Shown one piece after another: positions 1 through 64,000 of a stretch of 64,000 nt of DNA. The DNA is from an uncultured delta proteobacterium. Its GTDB lineage: Bacteria; Myxococcota_A; Polyangia; Polyangiales; Polyangiaceae. Positions within the stretch are counted from its first letter, which is position 1, and each line of letters starts with the position of its first letter. The notes under the pieces are model-generated. The model was not told where the DNA came from, did no database searches, and saw only the letters and a list, made by a program, of their open reading frames with translations. The DNA lies in contig CAWAIF010000003.1 of assembly GCA_963782055.1 (NCBI GenBank), forward strand, positions 6,939,165 to 7,003,164, in the 5' to 3' direction. The translations under genes and the position numbers were made by a program.

Positions 1-3000
1 GAGCTGGTAGCGGGCGAAGAGCCCCGGCTGCGCGAGCACGAGCGGGGTCCTGGGGGGAAGCAGCGCGTCGGCGACAAGGTCCGCCGCGTCTCTCGCCAGC
101 TTCCGGAGCAGCGCCCACGTGTCGGGCGCGAGATCGGCCTCCGCGTCCGCCTTCTGGATCGCGGCGTCGTCGACCTCGTCCTTCGCCTGCAGGACGCGCA
201 TCTGCTCGATGAGCTCCCGGCTGATGTCGATGGGGGTCACCCCGAGCCTGGTGGCGAGGGCGAGGGTGGCTTCCTCCGCGCGGGCGGTGCGGACGCCCAC
301 TACGCGCAGGCCGCCGCGCTCCAGCGCGTTGCGCAGCCGGTCGTCGAAGTCGGCGGCGTGCTCGTCGATGCCCTTCGGTAACGAGGAAAAGCTCGTCCCG
401 AAGGAGGTGCCGGGCTCACGCTCGTCGGGGCGATGAAAGACGAGACCGTCGAAGGCGAGGCCGTGGGGCTCCAGGAGCGCGTCCAGGGCGGGCCGGGGAG
501 GTACGGGCTCCGCCTCGGGGTAGCGCGCCGCCACGCGGGCGGCGACGGCCTCCGGCGTGAGCTTGCCGCGGAGCAGCGGGGCGCAGAGGACGATGGCGCG
601 CGCGGCGGGCAGTCCCTTCCGGTAGATCTCTTGCCGGGTCGAGCACGCCGCGTGCGCGCTCACGTCGGTTCCAAGGCGCGCGAGGACGTCGGCGCCCAGG
701 CTCGCGAAGGGAGAGTCCTTCGCCGCTTCGACGAGGACCCGCGCGACCTCCCCCCACGAGGCCAGCACATCGCGATCGGCGAGGGCGTCGCACGCGGTCC
801 CGAGCGCGCGGAGCGCGGCGGCGTGCGCCTCGCTGGCGACAATCCACGGTCGATCGTGGATGCGCACGTAGAGCAGGCCCTCCGGCGCCTCCTTCTCGAC
901 CTCGGTGACGATGCGCACCAGCGCGGCGGCCCGCGCGAGGCTCAGCTCGGGCGGTGCGGCGCGGTCGTACGCGACACGCGCGAGGAGCGAGCTCGCGGCC
1001 TTCTCCAGCGTCAGCGCTCCCGCTCCTTCATCCAGCACGCCCCGCACCAGGGCCCTGAGCTCGGCGATGGAAGCGTGCTTCTCCCAGAGGGGACGGTACT
1101 CGCTCAGAGCCAAGTAGACGTTGGCGCGGGTCACATCGTGGTGGGTGGCGACCTCCGCGGCGCTCACGTCCAGTCGGCCCAGGAAGGGCTCGGCGAGACC
1201 GTAGACGGAGAGCACGTACTTCGCGCGCTTCTTCGCGGGCGAGAGCAGCACGTCCACCCAGCCCTCGATGGTGCTCGGGTGGGCGCGCTTGGCGGCGGCT
1301 CCGTTCTCCTTGGTGAGCAGCGCGTGCACGGCGGCGGCGTCGAACCCGTGACGCTCGGCGAGCTGCGTCACCGTCGCGGCGGGCGCGCCGGCAATCGCCC
1401 GGAGGGTACGGAGGCCCGCGTCGTTCAGCACGGTCGCCGCGAGGGGCTCGACGCCGAGCGTGCTGATGAGCAGGTCCTCGCCGCGGAAGCCCGCGAAGAA
1501 GGGCTCGACCGCCGCCGGCTCCAGCGGCGCGACCGCCGTCCAGACCGCCCGGAACTCCAAGATCTCCTTGGCGACGCGCGTCCCCACCCCGCGCACCGCA
1601 GAGAGGCGGTTGTCGGGCAGGGAAAGGAGGTCGCCGGCCACGGCGGCGCCGGCGCGGTCGAGGGCGTTGCGCGCGCGGGTGGAGAGAGGGAGCTGCTCGA
1701 GCGGTGCGGAAGGCCCGATCGCACGAAGCACCGCCTCGGACCACTCTTCGCGCGTGCCCGACTCGGTAGCGAGCACCTCCTCGGAGGTGGCGACCGCCGG
1801 GCGCGTCGCCGCGGGATGCTCCGACTCCGCACGGAAGACGCGTTCCCACGCCTGCCGCATCTGCTTCGCGCTCTCGAAGCGATGCTCGAGGTCGCGAGCG
1901 AGGGCTCGGGCGAAGAACCTGGAGAGGGGCTCGCGGCACGACGGGTCGAAGCGTTCCGCGGCGACGACGACCTCGGCGTCCGGATCCAGGTGGCTCTTGC
2001 CCTCGGCGAGGGTGGGCCGGACGCCGGTCAGCATCTCGTGGAGGGTGACCGCGGCGCTGTAGCGGTCTGCGGCGGGGTCCCACTTCCCGCGCAGGGAGAG
2101 GAAGGGATCGCGGTACGCGGTGGTCCCGACGTGAAGGTCCGAGGGCGCCGCGCGGACGAGGGAGAAGTCGAAGAGGGTGAGGCGGACGTCCTTCTTGGTC
2201 GTGGTCCCGACACCGAGGTTCGCCGGCTTGATGTCGCGGTGGACGATGCCCTCTTCCTGCAGGTACTCCAGCGCGCTGAGCAGGTCTTCCCCGAAGCGCG
2301 CCGCGTAGTCGAGGGACACCGGGCCCTCGGTGGCGAGGTAGGACTGCAGCGTCTTGGTGCCGGCGAGGGAGAGCAGCAGACACTCCCGCCCCCCGATGGT
2401 GCGCCGGTCCACGAGCTGCGTGATCCGCGGGTGCCGCAGCTTCGCGAGGGCCTCGCCTTCCTCGCGCAGGCGCTCGTCGTGCTCCTCGGAGAGGCTCACC
2501 TTGAGCGCGTAGGTCGCGGTGTCCTTCTCGCGCAGGACCTGGAGGACGCGACTGGTCGCGCCGTGGCCGAGCACGCCCTCGACGAGCAGGTCGCCGCCCA
2601 CCCATTCGTCCTTCCGGGCTTCCAGCGGGTCCACTTCGCTCGGCGGGGCAGCGGGCACGGGCTGGGCCTCGGTCGCGAGGAGCTCGACCCAAGTCACCAG
2701 ATCGTCCGCGCGGAGCGCCGGCGTGCGGGCGGTGGCCTCGCGCACCAGCTCAGCGACGCCGTCGGGCAGGTAGTCGACCGCCGCGCTCGGATCGAGGTTG
2801 CCGTCACGCACCAGGCGCGCGTCCATCTCGGCGAGGGTCAATCCGGGGGCCCTCCCGGTGAGGGCGAAGTACGCGACGGCACCCAGGCTGAAGGTATCGG
2901 TGAGCTCGCTGCCGCGCGTCGGGTCCTCGCGAAGCTCGGGCGCCTGGTACAGCGACCAGAACTCGCCGGCGAGCTGGGACCAGTGCACGGTGGCGCTCGC

Positions 3001-4110
3001 CCGATCGCCCTCGGCGAGCTGGAAGTTGAAGAGCCGCGTGTCGATGCGCCCGTCGTCCGGATGACGGCGGACCAGGACGGCGTCGGGGCTCAGCGCGCGG
3101 TGCACCACGCCCTTGCCGTGGCAGAAGCAAAGCGCGCGACCCACCTGACACACGATGGCGGCGCGCTCCTCCACGCTCAGGCTCGCCTCCTGGCGCAGGA
3201 ACGCCGGGAGGGGGATCCCGCCGGCGAAGTCGTCGAAGAGGACCGTGGGGCCCAGCGGCGCGTCGGTCTCGTGGTCGATGAAGGAGAGGATGTTCGGGTG
3301 CTCGCGCAGGCCGTAGAGGAGCTGCGCCTCGCGCTCGGCGGCGCGGCGAAGCTGCTGCCGGCGCTCCACGCTGGTCTGCTGCGGCACCAGGTAGACGCGC
3401 GCGCGCCGACGCATCCCTTCGAGGGTACGGTGCTCGGCCGCGCGATCCTGGAAGCCGGGCCCCTCGAGCAGCACCTGGCCGAGCGCGTACTGGCCGGCGT
3501 AGGTCTGGCCCTTGCGGCGCTGCAGGCCGATGGCCGCCATCGCCTGGACGATGTCGCGCATCTGCGGCGCGTTGATGCGAGGGGGCTTCTGGTTGGGGTT
3601 CGCGCCGACGAACTGGTGCTGCACGAGCGCGTCGCGCAACGTCGACCGGGTCACCACCCGCACCTCGCCACCGTCACGCAGATCGATCTGCAGCTCGTCC
3701 TCGGGCGCGCTCAGGAACACCAGCGCCTCGATCCACGGCGCGCGGTGCGCCTGCATCTTCTTCTCGAGCCGGCTCTTGAGGACCTTCGCCTTGTGGTTGG
3801 TGAGGCGAAGCGGCGGATCCATGTAGCGAGGCTTGCCTCCGTCGGGAGGGAAGCGGTGCCAGTCGACGCTGTCCCCGGCGTAGCGGCCCGGGCCGCTCTT
3901 GACCTCGATCAGGTAGAGCGCCGAGTACCCGAGGACGATGAGATCGATCTCGTAGAGGCGCCCCGTCGGAGGGTCGATAAGGTCGCACAGCGCCCACAGG
4001 TGATACGGATCGGTGTTCGGGAGCTGCTGGCCGACGAAGTCGATCGCCGCGCGCTCGTGGGCATGAGGGGTCTCGCCCTGCTCGACGATGCGTGACTTCT
4101 CCAGCGCCAT
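1..4110 (-). CDS. pglW: BREX type 2 (Pgl) serine/threonine kinase PglW, 3'-truncated by the window edge (about 1370 codons visible)
   Basis: Manual translation from ATG 4110 (GGAGGAG SD upstream). NERD-like N-terminus MALEKSRIVEQGETPHAHERAAIDFV...YEIDLIVLGYSALYLIEVK, pseudo-kinase VVHRALSP...LFNFQL, kinase GIVHRDIKPA...LFDFS, and RNAP alpha-CTD-like LSTRARNALDRAGA...VRGVG. Absent from the ORF track because it has no in-window stop. Confidence 0.9.
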   Translation of the reverse strand, partial: MALEKSRIVEQGETPHAHERAAIDFVGQQLPNTDPYHLWALCDLIDPPTGRLYEIDLIVLGYSALYLIEVKSGPGRYAGDSVDWHRFPPDGGKPRYMDPPLRLTNHKAKVLKSRLEKKMQAHRAPWIEALVFLSAPEDELQIDLRDGGEVRVVTRSTLRDALVQHQFVGANPNQKPPRINAPQMRDIVQAMAAIGLQRRKGQTYAGQYALGQVLLEGPGFQDRAAEHRTLEGMRRRARVYLVPQQTSVERRQQLRRAAEREAQLLYGLREHPNILSFIDHETDAPLGPTVLFDDFAGGIPLPAFLRQEASLSVEERAAIVCQVGRALCFCHGKGVVHRALSPDAVLVRRHPDDGRIDTRLFNFQLAEGDRASATVHWSQLAGEFWSLYQAPELREDPTRGSELTDTFSLGAVAYFALTGRAPGLTLAEMDARLVRDGNLDPSAAVDYLPDGVAELVREATARTPALRADDLVTWVELLATEAQPVPAAPPSEVDPLEARKDEWVGGDLLVEGVLGHGATSRVLQVLREKDTATYALKVSLSEEHDERLREEGEALAKLRHPRITQLVDRRTIGGRECLLLSLAGTKTLQSYLATEGPVSLDYAARFGEDLLSALEYLQEEGIVHRDIKPANLGVGTTTKKDVRLTLFDFSLVRAAPSDLHVGTTAYRDPFLSLRGKWDPAADRYSAAVTLHEMLTGVRPTLAEGKSHLDPDAEVVVAAERFDPSCREPLSRFFARALARDLEHRFESAKQMRQAWERVFRAESEHPAATRPAVATSEEVLATESGTREEWSEAVLRAIGPSAPLEQLPLSTRARNALDRAGAAVAGDLLSLPDNRLSAVRGVGTRVAKEILEFRAVWTAVAPLEPAAVEPFFAGFRGEDLLISTLGVEPLAATVLNDAGLRTLRAIAGAPAATVTQLAERHGFDAAAVHALLTKENGAAAKRAHPSTIEGWVDVLLSPAKKRAKYVLSVYGLAEPFLGRLDVSAAEVATHHDVTRANVYLALSEYRPLWEKHASIAELRALVRGVLDEGAGALTLEKAASSLLARVAYDRAAPPELSLARAAALVRIVTEVEKEAPEGLLYVRIHDRPWIVASEAHAAALRALGTACDALADRDVLASWGEVARVLVEAAKDSPFASLGADVLARLGTDVSAHAACSTRQEIYRKGLPAARAIVLCAPLLRGKLTPEAVAARVAARYPEAEPVPPRPALDALLEPHGLAFDGLVFHRPDEREPGTSFGTSFSSLPKGIDEHAADFDDRLRNALERGGLRVVGVRTARAEEATLALATRLGVTPIDISRELIEQMRVLQAKDEVDDAAIQKADAEADLAPDTWALLRKLARDAADLVADALLPPRTPLVLAQPGLFARYQL

Positions 4111-4118
4111 CTCCTCCG

Positions 4119-4817
4119 TCAGGCTCCCTGCGCGAGCGCGAGCGCCCAGCGCCGATCGTCGGTGGACGCGTCGTCGGACACCAGGGCGCGCCGGGGGGCC
4201 AGCGTCTCGACGGCTTCGTCGGCGGCGAGGACCCGAACCGGCTGGTTCACGTTGAGCCAGGCCGGGGCGAGCGCGACGAGCTGGCGTGCTGCCGGCGGCG
4301 TCGCGACGGCGTAGACCTGGCGAAGCCACCCGAGATCGCTGCTCTCCCCGAACGCCGCGAGCGCGCTCGCGATCGCGCTGGGCCCGGCGACGAGCAGCCT
4401 GTCCGTCGGACCGAGCGATCCGACGGAGAACGGGCTCAGCTTCGTCTCCCAGGCGGCGGCGACCGCGTCGAGCGCCGCGCCGAGCGTGGTAGGCGCGGGT
4501 TCGGCGGCGGTGGCGCGCCAGACCTCCTCGCCGTCGACAGGATCGAGCGGCGCCCACTCCGCACCGAAGGGATCGTCCTCCGCCACGTCGTCCAGCCGGA
4601 ACACCGCCCGCGCGCCCAGCGCCCCGGGCCACTCCGCGTTCGCGTCACGGATGAGCAGATCGATGCGATCGGAGGTGATGAGGTCCCCTCGAAGTGCGGC
4701 CCAGCGCGCGTCGGCCTCGGTGCCGAAGCGGCGTCCGGTGGGGCGGCGCTGCTCGACGAAGCGAAGCGCGCGGAGCGCTGCCCGGTAGTAGGCGAGAGCG
4801 TCGGAGGGCGACACCAT
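4119..4817 (-). CDS. Uncharacterised protein immediately upstream of pglW
   Basis: 232-aa ORF with normal codon usage; its stop lies 8 nt before the pglW ATG and pglW's SD sits in that gap. Confidence 0.8.
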   Translation of the reverse strand: MVSPSDALAYYRAALRALRFVEQRRPTGRRFGTEADARWAALRGDLITSDRIDLLIRDANAEWPGALGARAVFRLDDVAEDDPFGAEWAPLDPVDGEEVWRATAAEPAPTTLGAALDAVAAAWETKLSPFSVGSLGPTDRLLVAGPSAIASALAAFGESSDLGWLRQVYAVATPPAARQLVALAPAWLNVNQPVRVLAADEAVETLAPRRALVSDDASTDDRRWALALAQGA

Positions 4818-4952
4818 TGGAGTGTCGGCCAGGGTAGACGATTTTGCGACCGGGAAGGAGAGCGAGGGCGGGGAGCGGGCCCGCCCCCGCTACAGGCGCG
4901 GAAAGCGCCTAGTTCGTTGCGAGGCACCGTGCGGTGGGCGGCCGAGCCTGCA

Positions 4953-5771
4953 TCACCGCGCGTGCGCCCATGCCCCGCGACGCTCGCGATAGTGCCGGGC
5001 GATGACCTCGCGCACGATGCTCGCGTCCAAGATGCGGAGACGACCTCCGCTCGCCGCAGTGACGATGCCGGCGAACTCGTGGATGCCTGCCTCGACGTGG
5101 CCGACGAACGCGGCGCCCCCGCTCAGACCAGCGAGGTCGCCGGTGGCCCGGTCGGGGGGCACGAGGCACTCGTAGATTCCACGCGACTCGGTGGGCCCCA
5201 GGAACCTGCAGTCGCAAAGGAAGCGTTGGACCTGAACCGTCAAGGAGTGGTGGTCCATCTGGTTCTGCACGCTGCGTGGGAAACCGTGCACACGGACGAT
5301 CTCGCCTGGACGGACGTCACGGAGCGCGGCGAGGCGCCAGCGGTCGATCTCGACAGTCGTCTCGGGCGGCGGCACGCCGTCGGCGCAGCGCATGACCAGC
5401 AGATCGGTCCAGGCGGTGTCTTCGTCGCCGGGGGGAGCATCCACGGTCACACCGAGGCTCGTGGCAAGGCGCTCGCCCAGGCTGTCGAGGGTGCGAGGTA
5501 CGAAGAGATCTGCTGGCTGGAGCCGATGGTTCCTGAGCACGTGGCGCGCGGTCGCGATCCAGCTCTCTCCGCGGTAGGTGATGAGCGTCGCCGTGGCGGG
5601 AGGGAAGAAGAGCTCGTAGCCCGGCACGCGCGTTTCCCCGAAGATGGGGCGGACGACATCACGCGCGGCGTCCAGGGTGATGGACCTCGCGCGAGGTAGC
5701 CGACGCCGACCATGGCACTCCGTGAAGGTGCGCCCGCTATCGCAGAAACAGAGAATCCGAGCGGTCATCAT
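4953..5771 (-). CDS. SEC-C motif + trypsin-like serine protease domain protein
   Basis: N-terminal CFCDSGRTFTECHG (SEC-C pattern CxCxSG...CHG), then ATARHV (His), WTDLLV (Asp), GFP and GLSGGA (Ser). Start re-assigned to ATG 5771; the track's 5' extension overlaps the opposite-strand gene. Confidence 0.75.
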   Translation of the reverse strand: MMTARILCFCDSGRTFTECHGRRRLPRARSITLDAARDVVRPIFGETRVPGYELFFPPATATLITYRGESWIATARHVLRNHRLQPADLFVPRTLDSLGERLATSLGVTVDAPPGDEDTAWTDLLVMRCADGVPPPETTVEIDRWRLAALRDVRPGEIVRVHGFPRSVQNQMDHHSLTVQVQRFLCDCRFLGPTESRGIYECLVPPDRATGDLAGLSGGAAFVGHVEAGIHEFAGIVTAASGGRLRILDASIVREVIARHYRERRGAWAHAR

Positions 5772-5858
5772 ACGTGCGGCCGGTGGGTCCCCCGGGCGTC
5801 TGGCTCGTAGGAGGATGGCAGGCGTGATACTACCACCTCGTAGACTCAGGAGGTTAGG

Positions 5859-7508
5859 ATGGAGATACGGGTCCGACGTTATTCGCTTGACCAGCTGCGA
5901 CGGCTCTTCGACGAACGGCTGCTCGCGGTGCCAGAGATCCAACGCGAATTCGTCTGGGACGCCCGGAAGGTATGCGCGCTGCTCGACAGCCTCTATCGTG
6001 GCTACCCGATAGGGTCGGCGCTCGTCTGGCAAACGACGAGAATGAACCACACCCAGCTCCGCGAGAAGCTGCACATTCTTCCGGCCTACGACCCCAGCAA
6101 TCGCGAGATCTGGTTCATCGTGGACGGGCAGCAGCGGCTCTCCGTTCTCTACAACATCCTCGGTGGAGAGCGACGGACCGTGCGCAGCCACCGCGGCCGC
6201 ACCATCGCCTTCGACCGGTTCTACTTCTACACCGGCTCGCCGAACGACGAGATGGAGCCCTTCGTGTATCGCCAGGGGAAGCCCGCTCGGGGCTACGTGC
6301 CGGTGGTCGACGTGCTCGGCGATCGGCGTCACCGGGGACTCCGCCTTGGCCGCCTCGCCACGCGACGTGCGGATGACTGTCGCTCCCGTCTGCTCGGCGC
6401 CACCTTCTTCCTCCAGGTCATGTCCGCCGACCGGCTCGAGGACGTGCGCGAGACCTTCATCCGGATCAACGCTCAAGGCACGCCGGTGAACAGCGCCGAC
6501 AAGGCGTTCGCACGAGCATCGGACCTCCAGGTTCGCCACCACGTCCGCAATGCGATCGCACGGCTGCACCCCGCGGGCTTTGGAGAGCTCTCTGACGAGG
6601 TCATTCTCTCGGTGCTCGCCTTCCTCCTCGGTGGCGGTGACATCGCCGGCCGCGCCTGGGAGCGGATGGTCCGGCAGATCGAGTCAGGTGAGATCTCCCG
6701 GCGAGACTTCGATCGTGCGTGGCACGCCCTCGAGCGAGGTCTTCCCTACGCCATCGATTACCTCCGGTCCCAATTCGGCGTCGCGCATCATGGCCTCCTT
6801 CCTTCAGGCCAGCTCGTGGCGCTGCTGACGCTGTACTTCGCCCGGCGGGGACCCAAGCGGCCCTCGCGTGAAGCAGCCAAGCTCCTCCGACGGTGGTTCT
6901 GGCTCGCGGCCGTCTCCGATCGGTACAGCGGCCGTGGGTACCGGAAGCACCTGGCGAGCGACGCGAGCTTCATGAGCCGTCTGGCCGAGCGCGGGACAGC
7001 CCGCCTGGCGGTGGACGAGCTGCCGCCGCTCCGAGATCTCCGGCACGCGGAGTACTCGGCGCGCTCCTCGCTGTCGCGCGCATACTTCTGCCTGCTCGCG
7101 CTGCAGAAGCCTCGCTACCTGGAGGATGGCAGCCTCGTCCCAACCGAAGCCTACGTGAGCCCCGCGAACCGCCCGGACCGGCACCACATCTTCCCGCGCC
7201 ACCACCTTCTTCAACATGGGTTCGGTGCGCGCTACTACAATGCCATCCCGAACGTGTGCTTGCTCGTCGCGCGCGAGAACCAGAGCATCGGCTCCAAGCC
7301 GCCGCGAAAGTATCTGGAAGACGTCTCGCAATCGCTACGCGCACGACGGGTCGCGCTTCGGAGTCATCTGATCCCCGACGGCCCCACTTCGGCGGTGTGG
7401 GCACCGAACACGCGGGGTTCCTTCCCCGCGTTCCTCGACGAGCGCGCGACCGTGATCGCCAAGGCGTTCGAGGACCAGGCGGGGATCCGACTCTTCCGGC
7501 GCGACTGA
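5859..7508 (+). CDS. DUF262/GmrSD-like restriction endonuclease domain protein with C-terminal HNH-like domain
   Basis: PEIQREFVW, LLDSLYRGYPIG, IVDGQQRL, FIRIN..G motifs; C-terminal HHIFP...N...N. Confidence 0.9.
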   Translation: MEIRVRRYSLDQLRRLFDERLLAVPEIQREFVWDARKVCALLDSLYRGYPIGSALVWQTTRMNHTQLREKLHILPAYDPSNREIWFIVDGQQRLSVLYNILGGERRTVRSHRGRTIAFDRFYFYTGSPNDEMEPFVYRQGKPARGYVPVVDVLGDRRHRGLRLGRLATRRADDCRSRLLGATFFLQVMSADRLEDVRETFIRINAQGTPVNSADKAFARASDLQVRHHVRNAIARLHPAGFGELSDEVILSVLAFLLGGGDIAGRAWERMVRQIESGEISRRDFDRAWHALERGLPYAIDYLRSQFGVAHHGLLPSGQLVALLTLYFARRGPKRPSREAAKLLRRWFWLAAVSDRYSGRGYRKHLASDASFMSRLAERGTARLAVDELPPLRDLRHAEYSARSSLSRAYFCLLALQKPRYLEDGSLVPTEAYVSPANRPDRHHIFPRHHLLQHGFGARYYNAIPNVCLLVARENQSIGSKPPRKYLEDVSQSLRARRVALRSHLIPDGPTSAVWAPNTRGSFPAFLDERATVIAKAFEDQAGIRLFRRD

Positions 7509-7665
7509 ATCGCGCGTACGGAGCGCCGTGAGTCTGGACGCTCATGTGCCCGGGCCGTCGCCTATGTGACGGAGGTGGTCGGCCGGGAGCTCCCGCAAAC
7601 CCAGCCTCCGGTTGAGCGCGTTCGTCAGCGCGCCGCCCGCAAGACCTGAGCGTGACCCGCCGGGC

Positions 7666-9110
7666 CATGCCCGATCTCTTAAGCACCGATCGCCCCAAGT
7701 TTGAGGGCGATTCGTTTCCTGGAGCGTGAAGGTTGTCGTTCGCGTGCCAGAGCGACGAGTGCCGCGCCCACGGTGGTCACGACGGCAGTCCACGCGGCGG
7801 TGCTCAGGGAGACGAGGGCGTCGACCAGGTCCCGCGCGTAGGCGCGCACGACGTGCAACGTCGCCAGGGGGCGCAGTTGCTCGAGAGGGACGTCGCGCGC
7901 GAGTGCAGCCTGGATCCTGACCGAGCGCACGAGCGCGTGGGCGAGCATCGCGCCGTAGGTGAGCGCCTTGATCGCGTGGGGATCGGCGGTGAAGGAGCGG
8001 CCGAGGTCGGCGGTCTGCTTCAGCTCGCGAAAGAGCAGCTCGATCAGCCAGCGGAGTCGGTAGGTCTGGATGATCTGCCGTGGCGAGAGCACGCTGCGCG
8101 GCACGGTGGTCAGGTACCAGCGGATGACGGTCGACTTGTGCGCGAGTCCCACGAGCCGCAATGCGACGGTGTCCTTGCCCTTGCCCCACGTCACGTCGAG
8201 GTCGAAGATCGTCCCGCGCTTGCGCGACACGCTCTGCAGGTAGTAGCCAAGCGACCAGTTGTGGAGCGGGGTGTGGCCGTTCTCCGAGATGTGCGCGGTC
8301 ACGCGTACCTTCGCCGTGGTCTTGAGGCGCATCAGCACGTGCGCGCCGGCAGCCTTCGCCTGGGTGAACAGAGCGCGCTCGAAAAAGCCGAGGTCGAAGA
8401 GGTAGAGCACCCCGCGCGTGAAGCTCGGGACCAGCTTCCGCCACAGCGGCGTCTCCGACGCGGTCTCCGCGTCGGAGACGCCGTGCTCGAGCAGGCCGGT
8501 CTTGATGCTGTAGCCCATCACCCACTTGGTGCCGGCCTTGCCCTTGGTGCATCCCGGCAGCAGCTCGCGCCCGCGCGGTGGCACGCGCTGCCCCGTACCG
8601 TCGTAGACCCGCACGTCCTCGAAGCGGGCGAGCGGCCCGCTCAGCTCCAGGCCCGCCGCCTTCGTCACTGACGCCACGAGGTGCTCGAGCGCCGCGCGGA
8701 AGAACGCCGCCGCCGACTCCTGCTTGAACCGCTTCTGGAACGGGCACGGGCGCATGAAGCCGAAGCGCCTCACGAAGATCGCCCGCAGCGACTCGAACGA
8801 CAGCGTCTGGCCCGCGAGGAACCCCTCGACGACCGTGAGCACCAGGCGGAACGCGGTGGCGCGCCGCTGCCGCGGGTTGTAGCCGGTGCGGCCCCGAAGC
8901 TCGTCGATGACCGCCGGCGTGAAGGTCCGCTGCAGCTGCTCCTCCACCGCGCTCGCCTCTTCGCTCGGGTCTGGACGGCTGCTCGTGGCTCGGGTAGCTC
9001 TCGTCGTCATCGGGCGTCCTCTCCTTGTTGGTGTCGCAACCGAACAACGAGAAAGGCGCCCGATTTATTTCCATCATTCCGCCACGTTATGTCCAAAGGA
9101 TCTGGCCATG
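7666..9110 (-). mobile_element. IS4-family insertion sequence (1445 bp)
   Basis: Imperfect terminal IRs CATGCCCGATC / CATGGCCAGATC; exact 10-bp target duplication CCCGCCGGGC at 7656-7665 and 9111-9120. Confidence 0.9.
7679..9010 (-). CDS. IS4 family DDE transposase
   Basis: VYDGT, LFDLGF and YRLRWLIELLFRELKQ (IS4 YREK signature). Confidence 0.92.
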   Translation of the reverse strand: MTTRATRATSSRPDPSEEASAVEEQLQRTFTPAVIDELRGRTGYNPRQRRATAFRLVLTVVEGFLAGQTLSFESLRAIFVRRFGFMRPCPFQKRFKQESAAAFFRAALEHLVASVTKAAGLELSGPLARFEDVRVYDGTGQRVPPRGRELLPGCTKGKAGTKWVMGYSIKTGLLEHGVSDAETASETPLWRKLVPSFTRGVLYLFDLGFFERALFTQAKAAGAHVLMRLKTTAKVRVTAHISENGHTPLHNWSLGYYLQSVSRKRGTIFDLDVTWGKGKDTVALRLVGLAHKSTVIRWYLTTVPRSVLSPRQIIQTYRLRWLIELLFRELKQTADLGRSFTADPHAIKALTYGAMLAHALVRSVRIQAALARDVPLEQLRPLATLHVVRAYARDLVDALVSLSTAAWTAVVTTVGAALVALARERQPSRSRKRIALKLGAIGA

Positions 9111-10132
9111 CCCGCCGGGCCGAGGAGGTACAGATCGCTCCCGGGGGCGGATTGGACCACCCGTGCGACTTCCCAGGGCTCTAGTCCCACCGAACGTGCC
9201 ATTTCCATGTCGTCGGCAAACGCGGCGAGCCGGCGACTCGTCCATTCGGTGGTCGCCCGGGCGATGTGAAGCTGGGAAACGGTCTGCGCCAGGCTAGCCT
9301 GAAATTGGGCAACGACCATCGGCCCCGCCTCGCATGCCGCATCCGAACGACTTCTGAAGGCGGCGACAGGGTCGGGCGTCATGTTCTCTACTAGTTCACT
9401 TGCGCAGGAGGCGGCAGCGTGGCGAAAGGCGCCTTCGTCGCCGACGATGAACTCAGCCTGAATCTCCCCAATGGCCGCAGCAACGTAGCGGCCCTGAAGT
9501 TCGAGGACGGACGCCAGGGGGACTTGAAGATCCTGCCAAGGGTCCGCATGGCACCAGAGTTCAATGTAGAGCTTCCGTGACTCCTGAAAAAGGCGCCGCG
9601 CGTCGGTCGCAAGCTCCCGCCGCGTCGCCGGGGAATTGGCGGCGATCGCCCTCTCAAGCGACTCCGCTGCTGCCATCATCCGCGCGACAGACAGTGCCTC
9701 GACGTGCACGTGTAAACGATCAACGGAGGCGCGAAGGCGGTCGATCTTCGCGAGGACGTCATCGAGCTTGCCATCGATTCGGGAAAGGCGATGCAGGACG
9801 ACCGCAAATCCGGCGCACGAGACCGCAAGGTTGGCAACGCTTGCGAGCGCGCCAATCGTTGACGTGACCTCCAACGCGTCGAGGGCCGGCTGGATCCTCG
9901 ACATCGCGTGCGATGCTGCCATCGCCCGTCTCGCCCCTGACACGCTAAGCGGAAGGTTCGCCAGCTGCCGGGACAATTCGGCGCCCTGAACGGGGTAGAG
10001 CGCGTCGGCGAAACGGCCTGTCGCACGCCAGCACACGCGGTTCGCCGCCTTGTTGATATAGACAACGCCCTTCTCAAGCAGTGGGAGCCACTTAGCAGAC
10101 GGATATAGGTACTGCGCGTAGTCGGTGATCAT
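9074..10132 (-). CDS. Uncharacterised membrane-anchored coiled-coil protein; C-terminus altered by the IS4 insertion
   Basis: ATG 10132 overlaps the upstream stop (ATGA); hydrophobic segment IGALASVANLAVSCAGFAVVL followed by heptads RLSRIDGKLDDVLAKIDRL. Confidence 0.75.
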   Translation of the reverse strand: MITDYAQYLYPSAKWLPLLEKGVVYINKAANRVCWRATGRFADALYPVQGAELSRQLANLPLSVSGARRAMAASHAMSRIQPALDALEVTSTIGALASVANLAVSCAGFAVVLHRLSRIDGKLDDVLAKIDRLRASVDRLHVHVEALSVARMMAAAESLERAIAANSPATRRELATDARRLFQESRKLYIELWCHADPWQDLQVPLASVLELQGRYVAAAIGEIQAEFIVGDEGAFRHAAASCASELVENMTPDPVAAFRSRSDAACEAGPMVVAQFQASLAQTVSQLHIARATTEWTSRRLAAFADDMEMARSVGLEPWEVARVVQSAPGSDLYLLGPAGMARSFGHNVAE

Positions 10133-10761
10133 GTCTCGTCCCCCCGGCGGAGGGCATCCTCCGCGTCCTGACGCTTGCGAATCGAGATGAGATAGAGAAC
10201 TGCCGGCAAGGTCTTCTTCACGGCTGGGCCCGACCATCTTAGAGCAACGAAGACCACTCCGAATGGAAGCGCTGGCACGCCGAGAGCAACCGCCACGCCC
10301 CCTGCTGCGAGCACGCCAAGACCGGCCAGTGCGCCACGATCCAGCCCGGCATCAATTACCTCGCCGCTCAACGCTGCCTCCGCTGCACGTTGAGCGTCGG
10401 CTTTCTCATCGTGGGAGACACTCGCACGATCGGGACGGCTTGCGAACGCCATGGCGTGAAGAACATATTCCTCCAACCACTGTTCTTGTGCGGCCTCCCC
10501 GGGAGCCCGGCGCGAGAAGCCCGCAGCGTCAGCCGCAGCACGCACGACGTCGTCAAGGATCGAGCGGTAAGACAGCTCGTGGTCCCCGCGAAAGATGTTC
10601 GCGAACGAGTTGCCGCCGGCGCTTCGCAACTCCTTGCTCACCGCAACGACGTCGACGTCGCGCTCCCCCGAGAGCGTCACCTCGAGGGCGCGCGCGATCC
10701 CGCGGAGTTCGGCCTCTGTCGCGACACGGAGACGTGTGAGAATTGTGTCGCTTGTCGGCAT
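10129..10761 (-). CDS. YaaW/UPF0174-like membrane protein
   Basis: ELRSAGGNSFANIFRG...SYRSILDDV and C-terminal SGPAVKKTLPAVLYLISIR resemble YaaW family motifs; Gly-rich hydrophobic hairpin. Confidence 0.7.
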   Translation of the reverse strand: MPTSDTILTRLRVATEAELRGIARALEVTLSGERDVDVVAVSKELRSAGGNSFANIFRGDHELSYRSILDDVVRAAADAAGFSRRAPGEAAQEQWLEEYVLHAMAFASRPDRASVSHDEKADAQRAAEAALSGEVIDAGLDRGALAGLGVLAAGGVAVALGVPALPFGVVFVALRWSGPAVKKTLPAVLYLISIRKRQDAEDALRRGDET

Positions 10762-10795
10762 CGTGCTGATCGTACACCGTCGGGGCCGTCGTAGA

Positions 10796-10882
10796 TCTGG
10801 CGTCGCGAACGACAGCCTTTACGCTCCAGGAAACGAATCGCCCTCAAACCTGGGGCGATCGGTGCCTAAGAGGTCGGGCATG
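10796..10882 (+). mobile_element. Orphan IS4 end remnant (inverted, diverged copy of 7666-7751)
   Basis: CGCTCCAGGAAACGAATCGCCCTCAAACCTGGGGCGATCGGTGCCTAAGAGGTCGGGCATG is the near-exact reverse complement of the IS end, including the last transposase codons. Confidence 0.85.
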
Positions 10883-10892
10883 ATGCCGGGCC

Positions 10893-12755
10893 TCAGGCCT
10901 CAGCATCGGATTCGACTTCGTCGTCGTCCTCCGCGTCGCTCGCATCATCGGGGACGGAGTCGCCGACCTGCGCCACCGCCTTGCCCATCGCCTTCGCGAC
11001 GATCTCGAGGAGCGCGGCCTTGCGCGCCTGATAGAACGCCTCGAACTGGTCCGCGCGCAGCGACGCCGGGTCGATGAGGTGGGTTCGGAGGATGTCGTCC
11101 ATCGCCGGATCCGGAAGCTTCACCTGCGCGTGGGTCTGGATCTGCTGGAGGTACCCCGACGGCGCCTTCCCCCCGATCATCCGGTTCGCCTTGTAGGAGA
11201 TCGCAGTCTTGTTGACGATCGCGTTGAACACCTTGGCAGGGATGCGCTGGGCCTGACACCACTTCTTCGGAAAGATGTGGTGGATGTCGATCTTCCACTC
11301 GTCGCGGTCCAGGTCGACCATTCTCGCCTTCCAGAAGAAGTCCTTGGCCCCGTCTCGCTGGAGGAGCACGTACAGCCCGCGGTAGGCCGCGCTCGTTCGA
11401 GAGCGGAGCGTGTCGAGGCGGTTCGGCTGGAAGCCGGCACCTTGCACCGTCACCGGCTCCGCTCCGCTCGGATCGTCGATCCATCCGAGGAGGCCCTGGA
11501 GGTCGAGGGCGATCCGGGTCTCGATGGCGCCGCCATATAGCTCGCCGAGAACGCCGCACCAGAACCAGCGAGACAGCTTGTCTTTGATCCTGGGCTCAAG
11601 CCATCGCTCCCCGAGCTGCGAGAGCACGGTAGCTAGCGGCACGACCTGGCTCCGGTAGGGGAGGAACTTCGGGTGATGGAACCCCTCGCTCCGAAGGAAC
11701 TTGTCGGCTTCGAGGAACCCGGTGGTGAGCCGGTCGGCCCATTCTTGGTATGCCGCCAGCGGCATCTCCAGGATGTGCTCGCGCTTCGCCGTGACGGCGG
11801 CGAGATCCTTGCCCGAGCGGCCGGCTCGTCGGTCTTCCTCGCGGCGCGCGTAAGAGTGCAGCAACGAGACGCCCTGCAAGAAGTCGGTCGGCTGGAGGTT
11901 CTTGAGAAGCGGTCGCTTTGCGAGACGCCCGTGCCGCCCGGGCCGATCGGGTGCGGCTCCGAACCAGTCCTCACGCAGGTTGAAGCCATCGGCGGCCCAC
12001 GTCGCCGTCACCAGCTCGAAGACCGAGAGGGACACGCCGCCGGTGTTCACCTTCTCGAAGACCAGGCACACCGCCTCCTTTGAGGTGTGCTTCTTGAGGG
12101 CGATCACCGGCAGCATGTAGTTGCGGAACGAGTCCAGGACGCGCTTCCGGAACTCGAGGAAGCGAGCGAACTTGCCCTGATCGTGGGTCATGAGCGCGTA
12201 CTCCCACGCGCTCGAGTCGAGGATCTGGTCGCAAGGGAAGTGGAATGCTGCGACCTCGAGCTCTGTCGTCGACAGGTCGAGGTCCACGCGACGGCCGAAG
12301 TCGCTCCGGATCTTCCGCTCCTCGTCGACGACAACAATCGCGTCCTCGAGGGCTTCTGGTCCACGCAAGGCGGCCTCGATGTTGAAGTAGTAGTGCACCC
12401 GAAGCTCGCGCTTCTTCGCGTCGCGCGTCGCGACCGGCTTCTTCGAGCGCAGCACCTGTGTCAGTGAGGTGAGTCGCTGCTGGCCGTCCAGGATCAGCTG
12501 CTCCGCGAGCCGGGCACTCTCGCCGGGGAGATCCACTCCCTCCACCGGCCGGACCTGGAACTTCGCGTCACCACCCGTCTCGAGAAGCATCACCGCCCCG
12601 ATGGGGAAGGAGCGACCGATGCTCACGAGGAGCGAGCGAATGTGGTCATCGTCCCACACCCAGCCGCGCTGGAAGTCGGGGAGCTGGAGGCGGCCCTCGG
12701 CGACGTCGTCGAGCAGTTTGCCGAGCTGCGTCTTCGTGGAGTCGAAGGTGGACAT
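10893..12755 (-). CDS. DUF262 + DUF1524-like GmrSD-type restriction endonuclease domain protein
   Basis: LPDFQRGWVW, LDGQQRLTSL, FEKVNTGG, DIHHIFP...NAIVN motifs. Confidence 0.92.
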   Translation of the reverse strand: MSTFDSTKTQLGKLLDDVAEGRLQLPDFQRGWVWDDDHIRSLLVSIGRSFPIGAVMLLETGGDAKFQVRPVEGVDLPGESARLAEQLILDGQQRLTSLTQVLRSKKPVATRDAKKRELRVHYYFNIEAALRGPEALEDAIVVVDEERKIRSDFGRRVDLDLSTTELEVAAFHFPCDQILDSSAWEYALMTHDQGKFARFLEFRKRVLDSFRNYMLPVIALKKHTSKEAVCLVFEKVNTGGVSLSVFELVTATWAADGFNLREDWFGAAPDRPGRHGRLAKRPLLKNLQPTDFLQGVSLLHSYARREEDRRAGRSGKDLAAVTAKREHILEMPLAAYQEWADRLTTGFLEADKFLRSEGFHHPKFLPYRSQVVPLATVLSQLGERWLEPRIKDKLSRWFWCGVLGELYGGAIETRIALDLQGLLGWIDDPSGAEPVTVQGAGFQPNRLDTLRSRTSAAYRGLYVLLQRDGAKDFFWKARMVDLDRDEWKIDIHHIFPKKWCQAQRIPAKVFNAIVNKTAISYKANRMIGGKAPSGYLQQIQTHAQVKLPDPAMDDILRTHLIDPASLRADQFEAFYQARKAALLEIVAKAMGKAVAQVGDSVPDDASDAEDDDEVESDAEA

Positions 12756-13026
12756 GGCCTGCGCAGCCCAGGTTGCGACACGAGGCGCGACAATCGCGAC
12801 CTTCGGCTACCCCTGCGAGTAGATGGGCGTCGAGCATCAGACCATCGCAGTCTGCAGCGCGTGTCTATGCTCCCTAGGGAGTACTTGGCCGTGGGACGCT
12901 GCCATCGGAGGCGGGTGTCTCCTTCTGCATCCGTGAAGTTGCACACCGCGTGGCGGGCCACGGTCCACGGAGCGGAATGACCACCCGAATCGACCCATCT
13001 TGCCCCACTTGAGCTAACATGTCCCA

Positions 13027-14237
13027 GTGCCCGGAACCGGAAACACCACCGTCCCCTCCGCCCGGGACCCCGCGCCCCCCCGGCCCCGCCGCGCCCGGCC
13101 CCCCCTCCCCGCCCTGGTGATCGCCTGGTCCGCCGCCGAGCCCCAGCGCGTCGGGGAGATCGCCTTCATGGACGGCACCGGCCCCTGGTGGGCCGGCCGC
13201 ACCTGCGACGATCTCGATCAGATCGGCTTCGCCCGCCAGCGCCCGCGCGCCCTCACCCACACGGGGGGCCTCTCCGGCGCGAGCCTCTCCCGCCGCCAGC
13301 TCCGCTTCGACCGCGCCAATCGCGGCTTCGTCGTCCAGAACGAGGGCAAGGCGCGACTGCGCGTCAACGGCATCGACTGCGGCGGGGGCGCCATCGAGCC
13401 GGGGGACGTGCTCGAGCTCTGCGGCCACTACCTCCTTGTCTTCACGGAGCGCCCCGCGTCCGTGGCCGAGCCCGCCCCGTGGCCCGCGTTCGCCTTCGGG
13501 GAGGCGGACGCGCACGGCATCGTCGGGGAGTCCCCCGCCGCGTGGAAGCTGCGCGCGGAGATCGCCTTCGCCGCGCGCTCCACCCCGCACGTGCTGGTGC
13601 GCGGCCCGAGCGGCACCGGCAAGGAGCTGTGCGCCGCCGCCATCCACGCCCTCTCCCCGCGCGCCCGCGGGCCGCTCGTCACCCGCAGCGCGGCCACCTT
13701 CCCGCCCGGCCTGCTCGACGCGGAGCTCTTCGGCAACATGAGGAACTACCCCAACCCCGGCATGCCGGAGCGCCCGGGCCTGGTGGGGAGGCGCGGCTGG
13801 ATCTGCAGGTGGAGCTCCCGCCCCTGGAGGCGCGCCGGGAGGACATCCCCCTGCTCGTCCGCCACCTGGTGCTCCAGGCGGCGAGCGCCAGCCCGGACGC
13901 GGCGCGGTTCGTCCGGGGGGAGCGGCGCGACGAGGTGGACGTGGATCCGGCGCTGATGACCGCGCTCCTGCGCGCGCCCTACCCGACCAACGTCCGGCAG
14001 CTCCGGGCGGCGGTGTGGGAGGCGATCCGCGCGTCGGGGGACGGGCCCCTGTCGCTGCCCCCGCACGATCACCGGCCCCCCGCGGGCGACGGCGAGGACG
14101 AAGGGGCGCGCGCGAAGGCGGGGATCCTCGCGGCGCTGGAGCGTCAGCGGTGGAACGTGACCCGCACGGCGGAGGCGATGGGCATCACCCGCTACGCGCT
14201 CATCCGGCGGATGAAGAAGTACGGCGTGACGGCGTGA
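13027..14237 (+). pseudogene. FHA + sigma-54 activator + Fis-HTH regulator, internally deleted and frameshifted
   Basis: FHA-like LSRRQL, IVGES, Walker A GPSGTGKEL and AELFG; near 13785 it jumps out of frame to LPPLEARREDIPLL and the HTH, lacking the Walker B (LFLDE) region. Confidence 0.8.
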
Positions 14238-14281
14238 TCGCGGGCCCCCCGGCGCGGCTCTCTCCCTCCGCGCGGCCGCCC

Positions 14282-14470
14282 GTGGACCTCGTGCGCCGCG
14301 ACGTGGACCTCGTGCGCCCGCGCGTCGACCTCGTACGCGCCGACGTGGACCCCGTGCGCCGCGACGTGGACCTCGTGCGCCCGCGCGTCGACCTCGTGCG
14401 CTCCACCGGAGACCTCGTGTGCTCCAGCGGAGACCTTGTGTGCTCCACCGGAGACCATGTTAACCGCATG
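14282..14470 (+). repeat. Nine tandem 21-bp repeats with core GACCTCGTGCGC
   Basis: Units such as GTGGACCTCGTGCGCCGCGAC, GTGGACCTCGTGCGCCCGCGC and GGAGACCTCGTGTGCTCCAGC, head to tail with no spacers. Confidence 0.9.
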
Positions 14471-14549
14471 AAATGACTCGAGGTCGGAGCTAGCGAGGTC
14501 CAGGGCGGGTGCTGGACCGGTCCGGGGACGGTCCTCGATCGCCCTGGTT

Positions 14550-14635
14550 TTCCCGCACTTCGAGGTTCGGGGCGGAGCGCACGAGGTCTCCCGATGGGCG
14601 CACAAGGTCTCCGGCCGGGCACACGAGGTCGAGGC
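14550..14635 (-). repeat. Three to four inverted copies of the same 21-bp unit
   Basis: Reverse complement reads CTCGACCTCGTGTGCCCGGCC / GGAGACCTTGTGCGCCCATCG / GGAGACCTCGTGCGCTCCGCC. Confidence 0.8.
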
Positions 14636-14724
14636 CGCACACTTCGTGCGCCCACCCCGTGCGGTCGCACGGTCGCCGCACGCTCTCCGGTGCGTGATCT
14701 CGCGGGCTTGCGGGGCATCTGCGC

Positions 14725-14739
14725 TGGCGCGCCGGTTGC
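14725..14739 (+). promoter_or_regulatory. Sigma-54 -24/-12 promoter
   Basis: TGGCGC-GCCGG-TTGC matches TGGCAC-N5-TTGC; 57 nt upstream of ORF 14797. Confidence 0.7.
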
Positions 14740-14796
14740 GATGGGGCCCTGCACACCGCGACGCCGCGAGCGCCGCACATCAATGAGGACACTCCG

Positions 14797-15729
14797 ATGA
14801 AGACAATCCCTACCAGCAACACCAGCAACAACACCACCAGCAACACCACCCCCCTCCACCGCGTCACCGCCGAGCAGTCGCTCACGCGTGCGATGCAGTT
14901 CCTCCGTACGGTCGGCACCGATCCGGTCGTGCGCGCGGCGCTTCAGCGCACCGGCTTCGGCGTCGACGATCTGAAGCAGGGCTGGTCCCTCGTGCTCAAG
15001 GCCTGCGCCGCGGCGGCCCCGAGCACGCAGTTCACCACGCTGTCCGGGCCCGTGCCGGAGGCCACGCTCAAGATCGGCGACTGGCAGTCGACCATGTTCC
15101 TGCGCGCGCACGCCGCGCTCAGGCGGCTGCACCCCGAGCAGGACGCCTTCCTCTTCGACAACCTGACCTCCGGCACGGGCATCGGCGCGGTCGTCACGGT
15201 GTCCATCTTCCTCGACCGGCTCGACGCGATGGAGAGCGGGCCGGACCGCAAGGCCACGCGCAAGGCGGACCAGGCCGCGCTGGCGACGCTGGAGGGTCGC
15301 GGCCTGACGAAGGAGGCGCGCAAGCAGGCCAGGGACCTGGTCACCCTGGTGGAGACGACGCCGGCTCCCGCCCCCGTGGAGGAGCAGGCTGCGCCGGAGA
15401 CGGACCAGCGGATGCTGGCGCTGACGGAGCTGCACGCCTGGGTGCAGGACTGGTCGGACTGCGCGCGCGCGGTGATCACGCGGCGGGATCAGCTCCTGCG
15501 CCTCGGCATCGGCAAGCGCAAGGCGCGCGGGTCGTCGGCCGCGGCGAAGGCGCGGCCCGCGGCGCCCGCGCCGGTGGTCGCGCCCGCGCCGGAGGTGAAG
15601 CCCGCGGCTCCGGCGGGGCCGTCCCTCATCGAGATGGGCGGTCCGATCGCGGCGCTTCCCCCCGCGCAGCTCAACGGGAAGAGCAACGGGGTGGTCGCGC
15701 TCCCGGTGAACGGAGGTGCGCACGCGTGA
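14797..15729 (+). CDS. Hypothetical helical protein with Pro/Ala-rich tail
   Basis: 310 aa, strong GC3 bias, GAGGA SD, followed by a terminator. Confidence 0.85.
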   Translation: MKTIPTSNTSNNTTSNTTPLHRVTAEQSLTRAMQFLRTVGTDPVVRAALQRTGFGVDDLKQGWSLVLKACAAAAPSTQFTTLSGPVPEATLKIGDWQSTMFLRAHAALRRLHPEQDAFLFDNLTSGTGIGAVVTVSIFLDRLDAMESGPDRKATRKADQAALATLEGRGLTKEARKQARDLVTLVETTPAPAPVEEQAAPETDQRMLALTELHAWVQDWSDCARAVITRRDQLLRLGIGKRKARGSSAAAKARPAAPAPVVAPAPEVKPAAPAGPSLIEMGGPIAALPPAQLNGKSNGVVALPVNGGAHA

Positions 15730-15752
15730 CGAGGCGGCGCGAGATGTTGCGC

Positions 15753-15801
15753 GGGAACGCGCGGTCCTCTCTGGAAGAGGGGGCCGCGCGTTTTCCGTTT
15801 T
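15753..15801 (+). terminator. Intrinsic terminator-like hairpin, copy 1
   Basis: GGGAACGCGCGGTCCTC...GAGGGGCCGCGCGTTTTCC followed by GTTTT. Confidence 0.7.
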
Positions 15802-16050
15802 GTGCTCTCTCGGCATCGACCCGCGCTCCCCGTCAACGACGCGATCCAGATCCTGGGTGCCCAACCAGGTGCAGACGCCCGGATGGTCGTCACGCCAACC
15901 TACGACTGGAGACAACACGGCTTCGAGACGTGCCGCTGCGTCTCCGGCGACGCCCACCGGATGATGCCGACGTGATCCACGCGACGGCGAGGACCGCGAC
16001 CGCGCCTACCGTAGCGCAGGAGCAGCGGCCGGTGGACGGGCGCGCGCATC

Positions 16051-16536
16051 ATGGTGCGAGACGCGCTTCGTGTTACCGTCGTGTTGCGGCCGTACGCCGA
16101 TGCGCATGAGGTTGCCCATGAGCGAAGACGACAAAGAAAGCCCGGAGGACGTCGCTGCCTCGCTTGGCCTCGACATCGGCACCGTCAAAGGGAGGTTCGC
16201 GCGGCGGATCTTTCCCCGGTGTCCATCCTGAGCGCGGTCACCGCCGGCGAAGGCTTTGGCAGGCCCCGCCTGTCGGGGCTCGTGTATCTGGGCCTCTCGG
16301 TCGCTTGTCTCTTGGTGGGCGCAGGATTGGCGACCCGCGGGGTGCTGGCGTACGTGCTCCTCCCTCTCGGTCCGGTGTACGCGCTCTCGGGCTTGTGGCT
16401 TGCCGCCGTGGGGGCGCCGGAAGCCGTGCCGCGCCCCCAGAAGCCGGCCTTGTGGACGCGCGTCGGGCTCGGGGTCTGCCTCGGGGTCGGCCTGGCCGCT
16501 GGCCTCCTCGCCGACGTGACCTTCTACTTCGGGTGA
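16051..16536 (+). CDS. Small membrane protein, start uncertain, possibly a remnant
   Basis: Three hydrophobic segments; overlaps an out-of-frame ECF sigma region-4-like fragment (SPEDVAASLGLDIGTVKGRF, about 16118-16230). Confidence 0.4.
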   Translation: MVRDALRVTVVLRPYADAHEVAHERRRQRKPGGRRCLAWPRHRHRQREVRAADLSPVSILSAVTAGEGFGRPRLSGLVYLGLSVACLLVGAGLATRGVLAYVLLPLGPVYALSGLWLAAVGAPEAVPRPQKPALWTRVGLGVCLGVGLAAGLLADVTFYFG

Positions 16537-16543
16537 CACCACA

Positions 16544-16592
16544 CGGGAACGCGCGGTCCTGTCCGGACGAGGGGCCGCGCGTTTTCCGTTTT
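16544..16592 (+). terminator. Intrinsic terminator-like hairpin, copy 2
   Basis: Near-identical to 15753-15801, differing mainly in the loop region. Confidence 0.7.
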
Positions 16593-16935
16593 GTCACCCG
16601 GCCATTCCTCGCCTGCGTCGCCGGGCCGAGCCGATATCCCATAGCGGAGACTGGTTCGATCTCCACCCCAGTTGGAGCAGCTTCGACCGCAGAGGCGCGC
16701 GGCGGCGCTCGCGTCGTGAGCGGCGGCCACTCTGGCTACTGCGCCGGCTGGGGCGCGCCGAGGACGATGGGGTTGCCGCCTACGGCATTCGGGATCTCCA
16801 ACCCCCCCTGTGTCAGAGGAGTTGTCCGGCGCGCTCCCCCGAGGCGGGTCACCGTCCTGCGCCGCGAGACTGAAACGGTTGTGCACGACACGAGCTTCGC
16901 AACGCGCTAGTCTGGCCAGTCGAGGGAGGTTCGCC

Positions 16936-19865
16936 GTGAAGCACATCTGGGTAGGGCTCGTCGTTCTCCTCGGCTGCCTGCTGTCCGGCGACGCGTCGCG
17001 CGTCGTCGCATCGCGGGCGCCTGGCGCTCCGGCGGTTCCGGAGACGGCGGCCGCCTCTCCCGGCGCGACGCCCGCGACCGGCCCCGCGGCCGACAGGGCG
17101 AAGGTCACCGCGCGGATGTCCCGGCTCCCGATGCGCTTCGAGGCGAACGCCGGCCAGTGGGACCGGCGCGTGCGGTTCGTGGGCCGCGGCAACGGCACGA
17201 CGCTCTTCGTCACCGACGACGGGATGACCTTCGCCCTGCGCGAGGTGAAGATGCCACCGCGCGAGCCGGGGGAGAGCCGCGAGGCCGAACAGAAGGCGCG
17301 GGAGAAGGCGCTCGCCCGGGCGAAGACGGCGGCGGTGACGATGAGGCTCGTCGGCGTGCGCCCGAGCGCGCCGCGGGGCGAGGACGAGCTCGTCACCCGG
17401 AGCAACTTCTTCCTGGGCAACGATCCGAAGAAGTGGCGGACGAACGTGCCGAACTACGGCCGGGTGCGCGCGAAGGCGTGGCTGCCCGGCGTCGACATGG
17501 TGTGGCACGGCGGCCCGGACGGACTCGAGTACGACCTCGCGGTCTCTGCAGGGACGGACGCTTCGAGGATCGCGTTCGACGTGGAGGGCGCGGACGCGCT
17601 CCGGGTGAGGGACGACGGCACGCTGGAGATCCGGACGGCGGCGGGCCCGCTGCTCGAGAAGGCGCCGCGGGTGACGCAGGCGGGCAAGGAGCTCCGCACG
17701 CGCTACCAGCTGGAGGGCGCGCGCCGCGTGGGTTTCGCGATCGAGGGGTACGACCGGGCGACTCCCGTGCTCATCGACCCGTCGCTGCTGTACTCGACCT
17801 ACCTCGGTGGAAGCATGACTGAGTACTCGTCGGCCGGCAGTGTCGCAATCGACGCGGGCGGCAGCGCCTACGTGACCGGCCAAACGCAGTCGACCGACTT
17901 CCCCATGGCGAGCCCCTACCAGGGTTTCGTACGCCGGCGGAAACTACGACGCGTTCGTCACCAAGCTCAGCGCCTCCGGCAGCAGCCTTGTCTATTCGAC
18001 CTACCTCGGCGGGTCGAACATCGACGTCGGCTACGGCATCGCGGTCGACGGGAGCGGCAGCGCGTACGTGACCGGCGACACGTACTCGACCAACTTCCCG
18101 ACGGCAAGCGCAACCCAAGGATCCAACGCTGGAAGCGTGGACGCGTTCGTCACCAAGCTCAGCGCCTCCGGCAGCAGCCTCGTCTACTCGACCTACCTCG
18201 GCGGGTCGAGCGCCGAACACGGCAACGCCATCGCGGTCGACGGGAGCGGCAACGCGTACGCGGCCGGCGAAACGCAGTCGACCAATTTCCCCACGGCGAG
18301 CGCAACTCAGGGCTCCAAGGGCGGGGGCGTGGACGCTTTCGTCACCAGGCTCAGCACCTCGGGGAGCGGGGAGCAGCCTCGACTACTCGACCTACCTCGG
18401 CGGGGCGAACGATGATAGCGGCAGTGGCATCGCCGTCGACGTGAACGGCAGCGCGTACGTGGTGGGCTACACGCTTTCGACGGACTTCCCGGCGGCGAAT
18501 GCCTACCAGGGCTCCAACGCTGGAGGCGCGGACGCTTTCGTCACCAAACTCAGCCCCTCTGGCAGCACCCTCGTCTACTCCACCTACCTCGGTGGGTCGA
18601 ACTGGGAGCTCGGCTACGGCGTCGCGGTCGACGCGAGCGGCAGCGCGTACGTGACCGGCCGCACGACTTCGGCCAACTTCCCGACGGCAAGCGCCTACCA
18701 GAACTCCAGCGGCGGCCTCGACGATGCGTTCGTCACGAAGCTCAGCGCCTCCGGCAGCAGCCTCGACTACTCGACCTACCTCGGTGGATCGAGCCTCGAC
18801 TACGGCTACGGCATCGCGGTCGACGCGAGCGGTAGCGCGTACATCGCGGGCCAAACGTATTCGACCGACTTTCCGACGGCGAACCCATACCACGGCTCGA
18901 ATGCCGGAAGTGCTGACGCGGTCTTCACCAAGCTCAGCCCCTCGGGCAACAGCCTCGTCTATTCGACCTACTTCGGCGGATCGGCCTACGACTACGCCGG
19001 TGGCATCGCGGTCGACGCGAGCGGGAGCGCGTACGTGACTGGCTACACGCTTTCGACCAACTTCCCAACGGCGAATGCCTACCAGGGCACGAACGCGGGA
19101 GGCGACGACTCGTTCGTCGCCAAGCTGGTCCCGAAGCTCGTTCTCTCCCCCGCGTCGACGAGCGTCGCGCCACAGGGTTCCAAGGCCTTTTCGGCATCGG
19201 GCGGCACCGGCGGCTACGTCTACTCCCTGCAGACCAACGCCTCCGGCGGAACCATCAACGCCTTGACCGGCGCCTACACCGCCGGCCCCACCGGCAACGT
19301 CACCGACGTGGTGCAGGTGACCGACTCGACCAACGAGACCAAGACGGCGAACGTGACCGTCGGTCCGGGGGTGAGCATCTCGCCCGCGTCGCCCACCGTG
19401 CCAACGGCGGGCTCGGTCGGCTTCACCGCCACCGGAGGAAGCGGCACCGGCTATGCCTGGGTGCTCGCGACGAACAACTCCGGCGGCAGCATCGACCCGT
19501 CGACGGGCGCGTACACCGCGGGCGCAACGGCCAAGGTTGCCGATACGGTGCAGGTGACCGACTCGCTCGGCAACGCGGCCACCGCGACGGTGCATGTCAC
19601 TGACGCGGCGCCCGCGGACGCCGGCACGGACGGCGCGGCGCCCGCGGACGCCGGCGCGGACGGCGCGGACGGCGCGGCCCCGGACGGCTCGACCGACCTG
19701 GACGGCGGGCCCGGCGTCGACGCGGGCAACGGGGACGTGGGCAACACCGGCGGCTGCGGCTGCGACGTGGTCGGCGACACTCGCAGCGAGGGCTGGCTCG
19801 CGTGGGCCGCGCTGGGCGCCCTGCTGCTCGTGGTCCGCCGGAGGAAGACGGCGTCGGAGCGGTGA
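16936..19865 (+). pseudogene. Secreted SBBP beta-propeller repeat protein with MYXO-CTERM-like tail; two frameshifts
   Basis: FEANAGQ N-domain, repeated DAFVTKL...LVYSTYLGG...IAVD.SGSAYVTG units, C-terminal GGCGC + TM + RRRK. Extra T near 17925 and a 7-bp GGGGAGC duplication near 18361-18374 (real or assembly error). Confidence 0.85.
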
Positions 19866-20006
19866 GACCGAGGACGCCCCAGCACGGCACCTCGCCGCCA
19901 GCGCCTCAGGTGTGTCCGGGCGGGGCCGTGCTACGTTGGAGCCGAGAGGTTCGCCCTGGCTCCTCCCGCAACACCGACGCACTTTCCGGCGATCCCCGTC
20001 CTCGAC

Positions 20007-20699
20007 GTGGAGACGGCGCTCAGCCGCTTGCCCGCCGCGGCTCGCGCGCGGGTGGCCTGGGCGAAGAAGCCCATCGAGAGCGCTCTCGCCCGCCTCCGCA
20101 CGGAGCCCTTGACGGACGACCTCGTGGCGCGGGTCGCGGAGGAGGCGTGGAAGCCCATCGCGTCGCTCGGTCGTGCTGCCTGGGAGATCATGGACAGCGA
20201 CCTCGACGAGTGGCGGGCGAGGTTCGTGGACGACTTCAAGCAGGAGGAGCGGCAGCTCGCCGACTTCGTCGGCGACGACGACGCGCGCGATACCTTGCGC
20301 TGGGTGCTCGGGCTTCTCCAGTCGTTCCTCGGCCTGGCGCTCGCGGTACCGGCCGACCTCGTGATCCCGCCGGACGAAGCGCTCTTCGCCTCGCTCGGTG
20401 CCGACCAGGACTTCCAGCCCTACCCCCGCGCGTTGGTCGCGCTGATGGGCGCGGCCGAGACGAGGAAGGCCGGGGGCGATCCCGAGCGAGCGCGGGAGCT
20501 ACTCGACGTCGCCTTCCTGGAGATGAACAGGTTCAGGGCCACGCTTCGGCGAGCCGGCGTGTCCTTGACGCCGTTCCCCAACGAGACGGTGGAAGAGCGT
20601 CGTCGAGGGCTCCTGGAGAGTGCAGAGCGCCTGCGCCGCTCCCTCTCGGACGAGGACTGGCGCGTGCTCGAGCAAGCCCGCATGCGCGATCTTCGGTGA
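20007..20699 (+). CDS. Hypothetical protein, probable antitoxin partner of the PIN toxin
   Basis: 230 aa; stop overlaps the PIN gene start (GTGATG). Confidence 0.7.
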   Translation: METALSRLPAAARARVAWAKKPIESALARLRTEPLTDDLVARVAEEAWKPIASLGRAAWEIMDSDLDEWRARFVDDFKQEERQLADFVGDDDARDTLRWVLGLLQSFLGLALAVPADLVIPPDEALFASLGADQDFQPYPRALVALMGAAETRKAGGDPERARELLDVAFLEMNRFRATLRRAGVSLTPFPNETVEERRRGLLESAERLRRSLSDEDWRVLEQARMRDLR

Positions 20700-21142
20700 T
20701 GCTGCTCGACACGAACATCGTGTCGGCGTTCATCAGGCGTGATGCGCAGGAGCGGACGCCCAGGGTCTACGAGTTCGTTGCGAGGCAGCTCGCGGCCGAG
20801 GGCCTCGCCATCGCGTACGTCACCCAGTTCGAGCTGAGACGCGGTATCGAGGAGCTTGTCCGGCGTGGCGAGGGTCGGCGAAAGCTCGTCCACTTCGAGA
20901 AGTTCATGGAGCGGGTTCAGGTGCTCGGCCTGGATCCCGCCATGGGCGAGGGATGGAACCTGGCTGCGCGTCTCTGGGCCGAGGGGCGAGCGAAGGGCCG
21001 CGTGTTCACGGACGCGGACCTGCTCATCGCGACCACGGCCGCCTTCCACGGACATGAGCTCGCGACCTGCGAGGTCGGCCTGGCCGATGGCCTCGCTCAG
21101 CTCACATTTCCGGTCCACGTCCGGTTGGTCCCCGTCGGGTAG
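20696..21142 (+). CDS. vapC: PIN-domain (VapC-like) toxin
   Basis: LLDTNIVS, VTQFELRRG and DADLLIATTA motifs. Confidence 0.88.
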   Translation: MMLLDTNIVSAFIRRDAQERTPRVYEFVARQLAAEGLAIAYVTQFELRRGIEELVRRGEGRRKLVHFEKFMERVQVLGLDPAMGEGWNLAARLWAEGRAKGRVFTDADLLIATTAAFHGHELATCEVGLADGLAQLTFPVHVRLVPVG

Positions 21143-21216
21143 GAGAAGCCGACCGGGTCGAGGCGGATCGCGATCGCGCCGCGGCGCGCTCATGGCAAGC
21201 TGGCGGGCGAACCGCG

Positions 21217-21993
21217 ATGACCCGACGCCGAGACCCGCACTCCTGGATCACCGTACGCCTGTCCGAGCGGGATCTCGCGGAGGTGGTCCTGGAGGTCGCC
21301 GCGCCGCTGATCGACGGGCTCGGTCCGGCGCCGTCCATCGAGGAGGCGCGCGGCGCCATCGAGCTCGCCATCGCGTTCTGGAACGCGAGCGTGCGCGCCT
21401 CGAAGCTATGGGGGCGCCCGCGGGTCAAGGCGCTGAACGATCTCAGGAGACGCATGCGAGGGCGTCGGGACTCGCCGGGCGATGACACCACGTTCGAGCG
21501 GCTCACCGAGCGCTGGCGCGATCACTGGACCGATCCGCGGCTCGTGGAGAGCTGGACGTACGAGGCGGATGCCGCGGGCGTGCCACGGCTCGTGTGCGCG
21601 ACGGCGCTGCCCGAGGGGGTGAAGGCCGAGGTCCCGCCGCCCGTCGAGAAGCGGATCTCCATCGGCGGCAGGTTCCTCGACGAGGTGAGGATCCCGCTGC
21701 GCGGCAACGCGCGCCTGGCCTTCCCGGTCGAGCGGCATCACGGGGTGATCGGCGACGACGGTACGGTGACCGTGCACGCGATGATGCCGTCGGTCCTGCA
21801 GCTCTTCGCCGAAGGCCTTCTGCCCCGCGTCGGCTCCGAACCGGTCGAGGTCGTCGTGGGCGGTCGCGCGCTCGGTCCGCTGGTGCTCGCCGAGCTGCGG
21901 TGCGGCGAAGAGAGCTCCCGCCACGACGTGGCCATCCTCGTCTTCCGGCCGATCTCCGCGTCGCGCGGCATCCCTCCTCCGGCGTCGCGGTAG
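21217..21993 (+). CDS. Hypothetical protein
   Basis: 258-aa ORF with typical codon usage. Confidence 0.7.
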   Translation: MTRRRDPHSWITVRLSERDLAEVVLEVAAPLIDGLGPAPSIEEARGAIELAIAFWNASVRASKLWGRPRVKALNDLRRRMRGRRDSPGDDTTFERLTERWRDHWTDPRLVESWTYEADAAGVPRLVCATALPEGVKAEVPPPVEKRISIGGRFLDEVRIPLRGNARLAFPVERHHGVIGDDGTVTVHAMMPSVLQLFAEGLLPRVGSEPVEVVVGGRALGPLVLAELRCGEESSRHDVAILVFRPISASRGIPPPASR

Positions 21994-21998
21994 GGTCC

Positions 21999-22135
21999 GT
22001 GGTCGCCGCCGCCTCCCTCGCCCGGTACGCCGACACGCACGAGCAGCGCCTCCTGCTGCACGACGTGACGTGGAAGGACTACGTGCTGCTGCGTGAGACG
22101 CTCGACGCGCCGGGTCTCCGGATGACCGACGGAGG
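21999..22135 (+). pseudogene. Uma2-family endonuclease N-terminal remnant
   Basis: EQRLLLHDVTWKDYVLLRETLDAPGLRMT resembles the Uma2 N-terminus, then breaks off. Confidence 0.6.
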
Positions 22136-22173
22136 CTGCCCCCAAGGTACGAACCCGTCCCCGGCGCGCGACC

Positions 22174-23028
22174 TCAGAAGCTGAGCGCGAGCTTCACCGA
22201 GCCGAGGTCGGGGTTCTTGGACACCAGGGTCGCGTCGAGCAATCCGTGGACCACGTACGTCGCCGTGCCGGCGCAATCGTCTGGCTGGTAGAGCGCCACC
22301 GAGGTCAGCGTGAGCGCCGCGGAGCCCTCCGGCTGCGCCGTCGTCCCGGCGAGGCAACCTGCGAGCTGGGTCGTGTAGCAATCTTCGGGGACAATCGGCA
22401 CGCAGGTCGGGTGGGCGATGGATCCCTCGGCGCCGCAGCCGGGTGGACAGGGCGGCGACATGCCGCTGCCACAGTCCACTCCAGGCGGGATCGGATGCAG
22501 GACGCAGAGCGCGAGCCCGCCACACGCGGCGTAGGTGCCCGGGGCGGCTTCGGTCACGCCGATCATTCCATTCACGGATGCGGCGGTCGCGTCCGGGGGC
22601 GTCGTGATGTGAACGGCGTCCGGCGCGTCGGCCGGGACCGGATCGGCGAGGAAGAAGAGGAGCTGACTCGGCTGGGCAAGGGTCTTGGGGACGCGCTCGA
22701 GGGTGACCGACTGGCCACCGAGGCAGATGTCTGCGTCGAGATCCGGCCCCGTCAACGTCCCGAACGCGGGGACGTAGTACGGCTGCGGCATCACGGCGGC
22801 GGAGGTGCACGCGGGGATGCCCGCGAGCCCCGCGTCGCCCGCGTCGAAGGCGTCCGGATTCACGCCCGCCTCGGAGACGCAGGGCGCTGCATCCTGGATC
22901 GCGGGGGCACCGGCATCGACGGGCGCGAGCGGTCGGCCGCGGCCCGGGCCGCAGGCCACGAGCGCGGCGGCGACGGCCACCACGCACACCATGTTTCGAG
23001 CCTCCATGTCGTCCCTCCAGCGCAGCAT
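22174..23028 (-). CDS. Cys-rich lipoprotein (start may be slightly downstream)
   Basis: Lipobox ALVAC, DAG linkers, many cysteines. Confidence 0.7.
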   Translation of the reverse strand: MLRWRDDMEARNMVCVVAVAAALVACGPGRGRPLAPVDAGAPAIQDAAPCVSEAGVNPDAFDAGDAGLAGIPACTSAAVMPQPYYVPAFGTLTGPDLDADICLGGQSVTLERVPKTLAQPSQLLFFLADPVPADAPDAVHITTPPDATAASVNGMIGVTEAAPGTYAACGGLALCVLHPIPPGVDCGSGMSPPCPPGCGAEGSIAHPTCVPIVPEDCYTTQLAGCLAGTTAQPEGSAALTLTSVALYQPDDCAGTATYVVHGLLDATLVSKNPDLGSVKLALSF

Positions 23029-23222
23029 GCCACCCCTTCACGTCTTCAGCCCGCACGCGATCCACGGATGCAGGCGCCGGCGCTCCTCGTCGTCGAGGTC
23101 GTCGCGATCCCGGCGCCGCCCCCGCGAGACCCGGACATCCCGATATCCAGCGGAACGTCAGCGAAGAATTGGCAGCTCGTAAAGGAGCGCGAAGCAAGGG
23201 AAGTTGGCGGCGGAGGTGACGC

Positions 23223-24043
23223 ATGACATCACCCACGATCTTCGCCATCGACTTCGGCACCAGCAACTCGCTTCTCGCGGCCGCGGACCGGACGCGCGTC
23301 TTCGAGCCCGCGCCGCTCGATCAAGCGCCACCTGCCCTCGCGCTCCTTCACCACGACGCGCATCGGCGACCGATCGGCGACGCTGGAGGATCTCGTCGGC
23401 GCGCTGCTGCGCGCGATGCGCGAGCGGGCGTCGCGCCACTTCGACGCGGACGTGAGGCGCGTCGTCATGGGGCGGCCCGCGAAGTTCTCCGCCGACGCGC
23501 AGGAGGACGCGCTCGCCGCGGCGCGACTGGAGGCGGCGGCGCGGATCGCCGGCTTCGAGGAGGTGACCTTCTGCCCGGAGCCCGTCGCCGCCGCGTACGA
23601 CTTCGCGGAGGATCTCCCCGCGCCTCGTGCTGATCGCGGACCTCGGCGGCGGGACGACGGACTACACCGTGGTGCGGATGGACGCGCCGCTCTACGACGC
23701 AGTGGAGGCGGCGAAGCGGCGGCTCTCCGACGCAACATCCATCTCCGTCGTGCTCGACTACCCCGGCGCGGAGCTCGACGTGACGACGACGCGCGCGGAG
23801 CTGGAGGCGTCCGCGGCGCGGATGGTCGAGCGGATGAAGCGGTGTCTGGATGGAGTGCTCGCCTCCGCCGGCGCGCGGCCGGAGGACATCGAGATCGTCT
23901 ATCTGACCGGCGGCACCTCGCGCATGCCGCTCGTGGAGGCGAGCTTCCGGCAGTGGCTGCCCGGCGCGAGCTTCCGCCGGCTGCAGAGCTTTCACTCGGT
24001 CGTGCGCGGGCTGGCGCGGTATGCGCGAACGGTCGCGCCGTGA
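23223..24043 (+). pseudogene. Hsp70-family (YegD-like) protein, frameshifted with internal deletions
   Basis: AIDFGTSNS, VMGRP, EPVAAA, DLGGGTTD and LTGGTS motifs split over several frames; too short for a full Hsp70 ATPase domain. Confidence 0.8.
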
Positions 24044-24151
24044 GCGGGTCACCGTCCCGTGGAGACGTGCGCCGCCGCGGGCGGGGACTGAGCCGCCGGA
24101 TCGTCCAGGCGCACCCGACCGAGTATGGGGGCACGTGCTACGCTGCTTCTC

Positions 24152-24727
24152 GTGTCCATCGCCGCGCACGATGTCCGCTACCGCCTGCACGAGTACCTGG
24201 CGTTCGAGGCCTCGAGCAACGTCAAGCACGAGTATCTCGCGGGACAAATCTACGCGATGGCGGGCGGCACACCGGAGCACGCTGCGCTCGCGGCCGCCCT
24301 GCTCGGCCAGCTCTACGCACAGCTTCGCGGCGGCCGGTGCCGCGCGTACGACGCCGATCTACGCGTTCGCGTCCGGGCGAGCAATCTCGTCACCTACCCC
24401 GACGCGTCGGTCATCTGCGGACCCGTGGAGCGCGACGCCGACGACCCGATGGCCGCCCTCAACCCGACCTTGCTCGTCGAGATCCTGAGCGACAGCACCG
24501 AGCGATACGACCGCGGCGAGAAGTTCGAGCACTACAAGAAGCTCGCGGCGCTCGAGCAGTACGTCCTGGTCTCCCATGGTGACCGGCGCGTCGAGGTCTG
24601 GACGCGCGACGGCGAGGAGTGGACGCGCGCGATCGCCGAGGACGGCCAGACCGCCGAGCTCACCTCCATCGGCGCGAAGCTGGACGTCCGCGAGCTCTAC
24701 GACGCCGCGAGGGAGCCGACGCCGTAG
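24152..24727 (+). CDS. Uma2 family endonuclease
   Basis: KHEYLAGQIYAMAGGTPEH, YPDASVICG, VEILSDST..YDRGEK. Confidence 0.9.
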   Translation: MSIAAHDVRYRLHEYLAFEASSNVKHEYLAGQIYAMAGGTPEHAALAAALLGQLYAQLRGGRCRAYDADLRVRVRASNLVTYPDASVICGPVERDADDPMAALNPTLLVEILSDSTERYDRGEKFEHYKKLAALEQYVLVSHGDRRVEVWTRDGEEWTRAIAEDGQTAELTSIGAKLDVRELYDAAREPTP

Positions 24728-24795
24728 CTCAGGCGCCGCCGCGCGCCGCCGCGAGACGATGTCCGGTGATCCATCGGCGGCGATGCTATGGCGGC

Positions 24796-25362
24796 TCACG
24801 GCACGGCTCGCTGCGCCGCGGCCCACTCCTCCTCGAGCCCCATCTCGCGCACCCACCGCTCGACGTAGGCCCGGTCGAGCGCATCGCCGCTCGCCGCCAG
24901 GATCCCGGCGACGTCGCGGCGCTGGCGCTCCGAGCCGCCCGACTGGGCCGACCACTCCAGCTTGGCGACGATGGTGTCCTCGGGCGTCGCGACGAACACC
25001 TCGATGCCGAGCAAGGGCATCCGCGTCCGTCTCGCGAACTCCTCGTGGCTGAACGCGCGGTTCTTCCGGATGATGAAGTCGATCTTCCAGCCGGAGGCCT
25101 GATCGATCACGTTGAACATCGACCTGCGGCGGAGCGCATCGCGCGCCGCGTCGGCATCGACGTAGTACTGTTCGGGCGTCAGCGCGCGGAGGAAGGCTTC
25201 GAGGGAGTCCGCACCCGGCGGGTCGATGACGATGTCGATGTCCTGCGTGGTGCGCGGCAGACCGTGCGCCGTGCTGGCGAACGACCCGGCGATCATGAAG
25301 GGGATCGACGTGGCGTCCAGCAGGCCGACAATCCGATCGAGGAGCCCCTCGAGCGTCGTCAT
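24796..25362 (-). CDS. Nucleotidyltransferase (MenT1/DUF6036-like), pair 1
   Basis: IAGSFASTAHGLPRTTQDID...ATPEDTIVAKL. Confidence 0.85.
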   Translation of the reverse strand: MTTLEGLLDRIVGLLDATSIPFMIAGSFASTAHGLPRTTQDIDIVIDPPGADSLEAFLRALTPEQYYVDADAARDALRRRSMFNVIDQASGWKIDFIIRKNRAFSHEEFARRTRMPLLGIEVFVATPEDTIVAKLEWSAQSGGSERQRRDVAGILAASGDALDRAYVERWVREMGLEEEWAAAQRAVP

Positions 25363-25604
25363 CGACGGCCGGTGACGCGCGCCGTGAGCTCCGGCCCCCA
25401 GATGCGCCGGAGCACCGCGAGGCGCGCCTCCTCCTCCCCGAGGTCCGGGTGACGGCGGCGCTCCCCCTCGATCGCGATGCGTCTGGCGTCCTCGCTCATC
25501 TCCGCCGCCATGCGCACGCGGCCGGCAGGCCCGAGCCGGCGCGCCGCGGCGATCTGCGCGCGCCGCGCGTCCTCGGAGGTGTCTCCGCCGTCCCGTCCGG
25601 TCAT
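25359..25604 (-). CDS. Small helical protein (MenA1-like putative antitoxin), pair 1
   Basis: 81 aa, RVRMAAEMSE...RRRHPDL; ATGA overlap with the NTase. Confidence 0.75.
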   Translation of the reverse strand: MTGRDGGDTSEDARRAQIAAARRLGPAGRVRMAAEMSEDARRIAIEGERRRHPDLGEEEARLAVLRRIWGPELTARVTGRR

Positions 25605-25659
25605 CCGAGCCAGCGTAGCACCACCCGCCGCGCGCCGCGGCCGGCTCACGCGCTTGCGG

Positions 25660-25765
25660 CGCGAGGGCGCCCAGCGCGACCCACGCGAGCGAGGTCTCGC
25701 CGGGCGTGTCGCCCACGACGTCGCACCCGCAGCCGCCCGAGTTGCCGGCGTCCGGGTTCCCCCCG
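25660..25765 (-). pseudogene. Remnant of a MYXO-CTERM tail paralogous to the SBBP gene end
   Basis: GNSGGCGCDVVGDTPGETSLAWVALGAL versus GNTGGCGCDVVGDTRSEGWLAWAALGAL at about 19740-19825. Confidence 0.7.
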
Positions 25766-25970
25766 CCCGCACAACGGCGAAGAAGCACCCGCGGTACGCT
25801 AGGACGAAGTCCATCGTCTTGCGGACGTTCCGCGCGGCCTACCCCGGCGCGCCGAAGGACGACGCCGCCGTCCTCCGCCTGGATCCGAACGATCTCCTTC
25901 CTGGTCACCCGCCGGAACGGCAAGCTCGCGCGCTGAAGTCCGGGGCGTGAGCTGCTACACTGAGAGAGAG

Positions 25971-26198
25971 GTGAACGCCGCGGAGAGGAGAGCAGCTCGA
26001 GCGAACTGGCGCGGCCACGTCTTCCATTCCTGGGAGGAAGCCGACGACTTCGACGTCGAGTTCTGGCTCGCGATCCCCGTCGACGAGCGCGCGCACGTGA
26101 CCTGGGAGCTCAGCCGCGAGGTCTGGGCGCTCGCCCACCCCGACGAACCGCATGAACCCCGACTTCCTCGATCTGTTGCGGTCGTTACTCGCCGCTGA
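25971..26198 (+). CDS. Small putative antitoxin, pair 2
   Basis: DDFDVEFWLAIPVDERA...PRLPRSV; overlaps the NTase start. Confidence 0.75.
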   Translation: MNAAERRAARANWRGHVFHSWEEADDFDVEFWLAIPVDERAHVTWELSREVWALAHPDEPHEPRLPRSVAVVTRR

Positions 26199-26640
26199 CG
26201 CCCGCTTCATGGTGGTCGGGGCGTACGCGGTCGGCGTGCACGGGCGGCCGCGCGCGACCAAGGACCTCGACGTGTGGGTCGAGGCGAGCGTCGAGAACGC
26301 GCCGAAGGTGATCCAGGCGCTCACCGACTTCGGCGCTCCACTCATGGGGCTGACGCAGAAGGATCTCGAGACACCGGAGGCCGGCCTGCAGATCGGACGC
26401 GAGCCGCTGCGAGTCGATGTGCTCACGAAGATCTCCGGTCCGACGTTCGAGCAAGCTTGGCCCGCGCGAACCCATGCGGATTTCGGCGAAGGCGTACGGT
26501 GCCCGGTCATCGGGATCGAGGCGCTGATCGCCAACAAGCGCGCGGCGGGCAGGCCGCAGGATCTCGCAGACGTCGCAGCGCTCGAGAGGATCCGCGCGAA
26601 GACGGTCGGACGAGATGGCGGTGGTCGCGGGTCTCGGTAG
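26152..26640 (+). CDS. Nucleotidyltransferase (MenT1/DUF6036-like), pair 2
   Basis: VVGAYAVGVHGRPRATKDLD...LIANKRAAGRPQDLAD. Confidence 0.88.
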   Translation: MNPDFLDLLRSLLAADARFMVVGAYAVGVHGRPRATKDLDVWVEASVENAPKVIQALTDFGAPLMGLTQKDLETPEAGLQIGREPLRVDVLTKISGPTFEQAWPARTHADFGEGVRCPVIGIEALIANKRAAGRPQDLADVAALERIRAKTVGRDGGGRGSR

Positions 26641-26750
26641 GGGTGAGCTCCCGTCCGGCTCCACGGCACACCGGGTCCGCAGCGCTCCAGGAGGCTCGAG
26701 CAGGCGACCCAGGGCCACCGCCCCGCCCGCAGGCGCCGGGCGTGATGGCG

Positions 26751-27225
26751 TCAGCGACGCTTCTTCTCGGCCGCGATCGAGGCCAGGCAATCTTCGATGC
26801 TCTCGAGCGCGATCCGATCTTTGACTCGGCCTGCGGCACGCTTGCTGGCGGCGATGCGTTCGAGTCCGAGCACCGGCAAGGGGATGCCGTCCACCACCTC
26901 CTCGTGGACGTAGGGGAGCTCGTCGGCGAACCTGCCGAGCCCGCTCATCGTCGTGACCGCGTCGAAGCGCTCGCCCGGAGCGCCACCGATGCGCGGCGGA
27001 GACATTCCAAACGTGCCGGACACCCAGAATCCCGCCGGCTGCGCGAACGGCGTCGGCAATGCGAGGATCACTCGTGTCTTCGAACCAGAGGTCGATGTGC
27101 TCCGTGGATCCCCGCGCCCCCTGGATGAGCGCGGCGCTCATCCCCACGACCATGAATCGCACGCCGCGCGCGCGAAGCTCGTGGAGCAGCGCCTGCTCAG
27201 CGGGTGTGAACGCGGAGTCGGGCAT
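26751..27225 (-). pseudogene. Nucleotidyltransferase, pair 3, frameshifted near 27030
   Basis: FMVVGMSAA...TEHIDLWF in one frame; IAASKRAAGRVKD in another. Confidence 0.75.
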
Positions 27226-27385
27226 GACGAAGGCCGAGCTCGAGGCGGGCGGACGGCGATCGCTCGAGTTGCTTCAGCGTCCAGTAGATATCGTCCGGAT
27301 CGCGGCCAGCTTGCGCGGCGATCTCCCTGGCGCGCGCGCGGAGAGCGTCGTCGTGATCGAGCCACTCCTGGTCGGTCGTGCCCAC
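27197..27385 (-). CDS. Small putative antitoxin, pair 3
   Basis: 62 aa, LERSPSARLELGL; TACAAT 6 nt upstream of the GTG. Confidence 0.65.
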   Translation of the reverse strand: MGTTDQEWLDHDDALRARAREIAAQAGRDPDDIYWTLKQLERSPSARLELGLRHARLRVHTR

Positions 27386-27487
27386 GCCCGAATTGTAGAT
27401 CCGCTGGGCGGCGCGCGAAAGGCCCCGGCAACGCCAAGCCCTTGCGGGCGCGCGTACGACGCGGCGTGAGGGGGCGAGCACGCGACG

Positions 27488-29140
27488 CTACGACGCGAGG
27501 AAGCGGTTTCGCGCCGGGTCGTTGTAGCGCGCCCAGTCGATCGCGAAGGGGGTGACGCGGCTCGCGCCGTCCTGCCAGCGGATGGTGAGGCCCATCGGGG
27601 TCACCTCCCGGTAGTTGCTGGTCTCCGGCAGATCCTGGCTCGTCGCGCCGCCCGCGGAGAAGAGGGTGTAGAGGCTCCCGTCGTAGGTGGTGCGGAAGCC
27701 CTCGACGATGCGCTCGTGCCCCCGCACCATCACCGAGGCGCCGACGCGCGCGAGGAAGGCGCGGAACTGCGCGGAGCCGTAGCCGAAGCGGGCGGCGGCC
27801 TTCTGCAGCTCGTCGGGGACCACCTCGGTGTCGCTCGGATCGCTCCACATCATCTGGAAGCGCAGGTCGGGATCGTTGAGGGAGGAGAGGTCCTGCCACT
27901 TCTCCGCGAGCGCCGCCGCGCGGGGGATGCCCGCGTGCACGAAGAAGAAGCGATCGAAGGCGAGCGACGTCGGGAGCGCCTCGAACATGCGCATGTACTC
28001 GGCGAAGAAGGCGTCGCTCGCCACGTCCTTCAGACCCGCCATCCCCTCCGCGGGGCGCACCGGCGCCAGGATGCGCCCCTGGTGCTCGAGGTAGTACTCG
28101 TGGTTGCCGCGCAGGAAGTACACCGCGTCCGGCACCGTGACGAACAGGCGCATCGCCGTCCGCAGCACGCCGTCGAAGCTGAACCGGCCGCGATCGATGT
28201 AGTCGCCGAGCAGGACGAGGCGCGTGTCCGGGGTGTGCTCCGGATCGTCCGCGTGCGCCTGCACCTTGGCGAGGAAGTCGGTCTGCATCAGCGCGGCCTT
28301 GAGGCACGAGTAGCAGCCGTGCAGATCCCCGAGGACGATCAGCTCGTACTGCGCGCGCGGGTCGGGAGGCAGCACGTGGACGTGCCCGTCGAGGAAGCCC
28401 GGCTGACCGGCGAAGTCGGCGAAGCTCGCGGCGCCCGCGAGCTTGCCGGCGCCCGGCGCGCGCAGCCGCTCCAGCGTGCTCGTCACCTGCCGCACCAGCG
28501 CGAGATCCTGCGCGGCGGCCTTCGCGAAGCCGGCGGCGTCCCGCGGGAACGGGCGCTCCTCGCGGGTGAAGAAGGGGTGGTCGTCGACGCGCGGGACGAG
28601 CACCTCCGGCCCGTCGATCGTGATCTGACCCTCGACCGCCTCCGGCTCCTCGAGGATCTCGATCTCCACCGGCTCCGCGAGCAGCCGCTGGAGGTCCTCG
28701 CGCAGCCGCTGCTCCTGCGGGTGGACGACCTCGTCCGCGGCGATGAGCTCGTCGACGATCTCCAGCAGGTGCGCCTGCGCGTCCTGGTCGAACGGGCGGA
28801 GCAGCTCGTAGCAGCGGAGCGCCACCCTCGCGTAGACGAACTGCTCGGTGCTCTCCCCCTCGGCGACCGACTCGGTGAAGAGGGCGGCGATCTCGCGGTC
28901 GATGGTCGCCGCCACGCGCTGGAACTGGGCGGTCGCGCGCGCGGTCGCCACCTGCCGCGCGAGCGGATCGGGCACCGCCTCGACCATGCGGTCCTCGACC
29001 AGCTTCGCGATCTTCTCCTGCACGAAGCGCTTCTCGGAGAGCGCGAACTTGCCGTCCATGTGGCCGAAGGCGGTCAGCAGGTAGACGATCGCCAGCATCT
29101 GCTGCTTCGCCACCGCCGGGTCGGAGCTGAACATCGTCAT
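27488..29140 (-). CDS. TerB-like domain + PPP-family metallophosphoesterase
   Basis: TerB-like GHMDGKF..SEK and IAADEVVHPQE; phosphatase motifs GDLHG, GDYIDRG, RGNHE, HAG, RGHE. Confidence 0.88.
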   Translation of the reverse strand: MTMFSSDPAVAKQQMLAIVYLLTAFGHMDGKFALSEKRFVQEKIAKLVEDRMVEAVPDPLARQVATARATAQFQRVAATIDREIAALFTESVAEGESTEQFVYARVALRCYELLRPFDQDAQAHLLEIVDELIAADEVVHPQEQRLREDLQRLLAEPVEIEILEEPEAVEGQITIDGPEVLVPRVDDHPFFTREERPFPRDAAGFAKAAAQDLALVRQVTSTLERLRAPGAGKLAGAASFADFAGQPGFLDGHVHVLPPDPRAQYELIVLGDLHGCYSCLKAALMQTDFLAKVQAHADDPEHTPDTRLVLLGDYIDRGRFSFDGVLRTAMRLFVTVPDAVYFLRGNHEYYLEHQGRILAPVRPAEGMAGLKDVASDAFFAEYMRMFEALPTSLAFDRFFFVHAGIPRAAALAEKWQDLSSLNDPDLRFQMMWSDPSDTEVVPDELQKAAARFGYGSAQFRAFLARVGASVMVRGHERIVEGFRTTYDGSLYTLFSAGGATSQDLPETSNYREVTPMGLTIRWQDGASRVTPFAIDWARYNDPARNRFLAS

Positions 29141-29251
29141 GCGAGCGCCCTCGACGGTATCAGCCGTGCGGATCCGCGCGCAACGAGGCCGCCGACGCCG
29201 CGGGGGCCGGGCCCCGTCTGGCGCGGCCGGGGTGCTACACTCCGCAACGTC

Positions 29252-30040
29252 ATGGGGTGGACACGCGCAGGGCGAGACGAGGTGGTGCGCGGCCGGTCCG
29301 GCGGCGTGGTGCCGTGGCTGCTCCTCGCTGTCCTCGTCGTCGGCGCGCTCGCCTGTCATCAGGGCTCGGAAGATCCCTTGATGCAGGCGGCGGAGGCGGA
29401 CGACCGCGCGGCAGCCCAGCGCTTGCTGGCAGCCGGAGAGGACGTCAACACCGACTTCGCCGGCCGCGATCACGACGACAAGGGAGGCTGGTGGTACGAC
29501 GGCTCCACGCCCCTGATGGAGGCGGCGTGCAAGGGCCACGACAAGATGGTCGATCTGCTCATCACCAAGGGCGCGCGGGTGGATCAGACGGCGACCGTCA
29601 ATCTGCGGACCATTCAATGGGGGAAGCCGCTCCACCAGCTGCGGAAGGGCTGGACCCCGCTCCTCTGCGCCGCGGCCCGCGGACAGTACTACGCGGTCAA
29701 GGCGCTGATCGACCATCACGCCGGCGTGAACGTCCAGGCTGACGATGGGTTCACCCCCCTCCATTACGCGGTCGCGGTCGACAAGACGGGCATCGTCAAG
29801 GCGCTGCTCGCGGCCAAGGCGAACGTCGACGCCGCCGACAAGACGGGGCAGACCCCGCTGCACCTCGCCGCAAAGCGCGGATACGTGGATGTCGTGCCGC
29901 TCCTCGCCGCCGCGAACGCGAACGTCAACGCGCGCAACGGGAAGGGCCAGACGCCGCTGGACGTCGCGAGCAGCGAGGACATGCGCGACGCCCTCCGCAA
30001 GGTGGGCGGGAAGCGCGCCGACGACCCGCCCGCGCCGTAG
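29252..30040 (+). CDS. Ankyrin repeat lipoprotein
   Basis: GSTPLMEAA, GWTPLLCAA, GFTPLHYAV, GQTPLHLAA; lipobox ALAC. Confidence 0.88.
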   Translation: MGWTRAGRDEVVRGRSGGVVPWLLLAVLVVGALACHQGSEDPLMQAAEADDRAAAQRLLAAGEDVNTDFAGRDHDDKGGWWYDGSTPLMEAACKGHDKMVDLLITKGARVDQTATVNLRTIQWGKPLHQLRKGWTPLLCAAARGQYYAVKALIDHHAGVNVQADDGFTPLHYAVAVDKTGIVKALLAAKANVDAADKTGQTPLHLAAKRGYVDVVPLLAAANANVNARNGKGQTPLDVASSEDMRDALRKVGGKRADDPPAP

Positions 30041-30139
30041 AAGCGAGGGCCATTGGAATGCGTGGTGGCGTCGACCTCGCGCGTCTACTGGACCGATCGC
30101 GGCCAATCCACGGCGTTGCCGTGATACCGTTCATGCATG

Positions 30140-31655
30140 GTGTCTGCTTAGCGGTGTCGCACACTGTGGGTCCATTCTTCGTTCCTGATGCGAGAAGTTC
30201 TTTCCATGGGACCTGATCGGGAGCATCCCGGATCACGTGACGCCCGAGCAGCGGATCCAGGAGCTGGAGCAGGAGAACGCCGCGCTTCGCGAAGAGCTGG
30301 CGAAGCTGCGCAAGGAGATCGAGGAGTGGAAGCGCGGGTTCCGGGAGCGCGGGAAGCGGCGGACGTCGCGTTCCGAGGGTCGGCGGGCGGCCTCGGGCAA
30401 GCCACGCGGCCGCAAGGCGGGGCATGTCGGATCGCGGCCCGCCGCACCGGCCCACGTCGACGACGAAGTCGTGCACGAGATGCCGGCGACGTGCAGCTGT
30501 GGCGGGGCAGTCGTGGCGACGGGCGAGACGGACAGCACAGTCGTCACCGACATCCCAGTGGTGCAGCCGCGGCAGACGCATCACGTGGCGCACGTCGGCA
30601 GCTGCGAGGTGTGCCACAAGCGCGTGGTCGCGAAGCTGCCGGGCGCGCCGGCCGCGGGCAAGAGCGTCGCCGCGGTGTCGTTCGGCCCCAACGTGCAGGC
30701 GATGGCGCTGGACCTGCGCTTCGAGCGCGACATGCCGCTGGGCAAGATCAGTGCGTTCCTCGGACAGTGGCTCGGCATCTCGATCACGACCGGCGGCCTG
30801 GCGCAGATGTTCGACCGATTGCGACGCCGCTCGGCGCCGAGCTACGACGAGCTGGTCGACGCGGTGCGCGCATCGCCCGTGGCGGGCCTCGACGAGAGCG
30901 GCCATCGACAGGACGGCGTGCCGGGTTGGATGTGGCTGATGCGCACCGACCGCGTCTCGGTCTTCCGCGCCGAGCTGTCGCGCGGCGCGTGGGTCGCCGA
31001 GTCGATGCTCGGCGCGAGCTTCAAAGGAGTCCTGTGCACCGACTTCTACGGCGTGTACACGAGTCACGACGGCTGGACCCACGCCTACTGCGGTGCGCAC
31101 ACCATCCGCGAGGCCAAGAAGATCGCCGAGCTCACCCCGTGCGCCGCGACCGAGGAGTTCCGCGACCGACTCATCGGCTTCTACGTCGCGGGCAAGCACG
31201 CCGCGGCGAGCGGCGATCCCGAGCAGCGCCGAGGCGCGCGCATCCGCCTCGGCCATCTCATCAGCAGCACCAACTTCGTGGAGTTCCCGGACATCGTCCG
31301 GCTGCAGGAGCGCCTCGACGAGCACAAGGTGGGGGTGACGCTCTTCATCGACCGCCCCGACGTCCCGGCCACGAACAACGCGACCGAACGCGACATCCGC
31401 GCCCACGGGCGGCACCGCGCGATGACCGGCGGAACGCGCTCGGCCGCCGGCAGCGCCACCCTGGCGCACTGGATGAGCATCACGCAGACGCGGCGCAAGT
31501 GCCAGCTCCCGCTTCGGGGCTTCGTCATCGGGCTGTACGAAAGTCACCTCCACGGCAAGCCGCCTCCGTCTGTCTTTGCCCACTAGCCGGCGAGTCCTCC
31601 GACGGTCGACGTCACGCCCGGGCCGCGGGCCGTCTTCCGGCCGCTAAGCAGAGAC
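30140..31655 (+). mobile_element. IS66-like insertion sequence, single-ORF type
   Basis: 15-bp terminal IRs GTGTCTGCTTAGCGG / GTCTCTGCTTAGCGG (14/15); no target duplication visible. Confidence 0.8.
30237..31586 (+). CDS. IS66 family transposase
   Basis: Leucine-zipper N-terminus, GRKAGH, zinc-finger cysteines, LDESG, LCTDFYGVY, CGAHTIR, TNNATERDIR. Confidence 0.9.
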   Translation: MTPEQRIQELEQENAALREELAKLRKEIEEWKRGFRERGKRRTSRSEGRRAASGKPRGRKAGHVGSRPAAPAHVDDEVVHEMPATCSCGGAVVATGETDSTVVTDIPVVQPRQTHHVAHVGSCEVCHKRVVAKLPGAPAAGKSVAAVSFGPNVQAMALDLRFERDMPLGKISAFLGQWLGISITTGGLAQMFDRLRRRSAPSYDELVDAVRASPVAGLDESGHRQDGVPGWMWLMRTDRVSVFRAELSRGAWVAESMLGASFKGVLCTDFYGVYTSHDGWTHAYCGAHTIREAKKIAELTPCAATEEFRDRLIGFYVAGKHAAASGDPEQRRGARIRLGHLISSTNFVEFPDIVRLQERLDEHKVGVTLFIDRPDVPATNNATERDIRAHGRHRAMTGGTRSAAGSATLAHWMSITQTRRKCQLPLRGFVIGLYESHLHGKPPPSVFAH

Positions 31656-31659
31656 TCAG

Positions 31660-32026
31660 CGAGAACTCCCCGTTTGCCTGCATGCTGCGCACCGGCGGAG
31701 GCGTCGCGTGCTGGGGCTACAACGCCAACGGCGAGCTGGGCGACGGCACCTTCGATCAGTCGGACGTGCCCGTCGCCGTCTCCGGCCTCGCCGACGCGAT
31801 CGCCATCGCGGAGGGACAGTACCGCACCTGCGCGGTGCGCTCGGGCGGCGGCGTCGTGTGCTGGGGGAACAACGCGCCGCTGCCGGTCGCGCTGCCCGGA
31901 GTGACCAGCGCGGTCGGCGTCGCGCTGGGCGATGGCTTCGGCTGCGTGGTCAACCAGGACGGCACCGTCCTGTGCTGGGGGGACGACACACTGGGGGAAC
32001 TGGGAGACCGCGGGAGCGCCGCGTGA
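31660..32026 (+). pseudogene. RCC1-repeat protein fragment beside the IS66 end
   Basis: VACWGYNANGELGDG, VVCWG, VLCWGDDTLGELG; no start. Confidence 0.75.
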
Positions 32027-32243
32027 AGGCGACGTAGATCGCCGCGAGCGTCCCTACCAGGCGGCGCCGGCTCCGGTATCCGGGTTCGATTGATCTGACG
32101 GTGGCGCGGGGGACGCCGGCGGCGACGGCGGGTGAACGCCCCCTGGAGGTGGCCAGGTCGCAGGCATCCACGTGCACCTGGGCGACCCTGGCGCCTGCTC
32201 CTGCCCGGCAGCCCGAGAGCTCTGGACATGCTACCGTTTGCGC

Positions 32244-32399
32244 ATGGAGAACCTGCACGGACGCCCGAGCAAGAGCGCCGATGCGGCGAGGCGTCGTGAG
32301 CGCGAGCGCATCGCGGCGATGACGCCCATGCAGCGGGCTCTGCGCGCGCTCGAGCTCGGCGAGCGGCGCAGGTACCTCCTCTCTCTCGTTCGAAGATGA
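32244..32399 (+). CDS. Small putative antitoxin, pair 4
   Basis: AMTPMQRALRALELG; ATGA overlap with the NTase. Confidence 0.7.
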   Translation: MENLHGRPSKSADAARRRERERIAAMTPMQRALRALELGERRRYLLSLVRR

Positions 32400-32956
32400 C
32401 GACGCGCGCGGAGCGCACGATGCAGGTCGCCGCCGACGTCGCGGGGGTGCTCGCGAAGCACGGCGTTGCGTGTGCGGTGATCGGCGCCATCGCCGTGGCC
32501 GTCCACGGTTACGTTCGCGACACCGAGGACTTCGACCTCGCGACCGCCACCGATCCCTTTCGCGTCCTGCCTGCCGTGGAGCGCGAGCTCGCGGCGCGTT
32601 ACGCGGTCGAGCTCGTGACGCCCGACGCCGAGGACCCCCTCGGCGGATGCCTGAACGTGACAGGCGACGACTTCGATCCGCTCCAGATCGTGAACTTCGA
32701 CAACCCACTTCGCCCGGGCGCGGGAGCCCCCGGCCGCGCAGCCGTCGAGACCGCGACTCCAAACCTGCTCGGTCCGCTGGCCGTGGTCGACCTGCCCCAT
32801 CTCATCGCGCTCAAGCTCTACGCAGGTGGTCGCAAGAGCGAGATGGACGTCCTCGAGCTCGTCGATCGCAATCCGACGCTCGATCGCGTCGAGCTCGCGC
32901 GGCTTTGCGGTGCGCTCGGCCTCGAAGCGGAGCTCCGTCGCGTGCTCGGAGCATGA
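32396..32956 (+). CDS. Nucleotidyltransferase (MenT1-like), pair 4
   Basis: VIGAIAVAVHGYVRDTEDFD...LIALKLYAGG.K...D. Confidence 0.85.
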   Translation: MTTRAERTMQVAADVAGVLAKHGVACAVIGAIAVAVHGYVRDTEDFDLATATDPFRVLPAVERELAARYAVELVTPDAEDPLGGCLNVTGDDFDPLQIVNFDNPLRPGAGAPGRAAVETATPNLLGPLAVVDLPHLIALKLYAGGRKSEMDVLELVDRNPTLDRVELARLCGALGLEAELRRVLGA

Positions 32957-33035
32957 CCGACGCGGCGCAGTAGTCCTCAGAACCGCAGCGACAGCGCCGC
33001 GTCGCGCGGGCGGTGATGCGGGGCTCAGGCACCGG

Positions 33036-33182
33036 GACCGGCGCGTCGAGGTCTGGACGCGCGACGGGGTGGAGTGGACGCGAGCGATCACCGAGGACGG
33101 GCAGACCGCCGAGCTCACCTCCATCCGCGCGAAGGTGGACGTCCGCGAGCTGTACGACGCCGCGGCGGAGCCGGGGCAGTAG
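33036..33182 (+). pseudogene. Uma2 C-terminal remnant, paralogous to 24581-24727
   Basis: DRRVEVWTRDG.EWTRAI.EDGQTAELTSI.AK.DVRELY is nearly identical at the DNA level. Confidence 0.85.
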
Positions 33183-33239
33183 CGTAGCGCGCGCGGAAGG
33201 CCGGCCGCGACGAGCCCTGCCCGGCGTTCGCCGGAAGGC

Positions 33240-33836
33240 TCACTCCCCTTCGCGTGGCGGCAGCGACTGCCACAGCAGCGCGAGATCGAGCTCCACGGCG
33301 TCGAAGGGCTCCGCGCGCACGCGCACGTCGCCGTGCCAGGTCTTGATCATGCGCCACGTATCTCCGTCCAGCCGGAAGACCTCCAGCGTGCGCACGAGCG
33401 GGTCGACCAGCCACGCGTGCGCCACCTTCTCGCGAGCGTAGATGGTCATCTTCTCGTCGCGGTCGACGGCCTCGGTCGACGGCGAGAGGATCTCCGCCAC
33501 CCAGTCGGGGGCGAGCGTGGTGAAGGCCTGTGCCGGCACGACCGCCATCCGTGTGCGTCTCCAGCCGGCGAGATCGGGTACGACGACGTCCGGCTCCTTC
33601 GCGTCCCCCAGGTGAAGCTCCGGCTCGTCCAGGATGATCCAGCCGCCCGGGCCTCCGCGGCCGTGATGGAACGGACCACGGAGCTCTCCGCCCATGCCCG
33701 ACGCGACCTCCGCGTGTGGCAGCGCCGGGCGCGGGTGAGCGTGCAGGACGCCGAAGAGGATCTCCCCGACGTAGTGGCTCGGGAGCGCCTCGATGTCTGC
33801 GTAGGTCGCGCGGCGGGCAGGAGAGCGGGCTGCCAT
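33240..33836 (-). CDS. Uma2 family endonuclease
   Basis: ATYADIEALP, GPGGWIILDEPELHL, VPDLAGWRR, PDWVAEILSPST. Confidence 0.9.
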   Translation of the reverse strand: MAARSPARRATYADIEALPSHYVGEILFGVLHAHPRPALPHAEVASGMGGELRGPFHHGRGGPGGWIILDEPELHLGDAKEPDVVVPDLAGWRRTRMAVVPAQAFTTLAPDWVAEILSPSTEAVDRDEKMTIYAREKVAHAWLVDPLVRTLEVFRLDGDTWRMIKTWHGDVRVRAEPFDAVELDLALLWQSLPPREGE

Positions 33837-34084
33837 GCGGGCAGTATAGGCCCGCCGACCCGCTGCCGCCGCGTTTCCGGGCTCGCCGCCGGCACCACCA
33901 GGCCGGGCGCTGCGGCCTCCAGCGCCACCACCACGTGCAGAAGAGGAGCGCGACGATGCAGCGATACGACGGCTCGCGTCGGGCCGGCGGTGATGCGAGG
34001 CTCTTGCGCGGCGCAGGTCGCCGCGCGGCGATCTGGAGATCCGCCGCGGCACGCGCGCCAGGTGCGCGCTAGCATGAGATCGCG

Positions 34085-34696
34085 ATGCCCCCCGACGCGA
34101 CGCCCTCGCACCCCCTCTCCGACCGCTTCGCCGAGGCGCTCGCCTACGCCGCGACGCTCCACCGCACGCAGGCGCGCAAGGGGACGCCGGTCCCGTACGT
34201 CGCGCACCTGCTCGCCGTCGCCGGGCTGGTGCTGGAGTACGGCGGCAGCGAGGAGCAGGCCATCGGGGGGCTCCTGCACGACGCGCTGGAGGATCAGGGT
34301 ATCGAGCACGCCGCGGAGATCCGGCGGCGGTTCGGCGACGCGGTGCTCGCCGTGGTGGAGGGCTGCTCCGAGGTGCGCGCCCCGGAGGGCGCGCCGAAGC
34401 CCGACTGGCGAACACGCAAGGAGGCGTACATCGCGCACGTGCGAGAGGAGCCCGCGGCGATCAAGCTGGTGTCCGCGGCGGACAAGGTGCACAACGCGCG
34501 CACGCTGGTGGCCGACTATCGCGTGCTCGGCGAGGAGCTCTGGACGCGCTTCAAGGGCGGCCGCGAGGGTACGCTCTGGTACTACCGCGAGATGGTGGTG
34601 GCGCTCCGGGAGGGCGAGCAGACCGACGGGCTGATGCGTCTGGTCGACGAGCTGGGGCGCGTCGTGGAGCAGCTGGAGGCGCTCGCGGGGGAGTGA
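34085..34696 (+). CDS. HD-domain (SpoT/Mesh1-like) hydrolase
   Basis: H..Q.RKG..VPYVAH, LLHDALED, ADKVHN. Confidence 0.88.
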   Translation: MPPDATPSHPLSDRFAEALAYAATLHRTQARKGTPVPYVAHLLAVAGLVLEYGGSEEQAIGGLLHDALEDQGIEHAAEIRRRFGDAVLAVVEGCSEVRAPEGAPKPDWRTRKEAYIAHVREEPAAIKLVSAADKVHNARTLVADYRVLGEELWTRFKGGREGTLWYYREMVVALREGEQTDGLMRLVDELGRVVEQLEALAGE

Positions 34697-34716
34697 CTCG
34701 TGACCTCGGGGGCAGC

Positions 34717-35133
34717 TCAGCTCGAGGGCAGCCCGAGCCGCTTGCGCAGGTGCTCCACCGAGTCTCGCCACTCGCTCTCCCCGGAGTCGTCCCAGAGCTC
34801 GCGCAGCTCCGAGTCGGGGCCCAGGATCCGGTCGATCGCCGCCGACGCGCGCCGCAGGAGCGCGAGCGGGGGCTCGATCGCGTTCGCCGCCACCCACTCG
34901 TCGACCTTCTCGGTGTAGCTGTTCTCGTAGCCGGCGTTGCCCTGACAGCGGGCCAGCACCTCGCAGGCGGCCAGCGCGCAGCACGCGATGTCCTGATCGA
35001 GGTACGCGCCTCCGACCTCTTCGAGCTCTTCGAACGCCTCCTCGACGAGCGACAGGTCGTCGGTGTCCTCGAGGCCGTAGGCCCAGTCGTTGGCGGTGTC
35101 GTTGTCGAAGGCGAGATGTCCCCAGGCGCCCAT
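34717..35133 (-). CDS. DUF4259 domain protein
   Basis: MGAWG..AFDND.A.DW...SELRELW. Confidence 0.85.
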   Translation of the reverse strand: MGAWGHLAFDNDTANDWAYGLEDTDDLSLVEEAFEELEEVGGAYLDQDIACCALAACEVLARCQGNAGYENSYTEKVDEWVAANAIEPPLALLRRASAAIDRILGPDSELRELWDDSGESEWRDSVEHLRKRLGLPSS

Positions 35134-35209
35134 GGCGTGCTCCTTGGTCGCAGCGTCCGGGCGCAAGCTAGCACGCGCGCGGGGAACGCTGGTCACTCCT
35201 GACCTTCAT

Positions 35210-35495
35210 CGCGCCCGCGCCCGCCCCCGCGCACGCGCACGCCCCCCCCCGCGCACGCGCCCGCGCCCGCCCCCGCGCTCGCCCCCCGCTCGGCCCCCGC
35301 GCACGCGCGCTCGCCCGCCCCCGCGCCCGCGCCCGCCCCTGCGCCCGCGCTCGCCCCCGCGCTCGCGCCCGCCCCCGCGCCCGCGCCCGCCCCCGCGCAC
35401 GCGCTCGCCCCCGCGCCCGCGCCCGCCCCCGCGCCCGCCCCCGCGCGCTCGCCCGCCCCCGCGCACGCGCGCTCGCCCGCGCCCACCCCCGCGCG
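35210..35495. repeat. GC microsatellite tract 1 (6-bp units CCCCGC/GCCCGC/GCACGC/GCTCGC)
   Basis: Direct inspection; strongly C-rich on +, G-rich on -. Confidence 0.9.
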
Positions 35496-35542
35496 AGGGC
35501 CTGGCGGGAGCCGGCGCATCGACGACCGGCCCCCGCGTCCCC

Positions 35543-35866
35543 TCAGTGGCCACCGACGAGCCGCACCAGCGTGGAGAGCACGTGATCGAGCCGATCACTC
35601 AGCCCGTCATCGAGCGCCGGCAAGTACCCGAGCGCCGTCGCGACCTCGAAGCACGCCAGCACCTCCCGCAGTGATCCCAGCGCGGTGTGATACCGCGCCC
35701 CCCGGTTCTTCCCTCTCGAGTACATCCCCTCGGCCACGTTGAGCGGCGCGCTCGCCAGCGCGCGCCGGCACTGCCGGGCAAGATCCGGATCATGCCTCTC
35801 GAGCTGCCGCACCAACGGTGCAAGAGACCGGACCAGCTCGAGCAGCACGGGATAGATACGAAGCAT
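35543..35866 (-). CDS. Four helix bundle protein (23S rRNA-IVP/bAvd-like), copy 1
   Basis: DLARQCRRALASAPLNVAEG...ALGSLREV; GGAG SD before MLRIY. Confidence 0.88.
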   Translation of the reverse strand: MLRIYPVLLELVRSLAPLVRQLERHDPDLARQCRRALASAPLNVAEGMYSRGKNRGARYHTALGSLREVLACFEVATALGYLPALDDGLSDRLDHVLSTLVRLVGGH

Positions 35867-36284
35867 CGCCAACTCCATGTTCGCGCCCGCGCACCCTGCG
35901 CGGGGGCACCCGCCCAGCCCCGTCGCGCGCAGGAGCTGTCGAGGCTGCGAGCGCAGCGAGCACCGCCCGGAGCCGCGCGCAGGGCGCGAAGCGCCCGAGC
36001 ACGGCGAGGACGGCCCCGGCCTCGACAGCTCCGAGCACGGCGGGAGAATCACCCCCCCGAGCGAGCTCCCAACTCCCCCCGCGCCCGCCCCCGCGCACAC
36101 GCGCTCGCCCCCGCGCCCGCGCCCGCCCCCGCGCCCGCGCCCGCCCCCGCGCACGCGCTCGCCCCCGCGCCCGCGCCCGCCCCCGCGCGCTCGCCCGCCC
36201 CCGCGCACGCGCGCTCGCCCGCGCCCACCCCCGCGCGAGGGCCTGGCGGGAGCCGGCGCATCGACGACCGGCCCCCGCGTCCCC

Positions 36285-36608
36285 TCAGTGGCCACCGACG
36301 AGCCGCACCAGCGTGGAGAGCACGTGATCGAGCCGATCACTCAGCCCGTCATCGAGCGCCGGCAAGTACCCGAGCGCCGTCGCGACCTCGAAGCACGCCA
36401 GCACCTCCCGCAGTGATCCCAGCGCGGTGTGATACCGCGCCCCCCGGTTCTTCCCTCTCGAGTACATCCCCTCGGCCACGTTGAGCGGCGCGCTCGCCAG
36501 CGCGCGCCGGCACTGCCGGGCAAGATCCGGATCATGCCTCTCGAGCTGCCGCACCAACGGTGCAAGAGACCGGACCAGCTCGAGCAGCACGGGATAGATA
36601 CGAAGCAT
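36285..36608 (-). CDS. Four helix bundle protein, copy 2
   Basis: Identical translation to copy 1. Confidence 0.88.
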   Translation of the reverse strand: MLRIYPVLLELVRSLAPLVRQLERHDPDLARQCRRALASAPLNVAEGMYSRGKNRGARYHTALGSLREVLACFEVATALGYLPALDDGLSDRLDHVLSTLVRLVGGH

Positions 36609-36951
36609 CGCCAACTCCATGTTCGCGCCCGCGCACCCTGCGCGGGGGCACCCGCCCAGCCCCGTCGCGCGCAGGAGCTGTCGAGGCTGCGAGCGCAGCG
36701 AGCACCGCCCGGAGCCGCGCGCAGGGCGCGAAGCGCCCGAGCACGGCGAGGACGGCCCCGGCCTCGACAGCTCCGAGCACGGCGGGAGAATCACCCCCCC
36801 GAGCGAGCTCCCAACTCCCCCCGCCCCCGCGCACGCGCCCGCGCACGCGCTCGCCCCCGCGCACGCGCTCGCCCCCGCGCACGCGCTCGCGCCCCCTCTG
36901 ACGCCGGAGCGACCCGAGAGCACAAAGAAGAGGTGTGGTAGTCCTCCCCCC

Positions 36952-37644
36952 ATGCGCCCGCGCCCGAAGGCCGTCGTCTCCTGGAGCAGCGGCAAGGACT
37001 CCGCCCTCGCCCTCCACGAGGCGCGCCGCTCCGGGGAGGTCGAGATCGCCGGCATCCTGACGACGGTGACCACCGAGTTCGGCCGCGTGTCCATGCACGG
37101 CGTCCGCGAGGAGCTGCTCGACCGGCAAGCCGAGGCGCTCGGCCTGCGCTGCTGGAAGGTCCCCATCCCCTCGCCGTGCCCCAACGAGGTCTACGAGCGC
37201 GCGATGGCCCGCGTGCTCGGGGAGCTGCGGCCGCTCGGGGTGAGCGCCGTCGTCTTCGGCGATCTCTTCCTGGAGGACCTGCGCCGCTGGCGCGAGGCGA
37301 AGCTCGCCGAGGTCGGTATGGCCGGCGTCTTCCCGCTGTGGGCGCGCGAGACGGGCGCGCTCGCGCGCGAGATGATCGCGATGGGCCTGCGCGCGACCCT
37401 GACGTGCGTCGATCCGCGCAAGCTCGACCGGTCCTTCGCCGGCCGCCCCTTCGACGCCTCCCTCCTCGCAGATCTCCCGCCGGGCGTGGACCCGTGCGGA
37501 GAGAACGGGGAGTTTCACACCTTCGCGTCGGCGGGGCCGATGTTCCGCGCGCCCATCGAGGTGCGCGTGGGCGAGGTGGTGGAGCGCGACGGCTTCGTCT
37601 TCGCCGACGTGCTACCCGCCGCAGCGCCGCTCCTCAGAACCTGA
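36952..37644 (+). CDS. Adenine nucleotide alpha hydrolase (Dph6/DUF71-like ATP pyrophosphatase)
   Basis: SWSSGKDS, VFGDLFL, DPCGENGEFHT. Confidence 0.9.
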   Translation: MRPRPKAVVSWSSGKDSALALHEARRSGEVEIAGILTTVTTEFGRVSMHGVREELLDRQAEALGLRCWKVPIPSPCPNEVYERAMARVLGELRPLGVSAVVFGDLFLEDLRRWREAKLAEVGMAGVFPLWARETGALAREMIAMGLRATLTCVDPRKLDRSFAGRPFDASLLADLPPGVDPCGENGEFHTFASAGPMFRAPIEVRVGEVVERDGFVFADVLPAAAPLLRT

Positions 37645-37984
37645 GCGACAGCGACGCGCCGCCGCCGGCGGGGACCGGGAGCGAGCCGAGGGTGACGCGG
37701 GAGACGTGCTCGTCGTGCTGCAGCACGAGCACGATGCCGACGGGGAGGCTGACGGCGGTGATGATGGCGCCGGCCGCGCTCCAGCCCCAGCTGTTCCCGG
37801 CGCAGCCGCTGTCGCTGCAGCTGCCTTGCAGGAAGATCAGGCCGACGAGGCCCATCGTCGTCGCGGCGGAGGCGACGCCGATCGTCACCCACCCCGCCGC
37901 ACGGTACCCCGCGCGACTGGCGACGACGTCGTCGCGCCCGGTCTCCTGGGCCTGCGCCGCGGCGCGGCGTCGCAAACCGCCCAC
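37634..37984 (-). CDS. Hypothetical membrane protein, possibly a fragment
   Basis: Two TM segments; C-terminal GGGASLSLRF. Confidence 0.4.
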   Translation of the reverse strand: MGGLRRRAAAQAQETGRDDVVASRAGYRAAGWVTIGVASAATTMGLVGLIFLQGSCSDSGCAGNSWGWSAAGAIITAVSLPVGIVLVLQHDEHVSRVTLGSLPVPAGGGASLSLRF

Positions 37985-38346
37985 CTCCGCTCACCTGATG
38001 CACGCGCAGGTGCCGCCCAGCAGTCGGTGTCGTCCGCGGCGCCGGCGCCGGACCCGGAGAGGTAGCAGCCGCTGGCGCCGCCGCCGTCGGACGAGGTGCC
38101 GCCGTCGGTGCTCGAGGCGTCGCCGGTCGCGCCCGCGTCGCCCGCGTCGACATCGGGCGGCGTGGCGGCGGTGGAGCACGCGCACGCGGCCGCGAGGGTC
38201 ACGACCAGCGCCGGTCGCAGGGGATGGGTGTGCCGGATATTCACAGTATGCGAGCACCAGCCTAGACGAATTGACCACGAGCGGGCGGCAAACTGACCAT
38301 GGTGACGTACACCGCGTGGCCTCACACTCTCCTCGGAGGTGAAGTC

Positions 38347-39549
38347 ATGCGAGCTCTTCGATGGATCTCCAGCGTCGCGCCGGCGCTCCTCGTCACCGCG
38401 TGCATGTCCTTCGACTTCAGCGGCGGGTCCTCGTCGTCCTCCGGGTGCGAGCCCGCCCCCGCGTGCCCCGACGCGCTCCACGCCTCCGGCATGCTGGATC
38501 ACGCCGGCGCGTGCGACTACGCGTGCGATCCCGGCTGGGCCGCGTGCGGGAAGAAGGTGCCGGCGGCGGACGGCTGCGATCAGGACGTCTCCCACGACGA
38601 CGACAACTGCGGCGGGTGCGGGCTGTCGTGCGCGGCGGGGCTGCACTGCAACGCCGGCTCGTGCCAGGCGGTGACGGACATCGACGAGGCGCTCAACGTG
38701 CGCGACATCGCGCTGCGCGGCGGGCACGTGATCCTCGCCGGCGACACGCTGCTGGACGTCGCCCCCGATCACACCGTCACCCGGCCCACGCAGACCCTCG
38801 CGTCCGCAGCCGTCGCCGACGTGGCCGGCGTCTACTGGGTCGACGGCGCCCATGGCAGCGTGCCGATCGACGACACCGACATCCGCTCCCTCGCCTTCGG
38901 GCAGCCGGAGCGCGTCCTCGCCACCGGCAAGCCGATCGCGCAGCTCGCGGAGAGCCCGGCGGACCTCTACTGGATGGACTGGGACGGCGACAAGCAGATC
39001 ACCATCCGGCGTACGCCGAAGATCGGCGGGACGACCGAGCCGGTGGCGACGATGGGGCTCACCGTTTGCTTCTGGGGCTCCTCGTGTGATGCCGACGCGT
39101 CGAGCTACTACCTGCTCGACGGCCGGGAGATGGACGTGGGCGGCGGCTACCTCTACTTCGCCGACATCGAGGCGAGCGCCATCCGGCGGCAGCCGATCGA
39201 CGGCGGCCCCGTCGAGACGGTGGTCACCGGCGTGCGGCCCGACACCCTGCACGCCGCGAGCGACGGCCTCTACTACGCCACCGACCACGCGCTGATGCGC
39301 TGGCGCGAGGGCGACGCGGCGCCGGAGCACCTCGTCGACGCCACGGTGAGCGCCATCACCTCCGACGACGGCGCCTTCTACTACGCGAGCACCGACTGGG
39401 TGATCCACCGCCGCTACAAGGACTCCCTCCGCGAGACGGCGCTCGCGGGGAGGCAGCAGGGAGTCATCGACATGGCGGTCGACGGCGACACGGTCTACTG
39501 GGTGACCCGCAAGCTGCTCCGCGGCGCCTCGACGCGATTGAACCAGTAG
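38347..39549 (+). CDS. Cys-rich lipoprotein with beta-propeller repeats
   Basis: Lipobox VTAC; NCGGCG..C motif; repeated VYW/LYW/LYF blades. Confidence 0.82.
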   Translation: MRALRWISSVAPALLVTACMSFDFSGGSSSSSGCEPAPACPDALHASGMLDHAGACDYACDPGWAACGKKVPAADGCDQDVSHDDDNCGGCGLSCAAGLHCNAGSCQAVTDIDEALNVRDIALRGGHVILAGDTLLDVAPDHTVTRPTQTLASAAVADVAGVYWVDGAHGSVPIDDTDIRSLAFGQPERVLATGKPIAQLAESPADLYWMDWDGDKQITIRRTPKIGGTTEPVATMGLTVCFWGSSCDADASSYYLLDGREMDVGGGYLYFADIEASAIRRQPIDGGPVETVVTGVRPDTLHAASDGLYYATDHALMRWREGDAAPEHLVDATVSAITSDDGAFYYASTDWVIHRRYKDSLRETALAGRQQGVIDMAVDGDTVYWVTRKLLRGASTRLNQ

Positions 39550-39591
39550 GTCGCCATGGGGCCCGCACCGGTGCGCTAAGCTGGGCGTGCG

Positions 39592-40050
39592 ATGCCCGTC
39601 ATCGAGCTATGCACCGTCATCCGCGCGCCCGTCGAGCGCGTCTTCGACCTCGCGCGGAGCATCGACGTGCACGTCGCCTCCACCGCGCGTACCGGGGAGA
39701 GCGCGGTGGGTGGGGTGACGCGCGGGCTCATCGGGCCGGGCGAGGAGGTCACCTGGCGCGCGAAGCACCTGGGAGTGTGGCAGACGCTCACCTCGCGCGT
39801 CACCCGCTACGAGCGGCCGCGCCACTTTCGCGACACGATGGTGCGCGGCGCCTTCCGCCGCTTCGACCACGATCACCTCTTCGAGCCGTGCGCGGAGGGC
39901 ACGCGCATGGTGGACCGCTTCGACTACGACGCGCCCCTCGGGCCGCTGGGCCGCGTCGCCGAGCGGCTCTTTCTCACCCGCTACCTGGAGCGCTTCCTGC
40001 GCGAGCGCAACGACACCATCCGCCGCGCGGCGGAGTCGCCGATGGGGTAG
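39592..40050 (+). CDS. SRPBCC family protein
   Basis: VFDLARSID.H, VTWRAKHLG, F.D.MVRGAF..F.HDH.F. Confidence 0.88.
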   Translation: MPVIELCTVIRAPVERVFDLARSIDVHVASTARTGESAVGGVTRGLIGPGEEVTWRAKHLGVWQTLTSRVTRYERPRHFRDTMVRGAFRRFDHDHLFEPCAEGTRMVDRFDYDAPLGPLGRVAERLFLTRYLERFLRERNDTIRRAAESPMG

Positions 40051-40282
40051 ACTTCACTCCATGGGGAGCGCGCCGCGCACCACGAGCTGCGCTGCCTTCG
40101 CCACGTGCGACGCCGATGCCGGCGCATTTGCCACGTGCGAGATCGCCGACACGCACGACTTCTACGTGACCTTCGGCAAGGTCCTCTGCGGCCCGTGACC
40201 CTGCCATCTGGATCATGGTGCGGTGTGCACGCCCGTTGGCGGTGGGACATGGGCGATGGGGACACAGGGGCGCCCCCGCAGA

Positions 40283-40297
40283 TGGCCCGGGCCTTGC
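40283..40297 (+). promoter_or_regulatory. Sigma-54 promoter; upstream direct repeats GCCACGTGCGA near 40100 and 40130
   Basis: TGGCCC-GGGCC-TTGC, 40 nt before ATG 40338. Confidence 0.6.
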
Positions 40298-40337
40298 TAC
40301 GCTCGTCCCGCCGGTCTTGGCTTCAGGAGGGATTTTG

Positions 40338-41054
40338 ATGCGTCACATCCGATTCGCCATCGTCACCGCGGTCGCCGCCCTGGCCGCTTGCTCCAGCGTC
40401 AAGTCATCCAGCGTCCGCACGTCGGGCATCAAGGCGTCCATCACCGTCAGCGCCGGCGGCACCGGCAGCAGCACCGCGAGCGCGCAGCTCTTCGTCGGCG
40501 ACAGCATCACCGACCGCGTCGACCTGAGCGCGGGCGACAGCCTCGTCGCCAGCTCCGGGGGCCAGTCGCACACCATGTCGCGCTCCAATGTGCTGGGCAT
40601 CATCAGCTACTCCGCCGGCTTCCCGGGCCTGGACCAGGGCGGCGAGGCGTTCACCATCGCGCTGCAGCGCGCGGGCGACGCCAGCGCGCCGAGCAGCACC
40701 GTCACCATGCCGCAGGCCTTCGCCGTGAGCGCGCCCGCGGGCGGCACGTCGTCCTCGCGCGGGGCGGATCTCACCGTGACCTACGCTCCGTCGGGTGGCG
40801 GCGACCCGATGAGCTGGCGCGCCACGGGCGACTGCATCACGCCGACGGGTTCGCAGGCGATCGCGGGGGACCCGGGCACCTTCACCATCCCCAGGGGCAC
40901 GCTGAAGAACGACGCACAGCACCCCGGCGCGACGTGCAACGTGACGGTGACGGTGTACCGCACGCGGCAGGGGCAACTCGACCCGGCGTACGGCTACGGC
41001 GGGAGCATCCTCGCGCAGCAGTCGCGCGACGTGCCGATCAGCTCGACGCCTTAG
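40338..41054 (+). CDS. Lipoprotein, hypothetical
   Basis: AGGAGG SD; lipobox LAAC. Confidence 0.85.
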   Translation: MRHIRFAIVTAVAALAACSSVKSSSVRTSGIKASITVSAGGTGSSTASAQLFVGDSITDRVDLSAGDSLVASSGGQSHTMSRSNVLGIISYSAGFPGLDQGGEAFTIALQRAGDASAPSSTVTMPQAFAVSAPAGGTSSSRGADLTVTYAPSGGGDPMSWRATGDCITPTGSQAIAGDPGTFTIPRGTLKNDAQHPGATCNVTVTVYRTRQGQLDPAYGYGGSILAQQSRDVPISSTP

Positions 41055-41107
41055 CGGGCACGGGCGCGTTCGTCGGCGGGCCTGGATGGGTGTACTAATG
41101 GCTCGCC

Positions 41108-42100
41108 ATGAGGCGAGACCGCAGGACGACGAAGCACCTTCTCCGGATGAGCGCAGCAGCGGCGGCCGCGCTGTGCGTCCACTGCGGCGGCGACGACTCC
41201 GCGACGCAGGTCGACGGCGGCGCCGAGGCCTCGGTGGACGCTTCGGTGGACGTGACGGCGGACGTGACGGCGGATGCGCCCTCCGACGCCGGATCGGACG
41301 CCGGCGCGTGCGACCGGAGCAAGCCCTTCGGCACGCCCGTCGCGCTGGCCGTCCCGCAGGGCTTCGCCGGGTTCCACGCGTCGATGACCGAAGACGAGCT
41401 CGAGCTCTTCTACCAGGCGACGCTGGACGGCGGGACGGGCACCTACGTCGCCACCGCGACGCGGGCGACGGCGGCGGACACCTTCGGGAGCGGGACGGCC
41501 GTCGGGGCGATCGACAGCTCCGCCGGGGCCGTGGAGCCTTCGGTCTCCGCGGACGGTCTCACGCTCTTCTTCTCGGCGGACGGGTTGCCGGTCGTCCAGG
41601 ACGGCGGCTGCTGCAGCTTCGAGCTGTACATGACGACGCGCGCGTCGCGGGCGGCGGCGTGGGGCACCCCGGTGCCGGTTCCGACCGTCGACACCGGCGC
41701 GGGCGAGCAGCAGGCCTTCCTGCGCGCCGACGGCAAGGCGCTCTACTTCACCTCCCGGCGCGACGATCCGAACGGAGACATCTACCGCTCGTCGGTGAGC
41801 GGCGGCGTGTTCGGCGCGCCGGTGGCGGTCACCGAGATCAACTCCGGCATGCTGGACGGCTTCCCCGCGGTGACGGAGGACGACCTGATCATCTTCTGGT
41901 CGTCGCACCGCACCGGGACGAACGGCGGTCCGGACATCTGGACGGCGTCGCGCGCGAGCACGGCGGACCCCTTCGGCAGCATCCGCAACGTGACCGAGCT
42001 CAACACGAGCGGCGGAGAGCTGGTCGCCGGCGTGTCCCCCGACGGGTGCCGGCTGTACTACTCGAGCGCGAACAAGCCGATGTACGCGGACCGGCAGTAG
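41108..42100 (+). CDS. PD40/TolB-like beta-propeller lipoprotein
   Basis: PSVSADGLTLFFS, LRADGKALYFTS, VSPDGCRLYYSS. Confidence 0.85.
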   Translation: MRRDRRTTKHLLRMSAAAAAALCVHCGGDDSATQVDGGAEASVDASVDVTADVTADAPSDAGSDAGACDRSKPFGTPVALAVPQGFAGFHASMTEDELELFYQATLDGGTGTYVATATRATAADTFGSGTAVGAIDSSAGAVEPSVSADGLTLFFSADGLPVVQDGGCCSFELYMTTRASRAAAWGTPVPVPTVDTGAGEQQAFLRADGKALYFTSRRDDPNGDIYRSSVSGGVFGAPVAVTEINSGMLDGFPAVTEDDLIIFWSSHRTGTNGGPDIWTASRASTADPFGSIRNVTELNTSGGELVAGVSPDGCRLYYSSANKPMYADRQ

Positions 42101-42114
42101 TCGCGGCCGGAGCG

Positions 42115-42912
42115 TCAGCCGGCCAGGTGCTCCGCGAGAAGCTCCGCCACCTCCGCGGGCTTCTCCACCTGCACCCAGTGGCCCGCGTCGGGGAAGCGAT
42201 GCACCGCGCCGCCGAGCGTGTCGGCGAAGCGCGGGGGGATGAAGGGATCGCGCTCACCCCAGAGGACGCGCGTCGGGACGCGCGCGGTCACCGCGCGCAG
42301 GCGATCGTCCCACCCGGCGAACGCCTCGGGGTTCATGGTGCGGTAGAGGGCGAGCACCGCGCGCTTCATGTGCGGCGTGACGTGCGCGTACGCCGTGCGC
42401 GCGTACGTCGCGGGGAGGCCGGGTGATCCGCGGCGCAGCTCCCTCGCGAAGAGCGGGTAGGTCGTGGCGGCCATGGCGATCTCGCCGAGGCCGCGGGTGC
42501 GCCACACGCGACCCCAGAAGTGCCAGCGGAAGTCGCGGGAGAAGACGGTGTTGAGCAGGGCGACGCGGCGCAGGCGCGCCTCATGCTCCGCGGCGAAGGC
42601 GCACGCGTAGAAGCCGCCGACGTCGTGGCCGACGAGCGCGACGGGTTCGGTGAGGTCGAGGGCGTCCAGCAGATCGGCGACGAAGCGCGCCTGGCCGGCG
42701 AGGGAGTAGTCGGCGTCCCGCGCCGGGATGGACCGGCCGAAGCCGGGGAGGTCGGGCGTGATGCAGCGGAAACGATCGGCGAGGCGATCGACGACGGGCT
42801 CCCACACCGCGGAGGAGTCGGGGTTGCCGTGCAGCAGCAGCACCGGCGCGCCCCCGCCCCGCTCGGTGACGTGCACGCGCTGCCCGCGCAGGTCGAGATC
42901 GGTGTTCGGCAT
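42115..42912 (-). CDS. Alpha/beta fold hydrolase
   Basis: LLHGNPD, PDLPGFG, GHDVGG, WGERD, GHW. Confidence 0.9.
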   Translation of the reverse strand: MPNTDLDLRGQRVHVTERGGGAPVLLLHGNPDSSAVWEPVVDRLADRFRCITPDLPGFGRSIPARDADYSLAGQARFVADLLDALDLTEPVALVGHDVGGFYACAFAAEHEARLRRVALLNTVFSRDFRWHFWGRVWRTRGLGEIAMAATTYPLFARELRRGSPGLPATYARTAYAHVTPHMKRAVLALYRTMNPEAFAGWDDRLRAVTARVPTRVLWGERDPFIPPRFADTLGGAVHRFPDAGHWVQVEKPAEVAELLAEHLAG

Positions 42913-43012
42913 CGCCTGGAGGCTCTCCGGGGAGGCGCCCCGCGTCGAGTGGAAAGGCGCTCCAGGGGACGCTCCCTTGTACCCGGCGCCAAAAGGGCCT
43001 CTGATGCGACGC

Positions 43013-43498
43013 ATGGCGATGGCGACGTACGTGCAGATGGTGACCGACGAGGAGATCGCGGCGCTGAGAGCGGACCCCGCGTCGATCCACGGGCTGGACA
43101 AGCCGGAGGATCAGTCCTTTCGCACGTACTACGCGTGCTGCATCAGCTACTTCCTGACCGGCGACCCGTACCCGAGCCGGTCCCCGCTCGCGCCGATGCT
43201 CTCCGGCGCCGAGAGCGTCGAGACGTCGACGCTGGAGAACGGCAGCTTCGGCGTCGTCCCGGCGAAGACGGCCGCCGCCGTCGCGCGGGAGCTGGCGAAG
43301 GTCGACATGAAGAAGCTGCGCGCCCGCATCGCCAAGGCCGACCTCTCCGAGCTGGTGGACGAGGAGGTGGACGACGCCGAGGTGCTCTCCGAGGCCGAGG
43401 ACCCGGTCGCCGAGCTGATGCAGGACGTGGAGGAGCTCGCGAGCTTCTACGCCCGCGCGGCGGAGATGAAGCTCGGCGTCGCGATGTACACGACCTGA
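43013..43498 (+). CDS. DUF1877/YfbM-like protein
   Basis: Acidic protein; ISYFLTG...ELASFYARAA. Confidence 0.7.
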   Translation: MAMATYVQMVTDEEIAALRADPASIHGLDKPEDQSFRTYYACCISYFLTGDPYPSRSPLAPMLSGAESVETSTLENGSFGVVPAKTAAAVARELAKVDMKKLRARIAKADLSELVDEEVDDAEVLSEAEDPVAELMQDVEELASFYARAAEMKLGVAMYTT

Positions 43499-43504
43499 TC
43501 GCCC

Positions 43505-44767
43505 GTGCACGTCGTCCTCGCCACCGTCGGCACCCGCGGGGACGTCCAGCCCTTCGTCGCCCTCGGCGCCGGCCTGCTCGCGCGCGGGCACCGCGTCACC
43601 GTCGCCACGCACGAGGACTACGAGCCCTTCGTCACCGCGCACGGCCCCGCCTTCCGCCCCATCGGCGCGAGCTTCCAGCGCATCCTGGAGTCGCCCGCGG
43701 GCCGCGCGTGGATCGCCGCGGGCGACTCCCCGCTGCGCGCGCTGCGCCTCGCGCGCGAGGTCTTCGGCGCGGTGCTCGCGCCTTGGTTCGAGGGCGCGTA
43801 CGCCGCCGCGGCCGACGCCGACGCGGTGCTGCTTCACCCGTTCGCGCCCGGCGCGCTGTACGCCGCGGAGAAGCGCGGCGTGCCCAGGGTGGTGCTCGCG
43901 CCCTCGCCGGCGGTGCCCACCGCGGAGATCGAGCCGCTCTTCTTCCCGCGCGCGCCGCGCTGGACGCGGCGGCTCGTCTGGAGGCTGATGCTCCGCGGGC
44001 TGAGCGACATCTACGGCCCGTACCTCTTGCAGAAGCGCGCGGAGCTGGGACTGCCGCCGCTCGCGTCGCGCAACGTCTTCGCGGAGATCATCGCGCGCAC
44101 GCCGGTGGTCGGGCTCTACAGCCCGGCGCTCGTGCCCACGCCGGGCGACTGGCCCGCGCACGTCACCACGACGGGCTTCTGCTTCGTCGCTCGCTCGCCG
44201 GACTGGAAGCCGCCGGAGGCGCTGGAGCGCTTCCTCGCCGCCGGCCCGAGGCCGGTGTACGTGGGCTTCGGGAGCATGACCGGCGTCGACCCGGAGGCGC
44301 TCACGCACCTGACGACGGAGGCGCTCGGGCGCGCGAAGCTGCGCGCGGTGATCGCGACGGGGTGGGGCGGCGTGCGCGGCGCGGATCTCGGGGAGGACGC
44401 GTTCGTGGTGGAGAGCGTGCCGCACGACTGGCTCTTTCCGCGCGTCGCCGGGGCGGTGCATCACGGCGGGGCGGGCACCACGGCGGCGAGCCTGCGCGCG
44501 GGGGTGCCCACGCTGGTGGTCGCCTTCACCGCCGACCAGCCCTTCTGGGGCCGGCGCGTGGCGGCGGCGGGCGCCGGACCGATGCCGCTCATGCGCAAGG
44601 GGCTGCGCGCGGAGGCGCTGGCCGCACGGCTCGCCGATCTGGTGGGCAACGCGGGCTACGTGGCGGGGGCGCGGCGCATGGCGGAGGCGATCGCCGCGGA
44701 GGACGGCGTGCGCAGCGCGGTGGAGCGCATCGAGTCCATCGTCGTCGAGAGTCCACCGTCCGCCTGA
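43505..44767 (+). CDS. Family 1 glycosyltransferase (sterol GT-like)
   Basis: GTRGDVQP, YVGFGSM, VPHDWLFPR, HHGGAGT, DQPFWG. Confidence 0.92.
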   Translation: MHVVLATVGTRGDVQPFVALGAGLLARGHRVTVATHEDYEPFVTAHGPAFRPIGASFQRILESPAGRAWIAAGDSPLRALRLAREVFGAVLAPWFEGAYAAAADADAVLLHPFAPGALYAAEKRGVPRVVLAPSPAVPTAEIEPLFFPRAPRWTRRLVWRLMLRGLSDIYGPYLLQKRAELGLPPLASRNVFAEIIARTPVVGLYSPALVPTPGDWPAHVTTTGFCFVARSPDWKPPEALERFLAAGPRPVYVGFGSMTGVDPEALTHLTTEALGRAKLRAVIATGWGGVRGADLGEDAFVVESVPHDWLFPRVAGAVHHGGAGTTAASLRAGVPTLVVAFTADQPFWGRRVAAAGAGPMPLMRKGLRAEALAARLADLVGNAGYVAGARRMAEAIAAEDGVRSAVERIESIVVESPPSA

Positions 44768-44810
44768 CTCGCCGCGCGTGACTCGAGCTCACCGCGCCTC
44801 GCGGAGCCGG

Positions 44811-45068
44811 TCACCCCGGCTCGTCCGTCCACCCGTCCACGCCCAGCGGATTGAAGACGATCTCCTGGAGCGCTTGATCCAGCATGCCGAGGAAGGGCTC
44901 GGCCACGCGCAACGCGAAGAGCTTCCGCGCGTCGGCGAGTGGCTCCGCCAGCACGCGCGCGCGCTCGTGCACGGGTGCGCGCTCCACGGCCTCCTTGTTG
45001 TAGAGGTACACGTCCCTGGCGATCGCCTGCGCGAGCTGCCGCGCGCTGTGAGGATTGTCGATCCGCAT
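44811..45068 (-). CDS. Small hypothetical protein, host gene of the group II intron
   Basis: 85 aa MRIDNPHSARQLAQAIARDVYLYN...; its ATG coincides with the intron 3' end. Confidence 0.75.
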   Translation of the reverse strand: MRIDNPHSARQLAQAIARDVYLYNKEAVERAPVHERARVLAEPLADARKLFALRVAEPFLGMLDQALQEIVFNPLGVDGWTDEPG

Positions 45069-47102
45069 TGGTAGATCCTTACACCTTGGCCGCCCTACGG
45101 CGGCGGTTGGAGTCAAGACCCCCTCTCAAACCGTGCGTGCGGATTTCCCGCACACGGCTTACCGGTGGTCTCTCGTGACGCGGCATTACGCGGCCTCCGG
45201 GTAGCGGATGGTCCCGCGCAGGCGGTGGAGCCCGAAGCCTTCGACGAAGTAGTCGCGGGTCCAGCGCTCGGCTTGTCCGGCCTTGAGCTTCGAGCCGGCC
45301 CGTTTCAGGCGCAGCGCTCGAAGCCGTTCGTACACGTACTCGTCGAGTCGGTTGAACTTCACGTCGGCGTTCCCGGTGCGAAAGTACTCGCCCCAGCCAC
45401 GCAGCACGGGGTTGAGCTGCGCGACGACGTCGCGCAGGTCCGCGTGGCAGCGTGATCGCGGGGTGAGGTCCCTCACGCGCTGCCGGATCCGCTTCATCGC
45501 GCGAGCCGATGGCCAGCGCTGGAGGAAGTACACGCGTTTGCGCGACCTCTCCCAGATGGACCCGCTCAAGCGTTTCCGCAGGTGGCAGCCGAGGAAGTCG
45601 AACCCCTTCTTACCCCAGGAGAGGTCCAGCTTCCTCGTCTTGTCCGGGTGCAGCTCGAGCCCGAGTCGCGTCATCACGTGCTTCACGCGAAGCTCGGCCT
45701 CGTCGACGTCACGCTTCGTCCTGCACATCACGACGAAGTCGTCCGCATAACGAACCAGCTCGCCAAGATGCGCGCACCGCTTCGTCCACACGTCGTCGAG
45801 CACGGCGAGGTAGATGTTCGAGAGCAGCGGCGAGATCACCCCGCCCTGCGGCGTGCCGCTGGAGGGGTTGGTCACCGTGCCTTCGTCCATCACCCCCGCC
45901 GTGAGCCACTGCCGCAGCAGCTTGAGCACCCTCCGGTCCGAGATGCGCCGCTCGACGAGCTTCATCAGCTTGTCGTGATCGATGCTCCCGAAGTAGTCAC
46001 GGATGTCGGCGTCGAGCACGTGGTTGTACCCCTTCGCGCCGAGCTTCCTCAGCGTCTCCAGGGCGTCCGTCGCGCTCCGCCCGATACGGAAGCCGTACGA
46101 GCACGAGCGAAAGCTCGCCTCGAAGATCGGCTCCAGCACGAGCTTCGTCGCCATCTGCACCACCCGGTCTCGGACCGTCGGGATCCCAAGCGGCCGCTTC
46201 TTCCCATCGGCCTTCGGGATGTACCGGCGCAGCACCGCTGCCGGCCGGTACCTGCCTGCACGGAGCACGTCATGGATCTCTCCGAGGAGTCGATCCACTC
46301 CGTACACCTCGAGCGCCGCGATCGTCTGGGCATCGACGCCCGCGGCTCCCTTGTTCCTCCTTACCCGCTTCCACGCTTCCGCGAGGACGTCACGCCTCGC
46401 GATGCGGTCATACAGCGCGTGGAATCGGCGCTCCGGATGCCGCTTGGCCGCGGCACACAGCCGGCGTTGCAGTTGTCGCACTTTGTCCATGGGCTGTCGC
46501 CGATGGGGGTGGTTGGGACCGGTCTCGCCGGCCATGCCCTCGCGCTTACCTGCTCCGCCGACACGACCACTGCAGGGGTCTTTCCCTCCTGCCGCGTTGT
46601 TCTTCACGGCGTTCGTTCGCGAAGCTCGCGCCTCGCTCTTCGGTACAGTGACCCCCTCGGACTCCCGCTGCGCAGCGGCCGACTTCGCCTCTGGCTTATA
46701 CGACGCGCCTTGCCCCGACGAGGGCGACGCAGACGGGCCTCCCGAGTTCCGCACTCCTCCTTGCACGCGTGCTGCGCTCCCTACCCCGCCGGGACCGACG
46801 GCGCGTTTCGGATCTGGCGCCGCCGATATTGCCTTCGCCGCGACATGATCGGCTCGGCTCCCGGTTTGTAGATCTGACGAGGCTGCAAGCTTCACTTCAT
46901 GTTGCGGCCCGCGTGCTCGCTCGGTCCGTGGACCCTTTCGACGCCCCGCTCGGCCGACGGGATCTCTCCCGCTCGGCTGGGGCCTGCTACCCGGCGCTCC
47001 GACGCTTACCGGTGCGGGACTCTCACCCGCTGGAGAAGCGCAGCTTGAGGCAGGTCGTTCGTCGGGCATGCCCGACGGACGACCTGCTTCTTCACGGCGC
47101 AC
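45066..47102 (-). mobile_element. Group II intron (ribozyme + RT ORF)
   Basis: 5' GTGCG at 47102; domain V AGCCGTGTGCGGGAAATCCGCACGCACGGTT followed by GAGAGGGG; domain VI ending CTACCAAT(G). The 3' boundary is uncertain by 1 nt. Confidence 0.9.
45186..46535 (-). CDS. ltrA: Group II intron reverse transcriptase/maturase, no endonuclease domain
   Basis: RPLGIPTVRDRVVQ, GTPQGGVISPLLSNIYL, RYADDFVV, FDFLG, maturase LNPVLRGWGEYF. Start 46535 or 46490. Confidence 0.93.
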   Translation of the reverse strand: MAGETGPNHPHRRQPMDKVRQLQRRLCAAAKRHPERRFHALYDRIARRDVLAEAWKRVRRNKGAAGVDAQTIAALEVYGVDRLLGEIHDVLRAGRYRPAAVLRRYIPKADGKKRPLGIPTVRDRVVQMATKLVLEPIFEASFRSCSYGFRIGRSATDALETLRKLGAKGYNHVLDADIRDYFGSIDHDKLMKLVERRISDRRVLKLLRQWLTAGVMDEGTVTNPSSGTPQGGVISPLLSNIYLAVLDDVWTKRCAHLGELVRYADDFVVMCRTKRDVDEAELRVKHVMTRLGLELHPDKTRKLDLSWGKKGFDFLGCHLRKRLSGSIWERSRKRVYFLQRWPSARAMKRIRQRVRDLTPRSRCHADLRDVVAQLNPVLRGWGEYFRTGNADVKFNRLDEYVYERLRALRLKRAGSKLKAGQAERWTRDYFVEGFGLHRLRGTIRYPEAA

Positions 47103-47139
47103 CATGCCCCCACGGTACCAGCAGGCCAGCGCCGGTGGC

Positions 47140-47235
47140 GATCGAAGCCACGGCCTCGAGGCCTTCGTCGTCCAGCGCGAGCTCGGCAAGGTCCTGGGGT
47201 CCAGTCAGGGCTACGAGCTACCCACGGGGGACGGC
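47140..47235 (+). pseudogene. Uma2 internal remnant
   Basis: FVVQRELGKVLGSSQGYELPTGD resembles the Uma2 core segment. Confidence 0.5.
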
Positions 47236-47267
47236 AGGCCATGCGTGCCGTGTGGTACGCTCGTCCC

Positions 47268-47501
47268 ATGACGCCCGAGGAACGTCGACAGCGAAGGCGC
47301 GCGACGTGGCGAGGGGGCGTGGCCCGGTCGTTCGCCGAGATGGAGCGCGCCGATCTCGACTTCTGGCTGGCGATGACACCCGAGGCGCGCCTCCGTGCGA
47401 TGTGGTCCATCGTCGAAGACACGCTCGCGCTGCGAGGAGAGCATGGACCTCCACCCCGACTTCAGAGATCTGCTGGCGGAGCTCGTCCAAGAAAAGGTTG
47501 A
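47268..47501 (+). CDS. Small putative antitoxin, pair 5
   Basis: DLDFWLAMTPEARL...PRLQRS; paralogous to 25971. Confidence 0.75.
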   Translation: MTPEERRQRRRATWRGGVARSFAEMERADLDFWLAMTPEARLRAMWSIVEDTLALRGEHGPPPRLQRSAGGARPRKG

Positions 47502-47900
47502 GTTCGTCGTCATCGGTGGGTACGCCGTCGGCCGCCACGCCAAGCCGAGGGCGACGAAGGACCTCGACGTCCTGGTCTCGGGCACGAACGCAAACCTGCA
47601 ACGCGTGGCTCGCGCGCTGGAACGCTTCGGCGCCCCCCCCGACGTCGTGCGCGCGGCGCGCGCCATGGCGAAGGACGAGGTCGTGTACCTTGGCCGGGAG
47701 CCGTGCGCATCGGCATCCTGCGAACGGCGGACGGCATCGACACCGACGCCGTGATCGCGCGCGGGGTCCTCACCCGCGTCGGCGATCTGGACGTGCCGAT
47801 CAGCGCGCTCGACGATCTCATCGCGAACAAGAAGGCATCCGGGCGCCCGCAGGATCTGGCGGACGTCTCCGTGCTGGAGCGAGTGAAGGCGTCCGGGTGA
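47443..47900 (+). pseudogene. Nucleotidyltransferase, pair 5, frameshift near 47700
   Basis: VIGGYAVGRHAKPRATKDLD, then LIANKKASGRPQDLAD in another frame. Confidence 0.8.
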
Positions 47901-47914
47901 CGCGAGCGGCCCCC

Positions 47915-48583
47915 TCACAGCCACGCGTACGCGCGCCGCATCGCCTCGTGCCCGCCGGCGTCCAGCATCCCGCCGTGCGAGAGCACCACGCCGTCGAAGT
48001 CCCACTCCAGGATCCGGTCCGCCTGACGCCTCGCCACCCGCCTGTCGCGGACCATGAAGCGCTCCAGGTGCCCGATCCCCGGCGCGGTGTTGCCCATCGC
48101 GCGCGCCCAGATCCGCGTCGTCAGGTCGGGGTGGCGTGAGAGGTTGAGCATCGCGTCGGCGCAGATCATCACCCGTCGCCGCGGCAGGTGGAAGACGACC
48201 TCGTTCTCCCGGCGCGCGGAGAAGTAGACCTGGTCCAGCTCGCCCGCCCACGCGGGGTGCGGCTGATCGCCCAGCACGCACGTGAAGGCGAGGTCCGGCC
48301 GCTTCCACTCCAGCCCCGGGCACGCGGCGAAGACCGCGCGCGGGTACGCGTCCATCCACGCGCCGACGTGCAGGTGGTGGAAGAGGCTGGGCGCGACCAC
48401 CGCGCGCACCTCGCCGAGGGCGTCCACCTCGCGGCGCGTCTCCGCGTCCAGCCCGACGGGCGAGTGCACGAAGAGCCCGCCGCCGGACATGCGCACGACG
48501 GTCATGCGCGAGCCGGTCTCCAGCCCCCAGAAGCGCGCGCGGCGCGTGTCGGTCCAGACGTCGTCGACGAAGCGGGTGAGCAT
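47915..48583 (-). CDS. DUF4336 domain protein
   Basis: RMTVVR..GGLFVHSPV, APSLFHHL, EVVFH, WDFD...HG. Confidence 0.85.
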   Translation of the reverse strand: MLTRFVDDVWTDTRRARFWGLETGSRMTVVRMSGGGLFVHSPVGLDAETRREVDALGEVRAVVAPSLFHHLHVGAWMDAYPRAVFAACPGLEWKRPDLAFTCVLGDQPHPAWAGELDQVYFSARRENEVVFHLPRRRVMICADAMLNLSRHPDLTTRIWARAMGNTAPGIGHLERFMVRDRRVARRQADRILEWDFDGVVLSHGGMLDAGGHEAMRRAYAWL

Positions 48584-48588
48584 CGGGG

Positions 48589-49065
48589 CTACGGCGTGAA
48601 GGTCAGGCAGATGCCGCCGTTGCTGGTGAAGTTGGTGCAGTGCACCTGCGGCGCGCCGCCGTCCAACCCGATCTGCGTCGCCTTGCCGTCCTCCGTCTTC
48701 GTCACGTTGGAGGCGCAGCCGCAGCCGGGGAAGTGCGCTTCCCACGCCTTCTCGCAGGCGTCGAACTGCGCGGAGGAGGACTTGCTCACGCCGACGTAGA
48801 GGATGGTGCCGCAGCAGTCGGTCTCCTCCTGCTTCATGACGCAGTCGGCGCTGGACTGGCAGGTCTTGAGGGAGCCATCGAGCTGCCCCTTGTCATCCAT
48901 GCACGCCAGGTAAGCCGGCGCGTCGGTGGGCGCATCGAGCGACGAGTCCTGCCCGGGCGTGCCGTCGATGGACGCGTCGGCGCCGCCGTCACCGGGGTCG
49001 ACCGTGGTGCCCCCGCAGGCGAGCAGGAGGAGCGGGGCGAGGTAGGCAAGTCGGGAGACAGTCAT
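48589..49065 (-). CDS. Cys-rich lipoprotein
   Basis: Lipobox LLAC; multiple cysteines. Confidence 0.8.
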   Translation of the reverse strand: MTVSRLAYLAPLLLLACGGTTVDPGDGGADASIDGTPGQDSSLDAPTDAPAYLACMDDKGQLDGSLKTCQSSADCVMKQEETDCCGTILYVGVSKSSSAQFDACEKAWEAHFPGCGCASNVTKTEDGKATQIGLDGGAPQVHCTNFTSNGGICLTFTP

Positions 49066-49140
49066 GGCGGACTCCGAAGGAAGTGGGAGGGACACGAGGA
49101 GGATATGACCTTGTCCCGTGCGCCGGTCAACGCGGGCGCC

Positions 49141-49428
49141 TCACCCCTTCCCGAACGCCTCCCTCAGCTCCCCCTTCGCCTTCTCCAGCACCTCCCTCCG
49201 CTCCCGCGTCAGCTTCCTCCCCGCCCGGTTCATGTAGAACACCAGCATCGACAGCGCCGCCCGGTACGGGTCCGCCTTCCTCCTCCGGCTCCGCAGCGCC
49301 GACCTCTTCAGCGACGCCGCGATGCGCGCCGGGTCCTCCCACGTGAACACCCCCGGCTCCAGGTCGAGCGCGTTGCTCGTCTCGGTGACGTGCTGCGACC
49401 AGCGATTGGTGGCGTGCGCGTGAGCCAT
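49141..49428 (-). CDS. DUF3175 domain protein
   Basis: WSQHVTETSNALDLEPGVF...SMLVFYMNRAG. Confidence 0.88.
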   Translation of the reverse strand: MAHAHATNRWSQHVTETSNALDLEPGVFTWEDPARIAASLKRSALRSRRRKADPYRAALSMLVFYMNRAGRKLTRERREVLEKAKGELREAFGKG

Positions 49429-49496
49429 GCGCGCAGCAGAAGCAACGCTAGGGCCAGGACGCACCGCGGCGCGATCGACACACGAATGAGGCGGCA

Positions 49497-49511
49497 TGGC
49501 ACGGCGAATGC
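49497..49511 (+). promoter_or_regulatory. Sigma-54-like promoter of the CBS gene
   Basis: TGGCAC-GGCGA-ATGC. Confidence 0.55.
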
Positions 49512-49560
49512 TGCACCTACAGCGGAACACACGAACGACACCTCAAGCCGAGGAGATATC

Positions 49561-50064
49561 ATGCTCGTCGAACAACTCATGAATCGCAGCGTGTCGACCT
49601 GCCGGGGCGACCACCTGCTCGACTGCACCGCCCACATCATGTGGGAGCACGACTGCGGCGTCGTCCCCATCGTGGACGAGCTGGATCGCGTCGTCGGCAT
49701 CGTCACCGACCGCGACATCTGCCTCGCCGCCTACGCGCAGGGCCGGCCCATCGCCGAGATCGACGCCGCCAGCGTGATGTCCGCCCACGTCCACGCCTGC
49801 CACCCCGACGACTCGGTGGAGCGCGCGGAGCAGGTGATGCGCGCGCAGCGCATCCGCCGCCTGCCGGTCACCGACGTGAGCGGGCGGCTGCTGGGGTTGC
49901 TCTCCCTGAGCGACATCGCCCGCCACCTGCACTTCGTCGGCACGCCCACCTCGCGCGGACTCGATCCGCAGGACGTGTCGCTCACCCTGGAGGCGGTGTC
50001 GCGGCCGGTCCGCCAGGTCGTCACGCCGGACCAGCCGTCGGTCACCCTGCACCTGGAGAAGTGA
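49561..50064 (+). CDS. CBS domain protein
   Basis: MWEHDCGVVP, GIVTDRDI, IRRLPV; AGGAG SD. Confidence 0.92.
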   Translation: MLVEQLMNRSVSTCRGDHLLDCTAHIMWEHDCGVVPIVDELDRVVGIVTDRDICLAAYAQGRPIAEIDAASVMSAHVHACHPDDSVERAEQVMRAQRIRRLPVTDVSGRLLGLLSLSDIARHLHFVGTPTSRGLDPQDVSLTLEAVSRPVRQVVTPDQPSVTLHLEK

Positions 50065-50185
50065 TCGCGCGCGAACATCATGCGCATCGCCGCAACGGGT
50101 GCCTGGTCTGGAGCCACCCGCGCGGCGAAGGATGCGTGCGGACCGTTCGTTGCCTCCAGCCCACGTCAAGCCAAAGGAGAGAGCC

Positions 50186-50644
50186 ATGAACACGACGCAA
50201 GAGGCCGAGGCCGTGGAGGCGGGCCGCCGCTGGGCGGAGGAGAAGGCCGACGCGCGGGAGGGCACGCGGGCGGAGGACTGGCCGGTGGAGTGGGACCCCG
50301 CCTGGGCCGGCGAGCTCCACGTGACGGGCAAGCGCGCGGACGGGCCGATGCTCGTCGCGCTCGTGGATCGCGCCAACCGTGAGGCCGCCGCGCGCTGGCT
50401 GGAGATCGTGGAGGCGCGGCGCGAGGAGCAGGACACGCGGGCAGAGGGGGAGGAGCTGGAGGCGGGCGCGGTGAAGCTCTACGAGACACTGCGACGCCAC
50501 ACGCCGGAGGGGCTGAGCCTCGGCCGCGAGGGCGCGCGCGTCTTCCTGCAGGACGTGGAGGACGCGAGCGAGGTGAGCGTGTCGTCGATCGTCGAGGCGC
50601 TACGCGCCATCGACGAGTGGCAGGGGCGGCACGTGGGTCATTGA
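50186..50644 (+). CDS. Hypothetical protein
   Basis: AAGGAG SD; typical codon usage. Confidence 0.7.
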   Translation: MNTTQEAEAVEAGRRWAEEKADAREGTRAEDWPVEWDPAWAGELHVTGKRADGPMLVALVDRANREAAARWLEIVEARREEQDTRAEGEELEAGAVKLYETLRRHTPEGLSLGREGARVFLQDVEDASEVSVSSIVEALRAIDEWQGRHVGH

Positions 50645-50747
50645 GCCGCCGTCCGGGCTCCGGTCCTGCGACGCGCACGCATTGTGGTCTGACGCACGGC
50701 TTGCGCGCCCTTCGCGGCAATCGCACCCCGCGCTCGGCATTTCCTCC

Positions 50748-50762
50748 GGGCACGGCGATTGC
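50748..50762 (+). promoter_or_regulatory. Sigma-54 promoter of the usp-hppA genes
   Basis: GGGCAC-GGCGA-TTGC. Confidence 0.6.
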
Positions 50763-50775
50763 TCCGAAAGAGCTC

Positions 50776-51279
50776 ATGGGCCACATCAAGAACATTTTGG
50801 TTCCGATTGACGGCTCGCCCGCCTCGGCCGCGGCGCTCTCCCAGGCGGTCATGCTCGCCGGAGACATCAAGGGCAAGGTGGACGTGCTTCACGTGGAGGG
50901 GCCCGACCAGTTCGAGGTCGGCTCGTCCACCTCGAGCTCCAAGGCCGCCCGGGAGGAGGCGGGGCGGCTGATGACGGAGGCCATCGCGGAGGCGGAGCTG
51001 CGCCTCGGCGAGCACCTGCGCCGGCGCACGGTGTCGGGCGATCCGCTGCGCGTCATCCTGGATCAGGCGACGGCGGAGAAGGCCGACCTCATCGTGATCG
51101 GCACGCACGGGCGCATCGGCCGGCTTCACTCCCTGATCGGGAGCGTCGCCGAGGCCGTCGTGCGCAGCGCGCCGTGCCCGGTGATGACCGTCCGCCGCGC
51201 GGACGGCGCCGAAGAGTCCTTCTCCGAGCGCATCCACGGAAGGGACGCGCTCGCCGACCAGACTCGCACGCCGCGATGA
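50776..51279 (+). CDS. Universal stress protein
   Basis: ILVPIDGS, DLIVIGTHGR, GSVAEAVVRSAPCPV. Confidence 0.92.
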   Translation: MGHIKNILVPIDGSPASAAALSQAVMLAGDIKGKVDVLHVEGPDQFEVGSSTSSSKAAREEAGRLMTEAIAEAELRLGEHLRRRTVSGDPLRVILDQATAEKADLIVIGTHGRIGRLHSLIGSVAEAVVRSAPCPVMTVRRADGAEESFSERIHGRDALADQTRTPR

Positions 51280-51337
51280 ACGCCCCCAGCGCCCGCGGCA
51301 CCCCGCGGGCGCGACGCCTCCGGGTCGAGGTGCGCTG

Positions 51338-53485
51338 ATGCCAGCCGCGGCGGGGTGGGTGGTGTTCGTCGTCGCCGCGTGCGTGGTGTCGCTCGCGGCC
51401 GCGGGCGTCCTCGCGCGGCGCGTGCTCGCCGCGGGCACGGGCACGGAGGAGATCCGGGAGGTGGCGGGTGCGGTGCGCGAAGGGGCGCACGCCTTCCTGC
51501 GGCGGCAGTACCGGACGGTGGCGTGGCTGGTGCTCGGCCTCGCGGTGCTCGTCTTCACGCTGTACTTCTTCGGAGAGGGGCGCGAGCTGGCGATCAAGAC
51601 CACCATCGCCTTCTGCGCCGGCGCGGTGTGCTCCGGCGCGGCCGGTTACTGGGGGATGTTCCTGTCGCTGCGCGCGAACGAGCGCGTGGCGAACGCGGCG
51701 CGCACCAGCGTGGACGCGGCGCTCCGGCTGGCGCTGCGCGGGGGCGCGGCCGCGGGCATCGCCGTCTCGGCGAGCTCGCTCGCCGGCGTCACGCTGCTCT
51801 TCGTCGCCTTCGGCGGCCTCGCGGCGCCACAGACGAGCCCGCACCAGATCGTCGGCTTCGCCTTCGGCGCGAGCTTCGTCGCGCTGTTCGCGCAGCTCGG
51901 CGGGGGGATCTACACCAAGGCGGCCGACGTGGGTGCGGACCTCGTCGGGAAGGTGGAGTCGAACATCCCGGAGGACGACGCACGCAACCCGGCGGTGATC
52001 GCCGACCTGGTGGGCGACAACGTCGGCGACTGCGCCGGCCGCGGGGCCGACCTCTTCGAGTCGGTGGCGGCGGAGAACGTGGGCGCGATGATCCTCGGCG
52101 TGGCGCTGCTCCCGCGCTTCGGCGCGGGGGGCGTGCTCTTCCCGCTGGCGGTCGGCGCCTTCGGGTTGCTCGCGTCGATCGCCGGCGTGCTCGTGGTGCG
52201 CATGCGCGACGACGCGGAGGACCCCATGTCCGCCATGACGCGCGGCTACCTCGTCACCACGGTGCTCGCGGCGGCGGGGCTCTACGTGGCGGCGCGCTTC
52301 CTGCTGGGCGGCAACGTGTGGCTGCTCGGCGCCGGCGTCGCGGGGCTCGCCGCCAGCTTCGCCTTCGCCAGCATCGCGCGCTACTACACCTCGCGCACGC
52401 GGAGGCCGGTGCGGTCCATCGCGCGGAGCTCGGTCACCGGGGCCGCGACGAACGTGCTGGCCGGCCTCGCCGTCGGCCTGGAGTCCACCGCGCTGCCGGT
52501 GCTCGCCATCTCGGCGGCGCTCCTCGTCGCGTACTACTGCGGCCTGCACGGCCTGCCAGGCGTCCCGGGCGCGGGTGTGTACGGCACCGCCGTCGCCACC
52601 AGCGGGATGCTCTCCACCGTCGCGTACGTGCTCTCCATGGACATGTTCGGCCCCATCTCCGACAACGCCGGGGGCCTGGTGGAGATGTCCGGAGAGCCGG
52701 CGGAGGTGCGCGCGCGGACCGACACGCTGGACGCGGCGGGCAACACCACCAAGGCGCTCACCAAGGGCTACGCCATTGGCTCGGCGGCGCTGGCGGCCTT
52801 CCTCCTCTTCTCCGCGTACCGCGACCAGATCACCCTCCTGGCGCAGGCCAAGCTCCACGCCCTCGGCGATCCCCGCTGGGCCGCCTTCCGCTTCGAGCGC
52901 GTGGACATCGGGAAGCTACCGGTGTTCATCGCCGCGCTCCTGGGCGGGATGGCCGTCTTCGCCTTCAGCGCGCTCGCCATCCGCGCGGTGGCGCGCGACG
53001 CCCACCGGGTCATCGAGGAGGTGCGGCGGCAGTTCCGCGAGCGCCCGGGGATCCTGGACGGGACGGCGCGCCCGGATTACGGCCGGTGTGTCGACATCGT
53101 CACCGTGGGCGCGCTCGAGGGCATGATCGCGCCAGGCCTGCTCGCGCTGTGCGCGCCGGTGGTGGTGGGCGTGCTCTTCCAGCGGCTGGCCACGCGGGGG
53201 GACGAGACGCTGGGAGCGGAGGCTGTCGGCGCGGTGCTCATGGTCGGCACCATCGTGGGCGTGCTGCTCGCGCTGGTCATGAACACCAGCGGGGGCGCGT
53301 GGGACAACGCGAAGAAGCACGTGGAGTCGGGGGAGCTCGGGGGCAAGGCGGGCGGCGCGTACAAGGCGGCGGTGGTCGGCGACACGGTGGGCGATCCGCT
53401 GAAGGACACCGCGGGGCCCTCGCTGCACATCCTCATCAAGCTGCTCGGGACCGTCTCGCTCGTGGCGGCGCCGCTCTTCGTCTGA
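51338..53485 (+). CDS. hppA: Membrane-bound pyrophosphatase, probably K+-independent H+-PPase
   Basis: GGGIYTKAADVGADLVGKVE, DNVGDC, GNTTKA, GGAWDNAKK, GDTVGDPLKDTAGP. Confidence 0.95.
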   Translation: MPAAAGWVVFVVAACVVSLAAAGVLARRVLAAGTGTEEIREVAGAVREGAHAFLRRQYRTVAWLVLGLAVLVFTLYFFGEGRELAIKTTIAFCAGAVCSGAAGYWGMFLSLRANERVANAARTSVDAALRLALRGGAAAGIAVSASSLAGVTLLFVAFGGLAAPQTSPHQIVGFAFGASFVALFAQLGGGIYTKAADVGADLVGKVESNIPEDDARNPAVIADLVGDNVGDCAGRGADLFESVAAENVGAMILGVALLPRFGAGGVLFPLAVGAFGLLASIAGVLVVRMRDDAEDPMSAMTRGYLVTTVLAAAGLYVAARFLLGGNVWLLGAGVAGLAASFAFASIARYYTSRTRRPVRSIARSSVTGAATNVLAGLAVGLESTALPVLAISAALLVAYYCGLHGLPGVPGAGVYGTAVATSGMLSTVAYVLSMDMFGPISDNAGGLVEMSGEPAEVRARTDTLDAAGNTTKALTKGYAIGSAALAAFLLFSAYRDQITLLAQAKLHALGDPRWAAFRFERVDIGKLPVFIAALLGGMAVFAFSALAIRAVARDAHRVIEEVRRQFRERPGILDGTARPDYGRCVDIVTVGALEGMIAPGLLALCAPVVVGVLFQRLATRGDETLGAEAVGAVLMVGTIVGVLLALVMNTSGGAWDNAKKHVESGELGGKAGGAYKAAVVGDTVGDPLKDTAGPSLHILIKLLGTVSLVAAPLFV

Positions 53486-53612
53486 GCTGGCCGGGCGTCG
53501 CCGGCGCGCGCCCCCGAAGACGGTGCGCGCCACGCGCAGGGGGTGCGATCCGGGGACCGCCGGCGCTTCCGCCCCTTGCGCGATGTGGCGCGGTCCGGGA
53601 AGGGAGAGAGCA

Positions 53613-53627
53613 TGGCGTAGCGATTGC
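53613..53627 (+). promoter_or_regulatory. Sigma-54 promoter of the mla-type operon
   Basis: TGGCGT-AGCGA-TTGC. Confidence 0.6.
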
Positions 53628-53643
53628 TCTACCGCAGGGGCAG

Positions 53644-54750
53644 ATGCTCGCCGAGTCGCAAGTCGTGCGCCGTGACGGCAAGCTCGTCCTCGCCGGCGAG
53701 CTTCGGATGGCCGACGCGACCGCCGTCTGGCGCCGGCTGCGCGACCTCTCGGCCCCCCGCGCCCCGCGCCTGGACATCGATCTGGGCCAGGCGGAGGTGG
53801 TCGACGGCGCGGTGATGTCCCTCCTGGTCGAGCTCCGCGCCGAGCTCGCCGGGCGCGGCGTCGCGTGCGACGTGGTGTCCGTCCCGCCGCACCTCGAGCC
53901 CATCGCCCACCTCTTCGGCGCCGACGAGGCGCCACACACCGCACCCACGCCGGTCCGCGAGGGCGCCATCGAGCGGCTCGGCCGCTCCACCGCGGGGGTC
54001 GGCGCCAGCCTCCGGAGGCTGGTGGACTTCCTCGGTGAGCTGGTCCACTCCCTGGCGCGCGCCGCGCGCATGCCGGGCACCGCCAACTGGCGCGAGGTGG
54101 CGACGCTCTCCGCGCGCGCCGGGGCCGACGGCGTCCCCATCGTGCTGCTGCTCAACTTCCTGGTGGGCTTCGTCATGGGCTTCCAGTCCGCCCGGCAGCT
54201 CCGCGTCTACGGCGCCAACGTCTACGTCGCCGACGTGGTCGGGATCTCGGTCACCCGCGAGCTCGGTCCCCTCATGACGGCGATCATCATGAGCGGCCGG
54301 TCCGGCGCCTCCTACGCGGCGGAGCTCGGCACCATGCGCGTCACCGAGGAGATCGACGCCCTGCGCACGATGGGGTTCGCCCCGGGGCCGTACCTCATCC
54401 TCCCGCGCGTGGCGGCGCTCGCCATCGTCGCCCCCGTCCTCACCTTGCTGGGCTCGGTCGTCGGGGTCATCGGCGGCATGGTCGTGGGGGTGGGCATGGG
54501 CGTGAGCGCGCGCGGCTACCTCGCCGAGCTCCAGACGGCGGTGATGCCGTCCGACGTGTGGACCGGCCTCGTCAAGAGCGTGGCGTTCGGGATCGCCATC
54601 GCCCTCATCGGCTGCCAGCAGGGGTTCGCCACCCGTGGCGCGGCGGAGGGCGTGGGCCGCAGCACCACCACCACGGTCGTCGTGTGCCTGTTCGCGATCG
54701 TCATCATCGACACCATCTTCACGGTCCTCTTTCGAGCGTACGGACAGTGA
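53644..54750 (+). CDS. mlaE: MlaE-family ABC permease with N-terminal STAS-like domain
   Basis: RELGPLMTAII..GRSG.S.AAELGTM..TEEIDAL. Confidence 0.9.
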   Translation: MLAESQVVRRDGKLVLAGELRMADATAVWRRLRDLSAPRAPRLDIDLGQAEVVDGAVMSLLVELRAELAGRGVACDVVSVPPHLEPIAHLFGADEAPHTAPTPVREGAIERLGRSTAGVGASLRRLVDFLGELVHSLARAARMPGTANWREVATLSARAGADGVPIVLLLNFLVGFVMGFQSARQLRVYGANVYVADVVGISVTRELGPLMTAIIMSGRSGASYAAELGTMRVTEEIDALRTMGFAPGPYLILPRVAALAIVAPVLTLLGSVVGVIGGMVVGVGMGVSARGYLAELQTAVMPSDVWTGLVKSVAFGIAIALIGCQQGFATRGAAEGVGRSTTTTVVVCLFAIVIIDTIFTVLFRAYGQ

Positions 54751-55493
54751 CCCCCGGCAAGCCCGTCATCCAGGCGCGTGACGTCTCCATCGGGTGGAGC
54801 CGGGAGGCCGTGTTGCTGGAGCACGCCAGCTTCGACATCCGCCAGGGGGAGATCTTCGGCATCCTCGGCCGGAGCGCGTGCGGCAAGACCACCCTGCTGC
54901 GCGTCCTCATCGGCCTGGAGGAGCCGCTGGACGGCCAGCTGACGATCTCCGGCATCGGCCGCCCGTCGCTGACCGCCGGGCGGCCTTCCTTCGGCGTCAT
55001 GTTCCAGCAGGGCGCGCTCTTCGGCTCGATGACCGTCGGGCAGAACGTCGCCCTCGTCCTGGAGCGGTGGACCGATCTGCCGCCGGCGGCGATCCGCGCC
55101 ATCGTCAGCGCCAAGCTCCGCCTCGTCGGCCTGCAGAACACCGAGCACCAGATGCCGTCCACCCTCTCCGGCGGCATGCGCAAGCGGGCGGCCATCGCGC
55201 GCGCGCTGGCGCTCGAGCCGTCGCTCCTCTTCTTCGACGAGCCCTCGTCGGGTCTCGACCCCGTCACCTCCGCGGAGATCGACCGGCTCATCGTCACCCT
55301 CGCGCGGGTGCTCGGCCTGACCGTCGTGCTCGTCACCCACGAGCTGGGGAGCATCCACGCGATCGTCGACCGGTGCATCATGCTGGACAGCAAGACGAGG
55401 AGCATCCTCGCCACCGGCTCCCCGGCGGAGCTGCGGAGCAGCCCCGAGCCCCGGGTGCAGCACTTCTTCAACCGCCAGCCGGAGGCGACGTGA
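54747..55493 (+). CDS. mlaF: MlaF-type ABC ATP-binding protein
   Basis: GRSACGKT, LSGGMRKR, FFDEPSSGLDP. Confidence 0.9.
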   Translation: MTPGKPVIQARDVSIGWSREAVLLEHASFDIRQGEIFGILGRSACGKTTLLRVLIGLEEPLDGQLTISGIGRPSLTAGRPSFGVMFQQGALFGSMTVGQNVALVLERWTDLPPAAIRAIVSAKLRLVGLQNTEHQMPSTLSGGMRKRAAIARALALEPSLLFFDEPSSGLDPVTSAEIDRLIVTLARVLGLTVVLVTHELGSIHAIVDRCIMLDSKTRSILATGSPAELRSSPEPRVQHFFNRQPEAT

Positions 55494-56431
55494 TGGCCGC
55501 TTCGTCCGCACACTTCAAGCTCGGCCTCTTCACGCTCCTGGCCATCGTGGCCGCCGTGCTCGCCGCCTTCGGCCTGGGGCTGCACGGCGTGCGCGCCAAG
55601 ACGACGGCCTTCCACACCTACTTCGACGAGTCGGTGCAGGGCCTCGACGTGGGCGCGCCCGTCAAGTACCGCGGCGTGCCCATCGGCACCATCGACGGCA
55701 TCGCGGTGGCGAAGGACGACAGGCACGTGGAGGTCGTCATGGGCCTCAACCGCGAGCGCGTGCAGGCGCTCGGCCTGGTGAAGTCCGCGCCCACCCTGCG
55801 CGCCCAGCTCGGCACGCAGGGGATCACCGGCGTGAAGTTCGTCGACATCGACATCTTCGATCCGAAGCTCTACCCGGCGCCGGCGCTGCCCTTTCCGCCC
55901 GCGGAGCCGTACATCCCGGCCGCGCCCTCCGTCCTGGACGCGATGGTGAAGAACCTGGCAACGGTGGGCCAGCAGCTCCCTGCGCTGGTGGACGTGATGA
56001 CCTCCACGCTGCGCAAGGTGGACGACGTGCTCGGCGACATGAAGGACCAGCGCCTCGCCGAGCGCGTGGCGAAGCTCATCGACGGCGTCGACGCCACGGT
56101 GGCGGACCTGCACCGCACCGTCGGCCAGCTGGACAGGGCGCGCATCCCGGAGAAGACGGCCGCCGCGCTGGACAACCTGTCCGACGCGCTCGCCAAGGTG
56201 AACGGCGTGCTGGACCAGGTGGGCGGGGACGGCGGGCTGGTCGCCAGCACGCAGCGCGCCAGCAACGCCATCGACGAGCTGGGCCGCACCACGACGAGCT
56301 CCGCGCGCGAGGCCGGCCAGACGCTGCGCGATCTGGACCAGGCGGCGCAGGCGCTCCGCACCCTGGCCGACGCCGTCGATCGCGATCCGCAGATGCTCCT
56401 CGTGGGCCACGCGCAGGTGAGGGAGCCATGA
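55493..56431 (+). CDS. mlaD: MlaD/MCE family protein
   Basis: SVQGLDVGAPVKYRGV; helical C-terminus. Confidence 0.9.
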   Translation: MAASSAHFKLGLFTLLAIVAAVLAAFGLGLHGVRAKTTAFHTYFDESVQGLDVGAPVKYRGVPIGTIDGIAVAKDDRHVEVVMGLNRERVQALGLVKSAPTLRAQLGTQGITGVKFVDIDIFDPKLYPAPALPFPPAEPYIPAAPSVLDAMVKNLATVGQQLPALVDVMTSTLRKVDDVLGDMKDQRLAERVAKLIDGVDATVADLHRTVGQLDRARIPEKTAAALDNLSDALAKVNGVLDQVGGDGGLVASTQRASNAIDELGRTTTSSAREAGQTLRDLDQAAQALRTLADAVDRDPQMLLVGHAQVREP

Positions 56432-57015
56432 GAGCCCGGCTGCTCGCGTGCGTCGCCTGTCTCGCGGGATGCTCGCTCGTCTCGCGGGCGCCGCCGATGG
56501 AGGTCCGATACTTCTCGCCGGAGCCGGCGACCTCGGCCGACGCCGACCCGCCCCCACCCGCCGGCGACCCGCCGCCGCTGCAGCTCGGCGACCTGCGCGC
56601 GGGCGCCAACCTGCGCGAGCGCATCGTCTACCGCAAGTCGCCGGTGGAGGTCGGCAAGTACCAGTCGCTGCGCTGGACCGACGACCCGGTCGTGTACGTG
56701 CGCCACTCCCTCTCCCGCGCGCTCTTCGCGCGCCACCGCGCCGACCAGGTGCTGGGTGGGCCCGCGCCCTCCCTGGACGTGGACGTGCTCGCCTTCGAGG
56801 TGCGCCAGCACGACGGCGCGTGGTCGGGCCGGGTGCAGCTCCACTACCGGCTGCGACAGGCGAGCAGCGTGATGGCCGAGGGGGTGATCACCCGGGAGCA
56901 GCCGGCGGCCGCCACCGACTTCGACGGGGCCGTGGCCGCGGTCGGCGTGGCGATGGACGCGGCGACGGAGAAGGTGGCGGCGGACGTCGCAGCCCGGCTG
57001 GTGGCGAAGCGGTGA
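56428..57015 (+). CDS. ABC-type transport auxiliary lipoprotein (PqiC-like)
   Basis: Lipobox LAGC; IVYR...RW.D.P; operon position. Confidence 0.8.
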   Translation: MRARLLACVACLAGCSLVSRAPPMEVRYFSPEPATSADADPPPPAGDPPPLQLGDLRAGANLRERIVYRKSPVEVGKYQSLRWTDDPVVYVRHSLSRALFARHRADQVLGGPAPSLDVDVLAFEVRQHDGAWSGRVQLHYRLRQASSVMAEGVITREQPAAATDFDGAVAAVGVAMDAATEKVAADVAARLVAKR

Positions 57016-57034
57016 ACCGTGTAGTCAGCAGGGG

Positions 57035-58030
57035 ATGATCTCCGTCCGCGGCCTGCACAAGCACTACCGGGTGCACAAGCGCGCCTCGGGCCTGCGCGCG
57101 GCGATCGGCTCGCTGCTGCACCGGGAGTACACCACGGTGCGCGCCGTCGACGGCATCGACTTCGAGATCCGCCCGCACGAGCGGGTGGGCTTCCTCGGGC
57201 CGAACGGCGCGGGCAAGACGACGACGCTGAAGGTCCTCTCCGGCCTGCTGCACCCCACCTCCGGCGAGGTGCGGGTGGACGGGCACGAGCCGCGCCGCCG
57301 GCAGGAGGCGTTCCTGCGCAAGATCACCCTGGTGCTCGGGCAGAAGCAGCAGCTGCTCTGGGACCTGCCCCCGTCGGAGACGTTCGAGCTGAATCGCGCC
57401 ATCTACGGCGTGGACCGCGCCGAGTTCACCGGGCGGCTCGGCGAGCTGGTGGAGCTGCTGGAGATCGGCGACGTGATCAAGCGGCCGACGCGGCAGCTCT
57501 CCCTCGGCGAGCGGATGAAGTGCGAGCTCGCGGCGGCGCTGGTGCACGGGCCGAAGCTCCTCTTCCTGGACGAGCCGACGATCGGCCTGGACGTCGCGAT
57601 GCAGGCCACGCTGCGCAGCTTCATCCGGACGTACAACGAGCAGCGGGGGGCGACCATCCTGCTCACCAGCCACAACATGGCGGACGTGGCGATGCTGTGC
57701 CCGCGCGTCATCCTGATCGACCACGGCAAGCTCGTCTTCGACGGGCCGCTGGAGGACCTGGTGCGCAAGACGCGCCCGGAGAAGCAGGTGACGCTGCGGC
57801 TGGCGGAGCCGGCGGACGCCGCGGCGCTCGCCGGGCTGGGCGCGGTGGTCCGCCACACGGCGGCGTCGGCGGTGCTGCGCGTCCCGCAGACGGAGGTGAG
57901 CCGCGTGGTCGCGCGGGCCCTCGCGTCGCTCGCGGTGGCCGACCTGGACGTCACCGACCCGCCGCTGGAGGAGGTGATGGCGGATGTGTTCGGGCGGACT
58001 CGCCAGGGCGCCCCGGAGGCGAAGGCGTGA
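57035..58030 (+). CDS. ABC transporter ATP-binding protein
   Basis: GPNGAGKT, QLLWDLP, LSLGERMKCEL, DEPTIGLD. Confidence 0.92.
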   Translation: MISVRGLHKHYRVHKRASGLRAAIGSLLHREYTTVRAVDGIDFEIRPHERVGFLGPNGAGKTTTLKVLSGLLHPTSGEVRVDGHEPRRRQEAFLRKITLVLGQKQQLLWDLPPSETFELNRAIYGVDRAEFTGRLGELVELLEIGDVIKRPTRQLSLGERMKCELAAALVHGPKLLFLDEPTIGLDVAMQATLRSFIRTYNEQRGATILLTSHNMADVAMLCPRVILIDHGKLVFDGPLEDLVRKTRPEKQVTLRLAEPADAAALAGLGAVVRHTAASAVLRVPQTEVSRVVARALASLAVADLDVTDPPLEEVMADVFGRTRQGAPEAKA

Positions 58031-58830
58031 GTGTTCGCGCCTCGGTCCGGGCGCTTCCCACGCTGCTGCGCATCGGGGTGTCGGAGGCGGTGGCCTACCG
58101 CGCGGAGATGCTGGTGTGGGTCGCCGCGACGACGATGCCGCTGGTCATGCTGGCGCTCTGGCACGCCGTCGCGCGCACCGCGCCCGTCGGCCGCTTCGGG
58201 GGCCAGCAGTTCGTCGCCTACTTCCTGGCGATGTTCGTGGTGCGCCAGCTCACCGGCTCCTGGGTGGTGTGGCTGATCAACAGCGAGGTGCGCGACGGCA
58301 CGCTGGCGCTGCGCCTCTTGCGTCCCATCCACCCGCTGCTCGCCTACGCCACCTCCAGCCTCGCGGAGCTCCCGGTGCGGGGGCTGCTCGCGGTGCCGCT
58401 CGCGTGCGTGGCGCTGTGGGTCTTCGCCGGCGCGCAGCTCACGCGCGACCCGCTGCTCTGGGCGGCGTGGGCGGCGTCGGTCGTCGGAGCGTGGCTCATC
58501 ACCCTCGCCGCCAACTGCGCCATCGGGTGCCTCGCGCTCTTCATCGAGAGCAGCAGCAAGGTGATGGACGCGTGGCTGGCGCTCTACTTCGTGCTGAGCG
58601 GGTACATCGTCCCCGTCGAGCTGTTCCCGCACCGCATGCGCGCGGTCATCGACTGGCTCCCCTTCCGCTACCAGCTCGGGCTGCCGGTGGAGCTGATGAC
58701 GGGCGCGCACGGGCACGCCGAGGCGGTGTCGTTGCTCGCGCGGCAGTGGGGGATGGTCGCGGTGATGTTCGCGTTGGTGGCCGTGGTGTGGCGGCAGGGC
58801 GTGCGGCGCTTCGACGCGTACGGAGGATGA
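58027..58830 (+). CDS. ABC-2 family permease
   Basis: VRDGTLALRLLRP, LSG..VP..FP, WLPF. Confidence 0.88.
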   Translation: MSVRASVRALPTLLRIGVSEAVAYRAEMLVWVAATTMPLVMLALWHAVARTAPVGRFGGQQFVAYFLAMFVVRQLTGSWVVWLINSEVRDGTLALRLLRPIHPLLAYATSSLAELPVRGLLAVPLACVALWVFAGAQLTRDPLLWAAWAASVVGAWLITLAANCAIGCLALFIESSSKVMDAWLALYFVLSGYIVPVELFPHRMRAVIDWLPFRYQLGLPVELMTGAHGHAEAVSLLARQWGMVAVMFALVAVVWRQGVRRFDAYGG

Positions 58831-59621
58831 AGGTGCGCGGCTACCCCGGCTTGCTGTGGCTGCAGCTCCGCACCTCGATCGCGCTGGCGATGCAGTACCG
58901 CGCGGACTTCGTGACCGACGGGCTCACCGAGATCTTCTGGACGGTGACGGCGATCGTGCCGCTCTTCGTGGTGTACGGCGACCGGGCGAGCGTCGCGGGC
59001 TGGAGCTTCGGCGAGGCGCTGATGGTCACCGGCTTCTTCACCCTGCTCCAGGCGGTGCTGGAGGGCGCCATCAACCCCGGGATGACGCTGGTGGTGGAGC
59101 AGATCCGCAAGGGGACGTTCGACTTCGTCCTGCTCAAGCCCAGGGACGCGCAGTTCTTGGTGTCCACCGCGCGGGTGCTGCCCTGGCGCGCGGCGAACGT
59201 GCTGACGGCGGGGGCGCTGTTCACTTACGGCTTCGTGCGGCTGGGGCGCACGCCCTCGGCGGGCGACATCGGCGGCGCGGCGCTGCTCTTCGTGGCGGCG
59301 GTGGTCATCCTGTACTCGCTGTGGATGCTGAGCGTCAGCCTGGCCTTCCACGTGGTGAAGATCGACAACCTCACCTTCCTGTTCGGCTCGGTGTTCGACG
59401 CCGCGCGCTGGCCGGCGAGCGTCTTCCGCGGCGTGCTGCACCTCTTCTTCACCTTCGTGGTGCCGCTGGCGGTGATGACGACGTTCCCGGCGAAGGCGCT
59501 GCTCGGCCGGGCGAGCGCGGGGGAGGCGGTGGGCGCGGCGCTGGGGGCGGCGCTGGCGTTCGCGGTCTCGCGCGCGGTGTGGAAGCGGGCGATCCGCTCG
59601 TACACCTCGGCGAGCAGCTGA
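58827..59621 (+). CDS. ABC-2 family permease
   Basis: MQYRADF, IRKGTFDFVLLKP, ARWP..VF. Confidence 0.88.
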   Translation: MKVRGYPGLLWLQLRTSIALAMQYRADFVTDGLTEIFWTVTAIVPLFVVYGDRASVAGWSFGEALMVTGFFTLLQAVLEGAINPGMTLVVEQIRKGTFDFVLLKPRDAQFLVSTARVLPWRAANVLTAGALFTYGFVRLGRTPSAGDIGGAALLFVAAVVILYSLWMLSVSLAFHVVKIDNLTFLFGSVFDAARWPASVFRGVLHLFFTFVVPLAVMTTFPAKALLGRASAGEAVGAALGAALAFAVSRAVWKRAIRSYTSASS

Positions 59622-59643
59622 GGGCTGGGCGGACGCGGGGGCG

Positions 59644-60513
59644 TCAGCCGATCTTCGCCTCGATGCTGCCCATGCGGCCGGCGCGGAAGTCCTCCACGGC
59701 CTGCATGATCTCCTCGCGGGTGTTCATGACGAAGGGGCCGTAGCGGGCGACGGGCTCGCGGATGGGCACGCCGGAGAGGAGCAGCATGTCCAGCGGGCCG
59801 GCGGCCTCGAAGTCGATGGCGTCACCGTCGGCCGCGAGGAAGACGGCCTGGCCCTCCTGCGCGGCCTTGCGGTCGCTGCCGAAGCGGCCGGCGCCGGAGA
59901 TGACCCACACCATCGCGGCGTGGTCCTTCGGGACGGGCTGGGTGAAGCGCGCGCCCTCCTTCAGTGTAAAGTGCAAGTACTGGATGGGGGTGCGGGTGTC
60001 GATCGCCGCCTTCTGGCCGAGCGCCTCGCCCGCGACGACGCGGACGCGGACGCCGTCCTTCTCGGCGACGGGGATGTTGGCGGCGGCGATCTCCTGGTAG
60101 CGGGGGCGCATGCGCTTGTCGCGCTTCGGCAGGTTGACCCAGAGCTGGAAGCCGAGCATGCGGCCGCCGCGCTTCTGGAAGGCCTCGCTCGGCATCTCGG
60201 CGTGGACGATGCCGTCGCCGGCGGTCATCCACTGGACGTCGCCCGGGCCGAGCTTGCCGCGGTGGCCGGCGGAGTCGGCGTGCTCCATCTCGCCCTCGAG
60301 GACGTAGGTCACGGTCTCGAAGCCGCGGTGGGGGTGGTCGGGCGCGCCCTTGGCCTGGCCGGGGGCGTAGTCCTGGGGGCCCATCTGGTCGAGGAGCAGG
60401 AAGGGATCGAAGTCGTCCTGGAGGTTGGTGGGGAAGGGGCGCGTCACCTGGAAGCCGGCGCCTTCCAGGGTGGTGTGGCCGGTGACGATGCGGGCAACGG
60501 ATCGGGAGCTCAT
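59644..60513 (-). CDS. Pirin family protein
   Basis: [42 protein letters not shown]. Confidence 0.93.
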
Positions 60514-60548
60514 GGGACCGAACATCGTAAGGACGGCTCTCCGGTTTG

Positions 60549-61079
60549 TCAGGGGGGCGGGCGCCCGGCGAGCGCGGCGTCGAGGGCGCGGCGGTACGCG
60601 GCGAGGGTGGCGTCGTCGAAGAGCACGAAGCGCACGCGAAGCGGCGGCGGGTGGGCGGCGCGGGCGCGCAGGTGCTCGAGCACCGTGCGGACGGCGATGG
60701 GCGCGGCCTCGTCGACCGGGTAGCCGTAGATGCCGGTGGCGATGGAGGGGAAGGCGACCGAATCGAGGCCGTGCTCGTCGCACAGGCGAAGGCAGGCGCG
60801 GTAGGCGGAGGCGAGCAGCTGGGCGTCGCGCGGGGTGCCGCGATAGACGGGACCGACGGCGTGGATGACGTGGCGCGCCGGGAGCCGATGGCCTCCGGTG
60901 ATCCTGGCGTCACCGGTGGGGCAGCCGCCGAGCCGGCGGCACTCGGCGAGCAGGCCGGGGCCGGCGGCGGCGTGGATGGCGCCGTCGACGCCGCCACCGG
61001 GGAGGAGCGCGGCGTTGGCCGCGTTGACGATGGCGTCCACGTCCTGGTGCACGATGTCGCCGCGCACCAGCTCGATCAC
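60549..61079 (-). CDS. Macrodomain O-acetyl-ADP-ribose deacetylase (YmdB-like)
   Basis: [37 protein letters not shown]. Confidence 0.92.
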
Positions 61080-61348
61080 GGCGTCTCGCGGCTCTTGGGC
61101 GGGGGCTCGCACGGCCGCGTGAGGCGCGCGCCGCACACGCAGGTGCGCAGCTCCAGCCACCCCTCCTTGCCTGCGAAGTAGCGGCCGTCGCTCGGCAGCT
61201 CGGCCCACTGCTCCTCCGTCCACGACTCGCCGCACCCGCACTTGCGAGGCCAGGAGGCGGCGGATGTGCTTGGCGTGCCGGGCGCGCTTGGGGCGCTGGG
61301 CGTGCTGGGCGTGCTGGGCGTGCTGGGCTGGTCGGGCGCCGGCGTCAC
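61076..61348 (-). CDS. Small Cys-rich protein with 9-bp (PST) repeats
   Basis: KCGCG...W..LP...ELRTCVCG; GTGA overlap with the macrodomain gene. Confidence 0.55.
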   Translation of the reverse strand: MTPAPDQPSTPSTPSTPSAPSAPGTPSTSAASWPRKCGCGESWTEEQWAELPSDGRYFAGKEGWLELRTCVCGARLTRPCEPPPKSRETP

Positions 61349-61376
61349 GAGCGCTTCGTAGCACGGTTCGCCGGCG

Positions 61377-61844
61377 CTAGCGCGGCCGGATGGACTCGAC
61401 GTAGCGGATCAACGCGTCGGTGCGCTGCGGCTCGCCGATCGCCTCCAGCAGGTGGCGCGCGCCCTCGGCGACCGTGCCGAACATCTTGATGCGGGGGCTC
61501 TTCAGCCGGCCCCGGACGAGGACGCGCTTCAGGTTGGTGCCCAGGCCATTGCCCTCCAGCACGAGCGCGATGTGGACGCGCGGGTCGTCGGCGATGTCCT
61601 GGAACAGCTCCTTCTGGGCGGCGATGGCGGGACCGCGGGGTGCGGGCGCGCGCTCCTCGAGCACCAGCAGGGCGCCGATGACGGGCGCGCCGGGCATCTG
61701 GGCGCGCGTCAGCCGGGCGACCGTCGAGATGGACTCGATGGCCTGGGGCGTGAGCTCCGCGTCGCCGCGGACCTGAACCATCACGTCCTTCCACCGGGCG
61801 AAGACGTGCCCGGGCTCCTGCCAGAGCGCCTCCGACTCCTTCAT
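61377..61844 (-). CDS. Hypothetical protein (STAS/SpoIIAA-like by pattern)
   Basis: IALVLEG.G...KMFGTVAEG pattern; typical codon usage. Confidence 0.6.
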   Translation of the reverse strand: MKESEALWQEPGHVFARWKDVMVQVRGDAELTPQAIESISTVARLTRAQMPGAPVIGALLVLEERAPAPRGPAIAAQKELFQDIADDPRVHIALVLEGNGLGTNLKRVLVRGRLKSPRIKMFGTVAEGARHLLEAIGEPQRTDALIRYVESIRPR

Positions 61845-62068
61845 GACCTTCCCCCCGAGGATGCCACGGAACCGGCCGCCGGGCGCACCGCGTGCTCGGC
61901 CGGCAGCGCACCCGCCCCCTGTCCCGGGACACCCCCCCCGGACACCCGGCCACCCAACGTCGAGGGGCCCGACCGTTAGCAAGCACTCGCCAGGGCCTCG
62001 AAACGTAGTGGGTTTGGGGGGGGAAGGAGGGGGGCGGGGGCCGGCATGGGGCGTGCTGTGGGGAAGGC

Positions 62069-62563
62069 ATGGACGCCATCTACTTCGGTCTCAAGCGCGC
62101 CTACCAGGCAACCCTCAAGGTCGGGCGCTTCATCCTCTCCCGTATCGGGCTGACGCCAGCGCGGTTCGACATGATCTACGCCATCCGGCACTCCGGCCGC
62201 ACCTTCATGACGCAGATGGAGCTGCGGCGCGTGCTGGGCGTGTCGCGGCCGACGGTCAGCCGCATGCTCGCCTCGCTCGAGAAGCTCGGGCTGGTGTGGC
62301 GCGGGCCGACGCACGACCGGCGCACGCGCAAGGTCGACCTCACCCCGGCCGGCGAGCGGCTGCTGAAGCGGGTGCTGGACGAGCTCATCGCGCCGGAGAT
62401 CCTCTCCTTCCCCATCGACGACGCCCTGACGCACGGCCGCTCCCTCGACGAGAACGTGCGGTTTCTCAAGCGCGCGTACACCGAGAGCACGCTGAACATC
62501 CTCGCTCGGTACTTCCGCGACACGGCCACGCTCTACTATCCATGGGGCTTCCCGGACGATTGA
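62069..62563 (+). CDS. MarR family transcriptional regulator
   Basis: GLTPARFD, TQMELRRVLGVSRPTVSRML..LE..GLV, DRR...V.LT..G. Confidence 0.9.
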   Translation: MDAIYFGLKRAYQATLKVGRFILSRIGLTPARFDMIYAIRHSGRTFMTQMELRRVLGVSRPTVSRMLASLEKLGLVWRGPTHDRRTRKVDLTPAGERLLKRVLDELIAPEILSFPIDDALTHGRSLDENVRFLKRAYTESTLNILARYFRDTATLYYPWGFPDD

Positions 62564-62704
62564 GGGGGGAGGTCGGGGCGCGTCACGCATGCCGACCGCA
62601 GCGACGCCGCGACGCCGCGACGCCGCGACCGCAGCAGCGCGTGGTCGCGCAGCCTCGTCACCACCTCGTGCAGGATGCCTCTCGAAGCGTCTGACCCGCT
62701 TGGA

Positions 62705-63706
62705 TCAGAGGCCGAGCCAGGGCTGCGGCGCGACCGTCTGGCTGCCGTGGCGGATCTCGAAGTAGAGCATCGGCCCCTGGCCGTCGTCGCCGACGGTGCC
62801 GATGCGCTCGCCGGCGTCGACGTCGTCGCCGACGTGCACGTCGATGGTGCCCAGGTTGCCGCTCACCGAGTAGTAGTGCTCGCCGTGGTCCAGGATGATG
62901 ATGCGACCGTAGGCGCCATAGCGGTCGGCGAAGGCGACGCGGCCCGCGTAGACAGCGCGCACGACGGCGGACATCGGCGCCAGGATCTCCAGACCGGGAC
63001 CGTCGGCGCCCTCGCGCCGCGCGGGGCGCACGTCGGCGCGGCCGGCGATGGGGAAGAGCAAGCGGCCGCGCGAGGCGGCGAATCCGGTCGGGGCGCCGAG
63101 GTCATCGCCGGCGCCGCCGATGGGCACGTAGTCGCCGCCGCCGCCGGAGGAGGCGAAGGCGCGCTCGAAGGCGCGCTGTCGCCGCACCTCGTCCTCCAGC
63201 GCCAGGTGCGCCGCGTCCATGGCGGTGCGCTGACTGGCGAGCGACTCGCGGTCGCGGCCGATGCGCTCGAGCGATCGTGCCAGCTCGGCGCCCCGGGCGA
63301 GCAGCCGCTTCTCCTCGGTCAGGTCGCGCAGCAGGGTGTGGCGCGCCCGCTCGACGCGCATGGCGTGGGTGACGAGGGCGTCGAAGCCGCCGCCCACGGG
63401 GAGCATACCCGCGCGGGTGAGCTTGTAGAGCGCGCGACCGCGCCTCAGCGCGCGGCGGTGCGCCGCCTGGATCTGCGGGCCGAGGCCGGCGATCTCCTTC
63501 TTGGAGGCCAGCTCCTCCGAGTCCAGGTCCGCGATCTTGCGATCCAGCGCCGCCAGGGCGAGGGACGACGAGGTCGCTGTGGGCGCGGGCGCGCGCGCCG
63601 CGGCCCGGTCGCCGAGCACTCCCGGGTCGGCCGGCGCCGCGTGGCCTGTTCCCGCCACGGCGAAGCCGAGGACGAGCAGGAGCGAGACGGCGCGCGGCGT
63701 CTTCAC
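62705..63706 (-). CDS. envC: Murein hydrolase activator EnvC (M23/LytM domain)
   Basis: Signal peptide, coiled coil, degenerate LytM (YGRIIILDHG...LYFEIR); downstream of ftsX. Confidence 0.82.
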   Translation of the reverse strand: MKTPRAVSLLLVLGFAVAGTGHAAPADPGVLGDRAAARAPAPTATSSSLALAALDRKIADLDSEELASKKEIAGLGPQIQAAHRRALRRGRALYKLTRAGMLPVGGGFDALVTHAMRVERARHTLLRDLTEEKRLLARGAELARSLERIGRDRESLASQRTAMDAAHLALEDEVRRQRAFERAFASSGGGGDYVPIGGAGDDLGAPTGFAASRGRLLFPIAGRADVRPARREGADGPGLEILAPMSAVVRAVYAGRVAFADRYGAYGRIIILDHGEHYYSVSGNLGTIDVHVGDDVDAGERIGTVGDDGQGPMLYFEIRHGSQTVAPQPWLGL

Positions 63707-64000
63707 ACGGTCACCAGACGACGAAGTCCGAGGCTCGCGGCCGCGGCACCGAGGATGCCGCCCACCACGACCAGGCCCAGGCCCGCCTGCCAGGAGAGGA
63801 AGGTGGGCGTGACCCCGAGCAGGCTGGCGAGCTCGTTGTCCAGTCGGCCGCGCACCAGCGCGAAGAGCACGCCGAGAAGCGCCAGCGCGCACGTCGCGCC
63901 GAGACCGCCCTGGATGCCGCCTTCCAGCACGAACGGCCCCTTGATGAAGCGGTCGGTCGCGCCCACCAGCTTGAGCACCTCCACCTCCGCGCGCCGTCGC
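63703..64000 (-). CDS. ftsX: Cell division permease FtsX, 3' part only
   Basis: RRAEVEVLKLVGATDRFIKGPFVLEG. Confidence 0.85.
   Translation of the reverse strand, partial: RRRAEVEVLKLVGATDRFIKGPFVLEGGIQGGLGATCALALLGVLFALVRGRLDNELASLLGVTPTFLSWQAGLGLVVVGGILGAAAASLGLRRLVTV

Follow-up and report, generated by a model that had tools for sequence, protein, structure and literature searches.

The window, that is, the whole 64,000-nucleotide stretch of DNA analysed here, carries a group II intron that is probably an active member of an endonuclease-less lineage specialised for promoter-adjacent start codons, for which we present a model of targeting and expression. The boundaries of the element were set from its copies, the gamma and EBS3 pairings and intron-less orthologues. 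Its parts, in window coordinates, are as follows.

47117-47102, minus strand: 5' junction, TGG-TACCGT (47117-47112)-GGGGGC-ATG (47105-47103), then GTGCG from 47102
47112-47117, minus strand: TACCGT, -10-type hexamer of the host gene, after TGG, with its 3' part serving as IBS2 site
47103-47105, minus strand: captured host start codon ATG, which with the C at 47106 makes up IBS1
45066-47102, minus strand: RT-encoding group II intron, 2,037 nt, GUGCG...CUACCAAUG
47050-47087, minus strand: variable hairpin of 38 nt near the 5' end of domain I
46884, minus strand: delta' (A), pairing with delta U at 46848
46870-46874, minus strand: EBS2 (GAUCU), in loop 46877-46865, covarying with positions 4-6 of the -10 box and with the base that follows
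46844-46847, minus strand: EBS1 (CAUG), whose partner is exon positions -1 to -4 only
46781, minus strand: EBS3 (G), whose partner is the first base past the terminal AUG
46659, minus strand: gamma (C) in J2/3, pairing with the terminal G
45186-47105, minus strand: open frame of 639 codons from the captured ATG via domains I-IVa into the RT/maturase
45186-46535, minus strand: intron-encoded protein from an internal ATG, 449 aa, RT and X, YADD
45129-45159, minus strand: catalytic domain V (Rfam model)
45070-45123, minus strand: domain VI, with a bulged A at 45072 (-7) as branch point and AAGGA (45080-45076) within its paired 3' strand
45066-45068, minus strand: terminal ATG of the intron, in the frame of the host gene
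45080-45066, minus strand: 3' junction, AAGGATCTACCAATG, then CGGATC; the terminal ATG opens an 85-aa ORF (45068-44811)
44811-45065, minus strand: 3' exon, host gene codons 2-85 and stop, no Pfam family

Both junctions and the hairpin are as described in an earlier reading of the sequence, the first-pass annotation. Rfam models for domain I and for domain V/VI (RF00029, RF02003, RF02005) matched above their gathering scores, and a family search with the 449-aa protein returned RVT_1 and GIIM only, with no endonuclease family. The 5' end agrees with the GUGYG consensus; relatives also begin with GUGUG, UCGCG, UUGCG or GAGCG. Changes in the length of the hairpin preserve the reading frame. Relatives occur in at least nine phyla, including the cultured hosts Nannocystis punicea FL3 (14 copies), Polyangium, Sorangium and Pelomonas. 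The source genome holds nine near-identical copies at different sites (99.2-100% identity), each behind a start codon, with C-[A/G]TG followed by GTGCG at the 5' junction (9/9) and CTACCA-ATG followed by a variable base at the 3' junction (9/9); these copies are no more than indirect evidence for self-splicing and retrohoming activity. Of the three outcomes that the first-pass annotation had named as counter-evidence, among them AT-ending copies at non-start sites, none turned up in the alleles examined. In the four of 20 listed public runs that were covered (two soil metatranscriptome runs of one study and two DNA runs), contigs match the intron at 99-100%; these contigs cover the intron only, and the flanks of the window copy, an empty allele, a spliced junction and proof of transcription were not found in them.

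Judged from the alignments, the intron ends in RUG with gamma C rather than in AY, a boundary variant with the other core features intact. Gamma is C in all 71 parsed loci of a first set, a count that leaves out nine identical entries from genome G000 set by hand, and in all 62 of a metagenome set; in comparison introns, read by eye, it is G if the intron ends in AC, A if in AU, and C in an AG-ending outgroup. EBS3 forms a Watson-Crick pair with the base after RTG at 71 of 77 sites in the first set (shuffles: mean 24.7, maximum 41) and at 39 of 50 in the metagenome set, with 5 further G-U pairs (mean 14.8, maximum 26), and it is loose in the GUG intron of genome G041 (4 Watson-Crick pairs, 1 G-U pair and 5 mismatches among 10 copies). 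The RTG ends in these EBS3 and gamma sets came from a pattern that demanded RTG, and unfiltered views were made separately: domain V was seen in 78 of 80 loci and was followed by an RTG end in 78/78, and the 70 readable ends of the metagenome set comprised 67 RTG, 2 AAG and 1 unrecognisable. Eight intron-less orthologues at four loci have a single start codon, RTG and then codon 2, and the empty-allele form that would contradict this was not seen; these empty alleles come from four loci other than that of the window, whose host gene has homologues with the same starting point in 5/5 same-genus genomes, all of them weak (31-45%). The proposal of the first-pass annotation that the intron ends in AUG, its branch A lying at -7, is upheld by gamma, EBS3 and the orthologues.

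The 5' and 3' triplets are unlike each other at 8 of 73 sites, so the terminal codon is borne by the intron. Duplication of the codon at the target site was rejected on the same differences, and among identical copies only the 5' side varies. Pairing of the terminal RUG with EBS1, considered as a rule, gave a mixed picture: introns with a CAC EBS1 end in GUG at 3 of 5 loci in the first set (L019 and L020 included in the reading) and 1 of 3 in the second. A boundary one base over, giving G-GUGCG...CCAAU with a canonical AY end inserted within the start codon, would be the same at the DNA level owing to the TG/ATG direct repeat, such that empty alleles do not discriminate, and position -1 is indeed G at 77/77 sites. 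We nonetheless give it almost no credence, as gamma C could not pair with U, the branch A would fall at -6, and EBS3 would oppose a constant G, mismatching at 36 of 77 sites, whereas its observed covariation is with the base after that. In the RUG reading, moreover, the EBS1 register agrees with outgroups, in which loop position 3 faces -1.

Insertion is directly behind ATG or GTG at 69 of 70 sites in the first set and 51 of 52 in the metagenome set, counted over 70 of 91 and 52 of 80 entries after omission of loci with a 5' end or flank off the contig or interrupted; many sites have an intron or a genome in common and are non-independent. The hexamer TAnnnT lies 5-8 nt before the captured codon at 65 of 70 sites, in 17/17 further copies and at 36 of 52 sites in the independent metagenome set, where it is less frequent than in the first, against a background of 476 in 43,080 CATG sites in contig C3 (overall range 0.4-1.1%). 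The spacing between box and codon ranges from 6 to 8 nt. An extended -10 TG was rejected as a requirement, there being no enrichment (T in 14/65 and G in 33/65 at those positions); the TGG before the box of the window copy is a peculiarity of this copy. A Shine-Dalgarno (SD)-like word precedes the captured codon at 6 of 70 sites. Downstream of the intron, ORFs have a median of 231 codons in frame, versus 34 and 81 in the other frames, and 35 of 61 have a Pfam match, several from residue 2-9. Cortes 2013 describes leaderless genes as having TANNNT 7-12 bp upstream of a TSS that falls on the start codon itself; at the sequence level, the host genes have this box and spacing. They appear to be transcribed without a leader, and the captured ATG is probably the entire 5' exon if transcription begins on it. 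Targeting of leaderless-type start sites had been suggested for the window copy in the first-pass annotation and is seen in both sets; use of the host promoter, suggested likewise, is probable.

Covariation shows that EBS1 reads the start codon, that EBS2 pairs with the 3' part of the -10 box and the base following it and that EBS3 pairs with the first base past the terminal RUG; the EBS2 pairing goes beyond the first-pass annotation, as does the open frame described below. The third base of EBS2 makes a Watson-Crick pair with box position 5 at 69 of 80 sites and at 30 of 34 in the independent metagenome set (shuffles: mean 15.1, maximum 25), with weak covariation out of sample at the remaining positions (p 0.03-0.17). 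This covariation runs against host promoter frequencies: free sites in G000 number 106 with C versus 28 with A, yet its U-intron occupies A or G boxes in 7/7; those in G041 number 138 with C and 71 with A, its G-introns occupying C in 13/13 and its sole U-intron A. An intron with a CAC EBS1 sits at GGTG sites in 10/10. The window copy pairs with its own box at only 2 of 5 EBS2 positions, and just two such pairs were found at 10 of 80 sites. No EBS2a-type pair with the A of the box was found (0/80), and the TA of the box is unpaired. A 3-nt exon would leave three EBS1 pairs for splicing.

All 24 copies scored are co-oriented with replication (9/9, 14/14 and 1/1; termini inferred from KOPS skew and dnaA position), and candidate sites in G000 number 243 and 256 in the two orientations. 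Our preferred reading is that the intron RNP reverse-splices into single-stranded lagging-strand template DNA at replication forks, recognising TA followed by IBS2, made up of the 3' part of the -10 box and one further base, and then, after 3 to 6 free bases, IBS1 (N-R-T-G) and IBS3; the TA, which has no Watson-Crick partner, would most likely be contacted by the RT. It is unlikely that the targets are set by RNA polymerase, with the RNP entering the promoter on its non-template strand while the DNA is melted (open complex, about -11 to +2), which would select active promoters, and the fork only priming later. In its favour, the TA that has no partner is the box's sigma-70-type core, the 6-8 nt spacing resembles start-site choice, and the box is still present where EBS2 pairing is poor and, at 6 nt, at L051 (AGG) and L283 (AAT), where there is no start codon. 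Yet the TA shifts along with IBS2, as expected of an RT contact beside IBS2, a contact described at -14/-15 for another intron (Monachello 2021), the co-orientation is already accounted for by single-stranded DNA at the fork, and bound polymerase would cover the site. That promoters play no part in targeting, with insertion at any CRUG-N and survival or spread only of copies behind leaderless promoters, is very improbable. EBS1 and EBS3 together supply just 5 bp and copies would need a promoter to move, but there are 100 CATG[CT] sites lacking the box for each one that has it (20,600 versus 200) and many would be neutral, the full box is present in 7 of 9 fresh G000 copies, with TA at the correct distance in the other two, and the EBS2-box covariation again runs counter to host frequencies. 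Also doubtful is a more far-reaching version, a retroelement homing on active promoters, in which EBS2 RNA and protein would read the melted -10 in a sigma-like manner, the leaderless gene would become a feedback switch and the 3' end would be an insurance cassette of promoter plus start. Here ribosomes starting from the three-base exon would unfold the ribozyme and make maturase, which would then splice the intron out. If true, this would offer a programmable promoter-targeting vector and a case of natural splicing with a triphosphorylated three-base exon.

The 5' half of the ribozyme is open and fused to the RT in 79 of the 91 copies having both ends of that half (61 of 73 distinct sequences), compared with 0/73 in the other frames and 0/10 in outgroup introns; in the metagenome set, just 35 of 55 loci are fully fused. 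In 24 of 26 non-fused cases looked at, the host frame is open for 108-171 codons or more, and in basal members the frame from the captured codon stops just short of the AUG of the RT itself. A conserved leader peptide was considered and rejected: the front-half frame has no codon-position signal, and since a third-position signal is absent, the peptide is not conserved.

The first-pass annotation held that the host gene stays translatable with or without splicing, through a replacement SD and AUG. The spare start codon stands: in the unspliced form the terminal RUG is a predicted in-frame start for the host gene. A replacement Shine-Dalgarno is at best weakly indicated, which leaves translation of the host gene without splicing hypothetical. 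Of 68 distinct domain VI sequences, 40 have an SD-like word of 4 nt and 14 one of 5 nt, AAGGA being one of many variants; the word is not conserved and belongs to the 3' strand of the domain, which is base-paired. That domain VI rebuilds a host expression signal independently of splicing, either an SD or a -10 box that faces outward 6 nt ahead of the terminal codon, is a tentative idea that we do not favour. Among the 68 distinct sequences, 24 have TAnnnT at exactly 6 nt from the terminal RTG and 54 have nAnnnT there, a region that is rich in pyrimidines in outgroup introns; the intron at L283, inserted behind AAT, has an AAG end, and outward promoters are known for IIC-attC introns (Leon 2010, PMC3001079). 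However, neither signal is universal, the window copy reading AAGGAT without a box, and the bases concerned are paired in the domain VI stem in 60-66 of 68 sequences per position; L240 also ends in AAG, and at L233 the 3' end of an intron serves simply as the target of a second copy.

In the model we prefer, the target pattern has the layout of a leaderless gene, and the intron would therefore land behind the start codon. The host promoter would then make a precursor with a 5' exon of about three bases. Ribosomes would start on the captured codon and run across domains I-III to the RT, either fused to it, as in the window copy, or stopping before its AUG, as in basal members. Translation of the front half would supply the RT and spare 500-600 nt from being untranslated. 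RT-assisted splicing would then join AUG to codon 2, as the boundaries predict, restoring a leaderless mRNA, and the terminal RUG, preserved through a compensated gamma-gamma' C-G pair, would be the spare in-frame start of the host.

The usual view has bacterial group II introns homing to fixed sequences or hiding behind terminators. The lineage described here, known from at least nine phyla, would instead settle where transcription units begin, with three textbook features altered jointly: the target (promoter and start codon), the 3' end (RUG, the gamma pair being swapped) and expression of the RT (by translation from the host codon through the ribozyme). It allows direct tests of how short a 5' exon can be, of how translation competes with folding of the ribozyme, and of the recognition of distal DNA bases by the RT. 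Its insertion sites may flag likely leaderless genes in phyla with scant TSS data, and AY-based annotation would set every RUG-type 3' end wrongly.

Several known systems share parts of this behaviour. In the yeast mitochondrial introns aI1 and aI2, the intron ORF is in frame with the upstream exon, and ribosomes that begin at the start codon of the host gene pass through the 5' half of the ribozyme to make the RT. Their exon is long and fixed, whereas here it is the start codon alone, new at each insertion, and in basal members the frame closes ahead of the RT. Class C (IIC) introns are likewise endonuclease-less, with a short EBS1, a genome-wide functional motif as target and strand-biased insertion at forks (PMC4424553; PMC8919778). 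Unlike the present lineage, they target intrinsic terminators or attC via a DNA hairpin, have no EBS2 and stay sheltered from transcription (Zimmerly and Semper 2015, Miura 2022); here EBS2 is kept and covaries, and the sites lie behind -10 boxes at the promoter end of the gene, placed for expression. As in IIC-attC introns (Leon 2010), sequence near the intron end may restore expression of a neighbour, but a candidate box is found in only a third of our members.

Kinship with the Avi.groEL/EcKTE56.groEL clade, as raised by the first-pass annotation, is not borne out. That clade is CL1/IIB1, with an RT that has an endonuclease and an insertion of 300-700 nt in subdomain Ia (Gomes et al. 2025, PMC12584367). 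The window intron has neither: its whole 5' half measures 567 nt, and its hairpin is missing from some members that use the same kind of site. Both insert at or beside initiation or termination codons, and in the Avi.groEL clade, too, the intron end replaces the disturbed codon (groEL UAA to UAG; PMC12584367). That clade, however, homes site-specifically to one gene, whereas the present lineage spreads to many genes unrelated to one another, keeps to the -10 box, ends in RUG and has an open frame in its front half.

No description of a RUG-ending, start-codon-targeting lineage was found in the literature searched, with Michel 2007, Simon 2008, Lambowitz and Zimmerly 2011, the bacterial intron database and theses outside its scope. 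An RT-X protein without D/En is a feature that the intron shares with the class F/g1-g6 endonuclease-less varieties. The RT phylogeny called for by the first-pass annotation, a quick ML tree of 85 rows with long branches, set a RUG clade of 74 rows (SH-aLRT 93) outside the g1, g2, g3 and Rh.sp.I1 references, and stopped short of class placement, its sampling leaving out the g4-g6 references and the Ge.ur.I1/So.us.I2/Pe.th.I2 group. Class F/g2-g5 and unclassified endonuclease-less introns are similar in their RT-X of about 430-450 aa, intron length of about 2.0 kb, IIB-like EBS1/EBS2/EBS3 and delta-delta' (Toro 2013, PMC3552965; Nagy 2013, PMC3753933). The studied class F/g2-g5 members end in AY, whereas the RUG-ending introns form a clade of their own in this tree, apart from the references sampled.

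The window holds a group II intron whose last three bases, ATG, open the gene that it interrupts.

47102-45066, minus strand: group II intron, 2,037 nt
47256-47501 and 47434-47900, plus strand: divergent neighbour, which carries no intron, and the gene that follows it

The intron matches two domain I models and a domain V/VI model (Rfam). From an internal ATG at 46535 it encodes a 449-aa protein with reverse transcriptase (RT) and maturase families, in which a protein family search matched no endonuclease family. TACCGT, six bases and ATG precede the intron in that order, and the 85-aa host ORF opened by its terminal ATG has weak homologues in five same-genus genomes that share its start point. 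Near-identical copies in this genome (G000) gave nine 5′ junctions, with exon ends CATG (8) or CGTG (1), and nine 3′ junctions, all reading CTACCA-ATG and then C (8) or T (1). Some copies are rearranged: L117 (G000 contig C3, 5377587-5381147) has a ~1.5 kb insert in the domain VI loop with a ~10-base flanking repeat, and L111 and L112 (C3 2503251-2518302) are oppositely oriented halves of one internally deleted, split copy adjoining IstB-like ATPase genes, an arrangement that suggests IS-mediated inversion. The host ORF 3′ of L115 (C3 4455607) ends after 20 codons, and a second element looks to have inserted a few bases 3′ of the start codon. Three further, distant group II RT genes (C3 2272870, 5215537 and 6187065) show ~40% identity. 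The divergent neighbour at 47256-47501 has TACGCT, 6 nt and ATG (start 47268) and carries no intron; its C at box position 5 and the A at the next base mismatch EBS2 and EBS3 of the window intron. It precedes a nucleotidyltransferase-like gene that appears split across two frames (near 47434-47900, plus strand), with weak AbiEii/DUF6036 matches below cut-off.

The intron belongs to a widespread lineage. A scan of genome contigs confirmed 578 loci, of which the best 80 (56-90% identity) span Myxococcota, Acidobacteriota, Pseudomonadota, Planctomycetota, Actinomycetota, Spirochaetota, Gemmatimonadota, Eisenbacteria and Nitrospirota; in each of the 78 where domain V is visible, the end reads AC(C/U)NRTG (RTG, ATG or GTG). 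In the best 80 of 589 metagenome loci, used as an out-of-sample test, 70 ends were readable, with 67 RTG, 2 AAG and 1 unrecognisable. A quick maximum-likelihood tree placed RTG-ending introns in one clade of 74 rows (SH-aLRT 93), separate from the named references sampled, g1, g2, g3 and Rh.sp.I1, located via Table S2 of Toro 2013 (PMC3552965). Twelve loci (L050, L069, L071-L075, L079, L168, L235, L019 and L020) on more than one branch begin with UCGCG, UUGCG or GAGCG rather than GUGCG, possibly linked to loss of the penultimate A. A different second group II intron interrupts or adjoins the 5′ part of L047 and L048. In a Nannocystis genome with several variants (G041), three copies of one intron (L153, L159 and L162) have a different sequence from a fourth, L154, in a block surrounding EBS3 (C versus G), which suggests recombination with a co-resident variant.

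Because the ATG repeat leaves the DNA boundaries ambiguous, we placed them using internal contacts. Gamma, the partner of the last intron base, is by eye G in outgroup introns with an AC end, A with an AU end and C in one with an AG end; in the RTG lineage it is C at 71/71 parsed genome loci and 62/62 metagenome loci, which makes G the last base and puts the bulged A at −7, a position common to lineage and outgroup introns. EBS3 forms a Watson-Crick pair with the base following RTG at 71/77 genome loci (shuffles mean 24.7, maximum 41) and 39/50 metagenome loci (mean 14.8, maximum 26), with loose pairing in one Nannocystis intron (4/10 copies). EBS1 pairing is confined to −1 to −4 (77/77, 76/77, 75/75 and 70/74, including G-U), positions 5 and 6 being mismatched in 40 each. 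At four loci, eight intron-less orthologues have codon 2 immediately after RTG, without an additional G, and those at the three Nannocystis loci keep the upstream hexamer. Since identical copies vary in the 5′ triplet while the 3′ triplet is constant, the terminal codon belongs to the intron. Gamma, EBS3 covariation and empty alleles thus bear out the AUG end and −7 branch A proposed in the first-pass annotation. L120, a sister-group intron on a Paenibacillus plasmid, combines gamma C with an AG end at a site other than a start codon, and the swapped gamma pair may be older than the AUG end.

The target resembles the start of a leaderless gene, as had been proposed. A −10-type hexamer, TAnnnT (the box), lies 5-8 nt 5′ of the captured codon at 65/70 sites (spacer 6 in 40, 7 in 17, 8 in 7), in 17/17 additional copies from two genomes and at 36/52 metagenome sites (0.4% background). 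For the first of these sets, the comparison figures are 1.1% among 43,080 CATG sites, 4.7% where a first ATG opens a long ORF and 0.5% for the remaining RTG within the loci. An SD-like word precedes the captured codon at only 6/70 sites, and the box-to-codon spacing is that of leaderless genes (Cortes 2013). ORFs from the terminal codon have a median of 231 codons versus 34 and 81 in the other frames (n=76); 35/61 match Pfam, including EVE, MnmE, chorismate synthase, ETF and CutA1 domains beginning near the N-terminus. TAnnnT-6/7 nt-RTG occurs 1,236 times in G000 contigs C2 and C3, 77% with an in-frame ORF of at least 80 codons (control spacing 58%), pointing to hundreds of leaderless genes there.

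The box and the EBS2-position loop covary: an invariant A lies opposite the last T of the box, and the next base of the loop (U/G) opposite position 5 (A/C). This base matches position 5 in 52/63 cases (30 expected), 69/80 with added copies, and 30/34 in the out-of-sample metagenome set (shuffles mean 15.1, maximum 25). Free G000 sites prefer C (106 versus 28 A), yet the U-intron of this genome is found at A or G boxes (7/7); in G041, G-introns occupy C boxes (13/13) and the single U-intron an A. Given these departures from free-site preference, the covariation is not host promoter composition. A variant with a CAC EBS1 has ten copies, all on GGTG. The box TA is unpaired in 80/80 sites, EBS2a position included, and the box of the window copy forms just two pairs with EBS2; recognition must involve a further component. 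An RT contact adjoining IBS2 has precedent (Monachello 2021); the open promoter complex is the rival candidate for reading the box. Copies are co-oriented with replication in 9/9, 14/14 and 1/1 cases, with direction inferred from a KOPS switch at 3.56 Mb in the first set (dnaA on another contig) and from dnaA at 12.49 Mb in the second; candidate sites lack this bias (243 versus 256). Endonuclease-less introns that are primed at replication forks would be expected to show such co-orientation (Zimmerly and Semper 2015, PMC4424553).

A replacement SD at the 3′ end, also proposed, lies in a paired domain VI strand and does not generalize, with 4-nt words in 40/68 and 5-nt words in 14/68. TAnnnT stands exactly 6 nt 5′ of the terminal codon, on the same strand of domain VI, in 24/68 distinct sequences and is absent from the window copy. 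In L283 the insertion follows AAT, six bases behind a box, and the intron end is AAG; L051 follows AGG; and L233 (1-70) has inserted in tandem, at another copy's terminal AUG. These sites are consistent with the box defining the primary target and with the terminal codon being kept as a putative spare start.

A frame of 639 codons starts at the captured ATG, crosses domains I-IVa and continues into the RT. Of 91 copies, 79 (61/73 distinct) have a 5′ half that is in frame and free of stops; the other two frames of this half are never open (~five stops each), and it is closed in 10/10 outgroup introns. In the metagenome set 35/55 are fused to the RT, and among 26 non-fused cases inspected the host frame is open for at least 108 codons in 24. 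In basal members the frame ends at codon 159-165, a short way 5′ of a conserved internal AUG. As the frame is kept open and entropy in the extension (0.61/0.69/0.71, against 0.59/0.49/1.12 in the RT) has no excess at third positions, ribosome passage over domains I-III appears to be conserved, not a peptide. The RT might be reached by fusion or by coupling to the internal AUG; both are possible.

The junctions first described therefore stand, and covariation and empty alleles support the lineage's targeting and boundaries well; leaderless transcription, splicing and translation are predictions from sequence. We found no literature description of the lineage, although Michel 2007, Simon 2008 or paper supplements may mention members, and reviews of altered splice sites list no comparable case. 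RTG-ending introns form a new specialized lineage within a type of element already known. The suggested kinship with the groEL lineage is not supported: the window intron lacks the features that define that clade (Gomes 2025, PMC12584367). The RTG-ending lineage shares with class C introns a genome-wide motif as target, and with the groEL clade the preservation of a codon at insertion.
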